A stretch of DNA of 64,000 bases from Bdellovibrionales bacterium. GTDB taxonomy: Bacteria > Bdellovibrionota > Bdellovibrionia > Bdellovibrionales > JAGQZY01. Both the position numbers and the translations under genes were made by a program. Of this stretch, positions 1 to 64,000 are shown piece after piece. Each line of letters opens with the position of its first letter. Positions within the stretch are counted from its first letter, which is position 1. Below the pieces are notes generated by a model that had not been told where the DNA came from, did not search any database, and saw nothing but the letters and a program-made list of their open reading frames with translations. The stretch lies in NCBI GenBank assembly GCA_964230645.1, contig CAXRHT010000002.1, positions 288,001 to 352,000 of the forward strand, in the 5' to 3' direction.

Positions 1-239
1 TTTGCTTCACCTTTATCGCTGGCATAAACCAATTGCGACTCCATTCCAGTCTCAAAACTAGTTCCTTCTAATTCAACGTTAATAATTTCATCACTGGGTA
101 AATAGTCATAGTCTGGACCGAGCTCAATTTTTAAATTTTGATCAGCACTGGAACAAGATATGTTCGCCCCGGTTTGCACGGTTTGAGCAAAAGAATTCAG
201 CGACATTAAAAACACAGCAAGACTTAAAGCGGATTTCAT
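1..239 (-). CDS. Secreted hypothetical protein, 5' part only (runs off the window)
   Basis: Read by hand: ATG at 239-237 preceded by AGGAGG (245-250). MKSALSLAVFLMSLNSFAQ is signal-peptide-like; the frame stays open to base 1. Confidence 0.8.
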   Translation of the reverse strand, partial: MKSALSLAVFLMSLNSFAQTVQTGANISCSSADQNLKIELGPDYDYLPSDEIINVELEGTSFETGMESQLVYASDKGEA

Positions 240-401
240 ATAAACCTCCTAAGGGGTATTTGGGATTGAAAGAACTCTAAAGTAAACGAAGATTTCTAGA
301 AATATTTTTCCTTGAGACATGTACAAATTACTGGACTGCTAGTTCTCTAGTGTCAAAAGTTTCGACAGTCAAAAAGATCACATCTACAACTAGCGAAGAG
401 T

Positions 402-1037
402 TTAGATCAATTTCTTTAAAATCAATTGATAATCCATAAAGATAATCTCAAACTGCTCTTCTTTTTCCTTCATAAACTGAGTCAAAGCTTCCCTGACAGG
501 AAAACCGCCTGTTTTTTTATCTTTCCAACGATAGTCATCAAAAATTAATAAGCCTCTTTTTTTCAAAAGTCCCCAGCTTGCTTGGGCATCCTGCATTACC
601 GAAGAGGTTTGATGACTGCCATCGACATAGATCAAATCAAAACAGCTCCCATGCACTTGTGCTAAGGCTTCACCTGAGCTCATTGCTAAAAACTCTACCT
701 GTGCTTTAAAGTACCCTTTACTATAGTTTTCCCAAAATTTTCTTTGCGAGTCGGGGTCAGAGTCGACGCAATAAAGTTCATCCTCAGGTTTTACTAATAA
801 ATTCTCTAGCAACCAAAGGGCTGATCGCCCCTCAAAGGTTCCTATCTCAAGGGCTTTTATTTTTTCGTCAGTATTTAGATTGGGACCGACATATTTTTCC
901 CAAATCGGAATATTCCAAGAAAACCAATCTGTCGAAAAATCATAGTTATTTCTATAGGGCGCTGAGATCCACTGAGTCCAAAGCTTGTACCTAATATATT
1001 TTAAAACGAATTCAATTCGATCGGAATTCATTCTCAT
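402..1037 (-). CDS. Class I SAM-dependent methyltransferase (Methyltransf_24-like)
   Basis: LEIGTFEGRS motif I, FDLIYVDGSH, GLLIFDDY. Confidence 0.85.
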   Translation of the reverse strand: MRMNSDRIEFVLKYIRYKLWTQWISAPYRNNYDFSTDWFSWNIPIWEKYVGPNLNTDEKIKALEIGTFEGRSALWLLENLLVKPEDELYCVDSDPDSQRKFWENYSKGYFKAQVEFLAMSSGEALAQVHGSCFDLIYVDGSHQTSSVMQDAQASWGLLKKRGLLIFDDYRWKDKKTGGFPVREALTQFMKEKEEQFEIIFMDYQLILKKLI

Positions 1038-1168
1038 AGCCCTTTATTATAGGACATATTGTACAATTGGCACTCACTTTGTGTAATCTTTGCAGCTCTC
1101 CCCTAGCCACAACAATAATGCATTAATAATTGTTATACTATCTGTTGTTTAACTAAGGGGATAATAGA

Positions 1169-2317
1169 ATGAAACAAATTTTGAGTTTGTCGGTGGGGAC
1201 AGTTCTTTTATTTTTTTCGATAAATTCTCAAGGCCAGGACTATCAAGTGCTGAGCCTTGATCGGGACGAAAAAGAGCTTTTACAAAGACCTGAGAATGAT
1301 GAATTAAAAAACCAACTTTATTGTCACGGTGAAGAGCATATCGAGGAGTACTCTCAATTTATCAATACTCAAATCAAACCCCGACTGCGTAATGAAATCC
1401 CTCAGACCACTGAGGTGCATAGGGATCAGGAAGGTCGTCTGCTGAAGATGGCCGACCATATTAGCACTGGAGACCTTTTCCATGCTCACTTGAGAGTTCC
1501 CATTGAGGGCTTCCATTCGGATCATCAAAAACTGGCTCCTCGCTTTATGGACCCTCAAAGTTTTCATATTCAGTACCACTCTTTTGAGACCTACGATTTA
1601 TTCACCTCGGATTGGAAAAGAGAACTCCTTCAAATTAACAACCAAAACTTAAGGTCTTGGCTTGATGAAGTGCAAGCTTACCAAGACGAGAAGGCCTCTA
1701 TGGGAGACCCGGCTTTTGGATCTTTCCAGCCTGAGATCGAATCGAATCTGCAAGAGCTCACCAACAACGAGCTTGAAAGCTTTGCCTTAGCTTGGTTTGA
1801 ATTTCAACACACCAGAACCCCCTCCGAAGTAGAGTTGGACCAGTGGCTCCTAGTTCGCCTCAAAAATAAACTAGAAATGATCGATCCCAAAAACCTCACC
1901 GGTGGAAGTGAGATCATCTTAAGGGATCGCAGTTTTTTTACTCAAAACCAAAAATTTCATATTATCCCAGGGCTCAACCTTGAGGGTTACATTCAGTTTG
2001 CAAACATCTATTTTGCCCCAGTGGCACCGGTGCCCGGAGCTCAAGAGCTTCTTGATGAAGCCCGACAGGCTGGTATTAACATCCTCTATAATGTGAATAG
2101 TGAGAGATTTCCGCATGAAAACTTTCAATATATTGAAAATTCTCCCCTGCACTCAAGCTTAATGAGCAGTCTTTTCGAGAAATTTTCTGCGATGAACGAC
2201 CCCCATTACGTCTTCCATGAAAAGACCAAAAGAACTTTTGATCAAAGCGCTTTTTTAGCATTCATGTGGGACGATAAGTATATCTATGCGGTTCGCTACT
2301 CATTGCTTTGTGACTGA
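1169..2317 (+). CDS. Secreted hypothetical protein
   Basis: 382-aa ORF, GGGGA RBS, N-terminal signal peptide; no recognised domain. Confidence 0.7.
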   Translation: MKQILSLSVGTVLLFFSINSQGQDYQVLSLDRDEKELLQRPENDELKNQLYCHGEEHIEEYSQFINTQIKPRLRNEIPQTTEVHRDQEGRLLKMADHISTGDLFHAHLRVPIEGFHSDHQKLAPRFMDPQSFHIQYHSFETYDLFTSDWKRELLQINNQNLRSWLDEVQAYQDEKASMGDPAFGSFQPEIESNLQELTNNELESFALAWFEFQHTRTPSEVELDQWLLVRLKNKLEMIDPKNLTGGSEIILRDRSFFTQNQKFHIIPGLNLEGYIQFANIYFAPVAPVPGAQELLDEARQAGINILYNVNSERFPHENFQYIENSPLHSSLMSSLFEKFSAMNDPHYVFHEKTKRTFDQSAFLAFMWDDKYIYAVRYSLLCD

Positions 2318-2333
2318 AGAGATCTATTTAGGA

Positions 2334-3293
2334 CTACAGATTGTCTAAAGAGAATCGAATTTTGTCTTCAGCACTCATGTTTTTAGTATCAACCATGGCC
2401 ACTTTTTGCAGCCGTGGTAAGAGTCCCGTTTTGTTGGCAATTTGAATCGATAATCCAGGACGAGCGTTCATCTCTAAAATCAACGGCCCTCGGATGGGGT
2501 CGATCACGATATCCACTCCAAGATACTGAATGCGCGCAAGGCCTGAACACTGAGCCGCTACGGAGAGAACCTGCTTCCACATAGGAATTTCAAGACCAAC
2601 GAGTTCTCTATCGCCACAATCCGGGTGATGAACGATCCGCTTATTTTCCTGAACCGCACCGTTGATCTTTCCTGTCTGCAGATTGATTCCGCAACCCACA
2701 GCCCCTTGGTGCAGATTTCCCCGACCTCCCGAGGAGCGTGTAGGAAGTCTCACCATGGCCATCACCGGAAATCCTCGAAACAGGATCACTCGGATGTCAG
2801 GAATTCCTCGATAACTAATTTCCTTAAAGAAGGGGTGGATGGCGAGCTTCTCTTGGAAAATGGCACGATCCAACTGCCCGGCAAGAGAAAATACACCACT
2901 GAGAATCATTGAGATATAATAAATAAACTCGTCATAGGACATATCCGCCTGACGAGTGGTAATGATTTTGGTCTTCTTTTTAGACTCATTCCACTCCACT
3001 CCTTCAACGATAACAATCCCATTACCCATAGCCCCTTTAGCAGGCTTAACCACAAACTCTCCCGCATCTTTAATTTGAGCGTGAAGATTTTTGGTATCAC
3101 TAATGGCGGCAATAATCCCACGGGTTTTCGGATGGGGAATCCCTTTAGAGAGCAAAAGTTGGCTGGTGAGGAATTTATCATCCACTAAAGGGTAATCCCT
3201 TTTATTGTTATAAGGGAGAATGAAGTCTCGAATCCGGCGGTTGTTTCCAAGAACACCGGCCTTGGCTAGGTCACGAAAAGACACCATCTTCAT
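2334..3293 (-). CDS. Alpha-L-glutamate ligase-like ATP-grasp protein (RimK-related)
   Basis: GVLGNNRR, YPLVDDK, FVVKPAKGAMGNGI, GIPDIRVI, AMVRLPT..S.GRGNLHQG, LEMNARPGLSIQIAN. Confidence 0.9.
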   Translation of the reverse strand: MKMVSFRDLAKAGVLGNNRRIRDFILPYNNKRDYPLVDDKFLTSQLLLSKGIPHPKTRGIIAAISDTKNLHAQIKDAGEFVVKPAKGAMGNGIVIVEGVEWNESKKKTKIITTRQADMSYDEFIYYISMILSGVFSLAGQLDRAIFQEKLAIHPFFKEISYRGIPDIRVILFRGFPVMAMVRLPTRSSGGRGNLHQGAVGCGINLQTGKINGAVQENKRIVHHPDCGDRELVGLEIPMWKQVLSVAAQCSGLARIQYLGVDIVIDPIRGPLILEMNARPGLSIQIANKTGLLPRLQKVAMVDTKNMSAEDKIRFSLDNL

Positions 3294-4890
3294 CTTCCTT
3301 TAACTGAGCAAAGCGAAAAAGCTCAAAGAGACGATAACCTCTATAACTACCGATCATTAAGTTTAAGCCGACGGCAAGAAGCAACATCTCTGGATTATTG
3401 AAAAGGAAAACCTTGAGCCATTTAAAAGCCAAAAGATAATAACAGAGGGCTGCGACCACGAAGGTTCCAAGAGAAGTCTTTAGGGTATTTGAAGCCCCCT
3501 CCTCTATGTAATAAATGCTAAATCTTTCGATAAAAACCGTGATGATGACAATGGGAAAATAGTTTAAGGTTTTATTGTTAACCGCTAATATTCCAAAGGA
3601 ATCGGCCGCAATCGCAAAAAGAATATATAGAAGAATCACTACGGCAAGAAGTATCGATAGCCTCGGCACTGCGAGCAAGTAGAACTTATCCAGCAGAGCT
3701 CTTTGCATAAGGCCCACTATCACCACTAAAAAGAGAAAAGAAAACCCAAACACAAAACTTGTTTCTAAAAAGAAAAGCGTCAGGAGGATGGGCATAAAAA
3801 TCCCAAACGTATTAATCCCTACAAAGACTCTTGCAAAAGAAAGGACAACAGTTCCAAAAGGAATAAGAACAATTCCAAGAAAGATCGATTGAATCGATAA
3901 AGAGAATCGGTGAAGAGAGAATATGGACCAGAAAGAGCTCAATTCACTGAGACTTTGCAACTGTTCCTTAGAGCTCATGGGGTCAAACTTCACTGGATCA
4001 AGAAGCATTCCAATAAGGTCTCTTCTCTCAAGAAAACTGGCAAAATTTTCGGTGTCTCGGCTGAGAATAATTTGGTTTCCCGTGACCTTTCCCATCAACC
4101 TTTTTTCTGGAAAAAGAGGGATCCACTGCCCTTCAATAAAAGCCTCGGTAAAAAACATACGGGTGTAGCGGATTTTCTCACCGGCCTTGCTATCAAGGAT
4201 TTGAATTCCAAAAGCAATTCTTGCTGGAATCCCGTTTAAGCGCGAAAGCCCCATAAGAGTTTGGGCTTGAGCCAAATAGCTACCACTGGCCAGATCGATC
4301 ACATCTTTAACGGTATGGGGCTCGGCTTTTAATACAATCTCGTCGGCTAAATAAAAGAAAAACTTCTCAAGCTTTGTCTCGGTCGTATCACTATGAAAAA
4401 CCAGGGTGTCTGAGAGTTTCTTGAGAAGCCCTAAGGTTTCCTCATCAAAATTGTCCATGGACAAATAGCGCATGCGGTCTTCGTAGTCCAAACGTACACT
4501 ACGGTCCCTAGCATTAATGAAATCATAGAACTCAGTATTAACGTCAAAATGAAGACTGGTTGTGCGACTCGCCCCACCTTCTTTGCCAAATTGTAACAGT
4601 GAAGGGGCGGACTCCTCTTCCGAGTCAGGAGAGATGGGTTTACCATTAATTGTGACATTCATCACTTCTTGCGAAGGAAGTGATTTTGGTACTGGAAGCA
4701 CATAGGGAGGTTCAATCTCTTGGCTATCAACCCGGTAAATATTCTCCCAGTTGAGCGACATTTCCACCTTCCAGAAGGTGGTGGCTTTCTTAGGAATAAG
4801 GCGCAAACCTAAAAATTGCGTTTTATATATCAGACTGGCCAATGGTAGCAGCACACAAAGGACGATCAGGGCTGTCTTCAAACGTTTCAA
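3271..4890 (-). CDS. Inactive transglutaminase-like domain fused to 7TM domain (UUP1 / 7TM_transglut-type membrane protein)
   Basis: LSRLNGIPARIAFG and TEAFIEGQWIP lack the catalytic Cys/His/Asp. C-terminal helices carry GINTFGIFMP, LLAVPRL, FPIVIITVFIERF, GSYRGYRLFELFRF. Confidence 0.85.
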   Translation of the reverse strand: MKRLKTALIVLCVLLPLASLIYKTQFLGLRLIPKKATTFWKVEMSLNWENIYRVDSQEIEPPYVLPVPKSLPSQEVMNVTINGKPISPDSEEESAPSLLQFGKEGGASRTTSLHFDVNTEFYDFINARDRSVRLDYEDRMRYLSMDNFDEETLGLLKKLSDTLVFHSDTTETKLEKFFFYLADEIVLKAEPHTVKDVIDLASGSYLAQAQTLMGLSRLNGIPARIAFGIQILDSKAGEKIRYTRMFFTEAFIEGQWIPLFPEKRLMGKVTGNQIILSRDTENFASFLERRDLIGMLLDPVKFDPMSSKEQLQSLSELSSFWSIFSLHRFSLSIQSIFLGIVLIPFGTVVLSFARVFVGINTFGIFMPILLTLFFLETSFVFGFSFLFLVVIVGLMQRALLDKFYLLAVPRLSILLAVVILLYILFAIAADSFGILAVNNKTLNYFPIVIITVFIERFSIYYIEEGASNTLKTSLGTFVVAALCYYLLAFKWLKVFLFNNPEMLLLAVGLNLMIGSYRGYRLFELFRFAQLKEDEDGVFS

Positions 4891-5549
4891 CGTTTATCTC
4901 CTAGTAACCGTGACTGAGAGACGTCGACGATATAGTCGCCTAATAAAAGGTTACGTCCCACCAGAAAACGATGTCTTAGATTTTCCCGGTTATTCAGGTT
5001 GACGTTAACATCCAATTCTCTTTTTCCAAACAAAAGAGTCATTTTAACCACATAACGTCGTTCAACCACACCCGAGGTTCCTTTTACTTTTGACATCTCT
5101 ACTACCTTCTTCAAGTAGCGGTGGGGTTTGCCCTCCTCGTCGCGAGTGGTGAACTCAACATGCTTTTCGCCATCAATGGTTTTTTCGGTGATCTTTTCGG
5201 CATGTAGTGAGCAAGTTTGCGCTCCTGTATCGATTCGAGCGCGAAAGCTCACCTCAGGTGAAACAGAGGTAATCCATTCCACTCGTCCTATAACGATCTT
5301 TTTAAAAACCTTCTTTTTAAGTGTTTGTTGAGAGCGTGATTTGATTTTTCGGCTACCGAGCTGGATTTCTCGAAGCTCCGGCATGATTTCGTTACGGATG
5401 GTAAGAGTGACGTCCTCAGAGATTTCCGCGCGTGCTTGTTCAATCTCCTGCTGAACCATGCGGAGCTGATTGGGCGTAAGGTTATCGGGGGGCTTCGACT
5501 GACAACCTACAACAAGAAACAATAAGAACAATAGACCTAAACGTAACAA
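4887..5549 (-). CDS. Retropepsin-like peptidase (RimK-associated 'ATP-dependent Zn protease' family), lipoprotein
   Basis: IGRVEW, ARIDTGAQTCSLHA, ERRYVV, LNNR...FLVGRNLL; lipobox VVGC. Confidence 0.85.
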   Translation of the reverse strand: MLRLGLLFLLFLVVGCQSKPPDNLTPNQLRMVQQEIEQARAEISEDVTLTIRNEIMPELREIQLGSRKIKSRSQQTLKKKVFKKIVIGRVEWITSVSPEVSFRARIDTGAQTCSLHAEKITEKTIDGEKHVEFTTRDEEGKPHRYLKKVVEMSKVKGTSGVVERRYVVKMTLLFGKRELDVNVNLNNRENLRHRFLVGRNLLLGDYIVDVSQSRLLGDKR

Positions 5550-6014
5550 TATTCCCTAAGGTATTAAAAATTCTTAAATTCGGCAACACTGGACCCGGCA
5601 TGTTCAATACCCCTAGTCAGTCCAGAAACAGGCTACATTTTACTTTTTAAGACCTCGGAGAAACTTTCTGAGCCATGGGGGACTTTTTCCTCTTCATAAA
5701 GGTCCATGCTCCAACGAGGGTGAAGGAAATCCTCTTGTTGTTTTTTATAGAAAGTGCTTACTGCTTTAATTTTAGTCATTTTTGACCTCCGAAATATACT
5801 ACCAGTATAAAAATGGACGCTCCGGTTATCCTTGATCAGTTATGGACACCTCGTGTAAATTTCTGCAAATTTACTTCTGACTTTAACGCTCCTCGATGTT
5901 GGTCGAGGGGAGATTTTGCATGTAAAAGCACAAAGCGCCCATACGTGGTGTAAATCTTTGTTTTAAACTGTTCCTTCCTATGAACATTAATACTATTATG
6001 ACCGCGAGGATTTT

Positions 6015-6620
6015 ATGAAAATATCAATGGTTGCTTTTCTTGTTGTAACTCTTCTTCCCTTCTCTGCCTTCAGTCGCGATGAGGGAGGCCTTTTCGTTGA
6101 GCCAGGATTAACTTACCAGGTGAGTGAATCCCAAATTGACTACCCAGCCCCCTTATCAAGTTCCAAAGCCGATAACAATGGATTGGGGGTGATGGCCCGC
6201 CTTGGCTTTCATATCAGTGAGAGTTTTTTCCTAGCGGCTGACGGACGCTACAGCTGGCTTGATTTTGACGATGACGACAACAATTTTAAAACGGATGCGG
6301 TTGCCTACAATTTAGCGCCCGTTCTTGGCCTGCAAATGTCTGAATTTGGCCTAAGAATCTGGGGCTCCTATATCTTAACAGGCCAGATGGACCTTGAAGA
6401 AAATGGCGGCAATGATTTTATGTTTTCCGATGCCAGTGGTTACCGGATCGGTGCAGGCTTTCGCCTTTTTTCTCTATCCTTAAACCTCGAGTACGAAGAT
6501 CTTAGCTATGGCACAAGCGAGTATACCAGTTCCACTGGCTCTATTGTGGGATCCTCTTCGAACCTAAATCTGGACACCGAGTCCTATATATTGAGTGTGA
6601 GTTTCCCGCTTGAACTTTAA
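6015..6620 (+). CDS. Outer-membrane beta-barrel protein
   Basis: GAGGA RBS, signal peptide, amphipathic strands (GLFVEPG, GYRIGAGF, LNLEY), C-terminal LSVSFPLEL. Confidence 0.75.
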   Translation: MKISMVAFLVVTLLPFSAFSRDEGGLFVEPGLTYQVSESQIDYPAPLSSSKADNNGLGVMARLGFHISESFFLAADGRYSWLDFDDDDNNFKTDAVAYNLAPVLGLQMSEFGLRIWGSYILTGQMDLEENGGNDFMFSDASGYRIGAGFRLFSLSLNLEYEDLSYGTSEYTSSTGSIVGSSSNLNLDTESYILSVSFPLEL

Positions 6621-7443
6621 TCTCTACACCCTCTTACTAACGCCCTTTTTGGTGATCGCCTGTGCCTCAGCTCCTGAGGCCACAAATTCGCGCCAGCCTC
6701 AAGAAGATAAGGGGCAATACGAAATCAGCGAGGAAAAAGGGGCCTACGAGCAAATTGATAAAAAGGATCCGCCGCCAACTGTGGTAAAGTCTGACAAAGA
6801 GGATTATAACGATCCTCTTGAATACATTATCAACAGGCCCTTTAATTATTTTAATCATTATTTATACTCCTACCTGCTAACCCCACTGGCGGAAGGCTAC
6901 ATATACATTACGCCGATTTCTGTGGACCAGAGCCTTGGGCAATTTTTTTCGAACATCCGTGAGCCTCTTTACTCAGCCAACTTTTTATTGCAAGGCGAGT
7001 TTTCAAAATCCGCTCAAAGTTTACTTCGACTTGTGGTGAACTCCACTATCGGTGTTTTTGGCTTTTTTGATGTGGCCGAGGATTGGTTCGGAATTGAAGA
7101 TCGTCGAACCACCTTAAATGAAACCCTTGCTTCTTACGGAGTAGACTATGGTGTTTATATTGTTCTGCCAGTGCTAGGGCCCTCTCACCTGCGAGACACC
7201 TTGTCTGTTGGGGCTGGCTATTATTACCATCCCCTCAACTTGGTCGAAGATCCCATAACCCAACGCGCCCTCTTTTTCGTGGAAGGTTTTCAAGAGGAAG
7301 CCCCAAGACTGAAAGCCTACCCTAAAGTGGTTGAAGACAGTCCTGATCGCTATGAAATGATTCGAAACTTTTATCTACAAAACCAGATGCGAGATGCAAA
7401 AATTCTTAGGGACAAGCGATTTAAAAAAGTGGTAGAGGAATAA
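6610..7443 (+). CDS. mlaA: MlaA/VacJ family lipoprotein
   Basis: Lipobox IAC; DPLEYIINRPFNYFN, FFSNIREP, RLVVNSTIGVFGFFDVA, YIVLPVLGPSHLRD. Confidence 0.85.
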   Translation: MNFNLYTLLLTPFLVIACASAPEATNSRQPQEDKGQYEISEEKGAYEQIDKKDPPPTVVKSDKEDYNDPLEYIINRPFNYFNHYLYSYLLTPLAEGYIYITPISVDQSLGQFFSNIREPLYSANFLLQGEFSKSAQSLLRLVVNSTIGVFGFFDVAEDWFGIEDRRTTLNETLASYGVDYGVYIVLPVLGPSHLRDTLSVGAGYYYHPLNLVEDPITQRALFFVEGFQEEAPRLKAYPKVVEDSPDRYEMIRNFYLQNQMRDAKILRDKRFKKVVEE

Positions 7444-7446
7444 ACC

Positions 7447-9819
7447 TTGAGTCGTAAACTAGCTTTCCTTATTTCATTGGTTTTTTTGACAGTCTTTGCT
7501 TTTCTTGGATGGCAGGCCCAGAAGTTTGAAATCGATGCCTCAGCCGAAACTCTACTCACAAAAGACAATAAAAAGTTTATTTTTTCTGAAATCATCGCCA
7601 AACGCTATGACCCGCAGGAATTTATCCTTATTGCTCTAAAATCCCCTTCTAATGAGATTTTCTCAGAAAAAAATTTGAACCGCATCGACAGGATCTCCCA
7701 GGAGATTGAAAAGATAGCACGGGTCAAACAAGTGAATAGCTTAGTCAATGCCCCCATCTTTCTTGAAGCCAACCTCATGGGAGGCCGTCTTGACCAAGAC
7801 AATCTCTCCTGGAAAGAGCGTAAATACCCGGCCGACTACCTCCAGAAGAATTTAAGGAGCCATCCTCTTTACGAAGGCCTTCTTGTCAACGAGGAGCAGA
7901 CAGCCCTTGGGATGCAGGTGGTGTTTAAAACGCCGAAGGATTTAGAGAACATCAACAATGAAATCACTTCTATTAGGGCCCATCGTCTCAATCGAGAGCT
8001 AAAACAGTCGGAGACGAAAAAGCTCGAAAAATTAATGGAAAGAAAAGACAAGATCGGCAAAGAACTTTCCAAAAAAAGACGTCAAGAAATCAACCAAATA
8101 AAAAATATTCTAGCAAAACACGCGGACAAAAAAGACGTTTACATGGGCGGGAATAATCTCCTTGTCTACCAGCTCATTTCGATCATTCAAAATGACTTAA
8201 AAGTTTTTGGAATTGCTATTGTTTTGATTATTAGCATTTTGCTCTTTTTATTTTTCAGGCGCTTGGCCTGGGTTTTAATGCCACTGGCCTGCTGTTTTAC
8301 AGCCATTGTTATGACCATGGGACTTTTGGGCTTTTTTGAACTAAAGGTGACGGTGATCTCAGCCAACGTGATCTCCCTTCAAATCATTCTGACTCTTGCC
8401 ATTATCATTCATATGATTGAACAGTTTCGAGAAATTGACCGCGAGGAAAAAGGCAAAGACTTAGGCGAAAAAGTCGAGCAAATGGTTAAAGAGAAATTAA
8501 AACCCTGTTTTTATGCGGGTCTTACAACCAGTGTTGGTTTTGCCTCCCTTATTTTTAGTGGGGTGCAACCGGTTATTACTTTTGGATGGATGATGATTTT
8601 GGCCATGATCGTCACTCTGAGCGTGGGGCTGGTGCTCTTTCCGGCCATGGTTCGCCTTTTCATCAGAAAAGATCGAGAAAACCGTAAGGTGGCCTGGGTC
8701 GAGGGCCTAATGAAAGCCTTTGGTAAAATGTCGGTAGGCTTTCCTAAAAGCATTGTCTTTTTTAGCCTCCTATTAACAGGCCTTGGTGTCTATGGCTGTT
8801 TTTTCTTAACGGCTGAGAACAGTTTTATTAATTATTTCTCTGACCAAACCGAAGTGCATCGCGAACTTAGTTTCATCGATAAAGATTTCGGCGGTTCGAC
8901 GGCCTTAGACATTCTTTATAACGTCCCCAAGCAGAAACAAGAAAAACAGCTTATCTTGACGGCCGAGGCCGTACAGCACGTCGGCAAAATCCATCGCCAT
9001 CTCGCAGAGAAAAAGGAAATCGGAAGCGTTACATCGTTGTATGATTTCACCACCGTTGCCCGCGTGGTTCGTGAAAAACCAATGACCGAATACGAACTCA
9101 CCTTCTTTGTAAAGATGATGGACGAAGACTTAAAAGAGAGTCTTCTTGGCTCCTACTTCTCTGAAAAACACAACCAAGTGCGCATCAGTACCCGGGTTAA
9201 GGACTCCACCGAGAATTTCGACCGCGAGAAGTTTATTAATAATCTCAAACAAGAGTTTAGAGATATGGGTTACGGCAAAGAAGAAGTGCAAATGACAGGC
9301 CTATTCGTTCTCTACCAAGATATCTTAGCACGTCTCCTTAACTCCCAGATCAACACTCTGGCCATCGTTTATCTCGTGATGATTATCGTTTTATGGATTA
9401 TTTTTTCTTCTCTAAAAATTGCTCTTTTAGCCATGGTCCCGAATGTCTTAACCACAGCTATCACTTTGGGCTTTATGGGTTTTATGGGAATCCCCTTAGA
9501 CTTAATGACAATGACCATTGCTGCCGTTGCCATGGGTATATCGGTGGATGATACCATTCATTATGTCCATCGCTACCTTAAGGAAAACAAAAAACACGAT
9601 CCCGATAAAGCCGTTTTAAGAGCTCACTCCAGTGTCGGTCATGCCTTATTTTATACGACAGGAATTATTATTATTGGCTTTGGCTCTATGGTCTTTTCAG
9701 ACTTCGTCCCCACCATTTACTTTGGACTTCTCACTGGTATGGCGATGCTGATCGCCCTTCTTTCAGATGTCATCACACTCCCCGTTTTACTCAAAAAATT
9801 TGTGAACAATCGTTCATAA
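7447..9819 (+). CDS. MMPL/RND-family transporter
   Basis: Two repeats of a periplasmic loop plus 5-6 TM helices; AGLTTSVGFASL and AMGISVDDTIHY. Confidence 0.9.
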   Translation: MSRKLAFLISLVFLTVFAFLGWQAQKFEIDASAETLLTKDNKKFIFSEIIAKRYDPQEFILIALKSPSNEIFSEKNLNRIDRISQEIEKIARVKQVNSLVNAPIFLEANLMGGRLDQDNLSWKERKYPADYLQKNLRSHPLYEGLLVNEEQTALGMQVVFKTPKDLENINNEITSIRAHRLNRELKQSETKKLEKLMERKDKIGKELSKKRRQEINQIKNILAKHADKKDVYMGGNNLLVYQLISIIQNDLKVFGIAIVLIISILLFLFFRRLAWVLMPLACCFTAIVMTMGLLGFFELKVTVISANVISLQIILTLAIIIHMIEQFREIDREEKGKDLGEKVEQMVKEKLKPCFYAGLTTSVGFASLIFSGVQPVITFGWMMILAMIVTLSVGLVLFPAMVRLFIRKDRENRKVAWVEGLMKAFGKMSVGFPKSIVFFSLLLTGLGVYGCFFLTAENSFINYFSDQTEVHRELSFIDKDFGGSTALDILYNVPKQKQEKQLILTAEAVQHVGKIHRHLAEKKEIGSVTSLYDFTTVARVVREKPMTEYELTFFVKMMDEDLKESLLGSYFSEKHNQVRISTRVKDSTENFDREKFINNLKQEFRDMGYGKEEVQMTGLFVLYQDILARLLNSQINTLAIVYLVMIIVLWIIFSSLKIALLAMVPNVLTTAITLGFMGFMGIPLDLMTMTIAAVAMGISVDDTIHYVHRYLKENKKHDPDKAVLRAHSSVGHALFYTTGIIIIGFGSMVFSDFVPTIYFGLLTGMAMLIALLSDVITLPVLLKKFVNNRS

Positions 9820-9986
9820 TTGACCTTAAAAAGTTTAAATCTCTAAACAAAATCCTGAGCTTAAGGCTTGTTTTCTGGATTTTTATCCAGCTCCAGCCAG
9901 TCATTTCTATACCAATTTGAGACTTCGGCCCATTGTGTCATTTTCCCCAATCTCCGATCCTAAAACCTACAACTTGAAGGGGGACT

Positions 9987-10727
9987 TTGATGAAACAATT
10001 TATTTCTATTTTGGCGTTGTTATTAATGTTTTCGGGAGCTCAAGCCAGTGACCTCGAAAAACTTCCTGACATCGCACCGAATCTAGAAGACCAACAGAGT
10101 GAAGAAGAAATACAACAAATTGAAGAGCAGCTCCAAATTGATTTTGAAGACATGGTGGAGCCAACCGACCTTGAAATTCAATCCATAGAATATGAGAGAG
10201 CCTATGGTCACATCGATCCTTATGGGGCTATTCCTCGCGACCTTTTAAACAAGGCTTTGGCGTTTTTTGATCGCAATAAAAGTCGTTTCTCCAACCAAAG
10301 ATATATTACTGTGGTGGATTACTCAAAACGATCCAACCTAAAGAGATTCTTTGTGGTCAATATGTCTTCTGGGACCGTCTATGGTATTCGCACCGCACAC
10401 GGTAGTGGTGGAGACAAAGACAATGACGGTTATGTTGAGTCCGTAAGTAATGTTGTTAACTCTCATAAGAGCTCGAAAGGCTACTATAAGGTTTCCGAAA
10501 TTTATTACGGAAAGTATGGACGCTCCATTCGTCTTGACGGACTTTCAAGCTCTAATTCCAATGTTCGTCGCCGAGCGATCGTTGTGCATGGCTCTGACTA
10601 CGTTAAGGAAGCTAATAAGATTCAAGGTCGAAGCTGGGGTTGTTTTGCCCTTTCATGGTCAGTTAAAGATGATATTGTTGATATGATCAATGGTGGCAGC
10701 CTTTTGTACGCCGATTATTCGCGCTAA
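9987..10727 (+). CDS. Murein L,D-transpeptidase, YkuD_2 family
   Basis: TVVDYSKRS..KRFFV, AHGSG, SNVVNSHKSSKG, RRAIVVHGSDY, GRSWGC with the catalytic Cys; signal peptide. Confidence 0.88.
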   Translation: MMKQFISILALLLMFSGAQASDLEKLPDIAPNLEDQQSEEEIQQIEEQLQIDFEDMVEPTDLEIQSIEYERAYGHIDPYGAIPRDLLNKALAFFDRNKSRFSNQRYITVVDYSKRSNLKRFFVVNMSSGTVYGIRTAHGSGGDKDNDGYVESVSNVVNSHKSSKGYYKVSEIYYGKYGRSIRLDGLSSSNSNVRRRAIVVHGSDYVKEANKIQGRSWGCFALSWSVKDDIVDMINGGSLLYADYSR

Positions 10728-10744
10728 ATAATAGAGAATTTGGT

Positions 10745-10783
10745 AAAAAAAAAAGCCAAGGACCAACCTTGGCTTTTCTTTTA
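10745..10783. terminator. Bidirectional intrinsic terminator
   Basis: AAAAGCCAAGG-accaa-CCTTGGCTTTT hairpin with A and T tails, between convergent genes. Confidence 0.8.
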
Positions 10784-10800
10784 TCCTTTTCGAGTCTTGT

Positions 10801-12597
10801 TTAAAGAGGCCTTGAGTAAGAAGCTCCTCCACTAATCCAAGCCTTACGCTGACGATCGGGGCAATAGTAAGGTGAACCCGCACTTCTATTAGGGCGATCT
10901 GTGGCAGTGTCTACGACATACCAACCTGTACGAGGATCTTGCGCGATGACTCGAACACGAGTTCCTGAAGTGTAATTTCCGCAAGGGGGCACATTGGTCT
11001 CACCGGCATTAAGGCGAACGTTTAAAGAGCCCACAGTGATCACACGAGTGTGAGGTTTAAATGAACCTTGCTGGGGTGGAGTTGGTGGAGGATTGCCACC
11101 ACCACTACCACCGTTGGCTCTTTTACCCACTCCTCTACCCTGTTCAAGGGGGATAATTTGAACACCACTTAAACGCTGAGCTAATAGCCTTGTCGTCGCC
11201 ACTGTTTTTGAATGGATGTCATGAAGGAGAATAATTCCTCCTGAGCGCGTGGCCATTTGTTTGCGAATACGGTTGTAGATACTCTCTGGACTTGGATCCT
11301 TCCAGTCGAGGCTATCAACATTCCAAAAGAAATGCTCCATTCCAAGACCTGCAATGGTTTGCTGAACTCGGCCTGAGTTTGTACCAGCGCCATAAGGGAG
11401 TCTAAAGAAGTTTAGTCTTACACCATAAACGGCCTCTAGATCACTTTTTGATTGCACGATCTCTCTTTGTAAATTCGCCCTAGCTTTTCCAAGATTGGCG
11501 TGACTGTAAGAGTGGTTGGCAAGCCCCATGCCCATGCTTTTGGCTTTATTCACAACCGCTCGATTCGATGAGGAACGCGCGTTTTGAGCAAGCCAGAAAA
11601 AGGTCGCATGCCATTTTTTTTGAGCCAAAATATCGAGAATTTGATTGGTGGTTGAGGCCTTCGGACCGTCATCATAGGTCAAAGCCCAATGCCCCGACTT
11701 AAAAGAATTTCCGGTGTGATTTTTCCAGGCACTTTGAGGCGTTCTTTCAGGGATCAAGCTCATCAGACTATCCAGGTCAGGATGATCAGGGATAGCCGTT
11801 GAGGCCTGGGCTTCTCTTTTCAACTGATCCATTTTATCTTCATAATAAATGGTGAGGTCATCGGTTTTTCCTCTAAGGATATCCGAAGGACTAAAATCTT
11901 TTCCAGCAAGTTCTGACCACTCAAGAGCCGCCGCTTCTCTGAGTTTAAACAGTTCAATAGCCACCTCGTAGGAAATTACTCCTTCCGTGTCTGTGTTGAC
12001 ATTGATCAGATCACGCAGTTCTACGTCCCATTTATTTTTAATGGCCCGAGCGGCTTGCGCCCACTCATCTCTTTGCTCATCACTGCTGGCGCTAGCAAGT
12101 TGATTTTCGGTGGCTTCATAAACAATTTCCAAGCTATCATCTTGAGAGTTACCTAAATCAAGGAGTCTTTTATAGTAATAAGCCAGGCGATCTTTCTGGC
12201 GCTCAATAATAATTCGTGAGGCGAGCAGCTTCCTATAACTGGGTAAATTCAAAGGGTCTTCACACGTGGCATTAGCCCCTTCACTCTGACGTTTTTCCTC
12301 ACACTCTGTGGCGATTCTATCGAGTTCTTGGTCAAAGAGATCCAAGTAGTAATAAGCTCTTTTAATGATTTGCAAGTTAGTTTGAGCAAAAGGCTCTAAG
12401 ATTTTGTCATCGGGGTTGCTAGTGAGCGCTTGTTCAAAAAGATTCAGAAAAGACTCTTCGAATTCTTCTTCCTCAACATTGGCAACGCTTCGATCTCCAC
12501 TGTCTTTTGGAACCGAACTGCAGTGACTCGATACCAGTAAAACTGTTAGTAGACCTACAATAGAACCTAAAAACGACTTCATACCCTCTCCCCTCAA
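10801..12597 (-). CDS. Polysaccharide (peptidoglycan GlcNAc) deacetylase, CE4/NodB domain, with long N-terminal region and C-terminal SH3b-like domain
   Basis: LTYDDGP, NHSYSH, FRLPYG, DSLDW, IILLHD; lipobox-like SSHC; Gly/Pro linker then LNVR...GTRVRVI...GWY. Confidence 0.88.
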   Translation of the reverse strand: MRGEGMKSFLGSIVGLLTVLLVSSHCSSVPKDSGDRSVANVEEEEFEESFLNLFEQALTSNPDDKILEPFAQTNLQIIKRAYYYLDLFDQELDRIATECEEKRQSEGANATCEDPLNLPSYRKLLASRIIIERQKDRLAYYYKRLLDLGNSQDDSLEIVYEATENQLASASSDEQRDEWAQAARAIKNKWDVELRDLINVNTDTEGVISYEVAIELFKLREAAALEWSELAGKDFSPSDILRGKTDDLTIYYEDKMDQLKREAQASTAIPDHPDLDSLMSLIPERTPQSAWKNHTGNSFKSGHWALTYDDGPKASTTNQILDILAQKKWHATFFWLAQNARSSSNRAVVNKAKSMGMGLANHSYSHANLGKARANLQREIVQSKSDLEAVYGVRLNFFRLPYGAGTNSGRVQQTIAGLGMEHFFWNVDSLDWKDPSPESIYNRIRKQMATRSGGIILLHDIHSKTVATTRLLAQRLSGVQIIPLEQGRGVGKRANGGSGGGNPPPTPPQQGSFKPHTRVITVGSLNVRLNAGETNVPPCGNYTSGTRVRVIAQDPRTGWYVVDTATDRPNRSAGSPYYCPDRQRKAWISGGASYSRPL

Positions 12598-12755
12598 TTC
12601 AATAGGATTTCTTGTATAAGTTATCGTTTAAAGATCCTTAAAACATTAAGGATTTTGACTTTAAGACCTTAGTCGTTCTCTGGTTTAAGTCGCAAAGAGC
12701 GGATAAGATCCAACAACAATTATGTTACATAGTATAGAAAAAAACGGGTTTAACT

Positions 12756-14156
12756 TTAGTCACCAAACTCAATACCGCCATCGTCGTCTTCAGAAGTAGA
12801 TGTACAGATACTCTCCATACAAGCCCGAAGGGTGTCGCGTATATCTCCAGAAAGAAGACATTGGCTGACTTGACGTCGTTCACGCTCGGACTGACATTGC
12901 CTCTCTGGAAGCGGAACCCCACCTAAGGTGTTAGCCGCTTTGACTGCGAAAGCATTGCTATTCACCATTCTCTGGGAAATCACAGGCTCGGCGTGCATAT
13001 AACCGAAGATGCGAGTCACAACCTCATCAGGTGTACTATGACCACCGCGAAAACGGTTATCCACCAATACTTCCGTTGTCCGTCCAATTCGGTCAATTTG
13101 GCTAAAAAAGTTATTGGAGAAAGCTGAGTTTTCATTGGTTTGCAAAACCGCACTTCTTCTGAAAATTTGATTGTCAGTAACGTGGCAGCTAGCACAATCC
13201 GTGTTGTGATCGTTGGTGGTCACTGGATTGAAAATAGCCGTGTGAATGTCGGGATTGTTAAAATTGTCGTCAAACAAATTAAACTGAATGCTCCGATCAC
13301 GAGCCACATTGGTGGTCAGTCTTTGATTTTCATTAAAGCTTAGAGTCACTAAATTTTCACGTCCACCGGTCGGAAGAGTCGTATGTTCCCAATTTCCGCT
13401 GAGCCCAACCTCTCCAGCTAGAAAATGCCAAATACCGATATTTAAACTCCCGTTGGTATTGCGCCCAAGGCCCATGAAAGTGATGACTTTTGGTCTCTGG
13501 GTGGCCACAAACTTTGCGAAAATTGAGTTTTTTATGAATTCAAAATAGGTACTACTAAAAGCGGAATTACTGAGAACAGGATGAGGCTGCAAAGGTTGAT
13601 TCTCATTGAGGCCGCCACTGAGAAGGTTTAAGGCTCTAAAGCTTGCGAGAATCTCAGAATTTTGGGGTTCGTTTCCAGAATTGTACTCATAAATGACATG
13701 CAAAGAGTAGTCTCTAAAAGTCAGCCCATTTCCATCACGCTGGGTCGGTTGAAAAATAAAACGGATCTGCTCCCTACAGGGGTTTATTTCACCTGCAAAG
13801 TGTATACAGGGAGAATATCGGAAGCCCACAAGAAGCCAATTATTAGGATTCTGAACCCCAGTCCTGTGGTCTTGGTCGATAAACACTCCCACACGATTGG
13901 CGGCCGACAACACCCTCGAAAAGTTTCCTTGGCTAATAATCCCTATCTCTTGATCCGAGGCTCTGACCACCTGGCGAGGAATGTTTCGATTGGACTCTAA
14001 AGGCATAAGAAAAGCTAGGTCATTGGCACTGAGCTCGCTCGCGGGAGCCTGTTCAGTGGCCTCATCACTTTTATTACACGCCTGAAGCGCAACTAGACAT
14101 AATAATACAAATAAGATCCGCATACCCATGGGAAAGCTATACCGCCTCGGGCGCAA
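12756..14156 (-). CDS. Lipoprotein with a single CxxCH heme-binding motif
   Basis: Lipobox LQAC; CASCH; several further Cys residues. Confidence 0.65.
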   Translation of the reverse strand: MRPRRYSFPMGMRILFVLLCLVALQACNKSDEATEQAPASELSANDLAFLMPLESNRNIPRQVVRASDQEIGIISQGNFSRVLSAANRVGVFIDQDHRTGVQNPNNWLLVGFRYSPCIHFAGEINPCREQIRFIFQPTQRDGNGLTFRDYSLHVIYEYNSGNEPQNSEILASFRALNLLSGGLNENQPLQPHPVLSNSAFSSTYFEFIKNSIFAKFVATQRPKVITFMGLGRNTNGSLNIGIWHFLAGEVGLSGNWEHTTLPTGGRENLVTLSFNENQRLTTNVARDRSIQFNLFDDNFNNPDIHTAIFNPVTTNDHNTDCASCHVTDNQIFRRSAVLQTNENSAFSNNFFSQIDRIGRTTEVLVDNRFRGGHSTPDEVVTRIFGYMHAEPVISQRMVNSNAFAVKAANTLGGVPLPERQCQSERERRQVSQCLLSGDIRDTLRACMESICTSTSEDDDGGIEFGD

Positions 14157-14212
14157 CTTTACAATGCGGCGTGTAAATTCTATCGAATCTTTGCCCCAAC
14201 ACTGTCTATTTT

Positions 14213-15355
14213 TTAGCCAGACGGCAGCAGATGCTCTTCTTGGTACTGGGAGGGCGTCATCCCTGTGTATCGCTTAAAGGCCGTATTAAAAGCCGATTTG
14301 CTGTTGAAGCCAGCTTCATAGGCCATATCAATAATATTCTTATCGGCCGAATCCTCTTGTTTGAGGAGGTGTTTAACGTATTCGATGCGGTAGCTACTCA
14401 AAAGTTCGAAGAAGCTGGTATCAAGACCTATATTAATCACCTGCGAGAGTTGATAAGCGGGTATCCCCACTTTTTTAGCCAACTGGGCGGAGTTCAAAGT
14501 GGGGGACTTAAAAATCTTTTCTTGTTCAAAAAGATATTTAATTTTTAAAGAGAGTTTGGCTAATCGCTCCTCATCGAGGTTGGAGTTTTGATATTTTTCT
14601 TGGGACTCTTCCTCCTCTTGTGGTTCTTCACTGGTTTCGATGAAGTACTCTTCTAAGGTCAACGAATTCATTCGGAAGGCTTCAAATAGATTCGACAAGA
14701 AAATAAGAGGAACGAAAAAATCAAAGGTGAAAGATAAAAAGAAATTTTCCACGAAAGCCGAGGCAATGGTGAAAATAAGACCAATAATAAAAAAGACGTC
14801 CTGAGAGGATTTTAGCACCGTTCGCAATAAAACAAGGGCTGAAAAACTCGATACAACAGCTGAACAGGTCAGAACCCGACTCACATAGGGTTGGGGCATG
14901 CCGATGAAACTTGAGTAGGAATTGATAAAGTAGTTGTCGACCTCAAGAAAGCTTTTCGGGTCAAAATAAAGATCGATACCCCAAATCAATCGGCTGGGCA
15001 CTCCTAAAAGGGCCGCCAGTGATAATATTAAAAACGTTATCAAAGTTGGTTTATAAACCCACTTGGGCATTGTGATAAAAAAGCTTACAGACCGAAAATA
15101 AAAGAACAAAGAAAGACAAAGTGAGACTGTAGAAACCATGACATAGTAATGGGAATACAAAGGATCAAAAAGACGTGACTGAACAAAGAAATGTTCGAGA
15201 GCAAATAGTCCTGCAAAAAAACTAAAGGCTGCTATCATTAATGATCGTCGGTATTGAGTTTTACAGTAGATAGATATCTGACTGATACAGATCAAGAACA
15301 AAAATAAGGCGCAGGCTATCCCAATACCAGGAATTATACTAATTAGTAACTTCAT
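14213..15355 (-). CDS. AraC-family regulator with N-terminal multi-TM sensor
   Basis: About 6-7 TM helices, then LAKKVGIPAYQLSQVIN and AYEAGFNSKSAFNTAFKRYTGMTPSQY. Confidence 0.9.
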   Translation of the reverse strand: MKLLISIIPGIGIACALFLFLICISQISIYCKTQYRRSLMIAAFSFFAGLFALEHFFVQSRLFDPLYSHYYVMVSTVSLCLSLFFYFRSVSFFITMPKWVYKPTLITFLILSLAALLGVPSRLIWGIDLYFDPKSFLEVDNYFINSYSSFIGMPQPYVSRVLTCSAVVSSFSALVLLRTVLKSSQDVFFIIGLIFTIASAFVENFFLSFTFDFFVPLIFLSNLFEAFRMNSLTLEEYFIETSEEPQEEEESQEKYQNSNLDEERLAKLSLKIKYLFEQEKIFKSPTLNSAQLAKKVGIPAYQLSQVINIGLDTSFFELLSSYRIEYVKHLLKQEDSADKNIIDMAYEAGFNSKSAFNTAFKRYTGMTPSQYQEEHLLPSG

Positions 15356-15408
15356 GGTTGGAACTATTTACCACAACACCCAATCCCGTTCATTAAAAAA
15401 AATGATGA

Positions 15409-16257
15409 TTATACTTTAAGCTTAATCTCTGAAAGGTTGAAGTGGCGATCCACCCCAACACAGGCCCCAAAAGGTAAAGAGGTCCAAATGTTTTCATTCT
15501 TTATCACCTCTGAACTTATCAGTAAGTGATGAACTTGATCGCCCATCTGTGCTTTTTTTTCACAGAGCGAGTGATAAAAAGAACAGGAGTCCCTTTCTGA
15601 ACAACGTTTTTTATGAGTACTAAAAAAGAGGGGCTGCCCACCCTGCACAGCATACATTAAACTTCCGTTGGTCAAAATAAAGGTGAGATAGTTTTTATCG
15701 TAATCGCCTTTGGATTCTCGAAGAGGACCAATCACTTCGGTGGCTTGATCTATAAAAGCTTGAAAAATTTCTTTGGGAGAAAACACGGCCTCTTTTTCCT
15801 GGAGCAAACCTTTTGACTTGATAATTGTTAACAAGAGATAAAACAGATGCTCGCTATCGGTTTCTCCAAGAATAAATTTCCTAAGGTCTGGATCAATCTT
15901 TTGTAAAAGTGCTTCTCGACACTTCTCAAAATTTTCAACATTGCCGTTATGTGCAAAAACCCAAGGTCCGAACTGAAAGGGATGAGTATTCAGTGGACCC
16001 ACCGGTCCCACTGTGGATTTTCTAATATGAGTGATCACAGTGTTGGACGAGACGACCCCTGAGACCTTTTCAAAGATTTTACACTCCCTGGCCTGAGAGT
16101 CGTTTTTTACCAGGTGAGGGCTTCCCATGTTGAAATAAGCCACACCCCAGCCATCCGGGTGTCTTTCGCTTTGCTCAACGATCGCATTATCAGCATCAAG
16201 AAGACTACGATGCACTCCGCTTTGTAGAATGGAACGAAATCCAAAAATTCGGCACAT
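15409..16257 (-). CDS. Class II glutamine amidotransferase (YafJ/EgtC-like Ntn hydrolase)
   Basis: N-terminal MCRIFG, HPDGWG, HIRKST, NTHPF, FAHNG, GETDSE. Confidence 0.88.
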   Translation of the reverse strand: MCRIFGFRSILQSGVHRSLLDADNAIVEQSERHPDGWGVAYFNMGSPHLVKNDSQARECKIFEKVSGVVSSNTVITHIRKSTVGPVGPLNTHPFQFGPWVFAHNGNVENFEKCREALLQKIDPDLRKFILGETDSEHLFYLLLTIIKSKGLLQEKEAVFSPKEIFQAFIDQATEVIGPLRESKGDYDKNYLTFILTNGSLMYAVQGGQPLFFSTHKKRCSERDSCSFYHSLCEKKAQMGDQVHHLLISSEVIKNENIWTSLPFGACVGVDRHFNLSEIKLKV

Positions 16258-16311
16258 AATTTAGTATAGCTCAATTGACTCCATAGCCCCAAGCCCCATA
16301 CAATCAAGTCT

Positions 16312-17055
16312 ATGGACAAACGGCCAAATCAATCGCCAAACAAAGTCTGGCTCAATCTTATTATTGATATTATTTTGCCAGTGGCGATCCTCAATAAGCT
16401 CTCCCCTTATCTCGGGGAAAATGGCCCTCTCTACGCCCTACTCATTGCTATATCTCTGCCCCTTGCCCACGGACTCTTTGATTTTATTAAAGACAAAAAA
16501 ATCAATTGGATCTCCTTATTAGGCCTTCTTAATGTGGCCTTAACCGGAGGCTTTGCATTGATGAAACTCTCGGGGTTTTGGTTTGCTGTAAAAGAGGCCA
16601 GCTTCCCCGCACTTATTGGAATCTTTGTTTTCTTTTCAAGCTTTTCTAAAAGACCACTTTTCGCATTCTTTCTCAATCAGCCGGGGATTTTTGCCATGGA
16701 AGTCATTCAAGCAAGACTTGATGAGTTCAATAATCGTGACAACTACAACAAACTCATCAAACGCTGCACTCTTTACTTTTCGGGAACCTTTTTCTTAAGT
16801 GCGCTTCTTAACTTTGGCCTTGCTATGCGTATTTTTAAAAACATACCGACAGACTTGCCTGAAAACCAAAAAGCGGAGATGCTCAACACACAGATCGCTG
16901 ATATGACTTGGATGGGTTATGTGGTGATAGCGCTCCCCTTGATGGTTATCACCACCAGCCTCTTCTATTACTGCTTACGTAGTCTCTCTAGGCTCACGTC
17001 TTTAAGCCTCAATGACCTTCTCAATCAACCTAGCCCTGAGGCTCCGGAAGCTTAG
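16312..17055 (+). CDS. VC0807-family membrane protein
   Basis: NLIIDIILPVAIL, NWISLLGLLNVALTGG, WFAVKEA, SALLNFGLA. Confidence 0.7.
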   Translation: MDKRPNQSPNKVWLNLIIDIILPVAILNKLSPYLGENGPLYALLIAISLPLAHGLFDFIKDKKINWISLLGLLNVALTGGFALMKLSGFWFAVKEASFPALIGIFVFFSSFSKRPLFAFFLNQPGIFAMEVIQARLDEFNNRDNYNKLIKRCTLYFSGTFFLSALLNFGLAMRIFKNIPTDLPENQKAEMLNTQIADMTWMGYVVIALPLMVITTSLFYYCLRSLSRLTSLSLNDLLNQPSPEAPEA

Positions 17056-17798
17056 AGCTCCTTTTTAATATGCTCAATCACCCATTCCGGGTCATCGATA
17101 CAGAGGTCATGGCCAGACCATGGATGCGTGTAGAGCGGAAGATCCCAATGTTTCGAAAAGACTATGGAGCATGAGGGATGCACCATTTTATCCCCTTTGG
17201 AATTAAATAAAACGATGGGAGTTTGAGGCGCTTTGCTAGAAAGCTTGTAGCGGGAGGCGGCCACCAGTTGCCTGACAATGTTTGCAAGCTTTGATGGCCT
17301 CGTTAAAAAAATCTCGGCCCAATCCTTTTTGATTTCATTAATTTTTTCAGGAGAGTTGGAAACCATTTTGAGAATCTCTTCTTCACGCTTGAGCACATCT
17401 CGCCCGGCCCTGGCAGCTTGAAAAAAACGCCGAAAGGCTGCAATCTGCATTCTGTGATGAATAGGAGAGAGATTTGAAAAGCTAGTGTTCATTAAAAAGA
17501 CTTTATTAAACAAGTCTTCACGCTGACTGACAAGCTCCGCTCCCACCATAGCTCCTAGAGATACCGCCAAGAGCACGCGATTTTTTGAGGAATGACTTTC
17601 TAGTTGTGTTGCCACAAAATCGGCAATGGCTTCAATGCTTATGGGACTCTGAAGTTGGTTAAACTTTCCAAAGCCTGGAAAATCAATACAGGTAACCGAG
17701 GAGCAAAACTTTTGACTTTCAAGCTGAGTGACAAAATCTCCCCAGTGACGCCCTTCTCTTGCAAGCCCTCTTAACAGAACAAAATCAGCTGACGGCAT
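17052..17798 (-). CDS. Alpha/beta hydrolase
   Basis: LLRGLAREGRHWG, AVSLGAM nucleophile elbow, D.MVHP, GHDL. Confidence 0.85.
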   Translation of the reverse strand: MPSADFVLLRGLAREGRHWGDFVTQLESQKFCSSVTCIDFPGFGKFNQLQSPISIEAIADFVATQLESHSSKNRVLLAVSLGAMVGAELVSQREDLFNKVFLMNTSFSNLSPIHHRMQIAAFRRFFQAARAGRDVLKREEEILKMVSNSPEKINEIKKDWAEIFLTRPSKLANIVRQLVAASRYKLSSKAPQTPIVLFNSKGDKMVHPSCSIVFSKHWDLPLYTHPWSGHDLCIDDPEWVIEHIKKEL

Positions 17799-18831
17799 TC
17801 TTAACTCCAGAGTACCAAAGGTTTAAAGCCTCGTACTTCCAGATTTGTTTTTGTTCTTCTTTTAAATGAACCCAATCATCCGACAAAACCGCTCGATGAA
17901 GGAAGTCCATAAAGGTTTTTTGATCCCGAAGCACTCGGGCCTGCCGATGAGGCAAGATGGGATTAAAGACCCCGATGGCCCCGAAAATTTGTTTTGGATT
18001 TTTTTTGACCCATTTCCAAGACCCAAGCTCTAGGGTAAGAGGCATGCAAAACTCGTTTTGGCGTGAGTTATAATGAGTATCAAAAACATAGTCCCAGAAA
18101 TCTCCATGGGTCGTATACTGAATGCTTTGTGGTTCAACGGCATAGACATGGTTGGGGTAAGCATTATTGAGGAGCTCTCTAAAGGCGTAGGCTTCTACGA
18201 AATAAGGAAAAGGTTTTTTGGTGCGGGCATAGGGAAACCATAGGCGATCGACGGAACCAAAACCGGAGTGCACATCAAGACAAATAGAAAGTCTTGAAGG
18301 AAGAACTCTTTCCTTTAAAAAATCAAAAAGAACTTGGTTTTCGGTTTCCATCCCATCGGTTAAGGCTCCTCGATAAAATGGAATTTTTGGGGAAAGACGA
18401 TGCCCGCCGTACAAAAATCGGGTGGCCTCTTCAGAGAATACCGGAGCATTTCTCATAAGGTCCACATTGTTACCATTGGAACGCGAGCGACGGAACATAC
18501 CCACGGGATTGAGGATCGGTACAAACACAAGCCTTGAGTATTTCAGACGGTCCTTAAGGGTTTGATCCCAACTCAAAAGCTCAATAATTGTTCGCAAAGT
18601 GGAAAGAACGACCATCGACCCAATCCGTTCAAGACCATGAACACCACCGATCATGGCGAAACAAGGACTTGTTGTCTCTTCCGATCCTATTTCAATGGAG
18701 TAAATGGGAAAGGTGTAGCCGTCATAGGGGATTTCAGCGAGTACTCGGGTACGGGCTTTGGAGCCCAGTTTTTCAATCAACGCCTCTAATTCAATGAGCT
18801 CAGGCAACCGCTTTTCCAGTACTTTTCTCAC
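17785..18831 (-). CDS. M14-family zinc carboxypeptidase (DUF2817-like)
   Basis: GGVHGLE, NPVG...RSNGNNVDLMRN, LDVHSG, TLELG. Confidence 0.85.
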   Translation of the reverse strand: MRKVLEKRLPELIELEALIEKLGSKARTRVLAEIPYDGYTFPIYSIEIGSEETTSPCFAMIGGVHGLERIGSMVVLSTLRTIIELLSWDQTLKDRLKYSRLVFVPILNPVGMFRRSRSNGNNVDLMRNAPVFSEEATRFLYGGHRLSPKIPFYRGALTDGMETENQVLFDFLKERVLPSRLSICLDVHSGFGSVDRLWFPYARTKKPFPYFVEAYAFRELLNNAYPNHVYAVEPQSIQYTTHGDFWDYVFDTHYNSRQNEFCMPLTLELGSWKWVKKNPKQIFGAIGVFNPILPHRQARVLRDQKTFMDFLHRAVLSDDWVHLKEEQKQIWKYEALNLWYSGVKNAVS

Positions 18832-18857
18832 AATGCTCCCCTTTGACCTTTAGTTTA

Positions 18858-19679
18858 CTACAGGACTTGGCATTGGGGACACCAAAAACTATTTCTCCCG
18901 ACGATAGCTTGGCTTTCAATTTCTTTTTGACAGACACGGCAGGGCTGAGACTTTCTGCCATAGACAAAATGCATATTCTGAAAACTCCCTCGCTCCCCAT
19001 CGGTGTTGGTATAATTTTGAATGCTAGAGCCTCCAAGCTCGATCGCTTCAAACAATATTCTTCGAATGGATTTAGCAAGAAGCTGCCACTCGTTTAAAGA
19101 CAGTTTGTGACAAGGTTTCTTAGGATGAATGCCTGCAAGATAAAGCGCTTCACTGGCGTAGATATTACCCACTCCAACAACGACCCTTTGATTCATAATA
19201 CCCACCTTCACAGCCACTTGTGAGTCTTTAAGAGTTTCATACAAATAACGACCGCTGAATTTTGCATCACTGACCGGATCAACGCCCAAGGATGAAAGTC
19301 GAGTCACCATAGGTAAAGTGCCTTTATTGAAAACTTCAAACATGCCAAAGCGTCTTGCATCTTGGTACGTCATGGTTCGACCATCACTTAAGTGAATTCT
19401 TATATGGTCGTGTTTTTCTTTGGCTTTTTCAAAGCGCCACGAACCCGTCATTCCCAGATGAGAGAGAAGCACATAATCTTCAAGAAAAAAGAGAAGGTAC
19501 TTAGCCTTACGCTCAACAGAAAGGATGCGTTGACCACAAATCGCCTTTAAAAGTTTTGGATCAGGACTATAACGAAGCTTTTTATCACTTCTTTCCACCT
19601 TCAAAATTGCAACCCTATCAAAGTCGAGGCGACGACTCAGCCCTCTTCTTACAGTTTCCACCTCTGGCAACTCTGGCAT
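18858..19679 (-). CDS. mutM: Formamidopyrimidine-DNA glycosylase
   Basis: MPELPEVE N-terminus, HLGMTG, GVGNIYASE, C-terminal CRVC...CPQCQ zinc finger. Confidence 0.97.
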   Translation of the reverse strand: MPELPEVETVRRGLSRRLDFDRVAILKVERSDKKLRYSPDPKLLKAICGQRILSVERKAKYLLFFLEDYVLLSHLGMTGSWRFEKAKEKHDHIRIHLSDGRTMTYQDARRFGMFEVFNKGTLPMVTRLSSLGVDPVSDAKFSGRYLYETLKDSQVAVKVGIMNQRVVVGVGNIYASEALYLAGIHPKKPCHKLSLNEWQLLAKSIRRILFEAIELGGSSIQNYTNTDGERGSFQNMHFVYGRKSQPCRVCQKEIESQAIVGRNSFWCPQCQVL

Positions 19680-19769
19680 TAGACCCCTTATTTATCTTTT
19701 CAATAAAATTTAACATCCGCTTTTTTGCAGAATACTAGCTTTGATAGGGGCATATAACAATATAGAGTT

Positions 19770-20041
19770 TCTATTGTCATTAGGAACCATTTGTCATTCT
19801 GAGCAATTCGTCCTTCTAAGCAATTCGTCATTCTGAGCGAAGCGAAGAATCTTTAGCTATTACAGGGAGATCCTTCGCTTCACTCAGGATGACAGGCAAC
19901 AATACGCTCAGGATGACAAATAGCAATCTGTCATTCTTAGCCATTTGTCATTCTGAGCGGAGCGAAGAATCTACCGCCACTGAGCTCACATGGCGAACCA
20001 TAGTCCTCGGCAACAGGTCCTTCGCTCCGCTCAGGACGACA
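19770..20041. repeat. REP-like cluster: two inverted REP doublets with reiterated outer ends
   Basis: Full copies at 19826-19852 (+), 19868-19894 (-), 19946-19972 (+), 20015-20041 (-). 17-bp partial units at 19787-19837 and 19924-19957; partial copy at 19905-19918. Confidence 0.9.
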
Positions 20042-20117
20042 ATATGCAGTAGACGATATGCAAAAGACGATATCTAGTAATGGGGCCTGAGTCATTACAC
20101 TCAAGCCCCCTTTTGTT

Positions 20118-20741
20118 CTAAAAGCGAAAGAAATAGGCCCCATTAAATTGAGTTCCACTGAAGTCATTATCAAGTCCTGTGATAAGTGATCCCTCCATAA
20201 AAACCCCAGCCTTCTCCCCTATTTTAATACCCAGGGTATTTGAAAGAAGAGAGCCATCAGCAGAGCTTGAGGCATCTGAAGAGACTGTTCTCAACATATA
20301 CTTGGTAGCTCCATAAAGACTTGTCATCTTGCTGACATCATAGCTGGCGTAAAGGGGAATCATTAGATCAATGATACTTGATTCTGCGGTTTCACCGTTC
20401 GACTCGGATTCAAAGGAAAGATACCCCAAGCCTAGGCCTGTGGCTAAGGCGAATTTTTCGCCATTGATGAGGTTGTATTTCACATCCACATTGGCTGTTC
20501 CTATGATGGCAATCTTGACACCAAAATCAAAATCTTTCCAAATTCCGCGGCGGTAAGCGTACTCGATCAAAGGCAAACTGATATCAGAGCCTCCAATGAA
20601 ATCATCACTTGAATAAAACCCCATTCCTATGGCGTGAAAGGAATCACCCTCCTCCAAAACTCTTGCTGTTTGCAGAGTGGAGACACTGGCACAGTTTGCA
20701 AAAATAAAACTCACACTGAGATACAAAATTATCTTCTTCAT
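20118..20741 (-). CDS. Hypothetical lipoprotein / outer-membrane beta-barrel-like protein
   Basis: Lipobox FANC; STLQTARVL; beta-strand pattern; C-terminal YFFRF. Confidence 0.7.
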   Translation of the reverse strand: MKKIILYLSVSFIFANCASVSTLQTARVLEEGDSFHAIGMGFYSSDDFIGGSDISLPLIEYAYRRGIWKDFDFGVKIAIIGTANVDVKYNLINGEKFALATGLGLGYLSFESESNGETAESSIIDLMIPLYASYDVSKMTSLYGATKYMLRTVSSDASSSADGSLLSNTLGIKIGEKAGVFMEGSLITGLDNDFSGTQFNGAYFFRF

Positions 20742-20750
20742 TGCAGCAAC

Positions 20751-21281
20751 CTATCTTCGTGTAATTTCAATACTGTTGAAAAAGTGACTGCACTCTTGGG
20801 TCTCCTCAAAAAGAATACGCAGGAGATACCTTTGGCCTGAGACCACTGGCCAACTGTCAAACATTCCCAATGTATAACTATCAAGAATCTCCCCTTGAGA
20901 GTCGACCTCAATCCAGGTCATACGTCGCTGCCAATCTCCACAATCGCCCTGATAAGAGGTCGAAAACTGCACGAACTCAAGGTCAGCACTTTCAATGGCC
21001 TTAAACTCTAAATCAACGACCGCGTCCGGGCTTGAGTCTTTCAGTGAAAAAGACACAGCTTCATCGAGACTTAATTCTAAAACTCCGTGATAGCTTGCCG
21101 ATTGACTGATGGTAGGCACGGTTTCAGGCACTTCTTGGGGGCTCAATTCGCTTTCTTCATTGTCAGTTCCTGTGTTGATACCAGGGGCCGGTACATTGTT
21201 GAACACCTGTTCAGCCGCGTCTTCTCCACTACAAGCCGACAATAGCGCTAAAACTATTATGTAACATTTTATTTTACTCAT
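20751..21281 (-). CDS. Hypothetical lipoprotein
   Basis: Start moved to ATG 21281 (AGGAGA RBS); MSKIKCYIIVLALLSAC lipobox. Confidence 0.7.
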   Translation of the reverse strand: MSKIKCYIIVLALLSACSGEDAAEQVFNNVPAPGINTGTDNEESELSPQEVPETVPTISQSASYHGVLELSLDEAVSFSLKDSSPDAVVDLEFKAIESADLEFVQFSTSYQGDCGDWQRRMTWIEVDSQGEILDSYTLGMFDSWPVVSGQRYLLRILFEETQECSHFFNSIEITRR

Positions 21282-21424
21282 GATCTCTCTCCTTTTTTGG
21301 TTTGTTGGAGCCGATCTTTTGACATGCAAATTACATAACTTCAATTATTTTTTACATATTGTAACTTTTTTGAGGATGCAAATAGCAAAACTCGAGTCAT
21401 GACTCGCTTTAACGCAGCCGGTTG

Positions 21425-22051
21425 TTAAACGAGAATTCTATCGATTACCTGGTCTAATTTTTCTTTGAAGGAGCGCGGTAGGCGCTTTTTTTGAGCGCCC
21501 TCGGTGGCTAACATTTTAATAAATAAGCCCACAGCGTACTCGTGAATCATGGCCGCAATCTGTTTAGAGTCCGCGGTTTTAGGAAGGAGACCTTCCCGCT
21601 CGGCTTGTTGAACATAGCGGTAAACGCGCTCGCCACCGAGTTTAAAAGCGCGCTGCCCTGTTTTGCCATTGGACCCATCAAGACTACTGTAATAGTAGGT
21701 CAAAAGGATAATCTTGGCTTGGTCGCGGTGATGAAACCCCCAATTGATATTTTCATAACAGTGGGTCCTTAGCGCCTCAACTCCATCCATTGTGTTTTTG
21801 ATTTTGGCGTCCACCCAAGTGTGATTGTTAAAGGATACATATTTTCTAACGGCAAGAAGGAGATTCTCCTTACTCTCAAAGTGCTTCAAAATAAGGGGAT
21901 GAGAGGTGGCCGTCTCTCGGGCAATTTCCTTTAGAGTCACGTGATTGAAGCCATCCTGACTAAAAAGCCTAATGGCGCCCTTCATAATTTTAATTTTTGT
22001 CTCTTGTCCCTTTGTCAGGTCCGAAGAAGCAAACCAATTCCAATCTTGCAA
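21425..22051 (-). CDS. TetR/AcrR-family transcriptional regulator
   Basis: AIRLFSQDGFNHVTLKEIARETATSHPLILKHFESKENL helix-turn-helix. Confidence 0.88.
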   Translation of the reverse strand: MQDWNWFASSDLTKGQETKIKIMKGAIRLFSQDGFNHVTLKEIARETATSHPLILKHFESKENLLLAVRKYVSFNNHTWVDAKIKNTMDGVEALRTHCYENINWGFHHRDQAKIILLTYYYSSLDGSNGKTGQRAFKLGGERVYRYVQQAEREGLLPKTADSKQIAAMIHEYAVGLFIKMLATEGAQKKRLPRSFKEKLDQVIDRILV

Positions 22052-22192
22052 TATTGTCCTCTTTTTCGCTGGTGGGTTTATCTTAATAGAAAAAATGGAA
22101 AAAATATAGAAGGTCCAACAAAGATTGAAAACAATCCAAGACTCTCCTAATCTTAATTAAGATCTTGTAACTCTTCTCCTCAGGACGGCTTT

Positions 22193-23755
22193 ATTTTTAT
22201 TCTATCCAAAAAAATCCAAGCCTTTTCCCTATCGATCCTGGTCGCTCTAGGGGCTAGTCTTTCTGTTTTTGCCTGCACTCCCTCCGAGGAAGCTCAGCAA
22301 GAAGCGAGTCGACTTAATGTGAGCCTTGGAAGTGCTCCTGACACTCTGGACTGGCATATTACCACCAGTCTTGTCTCGGGCTGGGTAAATATAAATACCA
22401 TGCGCGGACTTTTTGCCTACAACCTTGATGTCAAAGAGATTGAATTAAAAGCTGACCTCGTAGACACCTATCGCTCCAGTCCTAGCAAGAAAAATTGGAA
22501 TTTTTGCCTAAAAAAAGACATTCAGTGGTCTGACGGTGAACCTCTGCAAATTCAGCACGTCATCGATTCTTGGCAAAGGCTTCTTAATCCAGAGATCGGC
22601 TCGCCCCACGCTCATCAACTCTTTAATATTGTGGGAGCCAAAGCCTTCTACCAAAATAAGTTGGCTTTCTCACAGGTGGGGATAAGAAAGATTAACGACC
22701 GCTGCTTTTCCATCGATCTCATCCATTCGGATGCAAACTTCCCTCATAGACTCACAGCCCCCTACCTCTACCCTATTCGTAAAGATCTTATTAACATTCA
22801 TAAAGAGAAATGGACCCTTCCTAAAAACTGGGTGGGTCTTGGAGCTTATAAGCTTAACCAAGGCGACCTCTCCACACACCTTCTTCTTAGAAAAAATAAG
22901 AAAGCTAAAAAAATTAAAAGCGGTCCCGAAGAAGTGAAACTCTTTTGGCTGGATTCAGCAAAAACGGCCCTCAACCTTTTTCAATCAGGGCAACTGGACC
23001 TCATTAAATCCCCGCAAGCGCCACTGCTCACCCCAGCCTTGCGCCAAGAATCCCAAGTGAGCTCTCCCTCTATGGGGCTTACCTTCATCGGTTTTAATGA
23101 GACAAAGACAATCGATCGAGAAGTTAAAACCCAGCTACAAGCCCTTGTTGCCACTGCGAGCTTCACTGAAAAGATTTTTAAGGATCGTCCCAGAACTAGA
23201 ACCCTCATACCTTGGGAAAAATTTGATTTGAATCCGAAAAGTCAAAAAAACCATCAAACAGCAGAAATCAAAAAACTCAACCCTACGAGGAAATTAGTGC
23301 TAAGCACCCCTTCAGCGGATCTGGATATTTTGCAAAGGATCGCCTATTTAAGCAAAAAAAAGCTCAACTTAAACATCGAAATCAAAATCGAAAACTCTTC
23401 GCAATACTTCTTTAATCTTTTAAACAACAACAATTTTGACCTTTATCGCCTCTCTTACACCCCGGCCATACTCCTGCCGAGCATTTACCTTGAAATGTTC
23501 GCCAGCAATGCTCATAACAATTTCAGTGGGTACAAAAATAAAAAATACTCCAAAAAATTGGCGAAGCTAAAAAGATCTCCTCAGGCTTTCAGCCAAAGAA
23601 AACTTTTGCAAACACTGGAGAATAAGCTTCTTTATGAGGACATAGTCATCCTCCCCCTTTATCGCAATAGGGAAGCTTTTTTACTTGATAAGAAAAAGTG
23701 GCAATGGGAGCCTCATCCGAGTGGTCGAATTCGTTTTGAGCGTTTTACTCACTAA
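22193..23755 (+). CDS. Peptide ABC transporter substrate-binding protein (OppA-like); true start uncertain (ORF track start 22319)
   Basis: PDTLDW, WNFCLKKDIQWSDGEP, SWQRLLNP, GLGAYKL, ILPLY. An in-frame lipoprotein signal lies upstream of 22319. Confidence 0.8.
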   Translation: MFILSKKIQAFSLSILVALGASLSVFACTPSEEAQQEASRLNVSLGSAPDTLDWHITTSLVSGWVNINTMRGLFAYNLDVKEIELKADLVDTYRSSPSKKNWNFCLKKDIQWSDGEPLQIQHVIDSWQRLLNPEIGSPHAHQLFNIVGAKAFYQNKLAFSQVGIRKINDRCFSIDLIHSDANFPHRLTAPYLYPIRKDLINIHKEKWTLPKNWVGLGAYKLNQGDLSTHLLLRKNKKAKKIKSGPEEVKLFWLDSAKTALNLFQSGQLDLIKSPQAPLLTPALRQESQVSSPSMGLTFIGFNETKTIDREVKTQLQALVATASFTEKIFKDRPRTRTLIPWEKFDLNPKSQKNHQTAEIKKLNPTRKLVLSTPSADLDILQRIAYLSKKKLNLNIEIKIENSSQYFFNLLNNNNFDLYRLSYTPAILLPSIYLEMFASNAHNNFSGYKNKKYSKKLAKLKRSPQAFSQRKLLQTLENKLLYEDIVILPLYRNREAFLLDKKKWQWEPHPSGRIRFERFTH

Positions 23756-25102
23756 TTACAGCCCCCAGGGATCGTCTTGGTCAAAGGAGAAACGACTGTT
23801 GTCATCAAAACTTTGCTCCTCTCTGGCCAACTGAACAAACTGATCTAAAAGATCTAGCCCCAGTCTTGGATCTTCAATAATCAATAGGTCTTTAAGGAGA
23901 TTCTCTAAATTACGCCAATTGGGGATATATTGATCTTTAATTTCGAGGGGAATGGAACGGAAGACCACCCATAGTTTTTCTACAAGTTCTCGGTAATTCA
24001 GGAAAATTTGATCTAATTTTTGGGCCCCTAGCCGTGTTGTCTCATTGTATTCTTCAAAAGCCTGTCTAAAAAAATAATTGGCTTCCTCAAGGGAATTGAT
24101 CTCGATGCGAATTTGATCCACCTGACGATTGACCCGAGTCACTTGATCAAATCTCTGCGCCCATCCTCTTCGAAAGCGGGCGTGCACATCGGCGTCCATG
24201 GCACCCTGGGACTGCCCTCTCACTGTGGGCAGGATAGATTTATCATAATGCCGATTAATAAAGTCTCGACCTTTTATTTGAATAAGAGTGAGGCCGTCAT
24301 GAGTTTTGATGGGCAGCATCAGTCCTGTTTCAGACTCCCGGTAAACGATTTCAAAGCCCTTTTCTACCTGAAGAGGAATAAGAGATTCTCTTGTCACACC
24401 GTAAATGATCAGTTGATCAATCTCAGGAGTAAAGCGTTGAAAGACCGAGTACTCGCTATCGTTGTAGTGCGTGTCGACAAGGCCAGCCACATAGGCATAG
24501 GCCGCATCGACAACATCGACAAAATATTTAGGTCCATCGAGAAGTCCCAATTCTATCACGCTCTCGCCTTTTTCTCTTGCCGGTAAAATAAGATCGGGAT
24601 TGCGACGCTCCATCGGCAGGCGCGAATCCGTCCAGGAGGCCTCATGCCACTGTTTTCCATAGCGATAAGGCAGCGGGGAACCATCAAAGATACGAATTCC
24701 TCCCTGCTCGCCGTTGTACTCAAAACTGATATATTCTGAACGCAAAGGGGATAAGCTCCTATCGAGTGCATAAAGGGCGTTGATCTGAGCCACCGTATAA
24801 TGTCCTGATTGCAACCAGTTGCTGAGGGTCTTTTTTACGATTTCATCAGTCACCGGAACTGAGGTATTTTCATTGAATACATTGAGACCGGCTTGAAATC
24901 TTCGGGTTTGCCTGGTGGACTGGCGTGTGGTGAGAGCAAACTCAACCGGTGAAAAAACTTGCCGACATTGGCCCGCATTCTTTGGTCCAAAACTTTGTGC
25001 ACGACCAGTCGAATAGACGCTTAGATTCGACACAGCTGTTGAGGCTTTAATCGCTGTGAACATACTAAAAACGAAGACCGTCAGTGTCGCAAAATATTTC
25101 AA
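23756..25102 (-). CDS. Secreted hypothetical protein (paralog of 25099-26553)
   Basis: Signal peptide; TTG start overlaps the upstream stop; motifs shared with its neighbour. Confidence 0.75.
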   Translation of the reverse strand: MKYFATLTVFVFSMFTAIKASTAVSNLSVYSTGRAQSFGPKNAGQCRQVFSPVEFALTTRQSTRQTRRFQAGLNVFNENTSVPVTDEIVKKTLSNWLQSGHYTVAQINALYALDRSLSPLRSEYISFEYNGEQGGIRIFDGSPLPYRYGKQWHEASWTDSRLPMERRNPDLILPAREKGESVIELGLLDGPKYFVDVVDAAYAYVAGLVDTHYNDSEYSVFQRFTPEIDQLIIYGVTRESLIPLQVEKGFEIVYRESETGLMLPIKTHDGLTLIQIKGRDFINRHYDKSILPTVRGQSQGAMDADVHARFRRGWAQRFDQVTRVNRQVDQIRIEINSLEEANYFFRQAFEEYNETTRLGAQKLDQIFLNYRELVEKLWVVFRSIPLEIKDQYIPNWRNLENLLKDLLIIEDPRLGLDLLDQFVQLAREEQSFDDNSRFSFDQDDPWGL

Positions 25103-26553
25103 AGTTCCCCCTCACCCATTTCATGTAAATAAGTGCGATTGGCTAAGAACTGTACTGGATCTCTGAGTAAAAATTCGAGCATAGCAAAATAACTCAAACC
25201 CGCTTCCTTAGGAACATGTGAGCCGAGGAGGTTTTGAAGAAGTGATAACACTCTTCTCTCGGTGGCATCGCTATAGGTTTGCGAGAAAATATCATCGGGC
25301 AAAGAATTGCGTAGTAATATAAATCGGGCCAATAGATCCATTATTGGTCCTTGCTTATCGCCTGAGCCTTGTTGGATTTGAACATAATTTATAATAAGGT
25401 TTTCCATTTCCTGAAAAAACTCATCAATAGTTGAAATACCATAAAGGTCTTGTGGCAGCTTCTTATAGGCAATGTCTAACTGTGATTTGTAAAAATCTCG
25501 GATTTTTTCCTCGTTCCTTAAACCATTGGCATTTCCAAACAAAGGCTGATGAAAACGGAGATTAAAATATTTACTCAAAAAATCAGATCCCTTGATATGA
25601 AAGATATAATAGCGCTTTTCCTTCTTGGTCATGAAAACAGGAAAACCTTGGGCATCTAAAAGGGGATCTATATCTAAAGTGCGCTGATAATAGGGCACTA
25701 ATTTTTCGCTTGAGTAAAAAACGATATCAACATCGTCGTTTTCAATATAATTTTTGCGACCAAAATTAAAAAAGCTTCTCTGATTGTAGTGCAGATCAAG
25801 CAGGTCTGCGGCCTGAGCAAACAAAGTTAACAAAGCTGAGTCCTGCTTGCCAGCAACACTACCAAGTCCCAGTGACCAGGTGTACTGCGACCTGGAAATG
25901 CCTCGGGCTTTTAAGGCCTCATCCAACTGAAAGCCTGGAAAAACCTGTTCAGCGATCTCCTTGGTGTCGCTCTCAGAAAGTTCGGGAACAGTGCGCCTGC
26001 GAGAAAAAGACTTCATAACGGGGGAAGAATCAAAGATTCTGAGGGCTGAGAAAAGAGCTCCTTGAGTGCTGGTGAAGTTTGAGGTCTCATTTTCACGGCG
26101 AGAAAGGTTAAGTTGGGGGAATCGCCCGTCCTCAACACTCTCCACACTGATAATTTTAAGGCGATGGGGAGATAAGCGACGATGCAGAGAAAAAGCTCTA
26201 TCAACCTCTTCGGCCGAATAGAACCCACTTCGCTTCCACTCCATAAGAACGCGAGCCACCACTGTTTCGGAGAGCTCTTTAAAAGAGTCAATGGGCTGCT
26301 CGTTTAACTGCATCCCACGAGCCTGATCGTTACGCCGACCGCCATCCATAGAAAAACTGGCCGTTCTTTGAATACGAATATTAGAACCTGGTCCATTGCT
26401 GGCGAAAACAGACTGACAACGTAACATTTTATGACCAATATTTACGGCACTTTGATTTGATACTGAATCATACACAGAGATAAAATAATCAGTCGCCATA
26501 ACCATGGGACTGGTGACTAGTACCATAAAAAGAAACAAAAATTTGAACCGCAT
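25099..26553 (-). CDS. Secreted hypothetical protein (paralog of 23756-25102)
   Basis: Likely start ATG 26553 (MRFKFLFLFMVLVTSPMVMA signal peptide). Confidence 0.75.
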   Translation of the reverse strand: MRFKFLFLFMVLVTSPMVMATDYFISVYDSVSNQSAVNIGHKMLRCQSVFASNGPGSNIRIQRTASFSMDGGRRNDQARGMQLNEQPIDSFKELSETVVARVLMEWKRSGFYSAEEVDRAFSLHRRLSPHRLKIISVESVEDGRFPQLNLSRRENETSNFTSTQGALFSALRIFDSSPVMKSFSRRRTVPELSESDTKEIAEQVFPGFQLDEALKARGISRSQYTWSLGLGSVAGKQDSALLTLFAQAADLLDLHYNQRSFFNFGRKNYIENDDVDIVFYSSEKLVPYYQRTLDIDPLLDAQGFPVFMTKKEKRYYIFHIKGSDFLSKYFNLRFHQPLFGNANGLRNEEKIRDFYKSQLDIAYKKLPQDLYGISTIDEFFQEMENLIINYVQIQQGSGDKQGPIMDLLARFILLRNSLPDDIFSQTYSDATERRVLSLLQNLLGSHVPKEAGLSYFAMLEFLLRDPVQFLANRTYLHEMGEGEL

Positions 26554-26727
26554 TGCTCGGTAGTAGTGCAAACTCAGGGCCACTGCCCAGATTTGCCATT
26601 GGCCTCAACTCTCTTCTCTTTTTAACTGGCAGGTCAGAATTCACGATACCTATTGGTGACTCTTAAGCTTTTGGTACTTTTTTCATTTCTGCCAATAAGA
26701 TCAACGCTCATACCTTCCTTAAGCGGC

Positions 26728-27018
26728 CTTCCCATGTGTCGTCCTGAGGTTGCTTCCCAAATGTCGCCCTGAGGCTATTTCCCAAATGTTGTCCTGAGGC
26801 TACTTCCCAAATGTCGTCCTGAGGCTACTTCCAAAATGTCGCCCTGAGGCTACTTCCCAAATGTCGTCCTGAGGCGAAGCCGAAGGACCTTAGAGCGCTC
26901 GGCAGTTTCTCAGGTGACCACCAGGAGTTCGTTTTCGGAGAGATTTATAAATTGAAATCGTGAGAAGCGTAGGGGGCGAGGTTGTAAAGGTCCTTCGGCT
27001 TCGCCTCAGGACGACATT
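26728..27018. repeat. Six tandem 25-bp units running into a REP inverted doublet (REPIN/MITE-like)
   Basis: Unit CTTCCCAAATGTCGTCCTGAGGCTA at 26728, 26753, 26778, 26803, 26828, 26853. Perfect 32-bp inverted repeat 26860-26891 / 26987-27018. Confidence 0.92.
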
Positions 27019-27185
27019 GATTTTTGCTCGGGACAACTCATTTTAACCGAATCTGCTTTCACAACAAATCACCACATGAAAACCAGGAGCTATTAATTCC
27101 TTTTTTGTGCTTTTCTTTTTACAAATAAACTCATTCACCTCACAGCTAAGGTGAATTTAGCAATCTAAACTTAAAAGGAGATATT

Positions 27186-27680
27186 ATGTTTAGAAACAAA
27201 ATCGTTATAATACTACTCGGTGGTCTTTTTAGCCTGCAGTCTATAGCAATGGAAAAGACCGTATTACAAGAGAGTGACGTGAATGTGAGAGTCAATCCTG
27301 AGATGCTTTACTGCCAAGTGAGAGTTGGCGGAGTGGTCTCTAAAGACAACCAAGTCCCCCACTGGGATGAACTCACTTTGATTAGACGAGGGATTCATTT
27401 TCAAACAGCACCCAGTCTCCCCACCCTCGACACTCTGAACACCGCCCATCGTTTAACTCCGCAGGAGTGCGTTGAATTTCGACAAGCTATGCGTGGGTTA
27501 CCGCCGGTTGAAACCATCTACTCTTCTAAAAAAATTAGAAGCCGCAGTCTACAGAGCAATGGTCTTTGTATCGAAGATATGACCTTGGTGGCCCAGGTCG
27601 AAGTTCACGGAGAGGTTTTTAATGGTCAGAAACACCTTTCCAGAAAATCTTTTCAAGCCACAGAATCAAACTGTTTATAG
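27186..27680 (+). CDS. Secreted Cys-containing hypothetical protein
   Basis: AAGGAG RBS, signal peptide, four Cys; followed by a terminator. Confidence 0.75.
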   Translation: MFRNKIVIILLGGLFSLQSIAMEKTVLQESDVNVRVNPEMLYCQVRVGGVVSKDNQVPHWDELTLIRRGIHFQTAPSLPTLDTLNTAHRLTPQECVEFRQAMRGLPPVETIYSSKKIRSRSLQSNGLCIEDMTLVAQVEVHGEVFNGQKHLSRKSFQATESNCL

Positions 27681-27684
27681 GAGC

Positions 27685-27718
27685 AAAAGGGACACTGGTT
27701 TCAGTGTTCCCTATTTTT
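27685..27718. terminator. Intrinsic terminator
   Basis: GGGACACTG-gttt-CAGTGTTCCC hairpin with A and T tails between convergent genes. Confidence 0.65.
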
Positions 27719-27769
27719 GAAACTCAAGGCCTGCACGATAATCTCGTCAGAGTAGATAGATTTTTACTA

Positions 27770-28156
27770 TTAACTGTTAATGACGATCACGTAAATGATG
27801 TAAATATGAGTGAGGTGATGGACCATTTGGTCTAGTCCCAAAACGTTCCAAAAACCTGAGCGCTTGAGATTATTAAAACGACCAAGGTAGCGAGGACCAG
27901 ATTTGAGTCGGTCCATTAGGAAGTGAACCACGAAGTCGAAGATGGCCAACCACCAAAGACTCGCGTTAAATATCAGACATATTGCTAGGGTTAAACCGGC
28001 GTGGACGAGGCAGTGCATACTCAAGGGAAGCAGGAAGTCCCACTCCGGCCTTGTCTTTCGTAACATATACTCGCGCTGTAAAGGGAAATCGGCCACGAAA
28101 TGTTTAATTTGGTAAATGACCAATAAAAAAAATGTCAGTTCAAGTTGCGGGCTCAT
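27770..28156 (-). CDS. DUF3307-family membrane protein
   Basis: KHFVADFPLQ, HCLVH, HFLMDRLK, FWNVLGLDQMVHH. Confidence 0.8.
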   Translation of the reverse strand: MSPQLELTFFLLVIYQIKHFVADFPLQREYMLRKTRPEWDFLLPLSMHCLVHAGLTLAICLIFNASLWWLAIFDFVVHFLMDRLKSGPRYLGRFNNLKRSGFWNVLGLDQMVHHLTHIYIIYVIVINS

Positions 28157-28204
28157 TTCAAAATTCCAGTTGTTTCATCCAAGTTGCCGTTTTTCATTTT
28201 TCAA

Positions 28205-28720
28205 TTAAGAGTCATCTCTTAAGTCGAGATCAAACTCTTTGTTGCCATCAATTTTATATCTCTCATTTTCAAAAACCTCATCAAGTTCTTTACTCATCTT
28301 AGCGTGCTCAATACGAGCTTTTTCCTGTAGCTTCCGCTTGCGCTCTCTATTTTTGATAAACTTGCGATAAGCTTTATAGGGGAAAGAATCCTCAGGGCGA
28401 TCAAAATTTTTACGCGCTCGCTCTCTTTTTTCCGCATAATTCTCGCGAATTTGCTTCTGCTCATCGGCTCGACTCAAACGCCTTTCGTTCCAGCGCTTTT
28501 TGCGTTGCAAATATTTTTCAAAACCTTTTTTTCGCTCACGCAACTTCTCGACGGCCTGCCTTTTTTCTTTTTCAATGGCGCGAGAATCGAGTCCATAGAC
28601 AACGGGCGTAAGAAAGTTAAAGATCATTAAAAAAGTGAGAGTTTTCAATGGCACTGGTTTTTCCTTTCTTGTCTTAAATCTTATCGGCAATTTATTGAAA
28701 AAACTTGTGTTTTCCGACAA
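28205..28720 (-). CDS. Hypothetical highly charged helical protein (start probably downstream of 28720)
   Basis: Signal-like LKTLTFLMIFNFLTPVVYG followed by a K/R/E-rich coiled coil. Confidence 0.6.
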   Translation of the reverse strand: MSENTSFFNKLPIRFKTRKEKPVPLKTLTFLMIFNFLTPVVYGLDSRAIEKEKRQAVEKLRERKKGFEKYLQRKKRWNERRLSRADEQKQIRENYAEKRERARKNFDRPEDSFPYKAYRKFIKNRERKRKLQEKARIEHAKMSKELDEVFENERYKIDGNKEFDLDLRDDS

Positions 28721-28773
28721 AGGGCTGGACTTACCCCCATGCTCGGCTTTATAAAAAAGACTTGGAGATAACT

Positions 28774-29781
28774 ATGCTTGAATTTGTCCTGAATATCGCA
28801 GAATTCGCCCTTCAGAGCCTAGTGATTGTGGTGGCTCTACTCATCATCATCGCCTTTATTGCCTCTTTAGTAAGCAAAGGGAAGCAAGACTCGGAACTCA
28901 AAGTTAAAAATTTCAACAAAAAACTTAAGGACCATAGGCTGGCTCTTGAGAAACACACCCTTGATAAAAAGGCCTTTAAAAAGAAACTCAAAGAAAAAAA
29001 GGCCGATAAAAAAATGTCTGGATCCAAAAAGTCTCTTTTTGTTTTGGATTTCAATGGAGATATAAAAGCTTCAGCGGTTGAGCATTTGCGCAGTGAAATC
29101 TCCGCCGTATTAAGTGTTGCTGGGCCCAATGATGAAGTCATGGTGAAAGTGGAAAGCCCGGGTGGAATGGTTCACGGTTATGGGCTTGCTGCCAGTCAGC
29201 TACAAAGGATAAAAGATAAGTCGATTCCCTTAACGATCTGTGTGGACAAAGTGGCTGCAAGCGGTGGTTACATGATGGCCTCAATCGCTGACAAGATTAT
29301 CTCAGCGCCCTTTGCCATCATTGGTTCCATTGGGGTTGTGGCGTCAGTACCCAACGTTCACAAAGTTCTTAAGAAAAATGATGTGGACTATTTAGAAATC
29401 ACAGCCGGTGAGTTCAAACGCACTCTCACTCCACTGGGGGAAATCACCGACCAGAAAATGAATAAATTCAAAGAGCAGATTGAACAAGTTCACGAACTTT
29501 TCAAAAAGCATGTTATCACGCAAAGACCCCAACTCGATCTCTCTAAAGTGGCCACAGGAGAGTACTGGTACGGGGAGCAAGCCAAAGAGCTCCTGCTTGT
29601 CGATGAGATCGGTACGAGTGACGAGTTCATGATGAAACAAGCCGAGGATTTTGAAATTTTAGAGGTGACCTTTTCAGGCAAAAAGTCTCTGAAAGAAAAG
29701 CTTAGTGAGAATATGTCTTATCAGCTTGAGGCCCTGAGTACTAAGGCCGCCTCCCTTATTTGGAAGAGTCAGTACCGCTAA
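28774..29781 (+). CDS. sohB: S49 family protease SohB
   Basis: ATG 28774 with GGAG RBS; FNGDIKAS, ESPGGMVHGYGLAASQL, DKVAASGGYMMA, TAGEFKRT. Confidence 0.93.
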   Translation: MLEFVLNIAEFALQSLVIVVALLIIIAFIASLVSKGKQDSELKVKNFNKKLKDHRLALEKHTLDKKAFKKKLKEKKADKKMSGSKKSLFVLDFNGDIKASAVEHLRSEISAVLSVAGPNDEVMVKVESPGGMVHGYGLAASQLQRIKDKSIPLTICVDKVAASGGYMMASIADKIISAPFAIIGSIGVVASVPNVHKVLKKNDVDYLEITAGEFKRTLTPLGEITDQKMNKFKEQIEQVHELFKKHVITQRPQLDLSKVATGEYWYGEQAKELLLVDEIGTSDEFMMKQAEDFEILEVTFSGKKSLKEKLSENMSYQLEALSTKAASLIWKSQYR

Positions 29782-29935
29782 ACAACAGACTCGTAAGTAT
29801 TAATAAACTCTTAGCTTTCCACCTTTCTCCGTCGAAGGTCCAGATGTTCCCACAGCCTCTTATGAGGCCCTTGCTATCATATTTTAACACACCCATAATC
29901 AAACCATGGCTAAGCTCACCGAGGAACTTTTTTAG

Positions 29936-31081
29936 ATGGAGAAAATCCTCTATGTCTCCCCTTTTTCAAACTTCGGCAGTGCTGAGACTTTTCTCAATCA
30001 AACTTATCGTTACAAGAGCTCCGACTTCGAAAACCACTACCTTCTCTTTCAAACCGGCCCCTTAGGACAACAGCTTGAACAACAGGGAGCCAAAGTTTTT
30101 TATCTCGGAAATGTACCCGATATAAAAAGAGGAAAAGACCGCGCACAGGTTGCAAAAAAAATTAAACAACTCGTCAATGAGCATAACTATAAATTGGTGC
30201 ATTCGACCACAGCCGTAGGAGCTCTCTTCACTGCTCGCACCTGCAAGATGATGGGAGTTTACCATGTTTGGTTTCAACATGGACCGGTGGAAGGCTGGAA
30301 AGATCGTATGGCGGCCATTCTCCCCCATCAAGGACTGATCGTTAATTCTCACTACACAGCGCAAAGACAAAGAGCGCTTGAAAATCCTTTGCGCTTTTTT
30401 ATTCCCAGAAAAATTCCCATTGAAAAGATTTTGATGGGCACCGATACAGTGGATCACTCAAAAGAAGAGATAAAGACTTACCGAGCCCAACTCTCCGACA
30501 CCTACCAATTTCCCGAGACTCATAAAATAATCGCGATGATTTGTCGTATAGAAAAACAAAAAGGCATTCATGTTTTACTCCAAAGTCTCCAGCAACTCAG
30601 CTCTATGAACATGACCGAAGGCTATCAGGTCTTAATCTGGGGAGATCCGCGCGAACAAGACTACCTTGATGATTTAAAGAAACAAATCAAAGATGAGAAC
30701 CTCCCCGTCACTCTCGCGGGCCGATGTGAGTCTCCTTCATTGGCTCTGAGTGCTTCTGATATTGTGGTCAATGCCTCAACCAGCCCAGAGTCCTTTGGGC
30801 TTACAGTGATTGAAGGAATGATGGCAGCCACCGTTCCCGTGGTTCCCAATGAAGGTGGCCCTGTGGAAGTGGTCTCCAATGGCAAAAACGGTATGGTCTT
30901 TCAAGCTCGGGACTCGGTTTCGCTGGCTAAAAATTTAAAGATATTACTGGAAGATAACGATTTTCGCGAAAAACTCTCCCAGCAAGCCCAGGAAACGGCG
31001 ATTAACAAATTCACCGCCGCTCGAGCCATTGGACATTTGGAAAGCTTTCATCAAAGAATTATCGTAAACAAAGGAAAGTAA
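29936..31081 (+). CDS. GT4-family glycosyltransferase
   Basis: GSAE, RIEKQKG, PESFGLTVIEGM (E-x7-E). Confidence 0.9.
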   Translation: MEKILYVSPFSNFGSAETFLNQTYRYKSSDFENHYLLFQTGPLGQQLEQQGAKVFYLGNVPDIKRGKDRAQVAKKIKQLVNEHNYKLVHSTTAVGALFTARTCKMMGVYHVWFQHGPVEGWKDRMAAILPHQGLIVNSHYTAQRQRALENPLRFFIPRKIPIEKILMGTDTVDHSKEEIKTYRAQLSDTYQFPETHKIIAMICRIEKQKGIHVLLQSLQQLSSMNMTEGYQVLIWGDPREQDYLDDLKKQIKDENLPVTLAGRCESPSLALSASDIVVNASTSPESFGLTVIEGMMAATVPVVPNEGGPVEVVSNGKNGMVFQARDSVSLAKNLKILLEDNDFREKLSQQAQETAINKFTAARAIGHLESFHQRIIVNKGK

Positions 31082-31093
31082 GTCTTTGCCTTT

Positions 31094-33211
31094 TTATTCT
31101 TCAATTTTTCTTAAGCGAAACTCTGGGCCCAGAATTGCCGCACGGACCATATCAATAAGCCGACCCTCATTATCAAGATTATTATAAATGCGGTCTAAGC
31201 GACACCCGTCAGTTTGTGTGTCGACGGGTCGATTGTAGGCGTAATGCATAAACTTTTTAGCAAAACAGGCTCTAACCGCCGTATTTTCTGAGAGCTGTTG
31301 GCTAAGTTCAATGGCGTTAGCAGCCTCGGCACCCGCACCCAGAACATCAGAGAGATCCACCTGTGAATTAACATCGACATAGGCATCCACGGAATTCTGA
31401 GTCTCATTAAAAATAGGCTCCTGATCTATAAAGCGCCCAAAAGCATCGTAGTTGGAAAAACCAAACCCAAGGGGGTTGATTAGATTATGACAGCCCACAC
31501 AAGCCGCTCCTGAAGTTTTAATCCCCACTTTTTCGCGTGTTGATAGTATGTGCGGAGTCTCTACGGCATTGAACTGATCCAGAGCGTCTGCTGGAGGGCT
31601 ACCAAGATCCATACATAAGATATCTTTTCTCAAATGAGCTCCCCTTAAAATGGGATTGGTGAACTCAGACCCGGAGACTAAAAAAGGGCCTCTTGTTAAA
31701 ATTCCACCACGCTCACCGGCCGGAAAACGAACAGCATTACTTTCGGTCACCTGCATGGGGGCGGCCCGGGAAACACCGTAAACATTCATTAAGTTCTGAT
31801 TTCTTGCAAAAGAAACATTACTGGTAAATAGGTCCTCAAAGCTTCCCCGACTGGAAACAGTATAGGCACCTAGCTCTTCAACATCGTTTATCATGGCTCG
31901 TCTTAAAGAGGTGTTAAACTGGATATTAGGTGCTACTAAATTAAAGCGAGGATTCACATTGAAAGTCGGCATTCCCTCTAAATGGAGCCAATTATTAAAA
32001 AACTCGGCCATGGAATCACTCAACTTATCTTCCTGGGACAACACATAATTTACCGCCGCGTTGAAAGCGCCATCCTCATAAAGGTTTGTGCTCTCGGCCA
32101 TTTCCCAGAGAGTGTTATCAGGAAGCGTGTTCCAGAAACGGTAGCTAAGCCTTGAGGCCACCGCAAATGAGGTCAATTGATGTATATTTTGCCCCATATT
32201 GGTAGGTGCCACAAGATCCTGATCTTCAATTTGAAAGAGAAAATGAGGAGCCATAAAAACTCGAAATACTATTTTATTAACGGCTTCAGTATCGGAACCG
32301 TTGTTGAATTCACTATAGTACTGAGCGAGTTCGTCAATGGCTGCACCACTACTATCCGTTAAGTTGAGCGCTCCCTCTCTTATGGGGCGCCTGAACGCAC
32401 GACTAACAAAGTTTCTTACCCATTGATTTTTACACACTTGGGAGAGGTTATTTGGATTCGGGTTTGAGCAAGCGCCCGGATTAAGATTAATAAAATTTGC
32501 AATCAGACTATTATAGTGAGTTGAGGAAAGTTCTTCGGCCAATTCGTGGGCAATGGAAAAATAGGCACTACCATGTTGACCATTAAAAACATTGTTCTCT
32601 CGATCAAACTGATCAGACATATCACTTGGAACAGGGTTGGCGTTCAATGTAGCATCCACAAGTCCAATAGCGGCTTGGCTATTAATACCAAGAGAGAGCA
32701 AATCAATAAGAGTGTTTTCGTACTGTCTTGCACTTAACCTTTTTGCATTTTTTCCCGGTAGATCTTCAGGCTGAATGTCCCCACTCAAGCACTCAAAAGG
32801 TGAAGAGCCAGAAGGCATATTCACAACCCAACCGTAGAGCACCTGATAGTCTTCTTCAGAAAGGGGGCCTCCTCCTAGAGGCATCGTATTGTTTGAGCCT
32901 GAGCCTTCGGTAAAATTTTGCAACCGAGAGATAAGACTTGAGCGGTGAGGTTTACCAGGACTAACAAGACCGGCTTCCACGTATTGACCCGCATGACTAA
33001 ATTCAAAGGAGGTGGCGGAACCTCCCGCTTTGTGACACCCCACACAGTTTTGGTTAATGACCGCCTGAACTTTTGGAAACATATCCGAGTTCAATCCACT
33101 GCCAAGTCCTATACTATCTTGCGCTGATTGAAATTCACCACAACCATTCATGGCAAAAATCCATGCAAATAAGCTAATGAAAAATATCACTGATAAATTT
33201 CGCGTACTCAT
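31094..33211 (-). CDS. DUF1592/DUF1588-type (PSD) protein with N-terminal planctomycete-type cytochrome c domain, lipoprotein
   Basis: Lipobox MNGC; CVGCH...MP...W; RLSARQYENTLIDL; RAFRRP; ASRLSYRFWNTLPD; RGGILT; PILRG; second CVGCH..INPLGF.F.NYDAFGR. Confidence 0.88.
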   Translation of the reverse strand: MSTRNLSVIFFISLFAWIFAMNGCGEFQSAQDSIGLGSGLNSDMFPKVQAVINQNCVGCHKAGGSATSFEFSHAGQYVEAGLVSPGKPHRSSLISRLQNFTEGSGSNNTMPLGGGPLSEEDYQVLYGWVVNMPSGSSPFECLSGDIQPEDLPGKNAKRLSARQYENTLIDLLSLGINSQAAIGLVDATLNANPVPSDMSDQFDRENNVFNGQHGSAYFSIAHELAEELSSTHYNSLIANFINLNPGACSNPNPNNLSQVCKNQWVRNFVSRAFRRPIREGALNLTDSSGAAIDELAQYYSEFNNGSDTEAVNKIVFRVFMAPHFLFQIEDQDLVAPTNMGQNIHQLTSFAVASRLSYRFWNTLPDNTLWEMAESTNLYEDGAFNAAVNYVLSQEDKLSDSMAEFFNNWLHLEGMPTFNVNPRFNLVAPNIQFNTSLRRAMINDVEELGAYTVSSRGSFEDLFTSNVSFARNQNLMNVYGVSRAAPMQVTESNAVRFPAGERGGILTRGPFLVSGSEFTNPILRGAHLRKDILCMDLGSPPADALDQFNAVETPHILSTREKVGIKTSGAACVGCHNLINPLGFGFSNYDAFGRFIDQEPIFNETQNSVDAYVDVNSQVDLSDVLGAGAEAANAIELSQQLSENTAVRACFAKKFMHYAYNRPVDTQTDGCRLDRIYNNLDNEGRLIDMVRAAILGPEFRLRKIEE

Positions 33212-34887
33212 TAGGAGCTCCGTGGTGGAAATGGAAGGGGGTCTTTATAAAAATGATAGTTGTAACGTGAGTATTCCTGGTTATACATATCGTTGTTACT
33301 ACCCCAGCCGCCTCCTGCATTTTGAGAACCAATGTGACCATAACCACCGATTCGAGAAATTCCGTTATTATGACTTCCTAAACGAGAATCAGTCCTCGCC
33401 TGGAAAAAACGATTAATCTCAGGATCTTCGTAATCACTTGGATTAAGCCCTAAGGCTCTGAGAATTGTTGTTAATGACCGATTGTAATGAGCTCCATAGT
33501 AAATGTGACCAAAGCGATCATTGTTGGGATCACGGCTAAAGTTATCACCGGCAAATCGAGGGTGTGGCCCTAAATTGCGGCGAGTGTAATCAATATGATG
33601 ACCTGTGGTTAGAGCCCCTCCGGCACTACCGATGAGTAAACATGGCTTATTAAAATCACTGTGAACTGTTGAGTTTTCTAGCGAGTAGTGCACGATCGAA
33701 TTATCGAGAATGGTCATCCCATTGGCCTCAACCGTTCCATCCAAAGCTGTTAAAAGAGGCGCTAGAAATTCACTCACAAAAATACCTTGAATATCCGCCA
33801 TATACTGGTGATTGGGAATATTGTTGTAAACAACCGACCAAGGTTGATGGCTATGCCCCTGATGGAAATCTTCGGAAGGGTGACGATCAAAATGCCCGCT
33901 CATAATATAACTAAAATCAAAAACCCGGTGAATATCGCAGGCCGCAGCCGCCGCATAAATTTGCGCGTACATATTATAAGCATAGCCGTGACTTTCGGGA
34001 TTGTAGTAATAAGAATTAGGGACACCGTCATTGCGAGCTCGGTCCGTGTTAATTTCACTGTAACTGCAGCCTTGGGTCGTTTGTGTAATGCCAAGACTTT
34101 TTTGAGTGTCTGAAATAATATCCATGACGTTGTTAAGAATTTGCCTATCAGTAGAACTGATTTTACGACCATTGACCACTTTGCGATAATCTTCAATCAC
34201 TGCTGAGAGAATATCTCTTCGAGGATGTTGTACCGTAGTACTTGAGCCATTTTCTGGCACGGGAACACCATTAGGATTAAAAAGAGCGTTAAATAAACGA
34301 TCAGGCTTGATCCAATCGCGACTGGCCGCTCGGCTAACATTGCCATCCGCACCCCTAACGTAAGAGCGATTGTTACCCACATTTAAGGGATCGTTCACAT
34401 GAGGGGTAAATCGTCGATTGGAAGCAAGTACTTGATCTATTGTTGGCAAGGCTTTTAAGTTCACAACCTGATTGTCATGTCCATCTGTGGCTTGAATATT
34501 TCCAAGAATATGACCACGACCGTGAGCGATACGAGAATGAAGATTGAGTCCTCTTAGAACATTCATTTTATCTAGGAAAGGATTGAGATCTCGGTTCAAA
34601 ACGCGAGAGAGCTGGTTTCTTCCCCCTGAAAGGTAAGATCTTAAACTTTGATAACGAATACTATGATCGCCATTGCCGGGATTGTAGGTTTGACTCGGCT
34701 GTTCTAAGGAGGGATGCCAATGACTGTGATGCCCGTAACCATAAGAGCCAATCAAACTAAAATAGCGTTTGATCGTCTGAGTCTGCCCCCAAGCACTGCG
34801 CGGAAGTAGAGAGGTCAACAAGGGAATGGGAAGCATTGCTCCACCGGACCCATACAAAAACATTCTTCGACTAAATTTTTTACCCAT
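33211..34887 (-). CDS. DUF1552-family Tat-exported protein
   Basis: SRRMFLYGSGG twin-arginine signal, TIDQVLA, FHQGHSH, EANGMTILDNS, GSAGGALTTG; TAATG overlap with the DUF1592 gene. Confidence 0.82.
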   Translation of the reverse strand: MGKKFSRRMFLYGSGGAMLPIPLLTSLLPRSAWGQTQTIKRYFSLIGSYGYGHHSHWHPSLEQPSQTYNPGNGDHSIRYQSLRSYLSGGRNQLSRVLNRDLNPFLDKMNVLRGLNLHSRIAHGRGHILGNIQATDGHDNQVVNLKALPTIDQVLASNRRFTPHVNDPLNVGNNRSYVRGADGNVSRAASRDWIKPDRLFNALFNPNGVPVPENGSSTTVQHPRRDILSAVIEDYRKVVNGRKISSTDRQILNNVMDIISDTQKSLGITQTTQGCSYSEINTDRARNDGVPNSYYYNPESHGYAYNMYAQIYAAAAACDIHRVFDFSYIMSGHFDRHPSEDFHQGHSHQPWSVVYNNIPNHQYMADIQGIFVSEFLAPLLTALDGTVEANGMTILDNSIVHYSLENSTVHSDFNKPCLLIGSAGGALTTGHHIDYTRRNLGPHPRFAGDNFSRDPNNDRFGHIYYGAHYNRSLTTILRALGLNPSDYEDPEINRFFQARTDSRLGSHNNGISRIGGYGHIGSQNAGGGWGSNNDMYNQEYSRYNYHFYKDPLPFPPRSS

Positions 34888-35240
34888 AACACCAACCCAT
34901 ACTCTTAAGAATGCAAATCGGCGGCCGAGTCAGATATGTTTAATTTCTATTTGAACGTATATAAAATTGCCATGTTGAATTTTTTTACAGTTTTTTAATG
35001 TTCTAATTTGAGACCATTTACTGTGTGGTACTATTTGTGATTTCCTCACCATTCCCCCCTGTTCAGCAATTTTTTTACTGAACAATTTTTTAACAGTGAT
35101 CAACAAGGAATGTCGCTTGGTCTTTCTATCCCCCTATCTTGAAGTAAAAAGGCTTCTAAACCTCTGATATTGGATCTCAGAGCCCATTCTTTAGGAGAAT
35201 TAGGACTTCTTCTGGCGTAAAGCTTGCATCTCATTATGAT

Positions 35241-38200
35241 ATGCTTCGTTTTCTAGTCTTACTTTTTATTGGGATGAGTCTGTCACCACAAGCTTTTGCT
35301 CAACCCATCGACACTCACCTGGATCTTCCCCAGGGCCGTGTGCGCTACCAAGAAGCTCACCCCAGAGAAGTCAGACTTCAAAATGTCACAGTCAATGGGC
35401 GCACCCACACAGTTAAAGCCTATGGAACCATGTACATCTCGTTTATGGCCTCAATGATCGCCACCGAACTGGCTTACTGTAACCACCACCTTGTTCCCTT
35501 TATTGCTAACAACGAAGAGACTCCCAACTGTCGCGACGAACTCTTACAAATGCTTCTTGATCCGGGGATGAACCTTGGAATCATTGCCATGACCTTTACC
35601 TCCCTTGAGTTTTACCGCAGGGGAGATCGAGTTTTAAAGCGCTTTTTGAATCAGCTTTTGACAGAGAGAAACTCAAACGGAACCTTTGCCACAGGACGTA
35701 CGAGAAAGGCCTTACGCCTTTCGCAAACTCTTTCACGCACCCTCCTCCAACACCTTTCCATGGGAGCGGGAATGATGGTGCAAACTTCTATTGCATCCTC
35801 TTGGAACGCACCAAAAATGCGAGAATGCTTTGCCACCATAAAAAATGGCGTCAAGCAAAGCCTCAGTCGAAACTCCATCAATACCAACGAAGAATTACAA
35901 CAAGCAGAAAATGCCGAAGATATCGTTTCCACTGCAGTGGATGAGCAAATGGAGTCAAGTCCTTGTGAACAGGCAAAGGAACACTACTTTGATGCGGAAC
36001 GAGGAACACTCTCGGAGCTTGCCGTGACGATCATGTCTCTTGGAGCCTCCACTCTAATCTCGGGAACTATGGTCACCGGTCTTCGTTTTATTGGTATTGC
36101 CATGCTTGGCATGAGCCCTGTGGGAATGGGTGTCACTGGAGGCCTGATTGTCGCAAACTTTTCTATCGAAATGATTGATCGAATTCTTGAGCCATATATT
36201 CGCGCCTTTTACCATGCCTGGAATTCAAGACGATTGATGAAAAATGCTTTTGCCAATCTCGTCGAACCTCTCGATTTATACTCCGGGGATCAAAAACTTA
36301 TAAGGCAGCAAGAGTACGAGGTATGCACCAGAGGGGGCCCGCAGTTTACTTGCTATGAGAGCGAAACAAGATCGCGCACCCACTTCCCCCTCCTCGATGC
36401 CCTCGATGACTATAAGTACGCCCTAGACTATCGGCGCGAGGCCAAGCTCAACCGATTTATTGAAAATCACGGGCGTTGGGAATCAAAGGTTTCCACCATG
36501 CTCTCGGTCTTTAGTCAATTTCAAGATCTAATGAGAAAGCTTTATGAAATACGGGAACAAGTGGCTCAACCACAAAGTCTTGATACCTACTATAACTTCT
36601 ATCAGCCGATTACCTATGTGGAAGATCTCGATTTTAACACCGAACTTGATTTACCCACTGGAGGCAGTCAATTCAACGCCCGTCAACTTAGTGCCATTTA
36701 TGAAATTCTTAACGAGTTCCGCTCTCAAATATCTCTAAACTATTATGACCAAAATCGCATGCTTCGACTGTTATTTGAAGAACTGCATGTGCGTCTCCAC
36801 CAGAATGATTCTGAAAAAATCTTCCTCACCCTTTGGCGCTTAAAAAACATGGTGGCTGATCTTAAAGCGCGCGCTAATATAATGTCCACCCACATCCAAA
36901 CGGGTGTCGACTTCAGTCAAAGTGATTTTGAAAGAATTGAATCCGTGATTACCAACCTCTTCACATCTTTTACTCCGCAAACTCTGCAAGCCTTTTTATT
37001 GTTCGAATCGGCTCAACTCCCCGTTCTGGAGGAAATTTATCCAGAAGAAGAGACCCCTGATCCGAACTCCCCCGGGGTACAGAACCAGTTGAGGCGGGGC
37101 GTGATGATGACCTCTGAACCCATTAAATCTCTGCTTGAAATGAACAAAGACGACAATGTTCCCTTCTATGAAAATCAACGGCATTTTTTAAGAGAGCAAG
37201 TCTCTTTACCTTTTCTTCCCGATAATTCCGAGGGGGGTGTAAAATATGGTATTGAGGCCAAAACAGTGCCTTCAAGAATAGTCACCCATTTGGTGTGTGG
37301 TGATTTTAACGACACCCGATTTTATTACAATGATGGGCGTAATGACACCCTCAGCTTTCCCAATATCTTAGCTGAACCGGATAAAATGGACTGTGATTAC
37401 AAAAACGAACACTATGGAATTTGGGATCAAACCCAAATTCCTGAGGATGTTTTTATGATTAATCCTCTTAATCAGGAAATACGCAAGTTCCTGAGTGATG
37501 AAAGCAACCATCGCATTTACAGTTTTGATGGGCGCGAACATTTAGGGCTGCTTTCGGTGTTAGTTGATCCTCGGGTTGAGCTTCGCTGGGAGAATTTTCA
37601 GGATTTTTCTACCTACTGGAATGAAACCATGGGCCCGACTCTTTTGCGATATCTCTTGAGAGTCCGCCAGGAGTACTACGTAACTCTTGATGACTATTTT
37701 AACATCAGCACTCAGTGCGATAACTTTGAAAACTCTTTACTAAGATCGAACTGCCAATTTTGGCGCTCGGAAGTGGATATTACGACTCCCATCAGCGAAA
37801 ATGAAGTCGACCAAAGAGCGCAAGCCTTTCGAGCCAGTCGTGAATCCGACGAATCCTACTATTCTATGGTGGGAGTGGCCGAGTCTTTTGCAGAAGAGGC
37901 AAGAACCTATGCCTATATTAGTCGCAGGCTTTTTGGTGCAGAGGATGAGCTCACAGCCTTCCTCAATACCTATATTCCAGCCATCAATGAGATGGTGCAC
38001 TTCCTTGATATTTCCAGACGTGATTTGCAATTTGATATCAGTGAACTCAGTGATAGTGAAGTGAATGCAAGACTCAGTAGTGACCCAGCCATCGAGGTGA
38101 TTGGGCAGCAGAATTTTGAAAATTTTATATCCTCCTACCAAAATATATACGCTCACCTTATGCAGGCGAAAAATCAGTGGCCAGCGGTGAGTGGCGAAAA

Positions 38201-38360
38201 CCCGAGCGAGGAGCAACTGGAGACTCTCTCAGAGCTTGAAAGTCAAAATAGAATCAAAGGTGAATTGATTACAAATCTGGAACAAAGTTTGCAATTCACT
38301 GTAGAAACATTATTAGAGAAGTATATTGGTGGAGACCGTATTATCTACCTAGAAAATTAA
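35241..38360 (+). CDS. Large secreted hypothetical protein (1039 aa)
   Basis: Signal peptide ending AFA; Gly-rich hydrophobic segments near residues 260-305; scattered Cys pairs. Confidence 0.75.
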   Translation: MLRFLVLLFIGMSLSPQAFAQPIDTHLDLPQGRVRYQEAHPREVRLQNVTVNGRTHTVKAYGTMYISFMASMIATELAYCNHHLVPFIANNEETPNCRDELLQMLLDPGMNLGIIAMTFTSLEFYRRGDRVLKRFLNQLLTERNSNGTFATGRTRKALRLSQTLSRTLLQHLSMGAGMMVQTSIASSWNAPKMRECFATIKNGVKQSLSRNSINTNEELQQAENAEDIVSTAVDEQMESSPCEQAKEHYFDAERGTLSELAVTIMSLGASTLISGTMVTGLRFIGIAMLGMSPVGMGVTGGLIVANFSIEMIDRILEPYIRAFYHAWNSRRLMKNAFANLVEPLDLYSGDQKLIRQQEYEVCTRGGPQFTCYESETRSRTHFPLLDALDDYKYALDYRREAKLNRFIENHGRWESKVSTMLSVFSQFQDLMRKLYEIREQVAQPQSLDTYYNFYQPITYVEDLDFNTELDLPTGGSQFNARQLSAIYEILNEFRSQISLNYYDQNRMLRLLFEELHVRLHQNDSEKIFLTLWRLKNMVADLKARANIMSTHIQTGVDFSQSDFERIESVITNLFTSFTPQTLQAFLLFESAQLPVLEEIYPEEETPDPNSPGVQNQLRRGVMMTSEPIKSLLEMNKDDNVPFYENQRHFLREQVSLPFLPDNSEGGVKYGIEAKTVPSRIVTHLVCGDFNDTRFYYNDGRNDTLSFPNILAEPDKMDCDYKNEHYGIWDQTQIPEDVFMINPLNQEIRKFLSDESNHRIYSFDGREHLGLLSVLVDPRVELRWENFQDFSTYWNETMGPTLLRYLLRVRQEYYVTLDDYFNISTQCDNFENSLLRSNCQFWRSEVDITTPISENEVDQRAQAFRASRESDESYYSMVGVAESFAEEARTYAYISRRLFGAEDELTAFLNTYIPAINEMVHFLDISRRDLQFDISELSDSEVNARLSSDPAIEVIGQQNFENFISSYQNIYAHLMQAKNQWPAVSGENPSEEQLETLSELESQNRIKGELITNLEQSLQFTVETLLEKYIGGDRIIYLEN

Positions 38361-38392
38361 CACTTATTTTGTGGAAGAAGAAGGAGACATAA

Positions 38393-39007
38393 ATGACGCT
38401 CAAAAATAAGGCCCTTGCAACAATCGCTGTAACTTTACTAGTTGCAACCCCTGGATGGACCACACCCCGCCCTGATGGTAACGGACAAGCTCAGGCTGTC
38501 AACGTTCACAATGGTGAGCAGGTGTCTCAAGCTCTAGCCTCCTCAGGCCTTGATGTGCAAAACGTGGATGGAGCCAGGCTATATGAGGCCATGCAGACTG
38601 GAAAGATCTCTCAGGAGGCTTTACAGAGGTTTCTTGATCCGAGTCTGAGTGACGAGTATAAACCCCTTGCTTCCCAGATCATTCAAGCCACCGTCAATCT
38701 TGAAGCCGGTCTCAACACCACCCGTTTCTCAACTCCAAGTAGTGAGGGTGGAAGCAATATCCAAGACTCTCTTGGAAGAATCACTGAACTTACAATCCAA
38801 AAAATGAATGGACAACAAACGGAAATTAGCACGGCAAAAATGATGGCCGTTTCAGAAGTCATCAATACCTACGCTCAAAGTGCTAAGTCAGAAGTGGATG
38901 CTGACACAGCTAAAACAAGTGCTCGCGAAATTCTTAATCGTGGCAACGACGAGCCGGTAGTAACCCCAGAGCAAGACCCTTTCGATGTGATCAAAAACTG
39001 TCGCTAA
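38393..39007 (+). CDS. Secreted hypothetical protein
   Basis: AAGGAG RBS, signal peptide; 32 bp after the 1039-aa gene. Confidence 0.75.
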   Translation: MTLKNKALATIAVTLLVATPGWTTPRPDGNGQAQAVNVHNGEQVSQALASSGLDVQNVDGARLYEAMQTGKISQEALQRFLDPSLSDEYKPLASQIIQATVNLEAGLNTTRFSTPSSEGGSNIQDSLGRITELTIQKMNGQQTEISTAKMMAVSEVINTYAQSAKSEVDADTAKTSAREILNRGNDEPVVTPEQDPFDVIKNCR

Positions 39008-39024
39008 TTATTTTTGCTACAATT

Positions 39025-39070
39025 AAAAAAAAGCAAGACCGAATTCCATCAAGGATTCGGTCTTTTTTTT
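39025..39070. terminator. Bidirectional intrinsic terminator
   Basis: AAGACCGAAT...ATTCGGTCTT stem with A and T tails between convergent genes. Confidence 0.75.
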
Positions 39071-41615
39071 ATTCAAACAGAGTCTCTAGAGTCTCGTTCA
39101 AATCAAGACTTTCTTGATCGACGAGTCTTTGAACATTTTCGATCTCCGCCGGACTCCAAAATGTGGAATAGGCTTCCGCACCATCTAATAGAGAGACATC
39201 AAGGTCTCGTCCCGGGCTATTGCCATCCTGGTTGGGCTCTCCCACGGGCTCTTCAATCAAGAGATCGGGCCAAACACCTTTTTGATTGCGGCTTATTCCT
39301 TGAGGACTGAAGAATTCTAAAGAGGTCACAAGAAGCCCCATTTTCTTACCATCCGAGAGTTCAAGGGGTGAGTAGTATTGATTCACCAGTTTACCAAAAC
39401 TGCGGGTTCCAAGGGTGAGGGAACGTCCTAGATCCTTTAGGTTACCGGCAACGATTTCAGCGGCACTCTTTGATTTCTCATCAATAAGAACCACCAAAGG
39501 CAATTGATCATTCAAGAATAACTCAGGATCAGCCTGAAAGTCTCGCACCTGATCACTAAAACGAGAACCCATGGTGTAAAGGGCGATGGGGGTGTTTTTA
39601 ACAAATAAACTCATCACATTCATCGCTTCCTGGGTGTTGCCACCAGGGTTACCTTGCAGGTCAAGCACCAGAGCCTCAATCTCTTCTTCGTTTAGAATCG
39701 TTTGAATTTTTTGTCTTAACAAGGCCGCAAGACCAGCTTCAAATGAGGCAAGCTTAATCACAAGAGTCTTTTTTGCAGCGATCCTTTCTACCTGCAATTG
39801 GTAAAAAGAATCCAGAGGGTCAAGGGCGCGAGCCTGAAATAAGAACTCACTCTTCTCCCCCAAAGAGTTTTCGACCACCAATTCAAGAGGTGTCTCTTTA
39901 TCAACAAGAAGACGGTCGAGAGAATCATAACTTAAATTCTTTGCCTCCTCCCCGTTGATCTCGAGGATCTTATCCCCCACCTCAATCCCGTAGATTTGAT
40001 TCACTTCCGGGTGAACCTTGGCAAAATAATGAGCGCCACTCACGCCGGTTTGAATGGACACGCCATAGTAAAGGCCAGAAGAATGACCATTGAGTGTGGC
40101 CTGGGTTTGTTGATTGTTCTCAAACACCACTGAGTAATCATCCTGAGATGCTAGAGCTGCGGTCACAAACCACTCGGCATGGGAGAGTCGATCAAGAGAC
40201 TTGGTAAGGTATTGTCTAAGCTGTCCACTGGAGACATCAAGGGACGACGCCGGCGAGTGACCTTTGATGGGCTGACTTTGCATTTTATCTAAAATCTTTT
40301 GTTGTAAAGGCGATAGTGCCCCTAAGCTCTCCACCTGAAAATTATTTTGCTTCAGCTTGTTAAAAAGGGCTGTGACCTCAGCCGTCTTTACTAGAAATTC
40401 CTCTCGGAGCTCCTCAATAAAAGGAAGAAGAGCGGAGCAGTCCCCGGCTCGTCCCTTTTCAAATTCATTCATTAATTGCGCTAGCATGGGGTCATAGGGA
40501 TGAGGGCTTCTCATCGCCGCGCTGTATTTCTCCCGAGTCTCTAAACTCAAAAGAATTCCCTCGGGATCTGCTATAAAAGCAAAGTTTTTAAAAAAGCGAC
40601 GGTACTCCTCGATGTCCTTTATACCGAAAATACTGCGCTCAAAATGAAACTTCAGTACGAGGCTAAAATTGTTGCCAAGATTCCCGCAGGAAAAGCTTCC
40701 ACCACGAGGTCCATCCGGAAGTACAGAAGAAGGTTCTTCACTTTCTGCATGGCTAAGATCAAGAGTATTGGCGAGTTCCATGGGAAAAGGAGTGCCTGGA
40801 GTGGGCTGATAAATGGGATCACAAATTTCTTTTTCCACTCTTTCAACATAGCGACAAAGAACGCCATCGATTTCTTTAAGACGCAGTAGGTTTCCTTCAA
40901 TTACATAAAGAAAACTTTGTTTGGCGGTGTATACGTTGTCGGCCTGAGCTTCCACCTTAATTAAAAGAGCCGCAATAGGCTCATCCAATGGTTTAGCAAC
41001 CGATCCTGCCCACTGAGTTTCACTTATGTGCCAAGACCCACCATTATCTAAAATCAGTTTTCTAAGATCGCCGAGAGTTTTTAAACCCGCCTCTGTTGCC
41101 ACGTCTTCGGCCACGGGATTTTGTAGAGGCACAATCTCTTTTCCCCACGCCTCTGAGAGGGCCTCAATGTCCACGTTTTCATCTTCAAGAAGGAAGAGGT
41201 CACCATAGGCTGAAGCTGGCATCCCAAAAGTTTCGCAGCGCCAATCACTCTCCCACTCACCTTCCTCGTTGATGGCCTCACCCATCACACAATCTTTTGA
41301 TTCCACGAAAACCAACTTAATAAGACCAGGAAGAAAATTGATATAAGTTAAAGTCTGCATCTGGCGGGAGCCATTTTTAATACCGTCGGTCTCTAAAACA
41401 TAGCCTGAGTATACCTGATCGCGGTACTCGATATTTTCTTTGGTGCTCCAGCGATGCTCATAATTGGGATTTACGTCTTCCCACCTCTTAAAAAACTGCT
41501 CAAGACTAGAGAGACGAAAGTTCTCGGCTTGATAAAGAGCAGGAAAATCCTCTCCCGCCAACGAATAATTTGTGAGCAACAACGTTAATACAATAATTGT
41601 GACATTTTTAAACAC
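39069..41615 (-). CDS. S41-family C-terminal processing peptidase (PDZ + S41) with long N-terminal extension
   Basis: GIEVGDKILEING (PDZ), LDLQGNPGG, SKSAAEI, GTRSFGK, GVWPD. Likely start GTG 41615 with GGGAG RBS. Confidence 0.85.
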   Translation of the reverse strand: MFKNVTIIVLTLLLTNYSLAGEDFPALYQAENFRLSSLEQFFKRWEDVNPNYEHRWSTKENIEYRDQVYSGYVLETDGIKNGSRQMQTLTYINFLPGLIKLVFVESKDCVMGEAINEEGEWESDWRCETFGMPASAYGDLFLLEDENVDIEALSEAWGKEIVPLQNPVAEDVATEAGLKTLGDLRKLILDNGGSWHISETQWAGSVAKPLDEPIAALLIKVEAQADNVYTAKQSFLYVIEGNLLRLKEIDGVLCRYVERVEKEICDPIYQPTPGTPFPMELANTLDLSHAESEEPSSVLPDGPRGGSFSCGNLGNNFSLVLKFHFERSIFGIKDIEEYRRFFKNFAFIADPEGILLSLETREKYSAAMRSPHPYDPMLAQLMNEFEKGRAGDCSALLPFIEELREEFLVKTAEVTALFNKLKQNNFQVESLGALSPLQQKILDKMQSQPIKGHSPASSLDVSSGQLRQYLTKSLDRLSHAEWFVTAALASQDDYSVVFENNQQTQATLNGHSSGLYYGVSIQTGVSGAHYFAKVHPEVNQIYGIEVGDKILEINGEEAKNLSYDSLDRLLVDKETPLELVVENSLGEKSEFLFQARALDPLDSFYQLQVERIAAKKTLVIKLASFEAGLAALLRQKIQTILNEEEIEALVLDLQGNPGGNTQEAMNVMSLFVKNTPIALYTMGSRFSDQVRDFQADPELFLNDQLPLVVLIDEKSKSAAEIVAGNLKDLGRSLTLGTRSFGKLVNQYYSPLELSDGKKMGLLVTSLEFFSPQGISRNQKGVWPDLLIEEPVGEPNQDGNSPGRDLDVSLLDGAEAYSTFWSPAEIENVQRLVDQESLDLNETLETLFE

Positions 41616-41942
41616 CCAAGACTCCCAATAGTTTGATCCCAATAATGCTCAATCTTTAATATTTCCCATAGATTGATGAATAGGCCTTTGTCTAAAACCC
41701 TCCCCCCATAAAAACAATGCATGCTTTTTTATAAAGGCAATAATGATCCCTTATAGAGGTTCCCTGGGCCTTGTGTGTCCTTTGACCCTGTCGCCTTCGG
41801 AGCTTTGAATTTATTTTAGAAAAATTTATAATTTTTATTTCGTACCCCATCGCTGCGAAAAGCCGAAAAAAGAAACTCGCTATAAGTCGTTGCAGCCAAT
41901 TCTATACTACATACCGAGGCCTTCAGCGGTTATCATACTCTC

Positions 41943-43121
41943 ATGACCCAAGAACCCTCTATTGCCATTATGATCCACGACCTGAAAAGCGTGGAAGGTC
42001 ACAGCTCCTCGATGCTCGAAATTGCAAAAAGGTTGAATAAGAAATTCCCTCTTGAAATCCACTCCTACACTCTTGAAGATGATCCTGACTGGGGTAATAT
42101 TCAGCACATTCCCTATGAAAATCGGATGAGTGGATCGAAAATATTGAAATCTCTGAATTACCACTGGAGCAGTTGGAAAAAATTGAGACAAAGCGAAACT
42201 CGTTGGGTGCAATCAACCGGAGTGTCTTCATTCAAATGTGATGTGATTCATGTTCCTTTGATCAATCATACTTGGGCTAGAGTGAAAGACAAAATTACTC
42301 CTTTAAGTCATCAGAATCTATTCAGTAAAGCCTTTGACGAGTCTGTGAGTTCCTACAAACTCTACTTAGAAAAAAAGATTTTTCAGAACGATAAAAAATT
42401 TATCGCCGTTTCTCATGCTGTCAAAAAAGAGCTCATGGAATTTTTTGATATTTCCTCAGAGAATATTGAGATCATATACTATGGCGTTGACTCCGATCAT
42501 TTTATTCCATGGTTTGGTTTCGAAGGAAAAAGGCAAGAGATCCGTCAGCAGATGGGCTTAAAGGAGTCAGAGTTTGTCTTACTGCAAATGGACGCCTTCA
42601 CTCCCCGACGAGGCTTGCTGCAAGGCTTGCAGGTGCTTTCCGTCTTAAAGAAAAATAAACTCGATCAGGTTAAATTATTGGCCGTCGGTGATGGCGATCA
42701 GCGGCTTTTTGAAAGGTGGGTTGCAAAGTTGGATCTTAAAGATCGAGTGATTTTTGAAAGCCCGAAGCGCTCCTTGCGCGACTATTATTGGGCGGCCGAC
42801 ACTCTCTTCTTTCCCAGTTACTATGAGCCCTTTGGACTCTATGCCCTAGAGGCTCTTTCTTGCCAACTCCCCGTAGTGATCAGCCAGTGGGCAGGATGTG
42901 CCGAATTGATGAAAGACCATGAGTCTGCTTTGTTTATCGACCCTTTCTCACGTCCTGAAAAAATCTCCAATATTCTCCTTGAAGTCATTAAAGACCCTGA
43001 AAAAGCCAAGAGACTTGGTGAAAACGGCCGCAAGGTCGCAGAGAATAGGAGCTGGGACCAAGTGGGTTTTGACTATATCCGTTTTTACAAAGATCTGAAT
43101 GAAAAAGAGCCTAAAGAGTAA
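41943..43121 (+). CDS. GT4-family glycosyltransferase
   Basis: IAVSHAVK, YYGVD, FPSYYEPFGLYALEALSCQLPVV. Confidence 0.9.
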   Translation: MTQEPSIAIMIHDLKSVEGHSSSMLEIAKRLNKKFPLEIHSYTLEDDPDWGNIQHIPYENRMSGSKILKSLNYHWSSWKKLRQSETRWVQSTGVSSFKCDVIHVPLINHTWARVKDKITPLSHQNLFSKAFDESVSSYKLYLEKKIFQNDKKFIAVSHAVKKELMEFFDISSENIEIIYYGVDSDHFIPWFGFEGKRQEIRQQMGLKESEFVLLQMDAFTPRRGLLQGLQVLSVLKKNKLDQVKLLAVGDGDQRLFERWVAKLDLKDRVIFESPKRSLRDYYWAADTLFFPSYYEPFGLYALEALSCQLPVVISQWAGCAELMKDHESALFIDPFSRPEKISNILLEVIKDPEKAKRLGENGRKVAENRSWDQVGFDYIRFYKDLNEKEPKE

Positions 43122-43377
43122 GCTCTTTATCAATAAGGGGGCTTTAAAAAGTTCAATATTTAGGCATCCTTACTAAAAATTACCCCCCTTTCTTTACATT
43201 AATTGTAAGACCCTGTAATTTCAGTTAATTTTTAAACCCTTAGCTCCCTTTAAATTGGCTCTGAGACTGTTTTTTTCAAGAGTGACCCGAAGGCTGTTAG
43301 GGTATTGTTAAGACGGAAAATCATTTGGACATAAGGCCGTAGGCTATGATTTTCTTTTCTTAGGGGGAAATTTCTAC

Positions 43378-44265
43378 ATGGGACTCAAGACAACTGTTGC
43401 TTTTACCTCACTGCTTGCACTGCTCCTTACTTTTCAGCCAGCTCACGCAGCACCTTCTAAAGTTAAAATTTCCACACTCAATCTTAAATGGTACGGTATC
43501 GGTGGCTTCATGTGGAATGACGCTGAAGATGAGTTCCGTAGAGAGAATATAAAAAAATTTATTGATCAGGTTCTTCACGACAGTGAAATCATTGTCTTTA
43601 CTGAAATCGTTGAAACCGCGGACCTCAAAGCGCTGATGCAAGACCGAATGGATTGTGTCACCTACGAAGGCGAATGGAGTCGTCATCAGCATGTGGTGGC
43701 TTGCTTTGAAAAAGACAAGTTCCGCGCTGAGAAGTTCGATTCTGATTATATTATTTCCGAAGCGGCCCTTGGTAGCGGTGGCCTGCGCCCGGCCCTACAG
43801 GTCAAAATTTGCGAAAAAAAGGGAGAGTGTTTTCTGCAAGTTCTTGGTGTGCATTTGGCCGCTAAGAACAAAACGGAAAAACGGGCCGAACAACTGAAAA
43901 CTGTGAATGAAAACTTAAAGCGTCAAACCAAGCGTCTTCCCACGGTCATTGCTGGAGACTTTAATTCCTACATTAAAGAACAAACCGGTGGTGACAAAGA
44001 TGATATGGAAATTTTTGAGGAAGTCCTATCTGAAGACCTTGTTCCTTTTCGCTCGGTGACCAAACATATTCCCACCTACAACTCCGGTGAACGTGGTCGT
44101 GCTTACGATCATATTGTTGTCTCTCAGGGGATATCGGTCAATCGAGTTTGGGGCTATGAGGCCTGTGCCAAAGAGCCCAATTTAGAAAAGAAGTTTATCC
44201 CTTATGGAAGTTATAGAAGGTACTACACCGATCACTGTCCTGTTACGGCAGAGATTGAACTCTAA
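43378..44265 (+). CDS. Secreted endonuclease/exonuclease/phosphatase (EEP) family protein
   Basis: Signal peptide; STLNL, FTEI, GVHL, IAGDFN, YDHI, TDHCPV. Confidence 0.88.
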   Translation: MGLKTTVAFTSLLALLLTFQPAHAAPSKVKISTLNLKWYGIGGFMWNDAEDEFRRENIKKFIDQVLHDSEIIVFTEIVETADLKALMQDRMDCVTYEGEWSRHQHVVACFEKDKFRAEKFDSDYIISEAALGSGGLRPALQVKICEKKGECFLQVLGVHLAAKNKTEKRAEQLKTVNENLKRQTKRLPTVIAGDFNSYIKEQTGGDKDDMEIFEEVLSEDLVPFRSVTKHIPTYNSGERGRAYDHIVVSQGISVNRVWGYEACAKEPNLEKKFIPYGSYRRYYTDHCPVTAEIEL

Positions 44266-44284
44266 ATTCTAACAAGGAGTAAGG

Positions 44285-45208
44285 ATGCTCAGAATTTTCA
44301 GCTTGTTTTTCATCATCAGCATGGCACCGCACCTCAAAGCGGGCGACATTATCGCCGAAAACCAGACCTTTTACTACGGGGCGGGCTTTGAAGCCGGAGA
44401 GATTCAAAAAATGGCTCAAACATTTGAGCCCACCACCAAAATGAGCTCGGACGCTCTCAATCCTTTTTTCCGTGGAGATTTTAAAAAGAAATTGCACCAC
44501 ATCCTCAGAAGCTATCATATCTCACGTGCCGGAGACTTTGATGAGATTGTGGAGTTTTGCCACATCGACGATGACGATCGCTGCTACAACCATTTGCGAT
44601 TGGGTTACAAAACGGCCCGCCGTAACCTTTTTGGTTTTCTTCATCTCGAAGGCACAAGCAACAGCTCTTATAAAATTGAAACTCACTACTGTGGTGAGTG
44701 GTACACTAACAACGACTTTCCCGGTGGCAATAGCCTGGGCCCTATGAAAATACCATCGGCTAATATCGTCAACACCGAGCACACTCATCCGCAGAGCCAT
44801 TTCACTAATAAATTTTCTAAGAGCCTGCAAAAAGGCGATTTACACGCTCTTTTCCCTACCGTGTCCAGCGTTAACTCCACCAGAGGCAATGAACCCTTTG
44901 GTGAAGTGGTTGAGGTGATCAATGCTCCTTGTGCAGAGTCAGCCTTAGGCAACAACAAATACCATGAGCGTGTTTTTGAGCCCGCTGAAAGAGTAAAAGG
45001 TAACGTTGCCAGAGCCAAATTTTATTTCGCCACTCGCTACGACGTCAAAATCTCGGAACACGAGGAGGAAGTCCTAAGAGCCTGGCACAAACAAGACCCT
45101 GTTGACCGCGAGGAAAAAGAAAGAGCGCAACTCATTTTTGAAATCCAACATGTGCGCAACCCTTATATCGATCACCCCGAGTGGGTCGATCAAGTCGAAG
45201 ACTTCTAA
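44285..45208 (+). CDS. Secreted endonuclease I (His-Me finger) family nuclease
   Basis: NTEHTHPQS, DLHALFP...VNSTRGN, FEP...KGNVARA.FYF, W..QDPVD..E..R, RNPYIDHP. Confidence 0.9.
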   Translation: MLRIFSLFFIISMAPHLKAGDIIAENQTFYYGAGFEAGEIQKMAQTFEPTTKMSSDALNPFFRGDFKKKLHHILRSYHISRAGDFDEIVEFCHIDDDDRCYNHLRLGYKTARRNLFGFLHLEGTSNSSYKIETHYCGEWYTNNDFPGGNSLGPMKIPSANIVNTEHTHPQSHFTNKFSKSLQKGDLHALFPTVSSVNSTRGNEPFGEVVEVINAPCAESALGNNKYHERVFEPAERVKGNVARAKFYFATRYDVKISEHEEEVLRAWHKQDPVDREEKERAQLIFEIQHVRNPYIDHPEWVDQVEDF

Positions 45209-45239
45209 TCAAATAAGAAAATAAAAATTTAGTTTTGAT

Positions 45240-45268
45240 AAAAAGGACTCCCAAAGAGTCCTTTTTTT
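45240..45268 (+). terminator. Intrinsic terminator
   Basis: AAAAGGACTC-ccaaa-GAGTCCTTTTTTT after the nuclease operon. Confidence 0.8.
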
Positions 45269-45300
45269 ATACCCAAAAGGAGCCAAGCTTCTTTTTCCTA

Positions 45301-45378
45301 GTGTCATCCTGAGCGGAGCGAAAGAGTGTCATCTTGAGCGGAGCGAAGGAGTGTCATCCTGAGCGGAGCGAAGGATCT
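45301..45378 (+). repeat. Three tandem 25-bp copies of the REP-like palindrome
   Basis: GTGTCATC(C/T)TGAGCGGAGCGAA(A/G)GA at 45301, 45326, 45351; the last copy is complete (..AGGATCT). Confidence 0.9.
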
Positions 45379-45636
45379 TCTTACTGTAAAGGCGCCAAGC
45401 ACCTTTTTGGATATTTTAGGGCTTGTAAAAAAAGTTTACGATTGGATCTCTTTGGGGTGTTTAATGTTTTTACAGTGAAAAGGGTCTTAAAGAGGTATAG
45501 AGCCTAAAGCGACAATGAGGGGCACCTCCTGACACTTTTATTAACTTGTTTACAATTTGCCTGCAAAAAAAACAATCAAAGCTTCAAAGCCACTATAATA
45601 GGGACAAGCCAAACGGATAAGATTTTGGAGGACAAA

Positions 45637-46011
45637 ATGAAAAACAAAAAATTCTTTGGAATGAGTTTACAAATGATTGTTGCGATAACTGTGCTATTTG
45701 GAGTTCACTCAACCTCCCAGGCCAATACGGAAGCTACATTTAAACCGATTTACAAGGTCGACCGTTGTGACTGTCTAGGGTTTAGTGAAGATATCCCTAC
45801 TTTCCTCTCCGATCTTGCGGGAACACAAGATCTTGGAATTTACGGAGAAGGACCAAGCCTTGCTCAAGCCGAAAAACAAGCACAACATATGTGTAAGGAA
45901 ACCTACCGCTCGTATGCCAGCGCCTCAGTCTCTGAAGATGTTAATTCTGTGACTCAATCGGGTTGTCAAAAGCTACAGAGCACGCCTCACGGTGAGTGGG
46001 TCAGTCTTTAA
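45637..46011 (+). CDS. Small secreted Cys-rich hypothetical protein
   Basis: ATG 45637 after GGAGG; signal peptide; CDC...MC...GC. Confidence 0.75.
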   Translation: MKNKKFFGMSLQMIVAITVLFGVHSTSQANTEATFKPIYKVDRCDCLGFSEDIPTFLSDLAGTQDLGIYGEGPSLAQAEKQAQHMCKETYRSYASASVSEDVNSVTQSGCQKLQSTPHGEWVSL

Positions 46012-46184
46012 TGACCCAATGGTCAGAATTACCGACTAAAGTCCTTTAAACAAAGGACTTTCTGTCCTTGGCTGTCTAGTAAAATGGCAGCTAAAGTTAA
46101 AATAATTACAAGCTAGTTAACACACTCCACTTGCTTCCTAATTTTTGTGTTAAATTAAGAGGCAATTACGATAGGGGTAAAGAT

Positions 46185-46604
46185 ATGAAGCTATTATTTA
46201 TAACTCTTTTTACGCTCGTTTTTTCTATTTCTGCTCTCGCAGGAAGTGACTCTAAACGCGTTATGTACGCCGAGTGCGCCTGTGAAGTGAGTAACCAAGA
46301 TATGGTTCCGATCAACCCGGGCCATCAAGCCGTGGCCAACCCTTTTATGGGACTGGCTGGAAGTACTGAGCCTTATTTCTCTGCTCGAGGTTCTTGGAAT
46401 ATTCAAGAGGAAGACTGTGACACTGATTCAAATGGTGAGCCCAATAAAGCCTGTGGACGTGCGAAGTTCCGCGCTGAAATGAGAGCCATGGGAAGCTGCT
46501 GGGATATTGCCGAGCGCTACAACCCGAACCTTATGAGAAACGAAGTTATGGGACTCGGTGAGCTTGTTCCTGACTCTTGCCTTTTTGCTATCGAAGAAGA
46601 GTAA
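46185..46604 (+). CDS. Small secreted Cys-rich hypothetical protein
   Basis: Likely start ATG 46185 (MKLLFITLFTLVFSISALA); CAC...C...C...SC...SC. Confidence 0.75.
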   Translation: MKLLFITLFTLVFSISALAGSDSKRVMYAECACEVSNQDMVPINPGHQAVANPFMGLAGSTEPYFSARGSWNIQEEDCDTDSNGEPNKACGRAKFRAEMRAMGSCWDIAERYNPNLMRNEVMGLGELVPDSCLFAIEEE

Positions 46605-46628
46605 AAAGAGAATGAAATTCTAGTTATT

Positions 46629-46658
46629 AAAAAAAGGAGCTTTTTAGGCTCCTTTTTT
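46629..46658. terminator. Bidirectional intrinsic terminator
   Basis: AAAAAAAGGAGC-ttttag-GCTCCTTTTTT between convergent genes. Confidence 0.8.
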
Positions 46659-47565
46659 ATTGTTTTCGCACTACCGCAAAATATATGGGGCCCCATCCTT
46701 CTTGATCAGGAAGATACTGCCGACCGTACTCAGTTTTCTCTGATTTTTGATACTCCGGTGATTCAAGTACTTTTACCTCACCCTCTTTTCGCTTTAAGAG
46801 TTTTGCAATGACTTGATCGTTTTCATAGGGCGAAATGGAACATGTGCTATAAACGATTCGTCCTCCCGGTTTCAGGCTACTAAAAGCTGAGGCCAGAAGA
46901 GAGTACTGACGAATGCCAAAGTTTTTGGAACGTTTTTCTTTCCACTCAGCCAATTCCGTTTTTTTCTGGACTACGCCCCTTTCTCCTGAACAAGGAGCAT
47001 CCAACAGAATGCGATCAAAACACTCTTTTTTAAACAAACCGATTTTTGACCCATCAACACCCGTTATCTCAATACGCTGCCGTATTTCTTTGGGTAAATG
47101 ACCCTTAAAAACGCTCATCATACGATGGCGTCTTTTCACAGAGAGTTCATTGGCCACCATCTTTCCGCTAAGATCAAATTCCTCTGCAGGATTAAATAAA
47201 CTCTCTAATAACACCAATGTCTTACCACCAGGAGCGGCACACATATCGAGAACTTGATCTCCTCTTTGAATGTCCAAAGCTTTGGCAGGAGCTAGGCTCG
47301 CAGGGTCCATGCGGTAGTAAGGTTTGATCTCTTGATTCCATAGGCTTGGATCAAAATTTTCAAGGATCTTAAAACAATGGGGCCACTCGGAAATAGCCTC
47401 CCCCACTCCCAGTTGCTCGGGATTTTTAGGAAGAGACGCGAATAAGTTTTGTCTGGCTACTTTTTCGTCTTTATGAAAGAGGGCATCAAAAATTTCAGGC
47501 CAGCGCGAGCCATAAACTTGAGTGAAATACTTTTCAAAAGCCTCTTCCCCTTTTAAGGCTTTCAC
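46657..47565 (-). CDS. RsmB/NOP-family RNA m5C methyltransferase
   Basis: VLDMCAAPGGKT, FDRILLDAPCSG, IVYSTCS. Confidence 0.92.
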   Translation of the reverse strand: MKALKGEEAFEKYFTQVYGSRWPEIFDALFHKDEKVARQNLFASLPKNPEQLGVGEAISEWPHCFKILENFDPSLWNQEIKPYYRMDPASLAPAKALDIQRGDQVLDMCAAPGGKTLVLLESLFNPAEEFDLSGKMVANELSVKRRHRMMSVFKGHLPKEIRQRIEITGVDGSKIGLFKKECFDRILLDAPCSGERGVVQKKTELAEWKEKRSKNFGIRQYSLLASAFSSLKPGGRIVYSTCSISPYENDQVIAKLLKRKEGEVKVLESPEYQKSEKTEYGRQYLPDQEGWGPIYFAVVRKQ

Positions 47566-48392
47566 TGGGTACTCTTCTCTCGGCCTATTTTAAGGGAGTT
47601 AATAATTTCAACGCGATCCCTGATGGACTCAAGCCCCGCCTTTTTAACCGCGCGGTGAAGCTCTTTTGGAAATTCGGACTTGAAGGTCAAAAAAGCTTCC
47701 GAAGAAGTCCAAACTCTGAAAACCACCACTATACAATTCTCTTTAAACTCACTGACATAAAAATAAGGGGCCGGTTCATTAAGAGCGAGCGAATTTCTGG
47801 AGGCTACGTCCATAAATATTTTCTCGGTCTGACTTATACTCTCTTTATTGGAAATTAAATAAGTCACATCAAGACGACGGATCGGAAAATAACTGGTGTT
47901 ACTCACCGAACTTCCAATGACAGATTCATTGGGAATTCGCACCATCAAGTTATCTAATGTCCGCATGGTTAGAGAGAGAAGATTGCGCGAGACCACCTCG
48001 CCTCTAAAGCCATTGATTTCAATGATATTTCCCACCACAAAGGGACGCTCAAAGAAAAGAAAGAAACCACTGATTAAATTGGAAATTGGGGTTCTTGCCG
48101 CAAACGCGATAGCCAATGTTAGAACACCGGCAGCTCCTAGAATCATTTTTAAATTGATATGAATAAGCTTTAAAAACAAGAGAAGTAGGATACAGTTATA
48201 AACATAAATAACGAATTTTCTTACACTTAAAGCGGCTTGTTTGTCCTTGCGGTGACGGACAAAAAATTCAAAAATTTTATCAAAAAATTTGAGAACGACC
48301 TGACCAATGAAAAGAAATAAAAAGCCAACAAACAAATCTTTCCAGGGTAGGTCGGTTTGAATTTCAGTAAATGCGCGTGTGAGTTCTTCCAT
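47562..48392 (-). CDS. Small-conductance mechanosensitive channel (MscS family)
   Basis: Three TM helices; AIAFAARTPISNLISG, ERPFVVG, RTLDNLMVRIPN. Confidence 0.9.
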   Translation of the reverse strand: MEELTRAFTEIQTDLPWKDLFVGFLFLFIGQVVLKFFDKIFEFFVRHRKDKQAALSVRKFVIYVYNCILLLLFLKLIHINLKMILGAAGVLTLAIAFAARTPISNLISGFFLFFERPFVVGNIIEINGFRGEVVSRNLLSLTMRTLDNLMVRIPNESVIGSSVSNTSYFPIRRLDVTYLISNKESISQTEKIFMDVASRNSLALNEPAPYFYVSEFKENCIVVVFRVWTSSEAFLTFKSEFPKELHRAVKKAGLESIRDRVEIINSLKIGREKSTQ

Positions 48393-48393
48393 T

Positions 48394-49209
48394 TTACCTC
48401 ATGATCTCAGTGGCTGACTTAAAAATTGTCTTAGGAATTTTATCTCGAGGGTTTTGTATAACGGCCGCTCCCTCACCCAATCGAGTGGGTTTAAATATTT
48501 CTAAGTCCTTGATTCTCCCGTTGGAATCAATGCGAATGGACAAAGAGGACGTGATAAAAAGACCTCTTTCATCTTGATAAAGTGTTAGATAGTTCACCGG
48601 AATTTTAAGCTTCTCAATGGGAATGGGGGTCTTTGAACTATTGTGCACATAAAGATGGGTCATGGCTCGATGAGGCCTAAAAGGCAGATTCTTTTCCTTA
48701 AGAGCGGCGTGAATGCGTGTGAAAAAACAGAGTTCTCCCGTGGTTGGTGTTTCTCCAAACCAGGTTTTCACCCGGTTGAGCACAGGGATTTCATCGATCA
48801 CCTCTGTCGTCTCCGCATCACTGAGGCGAACGCTCATAGGTGTGCTCAAATAAATTTTGGCTTTCTCACCAGGGAGCACCATAAAGGTGGTATCCGGCTT
48901 CACTACAAAGGGTCTCTCGCCCAGACAAGGCGCTACTCTTAAAGAGGGGGCTTTTTTAGAGTAGGCAAAACGTTTCTCAGTGAGAAGTGTATCTGGGTAC
49001 ATGCCTTCAAAGGGAAATTGATAATGAAAGGAGGAGTCCATCCAATCGTTGGAGGTCATCCACAAAACGCGAATTTCGTTATCAATTTTTTCCAGGTACA
49101 GATCGAGTGGGCCAAAACGCAAATGAAAACTCTCTCGTTCTTTCATTTCTAGGATCGTTTGAAAGACCTTTAATTTTTCCGCTTCACTTCTTTTCAACTG
49201 GGACTCCAA
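48394..49209 (-). CDS. DUF432-like hypothetical protein
   Basis: RPFVVKP...VLPGEKAKIYLSTP, KTWFGETPTTGELCF; adjacent to MscS. Family call tentative. Confidence 0.55.
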   Translation of the reverse strand: MESQLKRSEAEKLKVFQTILEMKERESFHLRFGPLDLYLEKIDNEIRVLWMTSNDWMDSSFHYQFPFEGMYPDTLLTEKRFAYSKKAPSLRVAPCLGERPFVVKPDTTFMVLPGEKAKIYLSTPMSVRLSDAETTEVIDEIPVLNRVKTWFGETPTTGELCFFTRIHAALKEKNLPFRPHRAMTHLYVHNSSKTPIPIEKLKIPVNYLTLYQDERGLFITSSLSIRIDSNGRIKDLEIFKPTRLGEGAAVIQNPRDKIPKTIFKSATEIMR

Positions 49210-51266
49210 TCCGACAATACCACTCGCTGCCCGTTCTTCTTAGGCCTTGTACAGCCTACAAGAGAGGCCCGAGAGTAACCCCGAGCCTTTAAGTCTTTTA
49301 GAGCATTTACCCAATTTTTTGAAGAAACACCGAATACAAGGGAGCCTTGACTCATTGAGTCCCAAAGAACAGAGTTGGTGCGAGAAACGTCTTCTCTTTT
49401 AAAAGCCACATCACCCGCCACTTTCGGCCAATTGGCATCGATACCGGGGTGATTGACGTTCTGATGAAAGAGAGAATCTGTCCCCTCCCAGCGAGGGACC
49501 TCCCTAAAATTTAAAATCATCTGGTGGTGTGTTGGTATATGACGAAGACAATGGTAGAGAAAGCCCCACTCTTCAACGACAAAGGCCGCACTCACCTCAT
49601 GCTCAGCAATAAAAGATTGAAAATCCTTGAGGTCAAAAAGCAGGGGGTAATCCAGCGTCTGTTGAATCCAACGGGAGTCAAAGCCCGACTCTAAACGTCC
49701 TGCCCAAAGAATCCCGTATCCAAGGGGTCTGGTCATTAAAAGGTAATCATGTGAGTTCATCTTTTTGCCCACTTTAAAAAGGGGCTCCCCTCCAAGAGTG
49801 ACACAGAGTTGCCAGTGACTTCCATTGAAAGTGTCCCCTCCATCCATGGCGATCCCTTGCGACTCACAAAAGCTCTCTAGGCTATGGAGTGTGGTTTCAA
49901 AAATATGGCGGGTCATCTGGCTTTCCTGACTCGGCAGAGTTAAGAAAAAGCGCAAGTGGGAAGCCTTCATACCACGCGAAAGACTTTTTAGTAGAGCCAT
50001 TTCACAAATCTTTAAGGTAGACTGAAAATGATTACCCCAAGAGTTGAAACCATGAAAGGTGGTCAAAACGTAATTTTGATTTTTTGTAGACTTCGAAGAA
50101 CTTTTGCCGCGCCAGGGTCTGGACATATGATCAGCCTGATCTTTGAGTTTCAGTTCGACCTTTTTTTTAGCTTCATCAAGAACCTCAATGGAACGGAGTT
50201 CTTCAAGTTTTTTGCTCTTTCCCTGCTGCCAAGCTTTGAGCCCTTCGGTTTTGCCTGCTAGCAACGAAAACCCCTTCCACTTTTCGCCCACCAATTGCGG
50301 ATCATAGCATTGTCGTAGCTCGCTGATTTTTTGGCTTTTGCGAGAAGAATCACTAAAAATATTATGTAACAAAACTTCTGCTAAATGCGAGGGTTCATAA
50401 GCGGAAAGCCACTGTTTCTTCTTGCGCAGTAAAACGTTCTTACCGCAAACCGATAGATTCGGGATCGAAATATGAGAAAGATCCTCTTCCACCTCTATAA
50501 AGGGAGCTTCACTTTGTAAAAGTCTTCCTAGAAAATCCTTAGGTTGCCAGTGACTCAAAGGGATCAAAATATCATAGCTTAAAGCTTGCCCCCCTTCTAA
50601 CTCTAAGCAATGGGGCTTGTCGGCAATGACCTGGGCCCCGCCGAGCACACGCACTCCTTTTTTCTTTAAAACTTGGATTTGTTTTTTGTGGTGAGAGCTG
50701 AGGTTTTCAAGAGAGTCTTCTTCCAAAATAACGATATCGCAATTTTCACAAGTCTCTTGCAAGCGATGAGAAAAAACCACAGCCAACTCAATACTTAAAT
50801 GAGTCAAGCCCGTCATCACCACACGCACTTCACGAGGGCAATGACGGTGAACCTCTTTAAAGAACTGATTGAGTTTTTGATAAAAGACTTCTGGGTCAGT
50901 GAGCTTAATTTTAGAAGGGTCTTGGTGGGCCGAACGCTCAAAGGTAGGCTCACACTGAGTTTCAAGACTGAGGTGCTTGAAAGCCAAACTGCCATAACTT
51001 TCCAATTGAATAATTCCTTCTTCTCGATTGATCTGCAGACAACGATCTTCGAGGTATTCGACAGACTTACGTTGACAAGCGGTCCATAAATCCAAACTCA
51101 CATCGAGCCTTTGTTTCTCACTTAAACGATAGGGAAGAAATTCGAGAGGGAGAAGTTTTGGTTTTTCAGAGATCAAAAGGATTTGTTCTGCCATCTTATC
51201 AGGCTTAATTCCTTGAATCACTTGATAGTGGTTAAAACCACCTCCTAATAAAACAACCGGTTTCAT
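49194..51266 (-). CDS. Degenerate FAD-oxidoreductase / selenide,water dikinase (SelD)-like fusion
   Basis: VVLLGGGFNH at the N-terminus; C-terminal PurM/SelD-fold remnants GGDT, LLMTRPLGYG, SQGSLVFGV; catalytic motifs missing. Likely start ATG 51266. Confidence 0.7.
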   Translation of the reverse strand: MKPVVLLGGGFNHYQVIQGIKPDKMAEQILLISEKPKLLPLEFLPYRLSEKQRLDVSLDLWTACQRKSVEYLEDRCLQINREEGIIQLESYGSLAFKHLSLETQCEPTFERSAHQDPSKIKLTDPEVFYQKLNQFFKEVHRHCPREVRVVMTGLTHLSIELAVVFSHRLQETCENCDIVILEEDSLENLSSHHKKQIQVLKKKGVRVLGGAQVIADKPHCLELEGGQALSYDILIPLSHWQPKDFLGRLLQSEAPFIEVEEDLSHISIPNLSVCGKNVLLRKKKQWLSAYEPSHLAEVLLHNIFSDSSRKSQKISELRQCYDPQLVGEKWKGFSLLAGKTEGLKAWQQGKSKKLEELRSIEVLDEAKKKVELKLKDQADHMSRPWRGKSSSKSTKNQNYVLTTFHGFNSWGNHFQSTLKICEMALLKSLSRGMKASHLRFFLTLPSQESQMTRHIFETTLHSLESFCESQGIAMDGGDTFNGSHWQLCVTLGGEPLFKVGKKMNSHDYLLMTRPLGYGILWAGRLESGFDSRWIQQTLDYPLLFDLKDFQSFIAEHEVSAAFVVEEWGFLYHCLRHIPTHHQMILNFREVPRWEGTDSLFHQNVNHPGIDANWPKVAGDVAFKREDVSRTNSVLWDSMSQGSLVFGVSSKNWVNALKDLKARGYSRASLVGCTRPKKNGQRVVLSDWSPS

Positions 51267-51477
51267 GACAATCCCTCTTCTCGCCTCCTCTGTTTTCAAA
51301 ATCTTAAAAAACAGAGTCACGACTTTCTGTTAGCTGCCGTTATTCTACCGAAATCACTGGGAGTTTCTAAGAGTTAGGAATTGATCATGGTCCTTGGTCT
51401 AGCCGAGCTGCCTATTGTTTACACTCGGAGTATGAGAACTTCTCAGGGGAAGAGTTTTAACTCACTTTTCCACTTTC

Positions 51478-51511
51478 AAAAAAAAAGGTTTCCTTTGATG
51501 GGAAACCTTTT
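51478..51511 (-). terminator. Intrinsic terminator
   Basis: AAAAGGTTTCC...GGAAACCTTTT hairpin with a long A run, downstream of the 51538-52089 gene. Confidence 0.75.
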
Positions 51512-51537
51512 GGGTTCTGATAATTTTAAAATTAAAC

Positions 51538-52089
51538 TTAGCGAATATTTCCCTCATTCATACAAGAGGCCGCAGGATTATCAGCGATCTGACGAGCTTT
51601 TTGATTCATATTGGCTTGTTGCTCAACCATTCCAACAACACAAGAAGAAGCCCCATTTAAACGAACCACGACAAGTGTGTCTTGAGCTTTTGATTCGCCC
51701 GTTTCAGGGTTGTAGGTATCTAGGTTTAAGCGATAGATCAAGGCCGTGTACTCAACCTGATAGCTATTCCAGTCACTTCCTGTTCTTTTATATCTCCACT
51801 CAATTTTAGAGGAACCCATATCATGGAACTGCATTGGTTTAAGAGTTGGGATTCTTACACCTTGATAGGAAAGATCCAAGTTGTAGCGGATATCGCCGCC
51901 AGTGATTGTAACCTTGTATCCACCCATAGCCGGACACTCTCCAGTATAAAAATCGATGGGACCATTATCCATTTCACTTGAAGTGACAGTCACACAGTCT
52001 TTAACGTCGACAGAGGTATAAACCGATTGCGTCTGAGCGCTTGCGGAATAGGCCACTACACTTAATAAGGCAATTAGGATCGCTTTCAT
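51538..52089 (-). CDS. Secreted hypothetical protein
   Basis: AGGAG RBS, signal peptide ending ASA, four Cys; SVYT..C, GDIR, IEWR, ARQIAD. Confidence 0.8.
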   Translation of the reverse strand: MKAILIALLSVVAYSASAQTQSVYTSVDVKDCVTVTSSEMDNGPIDFYTGECPAMGGYKVTITGGDIRYNLDLSYQGVRIPTLKPMQFHDMGSSKIEWRYKRTGSDWNSYQVEYTALIYRLNLDTYNPETGESKAQDTLVVVRLNGASSCVVGMVEQQANMNQKARQIADNPAASCMNEGNIR

Positions 52090-52278
52090 TCATTTCTCCT
52101 TTGGATTTCTTTTAGTAGCAACATGAACCAGTCTCAGTAAATTGACTAGGGCTTTCTCATTGTTTGAAATTTCCACAAAGAAGAGGCTCTTAGGCGTAGT
52201 AGAATTGACTAGAAATTTGACACTCTCGTCACTGGGGAGCTTCTTTCCCAGGGAACTAACAAATTAGAGCTTCAACCC

Positions 52279-52656
52279 CTAGGACTCTTTCCTGAGGACG
52301 TTATAGAGAAAACAGCCCCAACCTATTAAGAAAAAGCTTCCACCAATGGGTGTTATCATAGCGGCTACTCTTAATTGCGCCAGAACATATACGTAAAGGC
52401 TGCCACTAAAAACAAGTGTTCCAAAAATAAAGAAGACACCTGTCCATTTTATTAAGACCTTGGGGTGCTGACTATTCCACAAACCGAGAGCTAAAAGGGC
52501 AAAGGCATGAAAGCCAAGATACTCATTGGCCGTAGCAAGAGTGTCGAGTTTTTCTGGGGTCAGGATTTTTTCAAGCCCGTGTGCTGCAAAGGCTCCCAGT
52601 GCGACAAACAAAAAACCAAAAACACATCCCCACACCAACCACAATTTTGCCATCAC
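52279..52656 (-). CDS. DUF423-family membrane protein
   Basis: ALGAFAAHGL, FSGSLY, ITPIGG. Confidence 0.9.
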   Translation of the reverse strand: MMAKLWLVWGCVFGFLFVALGAFAAHGLEKILTPEKLDTLATANEYLGFHAFALLALGLWNSQHPKVLIKWTGVFFIFGTLVFSGSLYVYVLAQLRVAAMITPIGGSFFLIGWGCFLYNVLRKES

Positions 52657-53927
52657 TGATCTCCAAAAAGAGGCTCAAACTTCTGCCAACATTTATAATA
52701 ATCTTTATCTAACAAATCAGAATTCATCGCTTGTTCGGTGGGTTGAAAAACTTGTGAGGTTTCAAACATAAACGCCATGGTCTGATCCACTTTCTCAGGT
52801 TTATCATCACCTTTAATGGCTTTACTAAAGGTTTCTGTATCCGGTCCATGAGCCGACATTCTGTTATGAAGGCTTGAGCCGCCGGGTAAAAAACCCTCCT
52901 CTTTGGCGTCGTATACGCCCTCAATTAACCCCATATACTCATTCATAAAATTGCGATGATAATAAGGGGGTCTAAAAGTATTCTCGCCCACAAGCCAACG
53001 GGGAGGAAAAATGACAAAGTCCACATTGGCAAGCCCTGGGGTGGAAGTGGGAGAGGTTAATACGGTGTAAATAGAAGGATCGGGATGATCATAAGAGACA
53101 GTTCCCATGGTATTAAAGTCTCGTAAGTCGTATTTGTAGGGAGAGTAGTTACCATGCCAGGCCACAACATCGAGAGGAGAGTGCCCCACTTCATACTGCC
53201 AAAAAGAGTGATGGAATTTCGAAACCACCTGATGGGTTTGTTTTTTATTTATGTAATGAGCCACAGGAAATTTAAAGTCACGTGGGTTGGCCAGTCCATT
53301 GGAGCCAATGGGTCCGAGGTTAGGAAGAGTGAGAGGGGCTCCCATATTTTCCCCCAAATACCCCATACATAGGCCTTTTTGTTTCGGATTGACTTGAAAT
53401 TTAATTCCGCGCGGAACCACCACAATTTCTTGAGGACCGGCTTCAATCACTCCCAATTCGGTGACAACAGAGATCTCACCTTTTACAGGAATAAAAACCA
53501 ACTCACCATCAGCATTATAGAAAACTCTCTCTCCCATGGATTTATTGAAAGCATAGTTGTGAACGGCGACTTTTGAATCGGCGGTGGTGACCATAGAAAA
53601 AACACCTTCGACAAAGTCTGTTTCACTTTTTGGCTCGTCCATAGGTTTCCAACGAAATCGCTCAGGACTTGCTGGCCGCTCATTTGCAAACTTTGAAGTC
53701 CAAGATTTTTGAACAAAGGGCGAATAGGGACCATGGAAGGTGGAAGGGTGAATACGGTAGAGCCAAGAGCGAAGATTCTCTGATCTTTGCATAGTAAAAG
53801 CACTGCCAGAGAGCTGCTCCGGTATGAGACCTTTTAAAGGCTTACGAGGTGAATTTTGCCCCTCAGGCAAACAACCCTCTATGGCCTCTGTTTCAAAAAA
53901 ATTACCAAATCCTGTTTGATAGTGCAT
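52653..53927 (-). CDS. hmgA: Homogentisate 1,2-dioxygenase
   Basis: Start ATG 53927 (MHYQTGFGN); EQLSGSAFT, VVAWHGNY, DHPDPSIYTVLT, PPYYHRN.MNE, SLHN.MSAHGPD. Confidence 0.96.
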   Translation of the reverse strand: MHYQTGFGNFFETEAIEGCLPEGQNSPRKPLKGLIPEQLSGSAFTMQRSENLRSWLYRIHPSTFHGPYSPFVQKSWTSKFANERPASPERFRWKPMDEPKSETDFVEGVFSMVTTADSKVAVHNYAFNKSMGERVFYNADGELVFIPVKGEISVVTELGVIEAGPQEIVVVPRGIKFQVNPKQKGLCMGYLGENMGAPLTLPNLGPIGSNGLANPRDFKFPVAHYINKKQTHQVVSKFHHSFWQYEVGHSPLDVVAWHGNYSPYKYDLRDFNTMGTVSYDHPDPSIYTVLTSPTSTPGLANVDFVIFPPRWLVGENTFRPPYYHRNFMNEYMGLIEGVYDAKEEGFLPGGSSLHNRMSAHGPDTETFSKAIKGDDKPEKVDQTMAFMFETSQVFQPTEQAMNSDLLDKDYYKCWQKFEPLFGDQ

Positions 53928-54080
53928 GGCGACCTCAATTTTAAAATTTTTGCTGGAGCCTGGTATCGGGAGCAAATATTAGGGGAAATAGGGGGTCTCG
54001 TCAAAGCATGGAGGGCCTGAGCCCCTTCTTTTTTAGGCGAGGATTGATTTAATACCCAATTCGGCCTAAGACAGCCTTCT

Positions 54081-55325
54081 ATGAATTACCGCCAGTTACT
54101 TGCTCAAAATCCTCGCTCTATCGGCTTTGGCTTCCTCCACACCTTTTTTTCAGGCTATGGCCAGACCCACTTTATTTCTCTATATAGTCCCCTCATAATG
54201 TCCACATTTGCGCTTTCTAGCAGCGAATACGGCTCTGTTTACTCTGGGGTGACACTTATCAGTGGAATCCTTATTAGCTTTATTGGCCCTTACATTGATC
54301 GCCACGATGCCCGAAAAATGGGACTCCTGATTGGTGTTGGCCTGATCCTCGCTCAAACCCTTTTAGTGAGTTTACAAAGCCTTGTTGTGGTAGCCATTGG
54401 GATCTTGGGTCTGAGACTTTTCGGACAAGGTTTAAGCTCCTCTCTTTCCTCTATCGCTGTGGCTCGCTATTTTAACAACCAAAGGGGAAAAGCTTTGGCC
54501 TTAAGCCAATTGGGTTTTCCCGTTTTTGAAGGACTTATCACTCCCCTTGGTGCTTTTCTTCTTCCACTCCTTGGCCCCCAAATGTTTGGAGGCCTCATTG
54601 TTTTAAGTCTTCTTATTTTTCACATACCGATGAATTGGCGCATCACTGGAAAATTAAAAGACTTCAACCTGCCGGCACTGAATGAAGAAAGCTCAGACCC
54701 AAGGGATTTCAAAAATCAAGGTTGGACCCGAGGCCGAGTCTTTAAACACCCCACTGTTTATTTTTTAATTCCCCACGTATTGATGCCCCCTTTTGCTTTA
54801 ACAGGGGTCTTTTTTCATCAAGCGGTTTTAGCTGAACAAAAAGGTTGGTCATTAAGCCTTATGGCCTCAGGCTTATTCTTTTTTGCCATTGGAAGGATTT
54901 GCAGCTCGTTTTTGACAGGCCCCTTAGTGGACAAACTGACCGCCGTTAAATTATTTACTTTTTACCAATTCCCTTTGTGTCTTGGTTTTTTAATTTTCTA
55001 TCTCACCGACTCTGTTTGGGCCCCTGGTCTTTGTTTTTTACTTTTTGGTCTGGCTGTAGGAAGTGGTGGTCCAATCAAATCGGCCATTTGGGCGGAACTC
55101 TATGGAGTCAGGCACCTTGGCGCTATTAAAAGCTTGTTCGCAACTTTTATGATCTTTTCAACCGCCGCAAGCCCTGCCCTTTTTGGTTTTGCTATTGATC
55201 ACTGGAATCGGCCGGACACCTTATTTTTTAGTCTGTTTTGCTTAAGTCTTCTTACAACACTTCTAGCCTTTATTGGGCTAAAGATTATGGCTGAGGTAAC
55301 AGACTTTAACAAAAGTGATTTTTAA
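54081..55325 (+). CDS. MFS transporter
   Basis: About 12 TM helices; FFSGYGQT, LRLFGQG, WAELYGVRHLGAIK. Confidence 0.9.
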   Translation: MNYRQLLAQNPRSIGFGFLHTFFSGYGQTHFISLYSPLIMSTFALSSSEYGSVYSGVTLISGILISFIGPYIDRHDARKMGLLIGVGLILAQTLLVSLQSLVVVAIGILGLRLFGQGLSSSLSSIAVARYFNNQRGKALALSQLGFPVFEGLITPLGAFLLPLLGPQMFGGLIVLSLLIFHIPMNWRITGKLKDFNLPALNEESSDPRDFKNQGWTRGRVFKHPTVYFLIPHVLMPPFALTGVFFHQAVLAEQKGWSLSLMASGLFFFAIGRICSSFLTGPLVDKLTAVKLFTFYQFPLCLGFLIFYLTDSVWAPGLCFLLFGLAVGSGGPIKSAIWAELYGVRHLGAIKSLFATFMIFSTAASPALFGFAIDHWNRPDTLFFSLFCLSLLTTLLAFIGLKIMAEVTDFNKSDF

Positions 55326-55327
55326 GT

Positions 55328-55867
55328 TCACTCACCACAAGACTGAAAATGACGATCTTCTATGCTTTGAAGCAAGGCCAGCAGTGCCTCATTGTTTTTA
55401 CAAAGTTTTGTGGGAGCCCGTGGACATTCGTTGCCTCGTCCCAATGCCACCTTATGATTATCAATGGATAAGAAAAGCTCTGCATGAGGATAGGCTAAGT
55501 CCATAGTGCATACCACCTCATTACTGGCAGGCGTGATCGGGACGTCTTGACAAATTTCAGCCCCTTCAAGGAGTTGCCGCAAGTCTTTTGTCATTCCCTG
55601 GTCCAAACACAGTCCCATCCAATTGCCTGTCGGATCTCTTAAAACCTCACCGGAATCAAGATCGATATCAATCCCATCTTCTACAGCCTGATACAACCTT
55701 GTCGGGCGTAAGTTAACGGGCTTTGAAACATCCACCACTCCGGCTAATGTTTTTTCTTGAGTCTTTTCCGGTTGAAACTCACCTGTCTGGTGATTTTGGT
55801 TTTCTGCGCAATTTTGATAGGAAACAAAACTTATGATGGCAAGTGCGAGAAGAATAACGATTTTCAC
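55328..55867 (-). CDS. Hypothetical Cys-rich lipoprotein
   Basis: SYQNC lipobox; further Cys including a VCTMD motif. Confidence 0.75.
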   Translation of the reverse strand: MKIVILLALAIISFVSYQNCAENQNHQTGEFQPEKTQEKTLAGVVDVSKPVNLRPTRLYQAVEDGIDIDLDSGEVLRDPTGNWMGLCLDQGMTKDLRQLLEGAEICQDVPITPASNEVVCTMDLAYPHAELFLSIDNHKVALGRGNECPRAPTKLCKNNEALLALLQSIEDRHFQSCGE

Positions 55868-55880
55868 TTTTAATCCGTCC

Positions 55881-56615
55881 TTAGTTGTTAAGAGCGCCTA
55901 AATTGATCCATTGAGCCAAGGCCTGTAATTCCGCTTGAGTTAGGGGTGTGTCCCCACCACGAGGTTCAGATCCATTGGCGGTGTGAATGAAAACTCCACT
56001 GGCACCGGCATTTCCTGGGACCACGAGCCCTGTATTAATGGTGTTGACGTAACTGGTGTAATCGATGCTCGGCGCCTCTGCATCGCTTGCATGACAACTG
56101 ACACATTTGGGTTCAAATACGTTTTCAAATAAAGAAGTATAAGTGGGTTGTACACCCTCACCCACTCCAATAAGACCACCGTTAGCGATCAATTCATCGG
56201 ACCACGCTTTGATGGCCTCTTCGAGATCATCAGCTCTAGCTTGCGGAATGCCGCGACCATTATGACTGCCGTCGCGAATTTTCTCTACCATTTCCGAGGA
56301 GGCCGGATCTCTTAGGTTCACCAGACCAAAAGAGATGGTAACATCATGGGCAAAATTCATGTCACTGACAGAATGAAGGGGCTGCTGATTCACACCATGA
56401 CAGTCTTTGCAGGAACCCTCTTCTTGAGTGAGTGGATAAAGAGTGCGTTCATAAGCCACCAGAGATTTGGCCATATCAACGTCATCACTGGTTGTGCCTT
56501 CACTGTCCTGAATCACTGTGTTCAGTTCTTCATGTCGGGCGGAGCAGTTTTGAAAAAGCAAAACCGCTAAAGCCACCCCAAACATCCAAATGAAGCCTTT
56601 CATGAACGCCCCCAA
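55881..56615 (-). CDS. Diheme c-type cytochrome lipoprotein
   Basis: LFQNC lipobox; CKDCH and CVSCH; GLVVPGNA..S and WINLGALNN planctomycete-cytochrome-like C-terminal domain. Confidence 0.82.
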   Translation of the reverse strand: MGAFMKGFIWMFGVALAVLLFQNCSARHEELNTVIQDSEGTTSDDVDMAKSLVAYERTLYPLTQEEGSCKDCHGVNQQPLHSVSDMNFAHDVTISFGLVNLRDPASSEMVEKIRDGSHNGRGIPQARADDLEEAIKAWSDELIANGGLIGVGEGVQPTYTSLFENVFEPKCVSCHASDAEAPSIDYTSYVNTINTGLVVPGNAGASGVFIHTANGSEPRGGDTPLTQAELQALAQWINLGALNN

Positions 56616-56759
56616 AACATAGAAAAACCGCTGGAAATATTATTTCGCGGAACAGCTTTAAGTATCTCACAATTCTGGGGAATTTACGAAATTCTAGACT
56701 CCTGGCTGGCTTAAAAAGAGATACTCTCGCCCGAGCCAATCTTATTTTGAAACAAAGTT

Positions 56760-56793
56760 AAAAAAAAAGCCCGCTTTGGAAAACAAGCGGGCT
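56760..56793 (-). terminator. Intrinsic terminator
   Basis: AGCCCGCTT...AAGCGGGCT hairpin with an A run, downstream of the DUF885 gene. Confidence 0.75.
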
Positions 56794-56823
56794 GTAAAGG
56801 TCTATAAAAATTGACAGGTTTTT

Positions 56824-58680
56824 TTATAAATTCGCTGTCTTTTTCGTAGGTTTAGGCTTTTCTTTTTGAATGTATCGATCCACCTGTCTTTCTAAAATAT
56901 CAAGGGGGATTGAACCACTGGTCAAAATAGTTTCATGAAATTTGCGAATATCAAATTTTTGCCCCAAGGCTTTAATGGCTTTGCCACGCAGATCGAGGAT
57001 TTTTAACATTCCTGTCATATAGGCTGTGGCCTGACCAGGCATCACGATATAACGATTGATTTGGCGGACGTTATCATCATGGTCACTGGGTAGATTTTCA
57101 TCAAGGTACTTGATGGCCTCTTCTCTGGTCCACTTTTTCCAATGCAGCCCTGTGTCCACGACGAGTCGACAAGCCCTGGTGAGTTCCATTGAGAGTCGTC
57201 CAAAATCAGAATAAGGGTCTTTGTAGTATCCATACTCTTTTGGAAACCTTTCTGAATAAAGCCCCCAACCCTCTATATAGGCCGTGTAGTGGGAGGTTCT
57301 ACGGAACAAAGGCTGTTTGTCCATTTCAAGGGCGATGGATAACTGCATATGATGCCCAGGGATACCTTCATGGTAAGCCAAAGCCTCGGCCTCCCAAGTG
57401 GGTACAGCTTTCATATTATAGAGGTTTACATAATAAGCCCCGGGCCTAGTTCCATCCAAATCGGGTGACTGATAGAAAGCCAAGCCCGCGCTTTTTTCGC
57501 GATAAGGCTCCACCGGTCGCACTTCGATAGGGGCTTCCGGCTTGGTGATAAAAAATCGATCCAAATCCTTTCTCATATTGTCGATGAGGCTCTTAGCCTT
57601 TTTCAAATACTTCTGCTTACCGGATTTGTTATTGCTATAAAAAAACTTGGGACTTGTTTTCATATATTGAAAAAAGGCTTTCAGATCTCCTTTAAAGCCC
57701 ACCTGTTTTCGAATAGCATTCATTTCTTTATGAATGCGCTTCACATTTTCCAAACCATTCTCATGGATTTCTTTGGGAGAAAGATCGGTTGTCGTCATTT
57801 GCCTGAGGCGAACTTTATAAAACTTCTCGCCTTTAGGAAACTTCCAAACACCGTGATCTTTAGTCGCTCGCTTTTCTTGCTTCTTTAAAAAAGCGATCAA
57901 TTGCTCATAACCGGGCTTAACCGAGTTAAGTAGAGCTTTTCGACCTTTCTCCTCATACTCTTTGTTCTTCTCTTTAGAGAGCTTTAGAGATTTTAACTTC
58001 TTTTTAAAATCATCATAGAGAGGTGAGTCCTCTTTGGAGTTATCAAAGGGTTTTCCTGAAATAATATTTTTAGAATCCGAGAGAACAAGAGGAAAGACAA
58101 ACTTCGGCGGAATCACACCAATGTTTTCTGAGCGCATCAGTTGGTTCACCACTTCAGCCAAAGTCGTTCGAAATTGATTCAAGCGTGCTATGTAGTTTTG
58201 AAGATCTTTTTCTTTCTTCACCTTATGGAGATTCATCATTAGGTCCGCCAATTCCGTTTGAGTTCCAAACATTTGATTGACGATGTAGATATGATCATTC
58301 CACTGGATCTCTTCGATTTCGGTTTCTAAGTGCGCTTTAAAAACATCATAATTGAGCTGATCATCAGAATTGAGCTCAGAGCGATCAAAGGTATTTAAAA
58401 TTTTTAAATGCTTTTTGAGCATTTGCTGAGTTTCCTCTTCATAGGCTTTGGAGCGATTGGAAAGCTGATCTTGCTTGCGATCAATACCGTACCAAGTCAG
58501 ATACTCAGGATAACGATCGAGGTATTTGTTATAGCTCCAGTCATAAAAAGAATTGAGTTTTTCAAGCTCCGTGTCTCCTTTTAAGGGAGGGCGACTCGGG
58601 GCACAAGCGGCGACGAGAAAAGCTAAACTTAACAAAATAGAAAAAAACGAATGGGTCATTAAAAGCTCCTTAAGATCCAC
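56824..58680 (-). CDS. DUF885-family lipoprotein (putative metallopeptidase)
   Basis: Lipobox AAC; AYHEGIPGHHMQ, YIEGWGLYSE, RACRLVVDTGLH, RYIVMPGQATAY. Confidence 0.92.
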   Translation of the reverse strand: MDLKELLMTHSFFSILLSLAFLVAACAPSRPPLKGDTELEKLNSFYDWSYNKYLDRYPEYLTWYGIDRKQDQLSNRSKAYEEETQQMLKKHLKILNTFDRSELNSDDQLNYDVFKAHLETEIEEIQWNDHIYIVNQMFGTQTELADLMMNLHKVKKEKDLQNYIARLNQFRTTLAEVVNQLMRSENIGVIPPKFVFPLVLSDSKNIISGKPFDNSKEDSPLYDDFKKKLKSLKLSKEKNKEYEEKGRKALLNSVKPGYEQLIAFLKKQEKRATKDHGVWKFPKGEKFYKVRLRQMTTTDLSPKEIHENGLENVKRIHKEMNAIRKQVGFKGDLKAFFQYMKTSPKFFYSNNKSGKQKYLKKAKSLIDNMRKDLDRFFITKPEAPIEVRPVEPYREKSAGLAFYQSPDLDGTRPGAYYVNLYNMKAVPTWEAEALAYHEGIPGHHMQLSIALEMDKQPLFRRTSHYTAYIEGWGLYSERFPKEYGYYKDPYSDFGRLSMELTRACRLVVDTGLHWKKWTREEAIKYLDENLPSDHDDNVRQINRYIVMPGQATAYMTGMLKILDLRGKAIKALGQKFDIRKFHETILTSGSIPLDILERQVDRYIQKEKPKPTKKTANL

Positions 58681-58789
58681 CCATATTGAAGGACATAGGG
58701 CATTTCCGCATTGCTCAACTCGTCAAAACCCTGAGCTGATTCTTGCTTTGGAGCGGTGTTTCTGGCACTCTTTTTTATCGAGGTGGGAA

Positions 58790-59029
58790 ATGATCGAGAT
58801 GAAAACCCAAGAGGACCTGCGTAATTCCATTCAAGCCATTGTGGTGAAAGATTATGGCGACTTTAAACGTAAAGTCGTTACCTACTTAAATCGCTACTCA
58901 GAAAACAATCAACTCTCAGAAGAACAAGAAAAGCATATGTTTTTTATGAAGTGGTACATCCAATACCACCCCACCCATGAACTCAACGAAACAAAACTAT
59001 GGACGCTCAACCAGATTGAAAAACTATAA
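58790..59029 (+). CDS. Small hypothetical protein
   Basis: ATG at 58790/58799 after GAGGTGG; fills the gap between divergent genes. Confidence 0.55.
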   Translation: MIEMKTQEDLRNSIQAIVVKDYGDFKRKVVTYLNRYSENNQLSEEQEKHMFFMKWYIQYHPTHELNETKLWTLNQIEKL

Positions 59030-59654
59030 ACCCTCAATATTAGCCTACTTTTTAATCCTCCCTCTCTTCCCCCAAAGTCTTTGGAAGCCCATCACCTTTG
59101 ATGGTGTTCCCAAAAATCAAGTCTACTATTCAAAAGAAAAAGTAAAAATCAAGGTACAGAACTCGGCCTCCCCTCTAATTTACCCCTTTGATAAGCCTAA
59201 AAAAGTAGCAGGCCTAAGCGTTGAAGCTGAACTCATCGGGACACTTCCCCGCCTCCCCCAGGGCAAAGCTCAGGGGCTTAAAGAAACAGATGACTATGTT
59301 CTAAGGATTGGCCTCATTTTAAAAGGCGATTCAAAACTGAACTGGATGCAAAGACAAATGGCGCCTAGCTGGCTTGTTGAAATGGAAAAGCTTGTACCTG
59401 CACCTTACGGGATCAAACATGTGGAGTTTTTCACCACCTGTCTTAACTCGATTAAAAAAGGAAAACGCCAGGCTCACTATATGAATGAAAAGTTACAGGA
59501 GACTTGCGTTACGCCTTTAACCAAACCTGGAAAATTTAAAATTGAAAAAGATTTTTCTGAAAGCTTCGAAGTGCTTGGATTGTGGGTCGCATCCGACGCC
59601 GACCAATTAAAAAATCAGTTTGAAGTTCATATTCATAAAATTGAATTAAATTAA
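59016..59654 (+). CDS. Secreted hypothetical protein, possibly DUF3047-like
   Basis: Probable TTG start overlapping the upstream gene; SASPL, DDYVLRIG, LWVASDADQ. Confidence 0.55.
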   Translation: MKNYKPSILAYFLILPLFPQSLWKPITFDGVPKNQVYYSKEKVKIKVQNSASPLIYPFDKPKKVAGLSVEAELIGTLPRLPQGKAQGLKETDDYVLRIGLILKGDSKLNWMQRQMAPSWLVEMEKLVPAPYGIKHVEFFTTCLNSIKKGKRQAHYMNEKLQETCVTPLTKPGKFKIEKDFSESFEVLGLWVASDADQLKNQFEVHIHKIELN

Positions 59655-59657
59655 AAA

Positions 59658-59891
59658 CTAGTTACAAGTGAAAAGCATTTTATAAGCTTTATAAGAACCC
59701 TGTGGTCCTCCGACTCGGTCCATTCGCACACTGCGTACCACAGAATATCCGCGCCGGCAGTGATTTCTCGCTTTTAGGTGACACTGCTGCAACCAGTACT
59801 TGCAGTCAACTTGATGCTGTTGCCGGGGGGCCTCATGGCTGGCACAAGAAGCAAAAAAGAATAAAGTAGTGAGGCATAAGCTTTTTAGCAT
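59658..59891 (-). CDS. Small Cys-rich lipoprotein
   Basis: MLKSLCLTTLFFFASC; C...C..KA...C..GY.V...C pattern. Confidence 0.65.
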   Translation of the reverse strand: MLKSLCLTTLFFFASCASHEAPRQQHQVDCKYWLQQCHLKARNHCRRGYSVVRSVRMDRVGGPQGSYKAYKMLFTCN

Positions 59892-59971
59892 AACCCTATC
59901 ATCACCTAGGAAGCTTTTAAGCGCAATCCTCACTGAAGGGAGATCCTTTTTAATTCCGACGAAAGACTTGC

Positions 59972-60005
59972 AAAAAAAAGCCTTTCACTAGGAAATGTGA
60001 AAGGC
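59972..60005 (-). terminator. Intrinsic terminator
   Basis: GCCTTTCAC-taggaaat-GTGAAAGGC preceded by an A run. Confidence 0.75.
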
Positions 60006-60033
60006 CTTCTTGAATTTTAGTTTGTTAATTCGA

Positions 60034-60534
60034 TTACAATTCTAATTTAATTGAAACTTCCGCATCAACAAGCTGGCAGGCTTCGTCTGGTGCTACATCT
60101 GTACCGGCAATAGGACCCGCGTTAAAAGTTAAACGAACCAAACGTGAAGAGGACCCAAGGCCTTCATCGTCTCCAAAAGTAAGAGTGGAAATGAGATTAC
60201 CGTTACCGTTCTCATAGGCTTTTGAACCATACCAGGGGCTTTTGCCTTGAGAGACGTTCTTACGTGTTTGCTTCACTACGACTTCAAAGTCGGTAGCCGA
60301 GGGGCCATACTGCCTGGGTGCATCCATCATCCAAGCCACAGCAACGTTTGCACACTGAGCCACTATTGAAGAATAAGAATCGGGCTCATTTTGACTTGTG
60401 GGTTGCGGAGAAGGCGACACACAGCTCGGTCCACCCGTTAAAGCTTTGCCATCACAATTATTACCCTCAAAAGCATTTTGACCAAAGGCCAGTGAAGACG
60501 CCAATAGAAGGGAGAGTATTAATCCAGTTTTCAT
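60034..60534 (-). CDS. Secreted hypothetical protein
   Basis: AAGGA RBS, signal peptide ending AFG, four Cys. Confidence 0.75.
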   Translation of the reverse strand: MKTGLILSLLLASSLAFGQNAFEGNNCDGKALTGGPSCVSPSPQPTSQNEPDSYSSIVAQCANVAVAWMMDAPRQYGPSATDFEVVVKQTRKNVSQGKSPWYGSKAYENGNGNLISTLTFGDDEGLGSSSRLVRLTFNAGPIAGTDVAPDEACQLVDAEVSIKLEL

Positions 60535-60792
60535 TCGTATATCCTTTTCTTTGTTTTGTTTTGCTTGCCTAGTTATATCAATAACTTAGAGAAAATCCCG
60601 TGATTTCCCACAGGCCTGAAATATTTCCTTAAATGTGAGACTAAAAAATAGACAAAAAGAGCAATTACAATAAAGTGAAAGGCTCTCTTTAAAAGAAATT
60701 CAGTATTTACAATAATAGCTGTGTCCTCGCAGACTCTGCCTTAGTTCTACTTGAAAGAACCATTCCCATAGACAGCCCCCTTAGGAGGAGCC

Positions 60793-61986
60793 ATGAAGAC
60801 ACTTTTATTTTTCTCGGTTTTATTTTACCTACCCGTTCTCATTGCTTTTGAGCCCTGTGCTGATATTTCTGCTGAGCCCACTGATGCTCCAAAGCTCTAC
60901 GAGATTGTTCCCGTAAAGAGGGGTGCGAAACTCTCTGCCGTAAAAAGCTCAACTCTGATTGACCCTCGACAAATTTTTGAAGCCGTCAATGAGAATCACC
61001 GCTTTACCACTTATCGCTGTTGGGATAAAAATCACAACACCACAGGTTTTGATCCTCAGCTTATAACAGAAATCGTAGCCCACTCAGGTCAATACAAATA
61101 CATTCGCTTTCACTCTATCCCTTGGGAAGAGCCCACAGGAGAGCCGATTAGTTTTTTTAGTCATCTCGATCAAGCACTCCTTAAAGCCTCAAATCTTCAA
61201 ATTGATTCCAACGGGAACATTGCCGGAGGTTCTGTAGCCCAGGCCGGTATGTCTATTACCGAGGAGAGATTGAAGTGGGGCACGATGGTGGGACCGATTT
61301 ACCGTGCAGGTAAGGTTTTAATTGGGCGACTAGCTAATGACCCCAATCTCCTTGAGTCTTTGTCACTTGCGGCTCCGGATCTAAACCTGACAAGCTCTAA
61401 AGTTTTAAAAGACCTTATGAGCCTACCCACTCCAGGAGAAGATCCCTATGAGGCGCTAAGAGGATTGACTCTTGTCACCGAAGGTCACGGCACCATTCGT
61501 GGTGATTATTTTATTGAAATGGAAAAACGCCATCCCGGCACGGTTGCGATTTTGACTCACTCCCCAGAACTAAAAACTCTTGATGGAGAATGGGACGAAA
61601 AGAAACTTAATGTCGTGCTCACTAGTAACGAGATCATCAATGAATTAGTGAACAGTAAACTCCTTACGGGCCAAAAAGTTTTAGGCCTTGATATTGACCT
61701 CACTATGGTCGATTCCGGCTCTATCCATTCTCTTAAAGAGGAAGGAAAAATTGATGGTGAGTTTATCGATGTTGTCACTAGGAATTTAAGTCTTGTCGAC
61801 AAGGAACTCTCTTTTGTTTTTGGTCTAGGCGATGGCATTGTGGTCTCTAAAGCCAACGACGAAATGAAAATGTTTATGGAGAAAAACTTAAGTGCTATTA
61901 TTTGTAGTGGGCGTCTTGAGGAGTTAGTGACAAGATGGTTTAAAGACTCTAATTCTGCGGACCTTAGCTGGGCTGATTGTCAGTAG
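60793..61986 (+). CDS. Divergent family-3 (polar amino acid) substrate-binding-protein-like protein
   Basis: AGGAGG RBS; GFDPQLI, AGMSITEERLK...PIY, GIVVSKAN.E...SGRLEELVTRWF. Confidence 0.65.
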   Translation: MKTLLFFSVLFYLPVLIAFEPCADISAEPTDAPKLYEIVPVKRGAKLSAVKSSTLIDPRQIFEAVNENHRFTTYRCWDKNHNTTGFDPQLITEIVAHSGQYKYIRFHSIPWEEPTGEPISFFSHLDQALLKASNLQIDSNGNIAGGSVAQAGMSITEERLKWGTMVGPIYRAGKVLIGRLANDPNLLESLSLAAPDLNLTSSKVLKDLMSLPTPGEDPYEALRGLTLVTEGHGTIRGDYFIEMEKRHPGTVAILTHSPELKTLDGEWDEKKLNVVLTSNEIINELVNSKLLTGQKVLGLDIDLTMVDSGSIHSLKEEGKIDGEFIDVVTRNLSLVDKELSFVFGLGDGIVVSKANDEMKMFMEKNLSAIICSGRLEELVTRWFKDSNSADLSWADCQ

Positions 61987-62013
61987 CAAATTACGTTTGC
62001 TCACCAAAATACT

Positions 62014-62448
62014 TTAGAAGTCGTTTTTCCAGTCTTTTTGCCTCTGGCGTTTTCTCTCCCCGGTTTGCTTTTTTTCTTTGATACGCTTGTTGTGAGCGGA
62101 GCGGGGAACTTTTGTTTTCTTGCGTTTTTTGGGTTTGCTCAGTGCTTTCTCAAGAGCTTTAAACATTTTACGAACGCAATGGTCTTGGTTTTGCGGTCTT
62201 GTGCGATAGCGGTCACTATAGAAAAGAACATTTTTTTCTTTGTTAATCCTGCGTTCTAATTTTTTAAAAAGAAGACTTTTTTGCTCGTCATTAAAAACTC
62301 GGGTCTGAAAAAGAGGCCATATCAATTCCACTCGGGACTCTGTTTTATTGACCTTTTGGCCACCAGGCCCGCCACTTCTTGAATACTGGAAGTCAAACTC
62401 TGTTTTGAGTTGCTGTTTTTGTTTTTCCGACAAAATGTACTGAATCAT
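62014..62448 (-). CDS. arfB: Alternative ribosome rescue factor B (peptidyl-tRNA hydrolase)
   Basis: SRSGGPGGQKVNKTES (GGQ), R.R.QN, basic C-terminal tail; ATGA overlap with the DMT gene. Confidence 0.92.
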   Translation of the reverse strand: MIQYILSEKQKQQLKTEFDFQYSRSGGPGGQKVNKTESRVELIWPLFQTRVFNDEQKSLLFKKLERRINKEKNVLFYSDRYRTRPQNQDHCVRKMFKALEKALSKPKKRKKTKVPRSAHNKRIKEKKQTGERKRQRQKDWKNDF

Positions 62449-63299
62449 ACTTTGCGCCTCATCTTTAAGGGTCTTTTTGACACTAAATAATTTCCGCAAA
62501 GACAGAAAAAGACAAGAAGAACCCCACAGATTTGTAAATAGCTAAGCTTTTCGTTAAAAATCAACCAACCCAATAAAACTCCCCAAAAAAGACCGGCGTA
62601 GTTAAAAACCATCACTTTTGCTGCAGCCTCCAGCTGATAAGCAAGTGTCATGCAGTATTGGGCCACCTGTGTGAGGCTACCAATACCTAGCAAAATCAGC
62701 CAATCATAGCCCTGAGGCGTTTCCCATTGATAAGCCATTATAGGACTTACCATTGGAATCGTTATCAGCGGAAAATAGAGTATCACCACAAGCGGATCTT
62801 CAGTCGTGCGTAAATGTCGAACACAAGTATAAGCCATGGCTGCAAATAAAGCGGCACCAATTCCAAGCAGCATCCATATCCATGGAACCGGTTGTACCTC
62901 ACCCCGTACCATGACCACCCCTAGAAAGGAAAAAACCAAAAACACCCATTGTGATAAATTGGCTTTTTCTTTTAAATAAAAGTGGGCAATGATCACAGTA
63001 AATATCGGTGACAAATTAATGAGGGTCATACCCACTGCTAAGGGCACCTTCTGTAAGCAGGTAAATAGCGACAACAGGGCTATGGTGCCCAAAAATCCTC
63101 TTAAAAAAAGGACTTTTATATTGTTTCCCCAGAAGGAAGCTCCCTTTTTCCAAATAAAAAAAGAGCAAATTACAGCCGATATGCCAGCTCGGAAGACGAC
63201 GATCTGCGAGGCTGGCAGGTGTTCCAACCATTTCACCCCCACATTTATCACCGAATACAAACTTGTCGCCGCTATCAACAACCATACCGCACGCTGCAT
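62445..63299 (-). CDS. DMT/EamA family transporter
   Basis: About 10 TM helices in two EamA repeats; LSPIFTVIIA..YLKEK, LLGWLIFNEKL. Likely start ATG 63299. Confidence 0.9.
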   Translation of the reverse strand: MQRAVWLLIAATSLYSVINVGVKWLEHLPASQIVVFRAGISAVICSFFIWKKGASFWGNNIKVLFLRGFLGTIALLSLFTCLQKVPLAVGMTLINLSPIFTVIIAHFYLKEKANLSQWVFLVFSFLGVVMVRGEVQPVPWIWMLLGIGAALFAAMAYTCVRHLRTTEDPLVVILYFPLITIPMVSPIMAYQWETPQGYDWLILLGIGSLTQVAQYCMTLAYQLEAAAKVMVFNYAGLFWGVLLGWLIFNEKLSYLQICGVLLVFFCLCGNYLVSKRPLKMRRKV

Positions 63300-63324
63300 A
63301 GGACGATAAAACCACAGACTCTCT

Positions 63325-63367
63325 AATAAATGCACCTTGTTAAGGCGTCTAACAAGGTGCATTTATT
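63325..63367. repeat. Perfect 18-bp inverted repeat in a divergent intergenic region
   Basis: AATAAATGCACCTTGTTA-aggcgtc-TAACAAGGTGCATTTATT. Confidence 0.85.
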
Positions 63368-63438
63368 TTCACTTTCCTTTAAAAATGAGAGTTCACTGAA
63401 GTAGAAGATTCGCATTATTCAAAGCTAGGAGAGGACCA

Positions 63439-63717
63439 ATGGGTAAAGAAGTCACGATCGAACTCTATGGGGATGTTTTCAACTTTGAGATCGAAGACGA
63501 TGAGTCGATCTTGGATGGAGCCCTGAGAAACGATATCGATGCCCCTTACGCCTGTATGTCTGGAACCTGCAACTCTTGCCAGGCTTCTGTTGTTGAAGGT
63601 GAGGTTAAAATGGAAGACGCTGAGGCTCTTACTGACGATGAGATTGAGTCCGGTGAAATCCTCACCTGCTGCTCTTTTCCTACCACCGATAAAATTAAGG
63701 TGAAATACCCCGATTGA
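63439..63717 (+). CDS. Plant-type 2Fe-2S ferredoxin
   Basis: PYACMSGTCNSC...ILTC; AGGAGAGG RBS. Confidence 0.93.
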   Translation: MGKEVTIELYGDVFNFEIEDDESILDGALRNDIDAPYACMSGTCNSCQASVVEGEVKMEDAEALTDDEIESGEILTCCSFPTTDKIKVKYPD

Positions 63718-63736
63718 TAATTTTAGCAAGCAAAAT

Positions 63737-63770
63737 AAAAAAAGCCGGTTTCAATAGCCGGCTTTTTTTT
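63737..63770. terminator. Bidirectional intrinsic terminator
   Basis: AAAAAAAGCCGG-tttcaatag-CCGGCTTTTTTTT. Confidence 0.85.
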
Positions 63771-63795
63771 ATTTTAAATATTTGAAAGGGCTTTA

Positions 63796-64000
63796 TTAGC
63801 TATCTTTCTTACCACCTTTTTTCTCGCTGGCTTCATCGACGATTTTCAAAAGTTCCACTTCAAATTTCAAAGCCGCTCCACCAGGAATTTTTGGTGGTGC
63901 ACCACGATCGCCATAAGCGATTTCTGAAGGACAGTAGAACTCAGCCTTAGCTCCAGGCTTCATCTTAGAAACCCCTTCCTGCCAACACTTAATCACTCTA
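63796..64000 (-). CDS. FKBP-type peptidyl-prolyl isomerase, C-terminal part
   Basis: VIKCWQEG..KMKPG, PSEIAYG.RG.PP.IPGGAALKFEVELL. Confidence 0.93.
   Translation of the reverse strand, partial: RVIKCWQEGVSKMKPGAKAEFYCPSEIAYGDRGAPPKIPGGAALKFEVELLKIVDEASEKKGGKKDS

Follow-up and report, generated by a model that had tools for sequence, protein, structure and literature searches.

The window analyzed here is a stretch of 64,000 nt (G000:C2:288001-352000) from a marine-metagenome-derived Bdellovibrionales genome (G000) of 3.78 Mb with 43% G+C, which is 99.6% complete and consists of 3 contigs. The window contains three loci at which short hairpin repeats with a 5′ (T)GTC tag are accompanied by tandem arrays of truncated copies; the presence of such arrays at all three loci, initially reported in a first-pass annotation of this DNA, was borne out both by reading of the sequence and by Tandem Repeats Finder (TRF). 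The core of the repeat, GTCRYYCTGAG, has 27 matches with at most 1 mismatch in the window, compared with 5.55 ± 2.12 in 100 shuffled sequences (largest value, 11). The gene contexts of the three loci all differ: one lies between co-directional genes, one between divergent genes, and one downstream of a gene end. Among the neighboring genes, the one encoding a 164-aa protein lacks a counterpart in the 12 congeneric genomes compared, and the one encoding a 273-aa protein shows at most 60% identity to its matches, its upstream neighbor not being conserved. A scan of the window against Rfam yielded no family at the gathering score, with weak matches to generic hairpin (miRNA) models at 5 repeat loci.

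At the first locus, two 17-nt half-copy units, each consisting of the tag, the 5′ arm and a short spacer (19787–19826, plus strand; TRF 19789–19838, period 17, 2.9 copies; cores at 19793 and 19827), lie upstream of the first complete repeat. The latter (19827–19851, plus) forms an inverted pair, tags outward, with a complete repeat on the minus strand (19869–19893); the arms (19827–19852 and 19868–19893) are 88% complementary, and a single long hairpin is the predicted DNA fold of the 73-nt pair (−18.3 kcal/mol, z −6.3; none of 200 shuffled sequences folds as well). Outside the right arm of this pair, 24 nt from the complete copy, is a minus-strand half-copy (19905–19918; layout ‘< 24 <’, G000:C2:307793-308040), previously noted as an echo, which contains an exact core match at 19907–19917. 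At least one additional 17-nt unit (19921–19946, plus; TRF 19921–19958, period 17, 2.2 copies; core at 19930 with 1 mismatch) precedes the next complete repeat, which belongs to a second, long-form inverted pair (19947–19971, plus, and 20016–20040, minus; arms 19945–19972 and 20015–20042) with a conserved spacer of ~44 nt; this pair (C2:307947) is one of the 14 long-form pairs with a start-to-start spacing of 83. To its right, 14-nt tandem units occupy 20038–20073 on the minus strand (TRF period 14, 2.6 copies) and include little beyond the tag (GACGA on the plus strand); this array is absent from the list in the first-pass annotation.

The second locus starts with five 25-nt half-copy units, each encompassing a spacer, the tag and the 5′ arm up to the loop (26728–26862, plus; cores at 26738, 26763, 26788, 26813 and 26838; TRF 26728–26875, period 25, 5.9 copies, 88% matches). 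These are followed by an inverted pair of a 27-nt variant of the repeat (26863–26889, plus, and 26989–27015, minus), with an interior of ~95 nt; the arms (26860–26891 and 26987–27018) are inverted, as described previously, with 100% complementarity over 32 nt, and the expected small hairpin is predicted for each of them (−5.3 kcal/mol, z about −2.2). A decayed half-copy (27027–27037, minus), beyond the right arm and at a distance of 22 nt from its complete copy, holds up as such, with 9 of the 11 core positions matching and 91% complementarity to the unit at 26788–26798. At the third locus, two 25-nt units that comprise nearly the whole repeat, to position ~22–23 (45300–45352, plus; TRF 45300–45375, period 25, 3.0 copies, 94% matches; k = 23 repeat bases in the proximal unit, C2:333353), are followed by a complete repeat that is the innermost unit of the array (45353–45377, plus). 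This complete copy is a singlet, with no right arm found in the 45200–45600 interval.

Across the entire genome, the exact core has 341 matches spread over 125 loci. We separated complete copies, in which the second half of the repeat is present, from half-copies, in which only the core matches; a core with at most 1 mismatch combined with the second-half test identifies 271 complete repeats. The layout of the repeat is GTC, a 5-base arm, GA, GC, a GNA loop, GC, GA, the return arm and C, that is, the stem consists of 5 bp, GA.GA and 2–3 bp, and the loop is a 3-nt GNA. The stem has compensatory variants, the two arms covarying within single copies: of 181 copies, A-T accounts for 104 and G-C for 54 at the 4–24 pair, C-G for 124 and T-A for 52 at 6–22, and C-G for 135 and T-A for 42 at 7–21; the inner GC pairs are set by the search filter and are uninformative on covariation. 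The loop is GAA in 65 copies, GTA in 59, GCA in 33 and GGA in 16, and a longer, 27-nt form of the repeat (GGC GAA GCC) is represented by 50 copies. The tag is unpaired in the predicted folds and is preceded by T (position −1) in 80% of the 341 copies, the GTC itself being part of the search pattern. Single copies fold weakly, at −2.6 to −5.3 kcal/mol with standard DNA parameters, and one of the three copies folded lacks the expected structure. The great majority of the complete copies (225 of the 271) have an inverted partner, with the tags outward, the remaining 46 being singlets. The preferred spacings are 42/43 (43 pairs) and 82/83 (30 pairs), and the two arms of a pair differ in subtype. 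The pairs are doublets of the REPIN type, with two inverted repeats, a spacer conserved in both the short and the long forms, and a single long hairpin; inverted REP doublets are known as REPINs (Bertels and Rainey 2011, PMC3116915).

The half-copies show a nearly absolute polarity. Within 250 nt of a complete copy on the same strand, 335 half-copies are located on the 5′ (tag) side and 9 on the 3′ side, so that the placement of the complete repeat as the innermost unit, which holds at every locus of the window as originally stated, extends to the whole genome, and reiterations at the inner ends are far from being as common as those at the outer ends. Unattached core matches are at the noise level (883 compared with 904 in the reversed sequence), and so are lone 3′ halves, of which 8 lie downstream and 7 upstream of complete copies, with 409 lone hits altogether against 516 in the control. 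The typical layout of a locus is ‘>>> pair <<<’. Singlets have both sides free, and 21 of the 46 carry arrays on the 5′ side. A same-strand copy is present 12–45 nt upstream of 158 of the 271 complete copies, and walking by period delineates 153 arrays; hence, tabulation of the genomic copies finds reiterated outer ends on 153–158 of the 271, an array frequency of ~58%. From 1 to 8 units are present in 67, 37, 29, 11, 3, 4, 1 and 1 arrays, respectively. The periods range from 15 to 30 nt, with a mode of 20, and are constant within a locus.

Both borders of the arrays are defined by the repeat. The number of duplicated repeat bases peaks at 11–13 (77 of 158), with a shoulder extending to 19, and given that the 5′ arm ends at base 12, the units run either to the 5′ boundary of the loop or to immediately beyond the GCGNAGC core. 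On the opposite side, as estimated with a simple match score for the breakpoints, 86 of 152 arrays start 0–3 nt 5′ of the outermost tag, and in 103 of 152 the spacer has no upstream counterpart beyond the outermost unit (m ≤ −3), compared with m ≥ 0 in 32 (3 at zero and 29 above). Because the arrays start in this manner and the spacers are mostly absent upstream, break-and-join with filler fits these data better than microhomology slippage. We also considered the possibility that the spacers are, in general, decayed 3′ arms, and rejected it given the local alignment scores (3.66, compared with 3.39 and 3.17 in controls). Arrays are found in all four arm subtypes, at frequencies of 52–64%, and a weak consensus at positions −6 to −1 is common to all copies, with or without arrays, the half-copies included. 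With the strands assigned by GC skew, arrays accompany 77 of the 143 copies whose tag strand is the lagging-strand template and 76 of the 128 others, showing no leading/lagging bias in this genome.

In 116 of the 153 arrays, the proximal half-copy and the complete repeat next to it are of one subtype, whereas random pairing yields 30.6 ± 4.6, with a maximum of 45 in 2000 shuffles. This agreement, far above random pairing, indicates that the half-copies are local copies of the neighboring repeat. Their identity to the complete repeat is 0.895, 0.868 and 0.818 for ranks 1 to 3, respectively, where the rank-1 value is biased upward by the detection of half-copies via the conserved core. Local duplication is also shown by the near-identity of the inner spacers within an array (8.15 of 10 positions). 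The outermost flank and the next spacer are identical at 3.2–3.3 of 6 positions, compared with 2.2 under random pairing and 5.0 between inner spacers. Although most arrays differ in flank and period between loci, as the first-pass annotation had proposed for the window, 26 of the 153 belong to one of 8 groups in which distant loci have a common period and unit sequence but differ in the number of units (for example, 6/1/2, 4/3 and 1–4). The sites of the arrays are accordingly not all independent, and the earlier description of a fixed polarity at independent sites stands for the polarity and only in part for the independence. Given that such distant loci share the unit but not the unit number, some units traveled with the element and changed in copy number later.

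The repeat is not confined to this genome. Its complete pattern was detected in 12 of 41 related genomes, which are mostly fragmented MAGs, with 181 matches in G000, 76 in G022 and 44 in G015, and 1–2 upstream half-copies are present at 6 of 30 loci of G015 and G022. The exact 26-mer TGTCATCCTGAGCGNAGCGAAGGATC occurs at no fewer than 129 loci in a scan of one genome per species, and the titles of the records among the matches listed include Acidobacteriota, Chloroflexota, Bacillota, Bacteroidota, Planctomycetota, Verrucomicrobiota, Gemmatimonadota, Alpha- and Gammaproteobacteria, Nitrospirales, Aminivibrio and Saccharibacteria. Among these listed loci, a half-copy lies upstream of 18 of the 202 complete copies and downstream of none, with a k mode of 12 and periods mostly of 18–24, which indicates that the polarity is a property of the repeat family rather than of one lineage. 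The array frequency is the highest in G000, ~58%, compared with 9% in this cross-phylum sample of listed loci.

The first-pass annotation had attributed the arrays to a trans-acting nuclease or transposase, and we searched for such enzymes; no GIY-YIG or HUH/RAYT gene flanked by the repeat was found in G000. A profile search with PF01541 against G000 finds a UvrC-sized frame alone and no small GIY-YIG nuclease, and three small GIY-YIG proteins encoded by relatives and by members of other phyla, two of which come from repeat-flanked genes, gave a best E-value of 0.18 as tblastn queries. The repeat-rich relatives G022, G015, G023, G024 and G019 likewise contain one large GIY-YIG frame each and no other. 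No gene lies between two complete repeats in G000, the single pair separated by 200–4000 nt containing no ORF. In two other phyla, the exact repeat flanks, tags outward, a gene for a ~95-aa GIY-YIG protein, one belonging to a Chloroflexota MAG (locus L089, frame at 466-789) and the other to Hymenobacter glaciei (locus L070, frame at 100-402), the assignment of the two proteins to the family being based on PF01541 (55.5 and 65.6 bits, respectively), and small GIY-YIG frames are present in 4 of the 5 array-bearing genomes tested from other phyla. Among the 150 longest (at least 116 aa) of the 454 frames from 80 cross-phylum loci, Pfam identified unrelated housekeeping families alone; the ~95-aa GIY-YIG frames are among the 304 that fall below this length cut, and they came to light at 2 of 8 selected loci through a motif scan.

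Other candidates were rejected. G000 encompasses two RAYT-like genes (C2:1838144-1838794 and C2:1598732-1599394), encoding proteins of 216 and 220 aa that score 64.9 and 71.3 bits against NF047646 (cut-off, 80), but both are flanked by repeats other than the tagged one, in one case a unique 19-nt inverted repeat, and in the other a ~24-nt repeat of its own with ~10 further matching places, which argues against a RAYT being the cognate enzyme. Y1_Tnp was discarded as a partner of the repeat given that the counts across 41 relatives are unlinked, for instance, 12 repeats and no Y1_Tnp in G007 but no repeats and 17 Y1_Tnp in G028. Loss of repair genes was likewise discarded as an explanation for the high array load given that MutS and MutL are both present in G000; SbcD_C was not found in this genome with a model that matches just 5 of 14 control genomes.

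Tagged hairpin repeats, such as REP and NTS/SRM, are abundant in bacterial intergenic DNA, and to our knowledge, the sole activity tested for the CGTC-tagged kind is the in vitro cutting of single-stranded DNA by Ssn. The repeat described here is a relative of the CGTC/TGTC-tagged REPs that is also related to the NTS/SRM-Ssn repeats, but it conforms neither to the stem and loop definition of these REPs nor to the SRM search pattern. The Ssn GIY-YIG nucleases cut single-stranded DNA a few nucleotides upstream of the tag and only on the strand that bears it, and in the published layout, NTS-ssnA-NTS, a gene for a small, single-domain GIY-YIG protein (cd10448-like) is located between the repeats (Chenal et al. 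2025, Nat Commun 16:2388, PMC11893778). In common with this system, the present repeat is an oriented hairpin whose 5′ tag contains GTC and whose stem is followed by C, is mostly intergenic and is present in hundreds of copies; its stem begins with A-T in the commonest subtypes; in two other phyla, its exact form flanks a ~95-aa GIY-YIG gene with the tags outward; and the array side of the repeat is the side on which Ssn cuts. Unlike NTS/SRM, none of the 271 copies fits the SRM search pattern, which has 14 hits in the genome and 16 in the reversed sequence, and G000 and its repeat-rich relatives lack an Ssn-like gene. The available portion of PMC11893778 contains no description of one-sided half-copy arrays, and the word ‘tandem’ is absent from it.

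The superfamily of CGTC-tagged REPs is characterized by a CGTC or TGTC tag, stems of 8–9 bp starting with A-T, and loops of 4–5 nt; these REPs mostly form head-to-head dimers with the tags outside, including heterodimers with conserved spacers, have no dedicated transposase, can be reiterated in tandem as whole units or dimers together with flanking DNA, and are represented in 5 phyla, mostly in Alphaproteobacteria (Di Nocera, De Gregorio and Rocco 2013, BMC Genomics 14:522, PMC3733652). The repeats of G000 share with them the unpaired (T)GTC tag, the tag-outward pairing, the stereotyped spacings, and the arms of differing subtype. They depart from this definition in the stem, in which the first pair is G-C in 54 of the 181 copies and the 5 bp are followed by GA.GA and 2–3 bp, and in the 3-nt GNA loop; moreover, tag-side halves are reiterated with a fixed polarity in place of whole units or dimers, and the 26-mer is found unchanged, among the matches listed, in many more groups than the 5 phyla. 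For REP clusters and BIMEs, amplification by a Y1 enzyme bound to the REP, through a nick, primer extension and strand transfer, has been modeled (Ton-Hoang et al. 2012, NAR 40:3596, PMC3333891); copies are added in this model when the 3′-OH released by a cut close to the hairpin is extended and rejoined. The REP/BIME-RAYT (TnpAREP) systems resemble the present one in that small, 5′-tagged hairpins are read by a strand-specific enzyme, inverted doublets fold as a single long hairpin, and tandem amplification varies among strains. The differences are that the tag is GTC rather than GTAG, that the RAYT-like genes of G000 are flanked by other repeats, in contrast to the REPtron arrangement, and that each added unit extends no farther than the loop of a single hairpin, whereas BIME amplification adds whole REP pairs. 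A full-text search found no published description of one-sided half-copy arrays, and neither do the available portions of PMC11893778, PMC3733652 and PMC3333891 contain one.

Any explanation of these arrays has to account for the polarity toward the tag side, which includes the singlets, the left border at the tag, the right border at the loop, and the local copying, as well as a spacer that mostly is not a copy of the flank, the constant period within each locus, the identical behavior of both arms of a pair, and the recurrence across phyla. We tentatively favor, with somewhat less than even confidence, the interpretation of the three loci of the window as (T)GTC-tagged hairpin repeats, mostly in inverted pairs, with outer-side half-copy arrays generated by a nick on the tag strand and re-copying up to the loop, followed by slippage. 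Under this scheme, the nick would fall on the tag strand, at most a few bases 5′ of the tag; synthesis primed there would displace the old strand but abort at the core or loop of the hairpin; and the new 3′ end would be joined to the old 5′ end with a few (2–12) filler bases, such that each round would add one unit, consisting of the tag and the 5′ arm, beside the complete copy. Arrays could later grow or shrink through ordinary slippage, a step supported by the distant loci that share the unit but differ in unit number. The arrays themselves are local copies with defined borders, from which we infer the nick, the aborted synthesis, the joining with filler, and an enzyme acting in G000. For the last step of the putative reaction, a possible analogy comes from FEN1/Rad27, where a displaced 5′ flap that can fold escapes removal and is sealed in, resulting in a local tandem gain beside structure-forming sequences; unlike that process, which involves no sequence tag and no fixed side, the arrays are tagged and one-sided. 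The proposed mechanism would amount to a partial-unit version of the nick-and-copy model for BIMEs (PMC3333891).

The preference of the first-pass annotation for nicking and re-copying over slippage is thus partly supported: the polarity, the coincidence with the side of Ssn cutting, and the flanking of GIY-YIG genes by the repeat in other phyla speak for it. The support goes no further because G000 contains neither a small GIY-YIG gene nor a cognate RAYT. Furthermore, the array frequency is the highest in a genome without the nuclease and is lower in the cross-phylum sample, there is no excess on the lagging template, the copy number changes resemble those of ordinary tandem repeats, and the 26 of 153 arrays that share units with distant loci are in part inherited. 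The more specific proposition that the arrays record a nick-and-recopy process that is directional, reads the tag and acts on this pan-bacterial family of hairpins, and that is carried out in this lineage by an enzyme that is neither an Ssn-type GIY-YIG nuclease nor a cognate RAYT appears distinctly doubtful to us.

A nuclease-free replication error, whereby a polymerase entering from the tag side would stall at the GC-rich GCGNAGC core, and the nascent end would realign upstream and re-copy the flank and the 5′ arm, with slippage between the units subsequently fixing the period, is a serious if somewhat less likely alternative. It would need no nuclease, in keeping with the lack of a candidate gene in G000 and its repeat-rich relatives; a period that is constant per locus and related loci that differ in copy number (6/1/2, 4/3, 1–4) are what slippage would produce; the inverted pair is a very stable hairpin; and in inverted pairs, entry from the outside on either strand would yield arrays on both outer sides. 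The singlets speak against a stall of this kind in that they should also show arrays of 3′ halves, whereas 21 of the 46 have 5′ arrays and lone 3′ halves are at the noise level. Nor is there a microhomology signature, given that the tag marks the start of the arrays and that most spacers have no copy in the upstream flank (103 of 152); moreover, a stalling polymerase should halt on reaching the foot of the stem, not the loop, the leading and lagging strands do not differ, and MutS and MutL are present. That half-copies could be maintained by selection as arrays of half-sites, for example, as docking sites for a protein that binds the hairpin or the tag, or as a part of a transcript, seems improbable: they do retain the tag, the 5′ arm and the −6 to −1 consensus of the complete copies, and the one-sided pattern recurs across phyla, but their identity drops with the distance from the complete repeat (a trend in which rank 1 is favored by the search), the number of units is highly variable (one in 67 arrays, two in 37, and up to 8), and the three loci of the window are in three gene contexts and match no Rfam family.

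Successive insertions, in which new copies would land in or beside the loop of a resident repeat and truncate it, leaving half-copies as remnants of the earlier occupants, would account for the repeat-like upstream consensus that every half-copy, the outermost one included, has of its own, and for the weak similarity of the outermost flank to the inner spacers; besides, REPs are known targets of insertion (PMC3333891). We nevertheless consider this scenario highly improbable given that the displaced 3′ halves were not found, 116 of the 153 arrays agree in subtype with the complete copy beside them, compared with about 31 for random pairing, and the near-identical inner spacers point to local duplication. 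Finally, mis-assembly of collapsed or expanded repeats might be suspected where short-read contigs break inside the array at the second locus, at 26822 and 26872. However, the contigs from 4 public marine-metagenome runs, which belong to one study and are possibly derived from the source sample of the genome, overlap and tile this array with 0 differences (26300–26822, 26796–26872 and 26846–26885). No array-length variants were seen among these contigs, in which rare variants are dropped. Because the contigs tile the array, the units differ by point changes, and this arrangement recurs in many assemblies obtained independently from other phyla, and considering that the genome itself is in 3 contigs, the probability of an assembly artefact appears negligible.

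Returning to the nick-and-recopy interpretation, a one-sided scar that starts at the tag, ends at the loop and recurs across phyla is a concrete constraint on any mechanism of repeat processing, and the arrays can serve as a cheap genomic read-out of such processing. The heaviest array load is found in a genome without a recognizable nuclease, which offers a way to separate nuclease-dependent from hairpin-autonomous formation of arrays. Should nicking and re-copying by an enzyme other than Ssn or RAYT prove true, the arrays would help find the missing enzyme of the ‘orphan’ tagged REPs and would demonstrate processing in vivo. The arrays are also likely to be strain-variable markers and can break short-read assemblies.

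Among the matches listed from a scan of one genome per species (at least 129 loci, L039-L167), the exact 26-mer of the tagged hairpin repeat is the same in every letter in genomes of many phyla. REPs are normally lineage-specific, so that such constancy is unusual for elements of this kind and argues either that the sequence has spread horizontally or that the code by which it is recognized is very strict.

In the source genome, several of the short inverted pairs and the arrays that belong to them are enclosed by a second, outer inverted repeat, with CTGTCCGGTGGATTTTCC... at one side and ...CAATCCACCGAACAGCAG at the other (examples from the printed flanks: C2:172281, C2:1399802, C3:273967, C3:470031, C3:523765, and C1:825853). 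This arrangement suggests that the pair and its arrays belong to a larger composite, MITE-like unit, and this unit may be the actual mobile entity.

Within the window, a tandem array at 20038-20073, outside the second pair on the side of its right arm, consists of 14-nt units that contain scarcely more than the tag (GACGA); it is thus an extreme example, in which the break falls about 4 bases inside the repeat. All complete copies carry an internal direct repeat, GCGAA GCGAA, at bases 11-20, and several 20-nt units resemble the tagged repeat minus one GCGAA; breakpoint estimates for the GTCGTCTT subtype may be blurred as a result. Shortly upstream of the singlet array, directly 3' of a gene ending at 45208, lies a terminator-like hairpin (45240-45266; AAAAAGGACTC ... 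GAGTCCTTTTT).

A RAYT-like gene of 220 aa (C2:1598732-1599394; locus L002, 1135-1797, minus strand) is flanked on both sides by inverted copies of a ACCTGGTTCTTTTTTCGGATGC-like sequence of about 24 nt that recurs at about 10 other sites in the genome, some of these being inverted pairs; this is a separate, small REP family with its own RAYT. The second RAYT-like gene (C2:1838144-1838794) has an inverted repeat of 19 nt that is unique.

The 27-nt variant of the tagged repeat also forms the start of a structured element of about 215 nt, in which it is followed by a long covarying stem enclosing a conserved GC-rich center. Copies are located at C1:766532-766750 (locus L004), C3:591647, C3:381132, C1:823630, and C2:223006, and further ones at C2:400457, C2:494190, C1:143047, and C1:733650. 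An Rfam search returned no matching family for this element, three copies of which contain a 37-nt palindromic insertion.
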